A stretch of DNA of 64,000 nt from Camelus ferus (lineage: Eukaryota): contig NC_045726.1 of NCBI RefSeq assembly GCF_009834535.1, forward strand, positions 14,136,001 to 14,200,000, in the 5' to 3' direction. Below, piece by piece: positions 1 to 64,000 of this stretch (positions within the stretch are counted from its first letter, which is position 1; each line of letters opens with the position of its first letter). The position numbers were made by a program, and so were the translations under genes. Below the pieces are notes generated by a model. The model was not told where the DNA came from and made no database searches. It saw nothing but the letters and a program-made list of their open reading frames with translations.

Positions 1-39
1 ATTTCACAAGGCAAAAAAAAATTCGGGAGGAGAGTGTCA

Positions 40-265
40 TTGTTTTCCATTTATTCAAATTTCTTTAATTTCATTGATTTAATTTATTATAAGATCCATC
101 ACGTAGCGAGCGCCTGAAAAATTCCAGGGTACTTCGGGGAGAGCATGAAAATGAAAAGGGCAAATAAGTTTTAACATTATTAGGGAAATTCTTTTGACTT
201 CAGAAACTCCCTGGAAGGTTCTCGAGGACCCCCGGGCTCCCTGGACCAGACGTTGAAAATCTCTG
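40..265. mobile_element. Possible hAT-Charlie MITE fragment
   Basis: AT-rich body ending GGGCTCCCTGGACCAGACGTTGAAAATCTCTG, similar to Charlie/MER ends. Confidence 0.35.
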
Positions 266-284
266 CGTAGGACAGCTGCGAAGT

Positions 285-430
285 TTGGAGTCAGGCTGAG
301 GGGTTGAAATCCCTACTCTGTCACTTTCTTCTGGTACTTCCGGCCTCACTTTTCTTATCTGTAAAAGGGGGTTAACATGAAAGACCTCAAAAGGTTGAGG
401 CGATTAAGTAGGTAGAGTACACAACACGTA
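285..430 (+). mobile_element. MIR fragment
   Basis: CCTCACTTTTCTTATCTGTAAAAGGGG core. Confidence 0.6.
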
Positions 431-799
431 GTAGATATGGTATCAAGCTTGGCTGCTTTCCTCTTGATTTGGGCCTCTGTTTCCTCTTTGATAAAAAAAG
501 GGCTGGACTGGAACGGTCCAAGGCTCTTCCCAGCTCCAGCAGGCTGTGGTGGTGTAGTGAGGAATGTTCCGGAATTCCTCACATTCCCACTCCAACTCCA
601 GGGACAACATTACCCCTTTCCGCTCACACAGACACAAAGGCACATTCTTTTATTAGCTCGTGGAGGCACGTGAACACATACACATGTCACCTCTGACATG
701 CCCATGAACTCTGCCTAGAGGCCGCTGAGGGCCAAGACAAAGAAAGGCACAGGTACATAGAGGCTCATGAACCCAGAGTGCAGAAATGCCTCCTCCAGG

Positions 800-7919
<7,120 letters not shown>

Positions 7920-9762
7920 GGGGCCTCTGGGTTCCTTGGGCAGCCACGGGAAGCTGGGTGGGAGTCTCCGGATGAACAGCACAGGTGCCCCCGTGAAGAC
8001 CCACGTAGCCAACCCGCATACGTGCTCTCACGTGCACGCACCCCCGGTGAGCACGGGCCGTGCTGTGGACCGCAGCCCAGAGATGCCACTTCTCTTCGTT
8101 GTAATCAGCATGAAGACTTGTCTGCACACCAGGCGACCCAGCACCCGGTGCCCTCCCACACATGGACACCTGTTCTCCCCACATTCCATCCGCAGCCTCC
8201 CTTGCACTGCCGCCTTCCACAAGCTCTGGCCCCCAGGAGGGGAGCTGGGAGGGCAGAGGCTGAACTGCTCCCTCCTGTTCCTCAGCTTACCCTTCTGATC
8301 CTGTGGTCTTTCCTGTTGGTGCTCCAGGTGTCTGTTTACCTGCTCGTGCTCCGCATTGCAGCCCACAGCCACACCCTTCGTGTTGCCAGGTACACTCACC
8401 CACACTACCGTCCTCTGCATGCACACGTGGACCCTGATGGACTCCTTCAGTTACACGCACACACACCTGTCTACACACCCATTTCCACGTGCACTCATGC
8501 AGATTCAGCACCGCCTAAAGGGGCTCCCCCCTCCATCACCTTGCCTGTCTTCCTGGAGGGGCACATAGTCCATGTCCTCCTCTGCTCACCCCTGCCATGC
8601 CCACCCTGCGGCTGATAAAGATGGGAATGGTGGTGCCAGCCTCTGGGCACCAGCTTGACCTCCTAGGGGCAAAGCCCCTCTGCCGGAAGCAATAAGAACA
8701 ACAGCCCCAGCAAAGCCTGACTTCTTCCCAGTGCTGTCTCTGTTCTCGCTGGAGTTTCCCTCTCTGATCCTGAATCCGGCTCATTGGTGGACAGTGAGAC
8801 CACCCAGATGAAAGCATTTCTGCTTTTCTTTCCTGCAGCTGCCCCAGCCTTGGACCAGACCCGGATTTAGCTCCGCTTTTGGGATATGGATCCAGTGCTG
8901 TGCTGGCTCCTTTGGGTGCATCCAAGCACTGGACAGGCCAGGGATGCTGCAGGCACCTGAGCCATCTGGACGGGTGCCTGGAGTGGAGCTGGGCTGGAGA
9001 GCATCTCGGAGGCCCTGAGACCCCTCCAAACCACAGAGGCACACCCCAGAAGCACGGCCTTGCAGTGCAAGCTGAATGCGGGAGAGGGGAGGGAGTGAGG
9101 GTCCTGTGGGAGCCAAGCTTCTGCTGCCCTCTGCTGTACGCTGGGAATAGATGGCTGAGATGCAAGGCTGGTGGGGAAGGCGTGGCGCAGGGAGGCTCTT
9201 CCCTGTGCCCAGACTGTATGAGGGCCTCTCGGTAGCAGGATGCTCAAGGGCACTTGGGGGCAATGCTCTGATTCACTTGCTTCAGATAAAAAGTTCCCAC
9301 CCCACTGATGGGTCTCAGGTGTTCAAGGGTGACAGTCGGTGGCAACTATTTCATTAAGAAACAGGGGACCAGCTTCAGCTTTCGGAACCCCTTTCTCCCT
9401 GCTCCATTCCCTCTGCAGAGTGAGGGGGCACCCCAAGGTCAGCTGCTGCGGGGGTCAAAGTTCATAGTGGTGACACTCAGGTGCTGGGCGAGTGTGACTG
9501 GTCTCCACCAGCTGAGGCTGACTAATGGCCAAGTGTTCCTTCCTGGAGATCACAGTCTTGGGGCCCGCTGAGACTGGAGTCTTTCCCTCGGTCAGGTCAA
9601 GTCCAACCAACAGGACCAAGGACAAGCTCTGCAGGCCCTCTCCTCTCCATTCTCCTCTGCTGGGCAAACACGCAGCATCCTGGCCACCCTCCACCCTGGG
9701 TGTGAGATCTGAAGCAAGGGGACTGATTTCCTGAGCTGAGCTTCTACTTCTGTCAAGTAAAT

Positions 9763-9768
9763 AATAAA
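9763..9768 (+). terminator. Candidate LGI3 poly(A) signal AATAAA
   Basis: Canonical hexamer ~1.85 kb after the stop, just before a MIR; not verified as the used site. Confidence 0.45.
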
Positions 9769-9784
9769 ACCTACTCTACCCGAG

Positions 9785-9965
9785 CCTGATTCTGCTGCTT
9801 ACTAGCTGGCTGGTCTCAACCATGTTCCTTTGCCCATTTGTATCTCAGCTTCCTTGTCTGGAAAGTGTGGAGAATCATGCTACCTACCCGGCAGAGTTAG
9901 TGCGTGATTTGAATGCATTAGATCGGTTATAATGTATTAATGTATGTAGGGCCCTTAGAAGAATA
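9785..9965 (+). mobile_element. MIR fragment
   Basis: CTGCTGCTTACTAGCTG...TCTCAGCTTCCTTGTCTGGAAAGT...CTACCTACC. Confidence 0.6.
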
Positions 9966-12299
9966 TGTCCTGCACAGAACTAAGATTTCTTTGGTGGTAG
10001 GACTAGAGACAAAGAGGTGGCTCAGAGAAGGCTGATCCTTGAGGAGACCTACTGCCTGTGGATTAGGGTTCCTTACCCATCTTCAGTCTCAGGGCCCTGG
10101 TACCCTGTGTCTTACCTGTAGCCTCAGATGCCCGCTCCTCACAGTGGGGAATCTGCTAGGTGCTGTGTCTGGGTTTCTGCCCCCTCCAAGCACATTCATG
10201 TGCTCTTGGCTTAGCAGGCACCTGTTGGGTCCCCCAGCCACACTGTCCTGGCAATGTCTATCCCGCTTTTTTCAAATGGGGAATGGGCCCTCATGCTGTG
10301 CCAGGGAGAGGTTGCCAGGGAAAGTGGGGTGAGTCTCCCAGACATGTTGGCAGTCTGTCACCCAGTAGAAAGATAAACATCACTCTGACTGCTGCTCCCC
10401 TAGGACGCCTCCCAGGGTCAGGAGACACTTCTCCCCCTGAGTGCCCAGCTTTCTGCACATGGAGAATGGAGCCCACTGTGTGCCTGTCTGGTCACCCGCC
10501 CAGGGTGGGTCATCTGTATGTCCAGAGAGCTGCTTAGCAACCCAGTGTAACCAGGTGACTGTGTCAACAGCTCAGGACCAAAGGGCATGAGAGGCAGAGT
10601 CCACTTGCTCTTTCAAAGCCGAGGAGGGTGAACCCTCCTCAGCTGCCAGCCTCACACCCCTCCATGCCGAGCCCTGACATCCTGTCCCTTAGATTTTCCA
10701 AGCACAGTCATCAGGACCAAGGGTCTCCATCTGAGAGACCGCCCCGGCTGGGTTGGTGTAGAGTGGGGACAGGAGAGCTCCTCTCCAGCGAATGGCCTCG
10801 AGAGAGGCGTGTGATGCTAAGGTCAGGTGCATGGCTCTGAAAGGCACCGAGGCGGGGGAGGCAGTTCTGCAGTAGGTTCCAAAGGACCCGAGGCTCGCAT
10901 GCACACAGTCAGCCCAGGCACCCTTACTTCCAGAGGCATGGATGTCCCTTCCCCTTTCTGCAAGCCCCTGTTCCTCCTGAGCTGTCCCCCACTGGGTCAG
11001 TCACATCCTTCTTCTCCAAGGAGACAAGGATACTTTCACACTCATTACAATGCCTGAGCCTAGAGACTGATGGTAGCTGGGACCTTCCTGGGGCGCTCCT
11101 GCCCTTGGTGGTTCTTGTTCCTCCAATCTGGGGTGGGAGCTGGGGCCAGTGTGAGGTGGTTGGGGGAGAGAGGGAGGCATGAGGGCCTCGGCGGAGTTTC
11201 CCCTGTGGGCCGGTTTCACTGCTGGCTCTCACATCCAGCAACACCAATAAAATTGATGGTAATAATTAGGACTATATAATCACTGAGTGTTTATTTATTC
11301 CCAAGAAGCCCCCTTTCCCTGGCTCCCATCATTGGCTAGTCCATCCTTTTGCTAGATGGTGGGTGTTAATTGTGGCTCTAATAAAAAGTAATAACTGCCT
11401 GAGTTTCCCACCCCCACAGCTCTGAGCAGCTCTGTTATCACCCCTACCTCAACCCTATGAGGCAGAGGGGAGGCTGCACAGAATGGGGGGATGGAGCGAG
11501 GCACCTAGTAGAACAGGTACAAAGAACGCGACCCCACGTGGAGAGTTGTAGAAGCAGCCAAGTTTGCCTTCTTCCAGATACACACCTCCTAAAGGAGCAA
11601 CTCGGCTTTCCCGTCCCCTCTCGGGGCCACCCTCAGAAGACTGATCCAGCCAAGCGCTTATTTATCATCCAGCCACAAACACCATCAGGTGCCTTCGGGC
11701 AAGTTACTTCTCATGGTTGAGCCTACATCCTAAATGGTAAAAAACGATCTTTGTAATGATCAAGGCTCTGCGCTCAAAGATGCACTACAAGATGGCCATC
11801 GTTGATACTACTAAACCCTCAGGGATATTTGTGTTGTTGACTCACAGAAATAGGTGGAATTTCAATCCTCTGCGGAAGGAGGCATGGGGGGCTGGGTACT
11901 CCACCCAGAATCTCTCAAATCAGCCTGCCCAGGTACGTGGGCTCTGGAGAGGTAGCCCACGGAGACGGCAACTCCTGAGGCCCACTCTTCAAGGTGGGTG
12001 GGTGGGGGTGATGAGCCCCTCACGTTCCCTCTCCTCCACCTCCTCCGGCTTTCCCTCTAGGCCACTTCAGCAGCTCTGAGGCACTTTACCGAGCTCCTGA
12101 CCTAGTGTGATAAGACTCGGATTTGCTGGCGCTCAGCCAAGCCTCCTGGTTTGTGCCCGAGCCTCTCAGTGGGGGGGCCTCCATCCATCTCAGGCTCATT
12201 CCCATTTTATAGAGGGGGAAAACAAGGCAAATGAGGGAAGCTAGCAAAGAGCTAGTTGCGAAACTCTGGACTTCAAATTTCCTTCCCCCGCCCCACCTT

Positions 12300-12950
12300 T
12301 TTGTTTCCGCTTCCCACCTCCACGCGGAGGGCTACTCAACCTACCGGCCTCCTCCTCGAGTCCGAGGCGCATCGCCACTTTAAGGGACAGGCCTCTCGCC
12401 ATCCTGACCTCGCCCCGCCCCCTCCGGGGCCGCAAGGCGCCTGCGCCGGGAGCCGGAGACTCGGGGTTGGGCAGAGCCCAGTTCCGTGCAACTTTCAAGT
12501 GAGTTGCAAACTCCGCCCCGAGGTTGGTGCTGGTGGCCCGGCGCGCTGGGACCGCGGGGACCCTCTCGAGCGCAGGCTGCGACCAGCCACCCCTGGCCCG
12601 AGACCCGCAGCGCCCGCGGCGAGGGCCGAACGCCTGGTTCCCCGCGGCAGGAAGTGCAGGTCGGGGCCGTAACGGCCTGAGCAGCGCGGCCGGGCGGAAG
12701 AGCGCGCCCGCCGGTGCCGGCTCCCTAGTCGGTTCCTGCCTGCCCCGGCCGCTGGTTTCCCCATTTTCAGGCTGGCTGCACTGCGGAGGTAGTGGACGAC
12801 GGACACCGCCTTTCCAAGGGGCAGCCCAAGCGTCCCTCGGGTTCCCGCACCTCCACTGATAATCCCATCCCAGCCTGGGCGTGAGCGTCCCTCTGGGCGT
12901 CTTCCTGCGGCGGGGGTGGTCTCCCTTCGTTCCCGAGGCTGCAGGATGGT
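12300..12950. promoter_or_regulatory. REEP4 CpG island / promoter
   Basis: CpG-dense, GC boxes, ETS-like CAGGAAGTG near 12647; boundaries approximate. Confidence 0.8.
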
Positions 12951-12977
12951 GTCCTGGATGATCTGTCGCCTGGTGGT
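12946..12977 (+). CDS. REEP4: REEP4 exon 1, coding part
   Basis: [11 protein letters not shown]; donor GTGAGT at 12978. Confidence 0.96.
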
Positions 12978-15900
12978 GTGAGTATGGCCGCTCTCATACC
13001 CCTCTATCCCGGAGGGCCAGACTGTCCCTGGAGTGGAAGCTGGGAATGTCTGGTGGGAAAGTGGGCTTTCTGATCTCCGACACACCTTTCCCCTCCCCCA
13101 ACACTCACCGCAAGGATTAACGGACCTGCGGTCCTGCGCAGGGTACCGGGCACCGCGTGCTTTCCCCCTACCCTCAAGCCTACTTGGCTGATGGCGACCC
13201 CTTGCAGTCACACACATTGCAGACAGGTGTGTTGGCCAGAGGACCACAGGCTGGCCAGCAGCCCCTTGGCAAATACAAGCTGTTGTGACACATTGTGGGT
13301 GGAGAATCCAGGTGCCTGCTTCTCAGCTGAGCAGTCAGTCACGTGACCCACCACCCCGGCCTCAGCCTCCCCACTCTGTCCTACTCGTCACCTTTCAGTA
13401 CTCCAGCACCTGGCTTGAATATCCCTGTCTGCAGCCTGGCAGTGCCGGGCCTGGTGGCCCTGAGCCTGACTGCACACCCATGGGAGGAAACAGCCTGGTG
13501 CTCACGGCTCAGAAGCCTGCCTCCTACCCAGCTGGTGGAGTGGCTATGGGTGCTCTCGCTGCATCATGCACCCATGGGCCACTGGCGCAGGCCTGGACAG
13601 GCTTGGGATGTTTGTAAACAGCAGGGTGGGGAGGCAGCCTCCAGGGCACTGACTCAGGCACAGGTTGTGCAAGCCAAGCGGGAGGAACAGGGCAGGCACT
13701 GCCACCTTGAACCCAGGTGGGTGGTGGCCACCTGGCAGGGGCGCGGGGAGTGGTGCCCCTCACACTCCCCCTCTGCTTTGGGGGCTGCTCTTCAGGCTGG
13801 TGTTTGGGATGCTGTACCCAGCTTATGCTTCCTACAAGGCTGTGAAGACCAAGAACATTCGTGAATATGTGAGTGTTGGGGTGGGCAGGAGGCCTCCGCT
13901 CAGGTGGGGGGACAGCAGCCTTGGGGGGTGAGGTAGGATTTGGCCAGGTGGGGAGGATCTGAGCTGGCCTTCCCCTCCTCCAATGGTATGATCTAGTGGC
14001 GAATCCTGGAACAGAGTGGGTGTGGATGGAGGGTGGGCTGTTGGGGTGCCTTGCATGATCTTGTGGGTGAAGCCCGCTGGGGGTGGGTACGGGAATGAGT
14101 GGCAGCTGCTCTCTGAGGCCAGCCAGGTGCCAGGGGAATGCAGTGGGACTGGCTCTCTGGAATCTCTGGGCTGGGTCAGCCTGGAACAGAGGGGGTTGGC
14201 ACTGCAGGCTCAGCTGCTGGCCTCTGACCTCCCTGCGTCCTGATCCCCCAGGTCCGGTGGATGATGTACTGGATTGTCTTTGCACTCTTCATGGCAGTGG
14301 AGACCTTCACGGACATCTTTATTTCCTGGTACGGGGGCAGGGCTTCTCTGGGCTGCAGGGAGGTGCTGGCCCTCCCCCGCCCGGCTCCCTGGCAAACCTC
14401 ACCCCCTCTGTTCTGCCAGGTTCCCTTTCTACTACGAGATCAAGATGGCCTTCGTGCTGTGGCTGCTTTCGCCCTACACCAAGGGGGCCAGCCTGCTTTA
14501 CCGCAAGTTTGTCCACCCGTCCTTGTCTCGCCATGAGAAGGTACCCCGGCAGGTGGCAGAGCGGGAAGCATAGGGGTAGGTGGGAGGAAGCAGCCCTGGA
14601 CTCAGGGTTCAGGACACTGGGGACACCTGGGCTCTCATTCCAGTCCCACTGCTGTTTAGCGATGGGACCTTGACAGAGCCTAAGCCTCCTCCTCTTCTGG
14701 GACAATCAGATGAGGGACACATGTGAATGATGTTTTGATGGTGGGGGAAGGCTGGAGCATGGCTGTTCACTGAGGTGTGAGAGCCGGTGAGGGGGTGGGG
14801 AGCCCTGTGCTTGTGTGGTTGCCAGGAAACTGTGCAGTGTTGGGGACAGGAGGCGTGGCACCCAGTGGTTTCTCTGGGTCCTCAGGGGAGTGACTCGGGC
14901 TGTCCACCTGAGCTTTCCTCCCCCCGTGTCCACAGGAGATCGACACCTACATCGTGCAGGCCAAGGAGCGCAGCTACGAGACGGTGCTCAGCTTTGGGAA
15001 GCGGGGCCTCAACATTGCCGCTTCGGCCGCTGTGCAGGCTGCCACCAAGGTGCCCTGGGCCCAGCCCTCCAGCGGCCCTGCCCCCACCCCCTGGGCCTTT
15101 TGGGTCCAGCTCTCTGTCAGGGAGCCTAGAGATAGCAGCTGTCCATGCCGGGGAACAGGAGTGAGAGGTGACAGGTGGGGTGCTGGCAGGAGCACGGAGC
15201 TGGAAGTTCAGACTTCCCTGGCTCTGACACTGACCGTGAGCTGCTGCTCCTGCTCTCTGGGCCCTTGTTGGCATGGGGGGGCTAGAAGGTTGCTTTCAGT
15301 ACTGAGGCCTGTGCCCCAGGGACAGCCTGCAGGTCAGCCTCGATTCCCCGGGCCGCTGCCCTGGCTGAGGCCCCTCCCTCCAGGTGGTACAGCGGCTCCC
15401 CCTCCCTTGCAGAGTCAGGGTGCGCTGGCTGGAAGGCTGCGGAGCTTCTCCATGCAGGACCTGCGCTCCATCCCCGACGTCCCCGCCCCTACCTACCAGG
15501 ATCCCCTCTACCTGGAGGACCAGGTACCCCGTCGCAGGCCACCCATCGGTGAGTCGGCAGAGGGACCCAGAGCTCTCTGGAGAGGGGTGGCTTCCTTCCT
15601 GCAAACTGTGACTTCCTCCAGGGCTAGAGGAAAGGCTGGCTCAACCCCAGGCCTTCAGACTATGTCAATGTCCAGCTTTTCCTCCTGGCCTCCTCTCCTC
15701 CTACAGGGTACCGGGCAGGGGGCCTGCGGGACAGCGATACCGAGGATGAGTGTTGGTCAGATACAGAAGCAGTCCCCCAGCCGCCAGCCCGGCCCCGAGA
15801 GAAGCCTCTGAGCCGCAGCCAGAGCCTGCGTGCGTTCAAGAGGAAGCCGCTGGTGCGGGAGGTCAGTGGCGAGGAAGACACAGGGAGGTGGGCTGCCTCG

Positions 15901-16020
15901 GCTGTCCCTTCAGCCCGCACCTCTCACAGTGTACCTGCTCTCTCTCCCCACCAGGGCACCTCACGCTCCCTGAAGGTTCGGACAAGGAAAAAGACCGCGC
16001 CCTCAGATGTGGACAGCTAG
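12946..16020 (+). CDS. REEP4: REEP4, receptor expression-enhancing protein 4 (ER-shaping, DP1/Yop1 family), 257 aa
   Basis: join(12946..12977,13796..13868,14252..14328,14420..14540,14936..15049,15413..15548,15707..15861,15955..16020)=774 nt. [21 protein letters not shown]...[10 protein letters not shown]...[10 protein letters not shown]. Confidence 0.98.
13796..13868 (+). CDS. REEP4: REEP4 exon 2
   Basis: [24 protein letters not shown]. Confidence 0.97.
14252..14328 (+). CDS. REEP4: REEP4 exon 3
   Basis: [26 protein letters not shown]. Confidence 0.97.
14420..14540 (+). CDS. REEP4: REEP4 exon 4
   Basis: [40 protein letters not shown]. Confidence 0.97.
14936..15049 (+). CDS. REEP4: REEP4 exon 5
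   Basis: [38 protein letters not shown]. Confidence 0.97.
15413..15548 (+). CDS. REEP4: REEP4 exon 6
   Basis: [45 protein letters not shown]. Confidence 0.97.
15707..15861 (+). CDS. REEP4: REEP4 exon 7
   Basis: [21 protein letters not shown]...RKPLVRE. Confidence 0.96.
15955..16020 (+). CDS. REEP4: REEP4 exon 8, coding part
   Basis: [24 protein letters not shown]. Confidence 0.96.
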
Positions 16021-17609
16021 GGTCTGGGAGCCTGGCCCGGTCTTACCTCGTGCCCTGCAGGGCGTTGGGGACTGTTTGGAGGAGACCCCTGGCGGCACGT
16101 CTGTCCTGGCTGTACCAGCTGCCCGCGCGTGGCCTTCCTGGCTCTTGGCTGTCGGTGACGGGCCCAGGGGCAGGTGCTGCTGGGGCCCTGTGCGGGCTGC
16201 ACCCATGATGTACCAAAGAAGGCTGGGCCCAGGGTTCTATTTATTGCCTTCCTCGCCCCTCTCCCTTCCCAGGTGTGGGACCAGAGCCCTCCCCAGACCC
16301 CTGAAAAGTGAAACCAAAAGCCCACCCCGCTGTGTTCATTCCTTCCTGTTCTTCAAAGTACTTGACAGCCTTCTCCAAGGCCGTGTGTGTGTCCTGTTGT
16401 ATGGTTTGTGTTGGTGAATGAGGTCAGGTTTGTGGAAGTTTTGATAAATAATTGCATAAAAGTGTTCTGTTTCTCCTGGCTTGTGGTTCCAGGGCTCACA
16501 ACACATATTATTAACCAGCCTGCCACAGGCCAGTCTGGGCCTAAGAACAGTGCTAAAAGGACAGACAGACTGCTAGAGGGGCCCAGTGTTCTGGGGAAGA
16601 TAGCCACTGACAAGTAGTTGTGATGTGGCCAGAACTGTCACGGAAAGCTCTTTGGGGACCAGCCCTGAGAGGGGGCAGAGTCTAAGAAGACTGCAGTCAG
16701 GAGGAGGTGGGATTGGGCCTTGATGGGAAGTGGAAGCCAGTGAGAACAGAGGTGTGGAGGGGCCTCAGGCAGCACGATAATCCCATGGGGATTAGCTGGA
16801 GCTGGCACAGATTAGGGCTTCCTCCAAGGGCCTGCCGGGTCTCTAGGCAGCTCCAAGGACACCGAGTTCGGTAAACACTCAGGTTAGCAGCAGGAGCTTT
16901 GCACTTCTGCGGTGTGGCCGCGAGAGGGCAGCAGCTGCCAGGGCCTGGGCTGCCCCCAGCTTCCAGGTCAAGGAGGGCGGGGCTCAGAGGCTGTGCAGAG
17001 CCTTGCCCTGCAGGGGCCTGGCTGCTTGCTGGCTGGCTGGGAGGATGATGCAGAACTCTGGCCCGGCCTCCAATGGCCCTCCCTGCTGTTCGTGGTCATT
17101 GGTCCTCAGCCTGCACCATCCACGAATATACCCTGTTCTCCTGAGACCCAGGCTCTTTGCTGGCTCCACTCCATCCCCTACTAGTTCCTGGGGCAGCCAG
17201 TGCCCGGCTCTGCCCCATCCTGCCCCTCGATGCTGATCTCACCATAGTGTCCCAGGGCTGCTTCCCTCTCCCATCCCCATACCTGCTTTTCTTTGCCCTT
17301 TCGATTAAGCAAAGAGATGGGTGAGAGTGTCAGGTGGGGAGAGGGGAAATGGGGTGGCCACCCGGAGTGACCTGAGGAGTGTGGATTAACTCTTGGTGTG
17401 GGGATTATCTGGGTTTATTTGGGGGGAAGTACTTAATCTGCTGGGAGGCTTAGCTTCTCACATTTTGGTGTTCAGTGACTCCCTATCTTGGTGTTCCCTT
17501 GCAACATGGTACTACCTTATCTCTTCACTTATTCATTCAAAAAATCTTTACTGAGCATCTCCCAGGCATGTTTCGTGATACTGGGGATGCAAAATCTAGT
17601 GACAGCCAG

Positions 17610-17835
17610 CACTTAGAATGTGCTACTGGGGCTGCTCTGAGGCCCTGACATGTATTAATTTAATCCTCACAACAATGTCATGGGGTACATACTATTATAA
17701 TCTCCATTTCACAAATGAGAAGACAGGCACGGAGAGGACAAGTAATTTGCCTGAGGTCACATAGCTAGCAAGTGGCAGAGTTGGGCTTGGAACCAGGCAG
17801 TCTGGTTCCAGAGTCTGTGTGCTTCACCACTGTGC
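17610..17835 (-). mobile_element. Near full-length MIR
   Basis: TTTAATCCTCACAAC...CCATTTCACAAATGAGAAGACAGGCACGGAGAGG...CTGAGGTCACATAGCTAGCAAGTGGCAGAG...CAGGCAGTCTGGTTCCAGAG. Confidence 0.85.
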
Positions 17836-17894
17836 AGAACTAGAGTAAATGAGGTGTGTCTTGCCGGGGAGGCAAGGAGAAGGAAATTAGCAGA

Positions 17895-18040
17895 TATCAA
17901 ACATTGATTGTGTGCCTGACCTTGTGTTGGGCATTTTAAAGAGATGATTTCCTTGAATCCTCCCGACAAGCCTGTCAGGTAGGAGTTACACCCATTTTAC
18001 ACATGGGAAAACTGAGACTCAGGTGGGGCAACCTGTTCAC
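17895..18040 (-). mobile_element. MIR fragment
   Basis: CCCATTTTACACATGGGAAAACTGAGACTCAGG. Confidence 0.7.
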
Positions 18041-18479
18041 GATTGTGCTGCCTATGGGCCAGGGCCCTGTCTCCTGATGCAAGTCTGCCCAGAAAGTGCC
18101 TCGGTAGGAATGGAATGGCAGGATCCACATCCCTAAAAGGAAAGAACAAAACAGGAGCCTATGATCAATGGGCAAAATGAAATAAAAACTCCAATTTGGC
18201 GCAGCTGGCGGAGGCCTGAAGGTGTGGGGTAATAAGGAAGCTCTCCTGGGAGCTGGGGCCTCACCTGTGTGCATTCCTCAGCTTGGGACTTACCAGTGAG
18301 TGGCAGGGTCACTTGGCCCCTAGGGTTGAATTGGAGATGGTCCCTGATGGCCACCTTAGCCCCAGCCTCCTGCTGGCCCGGCTGCCCCACAGTCCTGCCT
18401 TCGCCCTGCTGCTCCTATCTCTGTCTCCAGAACACATGGCTTTCATTCCAGCATCAGTCCCCAGGCCCTTGCTCCACTG

Positions 18480-19400
18480 TACGAATCTCCTGTGCTCCCA
18501 GTGGTCTTCCTTCTAGGCCAGCATGGCCTTTCTTCATGACCTGCTTTTTCCAAGAAGCCTTCTCTGACTCACCAATGTCTCCTGAGGCTCCTAATCTCTG
18601 GCCTGCTCACCCTGTCCTGGGCGCAAGATGCTGTGGGCTGTGTTCATGTGCCCACTGCCCTCTGCTCCCTGCCCAACCAGCCTCCCCTACACCTCCCCTA
18701 CCTACACCTGCATCCTTACACCCCAATTGCTCCATCAGTCTGGACTCTTCCGTGGTTCCACACTGTTCTCCTGACATGCTCTCTCCACCTGTCCCCACAA
18801 TTCTGTCCTATTCCTATTTGCCCTTTGAACCCCTTTGAACTCGACATCACCTCCTCCAGGAAGCCCTCTGTAAGCCCTCCCCCTGCTCTCTTGGGGTTTA
18901 CTGTTCATCCAGACCCTGCCATCTCTCTTCCTGCACAGACTTCCGTTTTTGCCTTGAACATGTCGTGTTTTTCCCCCTGCTGCATTATGACTTCATAATG
19001 AACAAATTTGCTCTTGTTCAATTCTGTATCCTGGACTGGAACAAATGGTGGTTTAGACACAGTGAAACATTGTCATCCATGGTGAAGGGCCACTTATTCT
19101 CACTTCTGAGCTCAAGCCTTGGCCCTCCTGTGACGCTCCCTCGCCTTTCCCAGGGTGGGGCTGGAAGCACCTTGTCACTGTTTGTTAACATACCCAATGC
19201 CAATCTTCCCCCCAGTTCCCAGCACAGGGCTTCAGTGAATGTTTGCTGGTAGAAGAACACACTCTAAGCGAGTAGAAGCTCCTTGAGGGCAGGCATGACC
19301 TTGTACTTTCATCTTTGTGCCCTGCATCCCCTTGTTGCCCATCACAGAGCCTTGAAAACGCCCAGTTTCTGTAACACACATTTGGCAAATGTCTGCTGCA
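18480..19400 (+). mobile_element. L2 fragments
   Basis: CAAGAAGCCTTCTCTGAC, CATCACCTCCTCCAGGAAGCCCTC, AAGCTCCTTGAGGGCAGG motifs. Confidence 0.55.
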
Positions 19401-20663
19401 GTTGTACGGGTTCCAAGACCTCCTGGGGCCAGAGGGGAAAGGGGCAAGGAGGACTCCAAGTTCTGAGGCATTTCTGGCCAAGCACACACGTGATCCTGAG
19501 ACTGGGGCACTGGGTTCAGACTGGGCTTCCCTCAGAGCCTGTCCTGTTCCTCTGAGAATCATTGAGACGTCTGCCCAGCACTGTCTCTTTCTGCGTGGGG
19601 TTCCTGGCCCAGCCCTCACCTTCTCTGGCCTGGCCCCCAAGAGGAAGGTTAGGCTGTGCTCTGGCCTGCCCACGGCCCCCCACCTTCTCTCATCCACCAG
19701 TGTGCCCACTGCTTCCCCAGGCAGGATCAGGGCTGGGCCTCCGTTCCAACTAGACTGGAACACAGATGGACCAGGCTCCATCCCGGGCACTGGTGAGGAG
19801 CTACAGAGCCTAGGCCAGCGTCCTCGGAAGCACACACCTCTGCTTGGCCAGGGTACCAGCCCTGCTCAGTTTGTGCTCACTCTGGCCTCCCCATCCACCT
19901 TGCCTGCTTCTGAGGGTCGCCCCCATTGCCTCGAAGTTCCCAGGTGCAGGTGGCCCTTCATTCCTGGCTCTCCCTTCTCCCTCTTCCCCACAGCCCCACT
20001 GTCCCTTGGACCTTTCAGGTGGCTCCTCCATCTCCCAGTCTCTTCAGCCTCCCCTTGCCTTGGCCCACCTTCCCTGGGTCTGGCCTCCATGTGCAGCGGC
20101 CCCCCTGCCGCATTTGTAGCTGCTGCTCTGGGTGGCAGCAGCATAGATGGCCTTTTGTTTCAACACAGCCCCGTCCCGTGGTTGAGTTGGGGAGTCCTGG
20201 CTGGCACTGCCCCACCCTTGAGAGGGTTGAGGAGATGAGCACCCGGGCTCTGGCCCCTTATCCCCCGCCCAGCATCAGGGACTGGGATGCCCAGTAGCAG
20301 GGTAGGGGGAAGAAGCCCAGCGGGAGGATGCTGCCCTCCGCTCAGGAAATCCTGGGGGCCAGAGCTGGGTTGCTGGGCGGAAGGTCCTGAGCCTGGGGGC
20401 AGAATGAGGTGGCTCTCTCTACCGGGGTGGCTAGATTGCAGGGGAGGGAAGGTTGGGGGGAAGGAGGAGGGGCTCTGGGGAGGTGCGGACTGAGAAGAGG
20501 AATTAGGTCAGAGATGTGGGTGGGTGGGTGAGAGGGGAGGGGGCATCTGCCGCAGAGCTTCCTCCTGGCTCCAGAAGCATCTCCACACTTCCCTTCCTCT
20601 GCCCCTCCCCACAGGTCCTGGGAGAATTCTCCCTGGTATTCCCCCTCCCCCATGCCCCCGCCC

Positions 20664-20931
20664 NNNNNNNNNNNNNNNNNNNNNNNNNNNNNNNNNNNNN
20701 NNNNNNNNNNNNNNNNNNNNNNNNNNNNNNNNNNNNNNNNNNNNNNNNNNNNNNNNNNNNNNNNNNNNNNNNNNNNNNNNNNNNNNNNNNNNNNNNNNNN
20801 NNNNNNNNNNNNNNNNNNNNNNNNNNNNNNNNNNNNNNNNNNNNNNNNNNNNNNNNNNNNNNNNNNNNNNNNNNNNNNNNNNNNNNNNNNNNNNNNNNNN
20901 NNNNNNNNNNNNNNNNNNNNNNNNNNNNNNN
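20664..20931. other. Assembly gap (268 N) in GC-rich region upstream of HR
   Basis: Run of N. Confidence 1.
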
Positions 20932-22150
20932 ACCCGAGGGGCACTTGTGCTTGCCCAGGTAAGGGGCTCTGGGGACAGCGTGAGGGCAGCTGGTTCATGA
21001 GTGCTGCTGCGCGTGTTAGCGGGAACGTGTGTATCAGTGTGTGTGTGTCAGCGCTCTCGAGGGGTCGGTGCGGGGCCGGAGTGGGCCCACGCGAGCCTGG
21101 GGGTGCGGGTCAGCTCGCCTTTGTCCCCGGATCGGGCATTGTGGCCGCACGTTGTGTGGATTTCCCTCTGTGTTTGTGTCTTTGTGTATCTCCTCAGATC
21201 TGCTCTGTCCTCAGGCACAGAACAGCCAGCCACAAGGGCTCCGTGGGCCTGGGGCCCCGGCTGTAGAGCGTGATGGGGTGCTGGGTGAGGGTGGACAGGG
21301 ACTCCCCCACCCCACCTCCCACGACCCCCTGTGCATTTCAGGAGCCTGTCCTGAGGGTCCTGGTTAAGTCCAAAAACTGTGATCTGACAAAGCAGACTTG
21401 GCAAATGGGGTGGGGGGAGGTGTCTGTCCCATTCCCCTGGGACAGTCCCCGTTCCCCCTTTGGAGATGACAGTGACAGGCCCTTGAGGCCCTGGACAGCC
21501 CAGGCTCCCACCCTGTCCTGCCCAGCCTCTTCTAGGCCTCAAGCCACAGGAATCTCCCCCCGGACTCTGCCACAAGCTTGGTTGCCAGAGGACACAGATG
21601 GGGGACCACAGGCACACCCCAGCCCCCGTCCGCATCCCCGGAGCCAGCCTGGAGCTGGAGGCTGGGGCTTGGGGCTTCAGGACTGCAGTCCCTGTTAGAC
21701 CCTCCAGGATCATTTCCCCTGGGAAACTCAGGTCCAGGCCACCCCTCGGGGGAGCTGGGGGAGGAAGGGAGTGCTAATAACTCAATCGTGTAAACAACCC
21801 CTAGCAGCCTGCCCTGCCACAGAGCCAGCCTCTGGGGGAAGGCAAAGGGGCTGGGAGACTTGATGCCAACATGACCCCAGTCCTGCCAGTGCCAGACATT
21901 TCAGGCCTCCTCCCTCAGGACCCCTCCTCTTCTCAGCTGATGGAAGGATCCCTGCTTCCATTCAGTCTTTTGGGAGGAAGTTTCCCTCCTGGCCCTTCAC
22001 GGCTTCCCTCTCCAGGGATGGCGGTGTGACCTGGGACAAGGCTAGAGGCATCTGAGACCTCATCCTTCCATGGAATGGGGCTGGGTAGGGTGGCCCTGCC
22101 TCTGTCTCAGACTGGGTGAAGGCAGGCCAAGGATGGCTTCCACAGGGAGG

Positions 22151-22282
22151 NNNNNNNNNNNNNNNNNNNNNNNNNNNNNNNNNNNNNNNNNNNNNNNNNN
22201 NNNNNNNNNNNNNNNNNNNNNNNNNNNNNNNNNNNNNNNNNNNNNNNNNNNNNNNNNNNNNNNNNNNNNNNNNNNNNNNNNN
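22151..22282. other. Assembly gap (132 N)
   Basis: Run of N. Confidence 1.
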
Positions 22283-22833
22283 CACCCCCGCAGAGGAGCC
22301 AGGATGCTTCCTCGGGTGGAGGGTGCCCTGCTTTCCCATTTCCTCTCCTCCTCTCTACTCCCTCCCAGGAGCCACTCCCATGGGCTCCTCTCCAGTGCTG
22401 GGCCTGGAAACACCAGGAGCACAGGATGGGGTAGACCCCCAGAACACGGAGCTAGAGCAGGTGGTGGAGTACATCTGGTCGCACTTCCTTTTCGGACACT
22501 TGGTGAAACCGAGGCCCTCAGAGCAGGGACATTCTAGAGCCTACACCCTTCTAGAACTGCCAAGGCAGGACACTGCGCCCCAGGAAGGGGCTTAGGTCTG
22601 AAATAGTGAAGAGGAGCTTGACTAGATGAGGACCAGGCAGGGCAGACCTGGGCCAGCGGGATGTGCCCATGTGCCAGAGCTGAAGAGGACCAGGAGCTAG
22701 TGGTCCAGCAGGCACCGGGTGGCTGGCATGGGTCAGAGCACCCATCACTGACCCGTGAGAACCCGACTGCCCCTGCCAGCTCTGGCACTGCCCCCTCCCA
22801 GCCGCCCTGCCCTGGCACCCCAGGGGGCACCCC

Positions 22834-23230
22834 NNNNNNNNNNNNNNNNNNNNNNNNNNNNNNNNNNNNNNNNNNNNNNNNNNNNNNNNNNNNNNNNNNN
22901 NNNNNNNNNNNNNNNNNNNNNNNNNNNNNNNNNNNNNNNNNNNNNNNNNNNNNNNNNNNNNNNNNNNNNNNNNNNNNNNNNNNNNNNNNNNNNNNNNNNN
23001 NNNNNNNNNNNNNNNNNNNNNNNNNNNNNNNNNNNNNNNNNNNNNNNNNNNNNNNNNNNNNNNNNNNNNNNNNNNNNNNNNNNNNNNNNNNNNNNNNNNN
23101 NNNNNNNNNNNNNNNNNNNNNNNNNNNNNNNNNNNNNNNNNNNNNNNNNNNNNNNNNNNNNNNNNNNNNNNNNNNNNNNNNNNNNNNNNNNNNNNNNNNN
23201 NNNNNNNNNNNNNNNNNNNNNNNNNNNNNN
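22834..23230. other. Assembly gap (397 N) over the HR promoter / start of exon 1, including the uORF1 start
   Basis: Run of N; flanks match the recalled human HR 5' region. Confidence 0.95.
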
Positions 23231-23263
23231 GCTGCGCTCTCCGCCGGGCTCTCCCTCCATTAG
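23231..23263 (+). CDS. 3' part of HR uORF1 (U1HR): ...AALSAGLSLH*
   Basis: GCT GCG CTC TCC GCC GGG CTC TCC CTC CAT TAG; ATG presumed in the preceding gap. Confidence 0.7.
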   Translation, partial: AALSAGLSLH

Positions 23264-23441
23264 CCGCGCTGCGCCGTGCTGCGCCCTCGCTGGTGCCTCT
23301 CTCCCGGGTAGCGGGATCGGCCCCCCTTCCAGGCACGACCCCCTCCCCCGGCCCCTCGGCCTTTCCCCCCAACTCGGCCATCTCCGACCCGGGGCGCGCG
23401 TTCCCCCCGGCCCGGCTCCCCCTCTCCCTCCGGGGACACCC

Positions 23442-23605
23442 NNNNNNNNNNNNNNNNNNNNNNNNNNNNNNNNNNNNNNNNNNNNNNNNNNNNNNNNNNN
23501 NNNNNNNNNNNNNNNNNNNNNNNNNNNNNNNNNNNNNNNNNNNNNNNNNNNNNNNNNNNNNNNNNNNNNNNNNNNNNNNNNNNNNNNNNNNNNNNNNNNN
23601 NNNNN
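23442..23605. other. Assembly gap (164 N) at the expected position of the HRURF/U2HR uORF
   Basis: Run of N; the ORF itself is not visible; position inferred from flanks. Confidence 0.9.
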
Positions 23606-23704
23606 GCCCCCGCCGCCTCGGGGGAAAGAGAGCGCGAGCGCGCTGAGCAGGAGAGCGGGAGAACGAGTCCTCGCCCGCCGGCCGGGAGGCCCCGGAGCCG
23701 GCTC

Positions 23705-23770
23705 ATGGGGAGAGGGCGCCCGGCGTCGGCCACCACGACCGCCGCCGCCCGCGCCGCGCCCGGCCCGTGA
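23705..23770 (+). CDS. HR uORF3 (U3HR-like), 21 aa MGRGRPASATTTAAARAAPGP*
   Basis: ATG 23705, TGA 23768-23770, inside exon 1. Confidence 0.75.
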   Translation: MGRGRPASATTTAAARAAPGP

Positions 23771-24579
23771 AGCCCAGGTAAGTGCCGAGAGGGGCGCCAG
23801 GCGTGCGTATGCTGGGGACACCCGCGGCGGGGCATTTCTGAGCCAAGCCCGCGCCGCATGCAGGGAGCGAGTTCCCCTTGCTCCTCAGGGCAGGGCCACA
23901 GCTCTGAAAGTTAGGATGCCCGACGGGGCCGGACCGCGTCGGAGCTGCGGCCCCGAAAACCCCGAGCGCTCTCCGTCACAGCTCCCCGGGCCGCCTCGCC
24001 TCCTTCCTGGGGCTCCCCTCAGTGGGCCGAGGTGGCCGCGCCGGGAGTGCGCTGCGGCTCTGGTGCCACCTGTCATCCTGGTCCTCTGCACGCACGTTCA
24101 ATTTTCCCTCCTTTGCCTCCCTCTGGGGCCCAGCCCGCTTTCCCCGCCTCCTTCGCTCCGCACCAGCCGGGCGTACAGTTACCGACGTCCACCGGCGGCC
24201 CCGGCACTGTGGCATCTTGACCCATCCCGGCTGAGGCCTCTTAACCCTGCTCTCCTGTGGTGGCTCACTCCTTCCCTTGGGGGCAGCGGTGGAGATCCCG
24301 GCCCTCAGCAGTTGTCCTTCGTTCTGCCTCAGAAGCCAAGGAACCGAAGAGCTCAGGGAAGAGGCAGACTCCTGGCTGCCCAGGAGTAGGGAGCGATTCC
24401 TGCCGGCAGCCCTGCCTTGCCGCCCTTCCCAATGACTCCAGCTTGCTCTCCGTTCGCTTTCCACCCAAACAAGCCTGGCTGGGGCTGAGGGGTCGGGGGT
24501 GGGCCGGCAGTCTCCCCTAGAGCCACAGGACTGACTGCAGTGTGGGAACAGGCCTCTGAAACTGCCCATTTCCCAGCCC

Positions 24580-24700
24580 TATTTTACACAAGGACACACC
24601 GAGGCCCAAAGGAGTGACATGCCTTGCCCAAGGTCACACAGCAGGTGACTGGATCAGGGCCAGGATCCAGACGTCTTGTCTCCCAGTGCAGTGCCTTCCA
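24580..24700 (-). mobile_element. MIR fragment, HR intron 1
   Basis: ATTTTACAC...GAGGCCCAAAGGAGTGACATGCCTTGCCCAAGGTCACACAGC. Confidence 0.7.
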
Positions 24701-24820
24701 TGGAGCTCATCGTTTGGGTTCTTGCCCCCTGTGCTTCCCCGCGGCTCATGACCAGTTCCAGGCTCAGTAAGGCCAGGATATGTCATCTTAGAAATGGCAG
24801 AATCTGCTGAGGGGCTCTGG

Positions 24821-24864
24821 CCCAGGTGGGCTGTCAAATCCCAGGTGGGCTGTCAAGTCCCAGG
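24821..24864 (+). repeat. 19-bp tandem duplication, HR intron 1
   Basis: CCCAGGTGGGCTGTCAAAT / CCCAGGTGGGCTGTCAAGT / CCCAGG. Confidence 0.95.
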
Positions 24865-25108
24865 CATTCTGGGGAAGGGGTGACCGACCCACACTGGAGC
24901 ATCCCACCCATGCGGGTCCTTGGAGTCACATGTAGGCAGGCAGCATGGAGCCCAGTTGTAGGTTGGCACTTGCCTTACTGGTTTGAGGCGCCTTTGTGCT
25001 GCCAGGGCGGTGCCCACTCTGTGCCGGGTGGTAGGGTGCTTCGGGCATGTGCCTAAGAAGCCCATGCTCTGGTGGTTATGCTCCAGGGACCCACTCTGGG
25101 AGAGCCCC

Positions 25109-25125
25109 ATGAGGGCAGGAGAGTG

Positions 25126-25126
<1 letters not shown>
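25109..25126 (+). CDS. HR uORF4 (U4HR-like), MRAGE*, stop overlaps main ATG (TGATG)
   Basis: ATG AGG GCA GGA GAG TGA with the final A at 25126 being the A of the HR ATG. Confidence 0.75.
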
Positions 25127-37658
<12,532 letters not shown>

Positions 37659-38911
37659 AGGGAGCCCAGGTGTCTGGGTTAGGGGTGAGGGACAGGCGGA
37701 CCAGTGCTCAGCTTCAGCAGAGACTGGCACTGGGGGACTTGGGGACTTTGGGTCAATTCCGCAAGCACCACTCTGGGCACAAGCAGGGCACCCCGTTCCC
37801 TGCCCCTGATCTGGGCCCTAACAAAAACAACCACAGTGCCACCAAATCTCACACCTGCCCTTTGCAGGCCGGCACCTGCTCCACTCCTGCGCCCCTCTCC
37901 ATGGTACCAGCCCCACACTGGGGGTGACTGTCTCCCTCCAACCCCTGCCCCCACCCCGACCCAGGGGACAAACAGCCCTTCCTTGGGGACCTCGGGAATC
38001 ATTCTGGCTTAAGTAACACCTGCTGCTGCTGCCTCTTCTGCTCTCTCACCTGTGCCCAAACTCTGCTTACACCACCCACATCCTCTCGAGCTCCTGGGGG
38101 GGGCCTTTGCACTGCAGGCATGCTGGACAAGGGGCTACCAACATCCTGCCCTCTGGCCAGAAAGCTGTGAAGTGTGGGGAGGGGGTGGCATCAGGACACT
38201 GCACAGGCTTGGCTGGAGGAGATGGTACAGGCGAGTCCCTGTCCCTGCTCCCTCTCTTGCCTCCCTCCTTTCTCAATTTCCATTAAAGGCTGTTGTTTTG
38301 TGAATGCTGCCAGTGTGGTTGGCCCTGCTCCTGCAGGCCACATGGACTGGGGAGGGAGGGGACACGTGGAAATGGAGCAGGGTGGGAAGGGGCTGAGGCT
38401 GTTGTAACAGGGACTTCAAATACTCCTGCCTGCTCTTCTTGGTAGAGGAGGGTGTGGGGGGGTGTTCCCTCCATCCCACTGAGGGGCAGATGGAGCCTTC
38501 CCCAGGGGGCTGCCCCTGAGGATGGTCCTGACAGCAACAGTGGGCCAGGCAGAGGCCTGGACCATAGCATCAAGGTGGCTTCCCTGTGTGGCACCACAGA
38601 TCTGGGTGCCCCAACTCTCTCTGCAAACACCTGGCTTCCCCAGCTCTCCTGTGTGACCTGACCTGGAGCTCCGGCATCTGGCCCAGAAGCGCCCCTGCCC
38701 AGCCTTCTGCCCTCAGTGTCCTGTGGCCGGCCCCAAGCCGCCGGCCTGGGACTGACCTGCTGCCTGAGACAGCTGACAGCCCCGCCCCACCCCAGGGCCC
38801 TCTGGTGTGGCTCCACCCGCTCCCCTGCCCTTGTCCGTCTCAGCCCCAACATGCTCTGACTATTGTTAAACTTAATTGTTCCTGCGGTGGTTCGGGGAAT
38901 TTTTTTTATGA

Positions 38912-38917
38912 AATAAA
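38912..38917 (+). terminator. HR poly(A) signal AATAAA (proximal ATTAAA also at 38282-38287)
   Basis: Canonical hexamer at the end of the GC-rich 3' UTR in an AT-rich context. Confidence 0.7.
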
Positions 38918-39337
38918 AATTTTTTATTAAAAACTTAATATACTTTCCGAACATTTAGAAAAAAGAAAAAAAAACCCTATAAACCCACCTCCAGTCCAAC
39001 CACTATTAGTATTTTCATATATTTCCTTCTAGTATTTTCTCCAGGGAATCTGCTTTATACAGGGTTGAATTGGGGTGCTTCATACTGGGGTTCTTTTTTT
39101 ACCACGGGATTCTGATCACTTCTGTGCTGCTATCTGACTTTTATTTTAAATGACTGCTTATATCCCCTTAAGCGGCTTTGCAGTGATTTACATAATCATC
39201 CCTCATTTTTTAAAAAATTAGGTTTTTCCATTGTTTGCAAAGGGAGATTATTTTAATTATTTCCCATGGGCTAGGGGACAAAAAGGAAAAATTAAGGAGC
39301 TGCTGCCCTTTAAGTGCCACTGGATTCTTTTAACTGA

Positions 39338-39490
39338 TTTTATTTAACCCCATATCATGACTTAGGGGTAGGTATTATTTATTTCCATTTACAGAGAAGG
39401 AAACAGGCAGGCTAGGGATAAGTGAGTCACCCAAGGTCACCCAGCAATCTTTGTGGCAGAATTGGGACTTGAACCAATTTTCCTGACTCA
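39338..39490 (-). mobile_element. MIR
   Basis: CCATTTACAGAGAAGGAAACAGGC...CCAAGGTCACCCAGC...GGCAGAATTGGGACTTGAACC. Confidence 0.75.
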
Positions 39491-40080
39491 CTTACAAGAC
39501 AGTCTTAGCGCTTAATGGACTTTACAGACGGGTTTGCTGTCCCCTCTGTCCTCCTCCTTCCCGTACAGACACTTCACAGCTGATCACATTCCAAGTGGCA
39601 CAGAGCGACTCATCCTCACCTACACTTCACCTTGTATAGCCGTGTCCTGATGTCACCCCAGACCACAAATACAGGGTCCTTCCCGTGGGAAGGTGGGGTT
39701 GGACCAGGGACTGGGCTTCTTCCGACTCCAGTCTGCCCTGCTGCCTCCCCTTTCATGGCGGGTCCTAGCACCCTCGAGGGCATATTAGGTCTGGCTCCTA
39801 GCGAGCAGCAGGTGGACCAAATGTTCCAGGACTAGACCTGCAAATGCAGACAGTCCAGGTGGGGCTGATCCTGAGAGTCAGCTTGGGGCACGGGGTGGCA
39901 CTCTTCCTCACGGAGGCTCAGACGGCTCACCTAGTCCAGCTCTGCCCCCTGGACCCCTGTTTCTCCCAGCTTCTCACTGTCCACCTTCTGTTCCAGCCCT
40001 GCTCACTGGCCGAGACAGCCCAGAGGCACAACCCTCAGGGCTGGCAGTGACCTCAGAGTGTGTCTATCTATCCAATGCCA

Positions 40081-40312
40081 CTTTTTTTTTTCTTATCAAG
40101 TACATTTTTAAGACTTCTTATTTTATTAAGAAATGGTTTGAGGTCACAAAGATAGCACAGAATGTCCCCAGTTACCCTTCATCCAGCTTCCTCTCACGTG
40201 AACATCTTACACAACTTAAGAAATGGATATTGATATGCTATTAACTAAGCAACAGACTTGACTGGGGTTTCATCAGTTCTCCACTAATGTCCCTCTTCTG
40301 TTTCAGGATCTA
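40081..40312 (-). mobile_element. Old L1 (L1MC-like) 3' fragment
   Basis: T-rich head then CATCCAGCTTCCTCTCACGTGAACATCTTACA...TTCTCCACTAATGTCCC...TTTCAGGATC. Confidence 0.65.
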
Positions 40313-41146
40313 CCTAGCAAGCTTACAGCTGGCCTGGAGTGTAGAGGCGGCTCTCCCAAGGTCGCTCAGCAAGCTAGCGGCAGGGCACAGGCTGAAGCCA
40401 GACCTCCTCCTCCCTGTCCCTTGGGCTCCTGCCCTCCTCACCCTTCCTGCTTTGTCCAGGGCCAGGTGCTGCTCCATAAACAACTCCAGCCTCACCGACA
40501 CCGCTGCCCCACCCTGCCTGCCCGGCCCATTTCTGAGGTTGCCTATACCACCTTCTTGCACACGTGCTCACATGCACATGCCCTGAAATGCCCGGCTCAC
40601 CCACACCAGCCAGTGCTCTTCCCTCAGTGGGAGTGGAGGACTAGGAGCCAACCTGAAGGAGACCTGCCGTTGCTTCACGTTCTGGAAGTTTCTATCTCAG
40701 CCCCCCTCCCTCAGCTTCTCCAGTTGTCTCAGGGCCTCTCCTGTCTCGGTCTGGCGTGTGCTCTCTGCTTCCCGGCGCCTGGAAGTCTATTTTCTGTTGT
40801 ACCCCTCAGCCCTCCAAGAAGGCCCCGGTACACCCCCTCGAGGGCCCTCCACCTGTGGGGCCCTTTCACAGTTTACAGCTGGCTTTCAAGTTCCTCACAT
40901 GCTCCTCATCACAGGGGTGATTAGGGCCACTTAGCAGGAGAGGCGTGCTTTCCCAGCGGTAATGGGGGGAGTGGAGCCGCGGTTTGCTGCAGCCTTTGCT
41001 CTTCCAGGCAGTTAGGCTGTCTGGTGTTTATCTTAGGCTGCCTCTGAGGCTCTCAGAGCCCTGCCCAGACATGACCTCACTCTCCCAAATCATCCCTGGG
41101 AGGCAGAAAGGAGTCTGGGACCAACGCTGTCCCCACTTCACAGATG

Positions 41147-41279
41147 NNNNNNNNNNNNNNNNNNNNNNNNNNNNNNNNNNNNNNNNNNNNNNNNNNNNNN
41201 NNNNNNNNNNNNNNNNNNNNNNNNNNNNNNNNNNNNNNNNNNNNNNNNNNNNNNNNNNNNNNNNNNNNNNNNNNNNNNN
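41147..41279. other. Assembly gap (133 N)
   Basis: Run of N; left flank CCCACTTCACAGATG is MIR-like. Confidence 1.
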
Positions 41280-42499
41280 TGCAGGCCTGACCCTCAGTCC
41301 TGTGATTTCAGTTGTCTGGAATGTGAGAGGTCTTGGATGGGGTGGGGGCAGCAGTGCTTACCAAGTGCCTCAAAAGACTGTGGGTCCACCGGGGATATCC
41401 CCCAGCCTGACATACGGCCCTACCTCCAGGGAACCTGCAGCCGGGTGAGTGTGTATGAAGGGCCTAAGGAGGCCCATCCTGTGGCTAGAGTTTGTGAGGG
41501 TGAGGTCTTCTAGTCCGTGGCGGCAGTGTAGGCACGCGCCATGAAAGTGGGCCTTTGTCTGGTAACAACAAGGGCTGTGGCCAGGAGGGCCCGACCTGGA
41601 GGGTTGGCGGGCTGCCTGGTGATGGTGACCCACGCTGGACAGTCCACAGAGCTCCTCTCATGACGTCTCACCTTCCCGACAGCCCTGGGATGGAAGAGCT
41701 GTTAGGAGCTCACTGTACCAGTGAGAAAACAGGCCCACGACTTATTCAGGGCACAGAGCCAGCCAAGGAACGGTGACTGGGCATCCAGCTCCAAGGCTAA
41801 TGCTTTGGCTGCTCCATCAAGCCACTGTCCCCCCGCAAAAGGGATGTGCCCAAAGCCAGCAGGAGGAAAAGGGAAGTCTTAACTGAGGAGCTCCGACTTG
41901 GCTGCTTTCACAGTTTCTCTCCAGATGGTCCTGCCTTCCTACCCTGAGAGGAAGTTAAAGGAAGCTCTGAAGAGGAAAGGTCAGGCTGGAGGAAAAGAAG
42001 GAGTTTGCCAAATCAACCCACACCCCGCTCTCAATGGCCCAGGGCCCTGCTAACTGGGCAGGGGCGTCGGGGAGGACAAGTAAAGACACAGGAGCATAAC
42101 CCCGGCCCCTGCAGGGGAGAGAAATGCATGAGAAATGCGAGGGGAAGGTGGCTGGGACACTGCTAAAAGCTAGTCAGGCTGATCCCAGGCCCTCTCTCTG
42201 CCCCCAATCCCCACCTCCCATCGCCAGGCACACCTTGACCACCCCAGCTCTGCTCCTTCCCTTCTCTCAGCGCCTGGATCATCTCCTGCCCAAACCAGTC
42301 ATTTAGCACTTGACTTAGAAGTCAGTTGACTTTCCATTATATGTCTATTCACCTCCCCAAATGGATCCTAATCTCCTCCAAGGCAAGAGCTCATGAGCCA
42401 CGTGACAGTCAGTACATTCTTAGTAAAAAAAGGCTATTTGGGAAAAATAAAGGCTATTTCGTGCAATGCCGTGGTAAGTTCATGACAAAAGCTGGACAG

Positions 42500-43200
42500 T
42501 GGGTACAAGCCGCAACCCCGGTGACGTCATCGGGCTTGTGACGTCAGTGTCGCTGGCCGCCGTGGCGCTCCGCTGCCTGCGGGCAGGATGACGTCGCCGT
42601 CGGAACCCGGGCAGACAAGTGCGCCGAGGGAGGAATTAGCGAAGCTAGCGGCTGAAGACTCCGGGGAGAGGCGAAACCGATGGAGCAGCAGAAGCCGGGC
42701 GGGGTCCGTACTGCCGGGGCGGGGCGCCTGGCCCCCTTACGGATTGGTTCCGCCCCGCAGTGACCGACACGCACCAGCCAATCCGGGACAGCCTCGGAGA
42801 CGCGCAGCCTATCAGCAGGCCAGGGCTCGCCGAGCGCTTCCGCGTTCGCGAGCGTGCCCGCTCCAGTCCGCAGGGGGAGGGGGCGAGGCCGATGGGCCCG
42901 AGGGTCACCCACGTCCATCCCATCCGGCTCGGCCGGTCTGCGGGGACCGGCCCGCTGCTTCCCAGGGAGCCCGATGGCCTCGGAAGGACTGGCGGGGGCG
43001 CTGGCGGCCGTGCTGGGGGGCCGGGGGCTGCGCGTGCAGAGCTGTGACTCGGGGCCGGCGGGGGAGCCGGCGGCGCCCGTGCGGCTGCGGAAGAACGTTT
43101 GCTACGTGGTGCTGGCCTTGTTCCTCAACGAGCAGGTGAGCGTCCGCCCGACGGGCCCACCGCCCGGGCCACCAGAGCACGCAGCCAGCCTCAGTGGGGA
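42500..43200. promoter_or_regulatory. NUDT18 CpG-island promoter with CRE, CCAAT and GC boxes
   Basis: TGACGTCA at 42522 and 42539, TGACGTCG at 42589, ATTGG 42743, CCAAT 42778, GGGGCGGGGC near 42716. Confidence 0.85.
42974..43135 (+). CDS. NUDT18: NUDT18 exon 1, coding part
   Basis: [14 protein letters not shown]...[18 protein letters not shown]; donor GTGAGC. Confidence 0.97.
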
Positions 43201-45055
43201 CAGAGGACCTGCCGGCAATAGCCACCGCTTCTTGGTGTGTGGCTCTTCCCAGTTTTGCAAAGCACTCTCACACTTATATCTGAGCCTTGTGCGGTCCAGC
43301 CTGGAGATTGTCCCCATGTACAAAGGAGGAGGCCCAGGAGCCTGTTTGTCTCATTCCACTAGGCCTCGGTTCCTTGAGGGGAGGGCTGTCTTACTCCTTT
43401 TCCCCAGAATGTAGCACAGTGCCTGCCACCCCTGAGTCCCATGGGCAGTCACTGCGCAGCCTTTGCTTATACTCAGAACTTCTGACTCTCTGTGTGATGC
43501 TGCCCTTTTTCGTGCTGATCCCTGTACAAGTTGCTATAAAAACAGCTGGGGGTGTGGGCAGGGCCATAGGTGAGAGTTGTATGAGCTGAGGGTTGGGCAT
43601 GTGTCTCAAAGCCTAGACCCCAATGTGAGGACCAGCCACAAGCTGTCAGTAAACCATAAGGAGAGGTGAGAAATACACAGTGACTTACATACACATGAGT
43701 CAGTGCAGGACACATGGCGACCCTCTCTGTGGAGCCTGATCCCTGAAGCAGCTCCCAGGAATCTTAGCCTCTTTCTGAAATGGAAGCTCGAATGCAAAGA
43801 GAGATGAGTTGCTGAGACAGCTGCAGTGCCCAGATACACAAGGGCCAGCCCCCTGGAGAGCTCAAAAATTTAAGGGTGTCTACCAGGAAGTGGATATTGA
43901 GGGACTGTATCTGAGATCTGATCTGGACCGAGGGCCAGTGAAGGCTGCTGTCTGTGCTGATCCTGTGGTGGGTGAGGATCTTCTTTCTCCCCACAGGATG
44001 AGGTGCTGCTGGTCCAGGAGGCTAAGAAAGAGTGCCGTGGGTCGTGGTACCTACCTGCAGGGAGGATGGAGCCTGGGGAGACTATCGTGGAGGCGCTGCA
44101 GCGGGAGGTGAAGGAGGAGGCTGGGCTGCACTGTGAGCCTCTGACGTTGCTGTCTGTGGAGGAGCGGGGCCCCTCCTGGATCCGCTTTGTGTTCCTTGCC
44201 CGTCCCACAGGTACGGCCCATCGGGTGGCATTGTGGGTAGAAGGCCATTGACATTTCCCCAGCTTATCCTTAGGTGAGATGAGCCCCTGATCTGGCTGGC
44301 ACAAGCCTGGCATCCTGAGATTCCAGCCTGAGGGCTTGACTTGGGGCCTCCCCACTTGGGGTCAGAGCTAGATGCCTGGGTGGCCCTTTACTCTGCCAGG
44401 CCCAGCACTTTCTTCAACATAGACCCTTTCCTCCACCCTGTTCCCCACACCTCCCCCAGGTGGAATTCTTAAGACTACCAAGGAGGCAGATGCGGAGTCC
44501 CTGCAGGCTGGCTGGTACCCACGAACCTCGCTGCCCACCCCGCTGAGAGCCCATGACATTCTGCACCTGGTAGAGTTAGCCGCCCAGTACTGCCAGCAAG
44601 CCAGGCACCCTCTCATTCTGCCCCAAGAGCTTCCCTGCAGTCTGATCTGCCAGCGGCTCGTGGCCACGTTTACCAGTGTCCAGACGGTGTGGGTGTTGGT
44701 GGGCACAGGGGGGACGCCTCACTTGCCCATCACTGCTTGTGGCTTCACTCCCATGGAGCAGAGGGGTGGCATCAAGATGGCCGTCCTGCGGCTGCTGCAG
44801 GAGTGTCTGACCCTGCACCACCTGGCAGTGGAGACCAAGGGGTTGCTTGGACTGCAGCACATGGGCAAAGACCAAACAGATGGCATCTGCCTGAATGTGC
44901 TGGTGACCGTGGCTTTTCGGAATCCAGGTATCCAAAATGAGCCCCCGAAGGTTCGGGGTGAGAACTACTTTTGGTGGAAGGTGATGGAGGAAGACCTACA
45001 AAGCCAGCTTTTACACAGGCTTCAGGAATCATCGGTCATCCCAATCAACAGATAG
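42974..45055 (+). CDS. NUDT18: NUDT18 (MTH3), 8-oxo-(d)GDP phosphatase, Nudix hydrolase 18, 323 aa
   Basis: join(42974..43135,43997..44210,44460..45055)=972 nt. Nudix box [23 protein letters not shown] at 44060-44128. Confidence 0.98.
43997..44210 (+). CDS. NUDT18: NUDT18 exon 2 (Nudix box)
   Basis: [28 protein letters not shown]...FLARPT. Confidence 0.97.
44460..45055 (+). CDS. NUDT18: NUDT18 exon 3, coding part
   Basis: [20 protein letters not shown]...SSVIPINR*. Confidence 0.97.
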
Positions 45056-46317
45056 GAGGCTGCCGTCAGCAGGCCAGGAGCTGGGTGTCTGTGCCTCCTC
45101 TGAGATGGGCAGGGGGTTGGCAGTCAGAGATCTTGTTGCGTTGGGAGCAGGGCAGTTCTCCTGGCTCCCAGGGGGACTTCCATCTCTCGTCGCCATGGAG
45201 CAGGTCTCTTCAGGCTACACCAAAAGGGACAGTGCCTTCAACCAAATAAGGCATCCAGAGCTCAAGGACCGAGTTGCCCTGAGGGCACAAGGAGGGCACG
45301 ATGACTCCCTAAGGGGATGGGAGGACTTTCTGAACTTGAGGTGGCATCTGCTCTGCATTTTCTGTGCCTGCCTCAGTGAAGGCCTCATCGGGATCTTCAG
45401 GCGCTTACAGCGTGGAGGGGGCGCTGGGGGAGGTCATTCCAAGGGAGTGGGTCCCTGGCTGAGTAAATAGGTGTTGCTTACTTTGCCTTCCCACCTAAAT
45501 GTCTCTGTGGGGAGGACGGGAGCAGGAAGGGGGGCTGCCTCAGTTTGAGAAGCTCCTCTCTTTATCTCACTGACACCACCCAGGCCTTCCCTGACAGCAA
45601 GCTGATACTATAGGTGACTGGCGGCTGGCTTCCTTGGTCCACTGCAGCCTCTCCTGCCTCCCAGGTGGGGTGTGACCACATCCCCTCCAAAGTTTGAGCG
45701 GTGAGATGGCCAGAAGCTTCGAGGTGGGGAGTGAGAGACCCCACCCCCACCGCCTCCCCGCCTCTCTGCCCAAGGCTTTCCACCTTGAGTGTCTCCATCC
45801 CTTCCCTGAGCCACTCTGCTGACCTGGGCTCCTGCCTCTGCCTTGATGCAGCTCCAGCCCAAGCCAGACCAACATGTTTCTCCATTTCCCCTCAGCCCAG
45901 CTGGATCATGGCAGGAATCTTTTTAAAGAGAACTTTACTAAAATTTAAGGGAAAACCAAAGGAAATGAATGAAGAAAACAATGTGCCATCACTGCTGGGC
46001 ACTAGTCATTAACGTAGAGATTCGATTCTGAGCAGGGAAATACTTGACTGGGCTTCCCTTCTGCGGTAGCTCCACTCTGACGCCGAAGGACCAGGATGTC
46101 CTCAAAGGCCCCCTCCCCTGCCTCTCCGGGCTGCCGTCCTGGCTTTCTGGCCACTGGGGCTGCGGTAGGAATCCTCTTGTTCCCTCTAAAGACGATCGTC
46201 TTCTGAACAACGGAGTCAAAGCCTTTCATTTCGGTTCACTTCTCTCGGTGTCTGGGGGACCCACCAGTCCATATCCACCTTGAAGAACAGTGATCTTTGC
46301 TCCCACTACTTGGCCTA

Positions 46318-46475
46318 CAGTGTTTTCAACCCTGGGTGCCCACTAGAATCGCCTGGAGAGCTTTAAAACCAACTCTGGGCCCACCCCCGGAGATACTGAT
46401 TAACTGGTGGAGGCTGGGCCCAGGCCACTGGTATCTTAAAAAGCCACCAAGTGATTGTGACATTTCCAGGTGAGT
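46318..46475. mobile_element. MER5A-like hAT-Charlie MITE
   Basis: CAGTGTTTTCAACCCTGGGTGCCCACTAGAATCGCCTGGAGAGCTTTAAAA... Confidence 0.8.
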
Positions 46476-46975
46476 GGCACTGATCAGCTCCCTCTCCCCA
46501 CGCTGTCAGCTTGCCCTGCCCTGGAGTACTCTTGGTGACAACCCCCCCCCCCCCACCAGAGGATCTCCACACACATATATTTAGGGACAAGAGTTTTAAA
46601 GTATCAGGCCCACTAACTGTTCACTAAAGCAGCCACACAGCTCACACCATAAACACTGAAGACGAGACATGCACACGGACACTCCAGGCGGCCCATTCCC
46701 TCACTGTGTCTCGGGGGCTGCCGGCTCTCGGCTGTAGGCGAGCTGAGCAGAAATAGTGCTGCTTGGCCGAGACAGGCTGGTTCCTGGTTCCTGGCAGGCG
46801 CCAGGGAACATCAGATTTGCACTGCCAGAGCCTGTCTCTGTTTACCGCCCCCCCCCCACCTCCCCGCTCCACTCCCAAGCTGGGAAAAATGGGCCCGAAT
46901 TAGCAGTGGAGTCCTGGGGAGAAGGACTCGACGGGTGGAGAAGAGCAGGGCACCCGTGTCCACGCAACCACACCA

Positions 46976-46981
46976 TTTATT
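46976..46981 (-). terminator. Candidate FHIP2B poly(A) signal AATAAA (TTTATT on +)
   Basis: Canonical hexamer ~1.5 kb downstream of the stop on the minus strand. Confidence 0.6.
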
Positions 46982-48452
46982 GCCATGCTGACCGGGGCGA
47001 CGCCGTGTGAGCGCCCAAGCACATCGAGGAGGGGAGTGTGTGTGACCCGCGGACGCGCGAATGTTTTCTGAATCCAGGAGTCCAGACCCAGCTGGCCTGC
47101 TGAGCTCCGCTCCCGTCCCCCACCGACGCCCACATGTGCGCACACATGCAGGCACATGCCCGGTGTCCTCGGAGTAGCAGTGAAATCCTCCCCAGCTTGG
47201 AGGAATGCGGGAGAGGCAGAGGTCACTGAGTTTCCTCTGCTTTCATGTCACCTCTTGGCAACCTGCGGCCTGCTTCTAGAAGCGGCATGGGCAGGAAAAG
47301 GAAGCGAAAGGGGCTCTGGCTGCTCCTCCTTGCCCAGGAGCGAAGCCAGCGACTGCAGTTTGCTGAGGTAATGCCTGGCGCCGTCTGTGTTCCTGCAGGT
47401 CGAGACAGATTCGGGCCGGGTTGGGTGGCAGCCCTAGCCACAGAGGGCACGCAGGGAGAATGCCACCACGACCAGCTGCCTGCGCCCCAGCCCCTCCTCG
47501 CCAGGCCTTGGGGGCCTCTGGCCAGGTGGTCATCCTGGTCTCACCAGAGCTTCCTGCACCCCTGGGAGAGTATTCCATTGAGAACACAGCAGGCAGAAAG
47601 CTAAGGGCGAGGCCTGGCCTTTCCCAGTCTCTGAGCCCCTCTGCCCAGGTGTTGTGGACCTGCCGAGACGGGTTCAGAAGGCGCCAGAGAGAAACCAGCT
47701 GGAACTGGAGCCTGGCACCCAGCCCCCCAGCTCCCCAGGCCCTCTCCCGCCCTGGCTGCAGTTGCATCAAGCTTCTCATTAGCAGCTGCCCCCGCCTGGG
47801 CGCGGAGCATGCTTTGGGCATTTGCCACAAGGCGGCTGGGAATTTTGCAACAGTCTCCACGAGGGTCGAGCGGGAAGAGGGGGCTTCCCCTGCTGTCCTC
47901 TGCCCCTTCCCCAAGGGTTAAGCCAAGAAGGCAGGAGAAATGTCAAATCTCAGCAGCGTCTATGGTACCTGGTGTGACAGAGGCAAGGCCATGCCCCCAT
48001 TCCTCTCGCCTGTGGCCCTGACCAGCTTTGAAGCCATTAGCGCACTGCCCCTCGTGCCCCTGGAATTGAGTCTCAGGCCTTGGCTCTGGCCGCAGATGGC
48101 CCATACAGATGGGTGACAAGCATAGAGCACATGAGGGTCAGGGTCTGGGTGCCCACCTGGCCATCACCCAGCTCCCCAGGGAAGACCTGAGGACACCATG
48201 CTGCCCAGGAAGCCATCTCTTTTGCTTCTTGGCTTCTGGTACCTCAGAGACCCATGCCTTTAAATCCCAACTGGTGTGGCCAATAGGCCAAGGTCTTCTT
48301 GAGTTAACCCAGGAGCAGAAGCCCAGGCCTCCGCACAGGCTGTGGTCCCTGGGATGTAGAGGAGACGGAGCCAAGCCTCCGCCCTGGGAGGAGGGTGGTG
48401 GCTCTTGCGCAGAGGTGTGGACAGGAGTGTCCCCTCCCGTCATGCTCCTGGC

Positions 48453-60799
<12,347 letters not shown>

Positions 60800-60830
60800 G
60801 ACGGCGGCCCGGCTCCCGGCTCCCGGGCAG

Positions 60831-60854
60831 CGGCGGCGGCGGCGGCGGCGGCGG
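60831..60854. repeat. (CGG)8 / (CCG)8 trinucleotide tract in the FHIP2B 5' UTR
   Basis: Eight uninterrupted CGG units. Confidence 0.95.
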
Positions 60855-61262
60855 AGCTCCCCAGCGCAGGCGGCGACCCGGAGGCGCGGCGAGGGAGGCG
60901 GGGCCCCGGCCGCCCCGCCCCGCAGCCCCCGCCCGGCCCTGCCCGGGGTCGAAGAGCGGACGCGGCCCGGCCTGGTAGCGAGGGGTGGCCCTCCGGAGTC
61001 CCGGGCGTCCGCAGCGCGGGGGCAGGGTCAAGTCCAACGGGGTCCCTTGGGGAGCCAGGTGGCAGCGAGCGAGCGACCCTTAGAGAAGGGCGAGTGGGAC
61101 CAGGCAGGATTTTCCCATGAGGAATGAGGGTTTATGGGTTTTGGAAGTCTCAATACTTCTCTCGTGGGACCCTCCCATCATATGATGTCAGAAATACATT
61201 TTTGAAAATACGACTGCCCTGTGCTCGGGAAGAATCTCTATTCCTGGGGGCGGGGGTTGGAG

Positions 61263-61376
61263 GTGGGAGATGGGGAATGGGCTTTGAACTGGCAGAGCCG
61301 GCTGCTCAAAGGCCCCCTCCCTAAGGCCCCAGCTTTGGACATTCTCAGAAGCCCTGCTCTGGCCGAGGGTTCTGCC
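61263..61376 (+). repeat. Left arm of a 114-bp inverted repeat upstream of FHIP2B
   Basis: Reverse complement of 61802-61915; 11 mismatches, no gaps. Confidence 0.95.
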
Positions 61377-61469
61377 CCCGACACCGGAGACCCACCTTCT
61401 GTTGTTTCCTTGGTGCGGCTAGAAGGGCAAACCGGGGCCAGTTGTGACTTCCCCCACCTCCCGCCCAGC

Positions 61470-61660
61470 ACAGCAGCTACTGGTCACTTGTGGCTGTCCG
61501 GCCATGAAACGTACTAACTCTGAGATGTGCCGAAAACAGTACAAAGGAGAAAATGTAAAATAGTCGCTAATGATATTTTACATGTTGAAATATAAGCTAT
61601 TAGATAAGTTGAGTTAACGAAAGTATAACATAAAAATTTCACTTGTTGCTTGTTACCCTA
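61470..61660 (+). mobile_element. MER33/MER3-like hAT-Charlie fragment
   Basis: GAGATGTGC...AATGTAAAATAGTCGCTAATG...TTACATGTTGAAAT...AATTTCACTTGTT resembles the internal part of MER33. Confidence 0.65.
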
Positions 61661-61801
61661 AGTGGATGCAGTTCTGGTCCAGAGGTCCTGCAGAGGCAGC
61701 CACAACTCTTTGCTTTTATAGCTGCAACAGGGAAAGAGACAGAAGGTGGCTCTCCCGTGCTGGGGGGGCACACTGGGAAAATGACACCCAAGAATTACAC
61801 A

Positions 61802-61915
61802 GGCAGAACCCTCACCCAGAGCAGGGCTTCTGGGAATGTCCAAAGCTAGGACCTTAGGGAGGGGACTTTCTAGCAGCCAGCTCTGCCGGTTCAAAGCCCA
61901 TTCCCCATCTCCCAC
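61802..61915 (-). repeat. Right arm of a 114-bp inverted repeat
   Basis: Reverse complement of 61263-61376. Confidence 0.95.
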
Positions 61916-62559
61916 GTCCAGCTCCCAGGAGTGGAAAGAGATTCTTCCAGAGGACAGGGCAGTCATCTGTTCAGAATGTGTTTCTGCTGACCTCCGACAC
62001 CATATGATGAGAGGGTGAGGCACTAGGGGTCCCACTAGGGAAATGGGGTAGCCCTTGTCCCAGAACTGAGGACCTGGAGCTGTGGGATCTTGGCTCAGCC
62101 TTTTGGGCCCCATTCACCAGTGGGACTGTGGCCCAGGAGGCAACGCCTGCCCACAGTAGCCCACGTGCCGTGGAGCGGAGCCTGCAGTCCAGACCCACCG
62201 GGAGGCCAAGGTTCGGCCGAGCCCAGGCTGAGCTAGTATTTGGATCTTAGTTCTCTGGCAGCTGCTTAGGAAAATAGATGTTTTTGACTGTTCATCTGCA
62301 ATCAGACCCTGGTGAAGAGCCTGTGGGAAATGAGAGGAGGCTTTTAAGCCAAAAAGTATAAGAACGAAAGGAAGAAACAAATCTGTTCTGTGTATGGGGA
62401 AGCAGTCTAGTCCATCACTTTTCTGGGTCTCCTTCCTCATGGGTAAAGGAAGCAGGCTGGATGGACTAAATCTGCTTTTTTTCCCCCTCAATATGTTTCA
62501 AGGAACTGTAGGTATCAGGGAAGTGTATAAGGAATTCGTAATCTTTCATTTGGTTTAAC

Positions 62560-63123
62560 TTTTTAAATTTTATTTTAAAAGCTCTAATAAAAGTCAGCGG
62601 ACACACTTATATATGTGTTAGAGCCCACTGACGTATTTAAACTCCGCTGCCAGGTTAGCTGTTTGGGAGAAGATGTTTGAATAAACCTCTCCTCCTGTCA
62701 GCGTAATGAGGGTAGAAGTCTGTTGCAGAATGATCAGTTTGAAAGAGCAAGTCACTAAGTTCAGATTCAAAGAGATAGGACTTCGATGCTGCCGCTCAAG
62801 GGGAGGAATGTGAACAAACTTGTGTGTGTTTTTAAACCACCACAATTTTGTAACTACTTATCTGTGTGATTCAGGCTTTTCCCGATACTATGCAATTAAA
62901 TGTGAGAGTAAATTAGATCCTGCACTGGGTGAAAAGGCAGCTATGATATACTTATATATAACCCCTGAGTTAAAATGTTTATATTCATCAAATAGCTTCT
63001 TTGTTCTCATTGATTGATTCCATAATAACTATAAAATTCAACTTATAAAGGCATTTTAATTACTAATAGTAAGCTCTAATTTAAAAAAAAGGATTTGCTA
63101 CTAAAAAGGTTTGGAAACCACTG
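62560..63123 (+). mobile_element. Charlie-family hAT transposon 3' fossil
   Basis: Translates to F.TTYLCDSGFS (hAT dimerisation motif; ORF 62820..63017) and ends in TIR-like GGTTTGGAAACCACTG; left boundary uncertain. Confidence 0.65.
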
Positions 63124-63444
63124 GACTAAGTAATCACCAAGATTTTGTTCTGGGACAGACCTCCACTTTGATCCACTCTAAATTCTAAGGAACTTAAAGT
63201 CCTTTAGGACTTGGCTTCCAGTCTGCGCCCACCACAAACACTTCCCAGTGGATTCCTTACACTGGTGCTCAGCAACCTGGGGCTGCTGCACGGGGTGCAG
63301 TTCTTGTCCACGCTGTTTCCTTCATCCTGGAATGGGGTAAGCCCTCCAAACCTTTGCTGAACACCTATCCTGGGTCTGTGTATGGAGACAATTCCTCTGT
63401 CTGCTGCCCCTGGAGAGGCAACTGTCTGTCCTGGGAAAGTCCCA

Positions 63445-63615
63445 GGTTAGCAGTCAAGAAACTGGATTGTGTGTTCCCAGTCTGCGCTCGTCAGTTGCAC
63501 GTAACTTCAGGCTTCAGATGACGTATCTCTATTCCACGATTTTCTCATTCTCGAAAAGGATTAAACGGACTTGTGCCGTTGACCTCATAGGTCTGTTGAG
63601 AGGACCAAACAATGG
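63445..63615 (+). mobile_element. Degenerate MIR
   Basis: TTTTCTCATTCTCGAAAAGG...ACCTCATAGGTCTGTTGAGAGGACCAAA. Confidence 0.5.
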
Positions 63616-64000
63616 GTGTAATGGAACTCCCACAGTTTAAAATAATCGTTCCCACTTGAGCGATTCTTACCCACTTTGCTTTTGTTGCAGTGAGAGGGGC
63701 TAGAAACTCGTTCCGGGGCAGCAGACTTGACTTCAGGAGGCAGCTCCAGGCTTGGGTTCACATGCAGTGCCCCCTCTGACGTACCTCTTCACGCGCCCAA
63801 ACCAAGGTTCTGTTCAGGCCAGGTGAGCGGGCCCCACCAGCACCCACATCTAAAGTCCTTCTGATCTTTGCATCCAGTTGTCACCCCCTCCACCCACATC
63901 AGCACCATGCGTACTCCCCCTGGGAGGTCCTGCCGAGTCAGCTGAGACTACCTTACTCTGCTCCCTCAGCCCCCACTTGACCCTGGCTCCTGCTAGAGTT

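What the first reader, a model, noticed from the sequence alone, without database searches (positions are those of the whole stretch)
23442..23605. HRURF/U2HR micropeptide gene is predicted to lie entirely within a 164-N gap
Seen: left flank ...CTCTCCCTCCGGGGACACCC and right flank GCCCCCGCCGCCTCGGGGGAAAGAGAGCGCGAGCG... Knowledge: in human these flanks bracket U2HR, the 34-aa inhibitory uORF ([34 protein letters not shown]) whose loss causes Marie Unna hypotrichosis by raising HR translation. The recalled human interval (~57 nt + 105-nt ORF + 3 nt) matches the gap size. Inference: the most phenotype-relevant hair-regulatory element of the locus is invisible in this assembly and would be missed in annotation and variant calling for a fibre-producing species.
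Basis: partly seen in the sequence, partly recalled or inferred. Interest (0 to 1): 0.75.

Follow-up and report, generated by a model that had tools for sequence, protein, structure and literature searches.

The report
Known hairless-gene uORF hidden in gap
The 164 unread letters lie in the first, untranslated exon of the hairless (HR) gene, just where the known inhibitory upstream reading frame U2HR/HRURF should be, so a well-known element is probably hidden by an ordinary assembly gap and nothing new is shown.

Summary
The locus is HR: the ORF from ATG 25126 matches residues 1-197 of platypus 'lysine-specific demethylase hairless' (E 3.5e-64). That protein aligns colinearly on the + strand to 37472, with a JmjC hit and REEP-like and NUDIX neighbours.

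With donor CAG|GTAAGT (exon 1 ends 23777) and acceptor AG at 25085-25086, the first base after the gap is c.-211. The gap is nominally c.-375 to c.-212. Papers place the human U2HR ATG at c.-321, with 34 codons plus TAG, so c.-321 to c.-217. That maps to about 23496-23600, inside the gap and 5 nt from its right edge.

- The 211-nt island left of the gap has no ATG.
- Only two of the four uORFs reported for human and mouse are visible, both downstream of the gap.

The prediction is therefore well supported (about 0.85) but unprovable here. This is an assembly-quality remark about a known gene, so interest is low.

The parts
22834..23230 (.). 397-N gap upstream. With a human-like 690-nt leader the transcription start (c.-690, about 23127) and probably the first uORF would lie here.
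   Evidence: leader lengths of 690 nt (human) and 695 nt (mouse) from PMC5903819. The position is an inference.
23231..23441 (+). 211-nt visible island, taken as part of the HR exon 1 leader. It is C-rich on the + strand (109 C, 54 G; seven C-runs of 4 or more) and has no ATG.
   Evidence: Its order and orientation between two gaps are not verifiable.
23442..23605 (.). 164-N gap, nominally c.-375..-212 of HR. Predicted site of the U2HR/HRURF uORF (about 23496-23600 if spacing is as in human).
   Evidence: papers.
23606..23777 (+). Visible 3' part of HR exon 1 (172 nt of leader), ending at donor CAG|GTAAGT.
23705..23770 (+). Visible uORF: ATG at c.-112, 21 codons, TGA. Candidate third uORF.
25087..25125 (+). 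39 nt of leader at the start of exon 2 (acceptor AG at 25085-25086).
25109..25126 (+). Visible uORF: ATG at c.-17, 5 codons, with its TGA overlapping the main ATG by one base. Candidate fourth uORF.
25126..37472 (+). HR (lysine-specific demethylase hairless) coding exons, from the start codon to near the C-terminus.
   Evidence: Platypus hairless P0018 aligns colinearly, residues 1-1166 of 1181. It was identified and named. JmjC hit at 36757-37056.

Best explanation
The window carries the HR (hairless) gene on the + strand. Its first exon is a GC-rich, CpG-island 5' leader that the assembly failed to read in two places. The 164-N gap most likely hides the conserved 34-codon upstream ORF U2HR/HRURF. 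In human, mouse and rabbit this uORF holds down translation of HR from the same mRNA. Loss of its start codon, missense changes or stop-loss raise HR protein and cause sparse, wiry hair. SHOWN here: the gene's identity, the exon-intron layout of the leader, the gap's position in c.-coordinates, and the absence of the uORF from all visible sequence. INFERRED: that the unread letters hold an intact uORF and that it acts as in the studied species.
For: 1. Identity. The ORF from ATG 25126 aligns from residue 1 to residues 1-197 of a 1181-aa protein (E 3.5e-64) named 'lysine-specific demethylase hairless'. That protein aligns colinearly from 25126 to 37472. There is a JmjC hit. A TB2/DP1/HVA22 (REEP-type) exon lies upstream and a NUDIX exon downstream on the same strand, matching the REEP4-HR-NUDT18 order I know from human.
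2. Position. The visible leader after the gap is 172 + 39 = 211 nt, so the gap is c.-375..-212. Human U2HR is c.-321..-217. Anchored on the right edge, this needs only that the true gap be at least about 110 nt.
3. The left island has no ATG.
5. Human and mouse leaders hold four uORFs. Only two are visible here, both downstream of the gap.
6. Only one of the three frames of the right flank is open to the donor, and the splice puts it in phase with the HR ATG. This fits the in-frame HRURF-HR fusion seen in human stop-loss variants.
7. The peptide is 100% identical between human and rabbit, so loss in another placental mammal is unlikely.
Against: - The letters are unread, so no ATG, frame, length or stop can be seen.
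- The gap length is an estimate.
- The 211-nt island sits between two gaps, so its order and orientation are unverified.
- The right-hand margin is only about 5 nt and assumes human-like spacing. Mouse figures (T403A in a 695-nt leader) give a spacing about 27 nt shorter. With that spacing the last codons would be visible in the right flank, and they are not.
- The open HR frame over 70 codons is weak evidence: 52% of shuffles are open too.
- The splice sites are read from consensus only, with no transcript data.
Confidence: 0.85

Rival explanations
1. The uORF exists in this animal but not under this gap. The small island is misplaced or misoriented, or the scaffold is otherwise wrong here, and the uORF lies in the 397-N gap or in sequence left out of the scaffold.
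For: The island is only 211 nt and is bounded by gaps on both sides. Four gaps cluster in 3 kb, so local assembly is poor.
Against: Counting back from the HR ATG uses only the right flank, which is continuous with the donor site. That count puts c.-321..-217 directly behind the right edge. The island is C-rich on the + strand, as expected for a leader reported to bind poly(rC)-binding protein 2.
Confidence: 0.07
2. This lineage has lost or strongly altered the uORF, so the gap hides only GC-rich leader.
For: Nothing positive. It simply cannot be excluded while the letters are N.
Against: The peptide is identical in human and rabbit and is functional in mouse. In the studied species, loss of the uORF gives a dominant hair defect.
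Confidence: 0.04
3. The gap is an artefact with little or no missing sequence, or a stretch masked on purpose. In the artefact case the flanks are nearly adjacent.
For: The gap length is only estimated.
Against: The flanks do not overlap and share no 10-mer. If they were adjacent, the leader would lack uORF2, and half of the four uORFs expected from the human and mouse figures.
Confidence: 0.04

Closest known systems
Human HRURF (formerly U2HR), the second uORF of the HR mRNA
   Same: Same gene (HR) and same exon (non-coding exon 1). The gap spans the human coordinates c.-321..-217. The downstream leader is open in the HR frame, as required for the human stop-loss fusion. Two further small uORFs follow, as in the four-uORF human leader.
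   Different: Here the element itself is unread. Its presence, sequence, start, stop and frame are all inferred.
Mouse Hr uORF2 (hairpoor allele, T403A in a 695-nt leader)
   Same: Inhibitory second uORF of the same gene. Its loss raises HR protein and gives a Marie Unna-like phenotype.
   Different: The mouse figures put the uORF about 27 nt closer to the main ATG. With that spacing its end would show in the right flank here, and it does not, so this species is closer to the human spacing.
Rabbit U2HR
   Same: A non-human mammal with a peptide 100% identical to human. Editing the three bases before its ATG raised HR protein about 1.4-fold and gave sparse hair.
   Different: The rabbit uORF has been sequenced and tested; this one has not been read.

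Membership tests
HR (lysine-specific demethylase hairless) gene | Protein homologous to hairless along its whole length, from residue 1 | tested here: met
   platypus hairless residues 1-1166 align colinearly at 25126-37472 on the + strand. The N-terminal exon gives E 3.5e-64.
HR (lysine-specific demethylase hairless) gene | C-terminal JmjC domain | tested here: met
   PF02373 hit, E 1.6e-05, 25.8 bits (cut-off 24), at 36757-37056.
HR (lysine-specific demethylase hairless) gene | Neighbours as in other mammals (REEP4 upstream, NUDT18 downstream, same strand) | tested here: met
   TB2/DP1/HVA22 exon at 14228-14533 (+) and NUDIX exon at 43976-44248 (+). The expected gene order comes from my own knowledge of human 8p21.3.
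HRURF/U2HR uORF | Lies in the 5' leader of the HR mRNA at about c.-321..-217 | tested here: met
   By position only: the gap is c.-375..-212, against human coordinates from the papers.
HRURF/U2HR uORF | ATG-initiated ORF of 34 codons ending in TAG | not testable with these tools
HRURF/U2HR uORF | Conserved peptide sequence | not testable with these tools
   Only the negative could be shown: the peptide is not encoded in any visible sequence.
HRURF/U2HR uORF | Same frame as HR, with no stop between the uORF stop and the HR ATG | tested here: inconclusive
   The 70 visible codons upstream of the ATG are open, and this is the only open frame of the three. However, 52% of shuffles are open as well.
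HRURF/U2HR uORF | Represses HR translation | not testable with these tools
   Needs reporter assays or ribosome profiling.

The most novel reading that the evidence does not exclude
The closed gap would show that this species lacks a canonical U2HR, or carries a changed start, stop or peptide. That would be a natural regulatory variant raising HR translation in an animal with an unusual coat.
Probability: 0.04. Interest if true: 0.55.

Novelty: already known. Interest (0 to 1): 0.1.

Why it matters
HR dosage controls hair cycling, and in human, mouse and rabbit the uORF is the part of the locus where single-base changes give a dominant hair phenotype. An assembly that leaves it unread cannot be used to annotate it or to call variants in it. 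The same probably holds for the transcription start and the first uORF, under the neighbouring 397-N gap. This is a practical caution for anyone studying coat traits with this assembly, not a biological discovery.

Tried and rejected
- Pfam on six large HR ORF pieces gave only the JmjC hit, so it could not name the gene by itself.
- The word-indexed protein search with the N-terminal exon returned only unnamed fragments and one 'hypothetical protein'. The exhaustive representative search plus a cluster look-up was needed to get the name.
- Wen et al. 2009, the original U2HR paper, is not held. The coordinates were taken from later papers that quote it.
- The open HR frame upstream of the ATG looked like support but is no better than chance by shuffling.
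- A literature search for U2HR/HRURF in sheep, goat or alpaca listed no paper holding either name among the 15 shown.
- The last three visible bases before the gap are CCC, the same as the three bases before the rabbit U2HR ATG. I rejected this as a sign that the flank abuts the ATG, because CCC fills 30 of 209 positions in the island.
- A word search of earlier scan notes found nothing on HR.

Full report
**Observation.** It is one of five N runs (268, 132, 397, 164 and 133 letters), and four of them lie between 20.6 and 23.6 kb. The flanks of this gap are 78-80% G+C with CpG o/e near 0.9. The gap therefore sits in a CpG island, the usual place for short-read drop-out. The uneven run lengths fit estimated gap sizes.

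**Continuity and frame, tested first.** The end of the left flank and the start of the right flank do not overlap. They share no 10-mer on either strand, so nothing points to a false gap between overlapping contigs. Beyond that, continuity cannot be shown. The left flank is only a 211-nt island (23231-23441) bounded by gaps on both sides, so its order and orientation rest on the scaffold alone. No protein-coding frame has to pass through the gap, because both flanks are 5' leader.

**Identity of the locus.**
- The ORF that starts at ATG 25126 aligns from its first residue to residues 1-197 of a 1181-aa protein (E 3.5e-64).
- Its sources name that protein 'lysine-specific demethylase hairless' of platypus, with echidna members in the same cluster.
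- That protein aligns colinearly on the + strand from 25126 to 37472, covering residues 1-1166.
- A JmjC domain hit lies at 36757-37056.
- A REEP-type (TB2/DP1/HVA22) exon lies upstream at 14228-14533 and a NUDIX exon downstream at 43976-44248, both on the + strand. This fits the REEP4-HR-NUDT18 order that I know from human 8p21.3.
I did not test that.

**Layout of the leader.** A consensus donor CAG|GTAAGT ends exon 1 at 23777. An acceptor AG at 25085-25086 opens exon 2, which has 39 nt before the ATG. The visible leader downstream of the gap is thus 172 + 39 = 211 nt. The first base after the gap is c.-211, and the gap is nominally c.-375 to c.-212. The splice sites are read from consensus only. 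One small check agrees with them: of the three frames of the right flank only one is open to the donor, and this splice puts that frame in phase with the HR ATG.

**What the literature says about the element.**
- In human, the MUHH mutation '-321A to G' destroys the start codon of an inhibitory 34-codon uORF of HR (PMC3738444). The same codon's T is quoted as 'T-320C' (PMC5903819).
- The stop is codon 35 and is TAG: c.104A>G gives Trp and c.105G>T gives Tyr. Stop-loss fuses HRURF in frame with HR (PMC12646977).
- The human uORF therefore occupies c.-321 to c.-217.
- The human and mouse leaders are 690 and 695 nt and hold four uORFs. In the mouse constructs, uORFs 2, 3 and 4 repressed HR expression (PMC5903819).
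- The peptide is 100% identical between human and rabbit. Weakening its start context in rabbits raised HR protein about 1.4-fold without changing mRNA, and gave sparse hair (PMC10570039).
- Missense changes also cause disease, so the peptide sequence itself matters (PMC7943595).

**Mapping onto the window.** Anchored on the right edge, c.-321 falls at 23496 and c.-217 at 23600. This is inside the gap, 5 nt from its right end and 54 nt from its nominal left end. The mapping does not depend on the stated gap length. It needs only that the true gap be at least about 110 nt.

**Absence from the visible sequence.**
- The left island has no ATG at all.
I used the peptide only as a probe of visible sequence.
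- None of the three frames at the start of the right flank shows a conserved tail followed by a stop.
- Two uORFs are visible, both downstream of the gap: ATG 23705 (c.-112, 21 codons, TGA) and ATG 25109 (c.-17, 5 codons, its TGA overlapping the main ATG). If the leader has four uORFs as in human and mouse, the first two are unread.
- With a human-like 690-nt leader, the transcription start would fall at about 23127, inside the 397-N gap.

**Weak points.**
- The open HR frame over the 70 visible codons fits the human fusion alleles, but 52% of shuffles are open too.
- The mouse figures (T403A in a 695-nt leader) place the uORF about 27 nt nearer the main ATG. With that spacing its last codons would be visible here, and they are not. 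This species must therefore have at least 211 nt of spacer, which is close to the human 216.
- The last visible bases before the gap are CCC, as before the rabbit ATG. CCC is too common in the island (30 of 209 positions) to say that the flank abuts the start codon.

**Mechanism.** As established in the studied species, scanning ribosomes translate the uORF, and this lowers initiation at the HR ATG on the same mRNA in a peptide-dependent way. The leader also has reported IRES activity, damped by PCBP2 binding. The + strand of the visible island is strongly C-rich (109 C against 54 G, seven C-runs), which fits such binding. For this window all of this is inference.

**Verdict.** The gap and its flanks are real, and the locus is HR. 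The prediction that U2HR/HRURF lies wholly under the gap is supported at about 0.85. The rivals are a misplaced island or scaffold error (0.07), loss of the uORF in this lineage (0.04), and an artefactual or deliberate gap with little missing sequence (0.04). This is a known element of a known gene hidden by an ordinary assembly gap, so it is of practical use only and of low interest.

Noticed in passing
window 22834-23230: The neighbouring 397-N gap probably hides the HR transcription start (about 23127 with a 690-nt leader) and the first uORF. About half of the leader is therefore unread, not only U2HR.
   Followed up: partly
window 23705-23770 and 25109-25126: Two small uORFs are visible in the HR leader. 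One has 21 codons, starting at c.-112. The other has 5 codons, starting at c.-17, and its TGA shares a base with the main ATG (TGATG). They are candidates for the third and fourth uORFs reported for human and mouse.
   Followed up: partly
window 23231-23441: The + strand of the island is strongly C-rich (109 C, 54 G; seven runs of four or more C). [quoted passage not shown]
   Followed up: no
window 20664-23605: Four of the window's five gaps cluster in the 3 kb upstream of and inside the HR CpG island. The HR promoter region as a whole is poorly assembled.
   Followed up: no
window 14228-14533 (+) and 43976-44248 (+): Exons with TB2/DP1/HVA22 (REEP-type) and NUDIX domains flank HR on the same strand, as expected for REEP4 and NUDT18.
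   Followed up: partly
window 22755-24389 (+): A 544-codon 'ORF' runs through both gaps and intron 1. It is an effect of high G+C and N runs, not a gene.
   Followed up: yes
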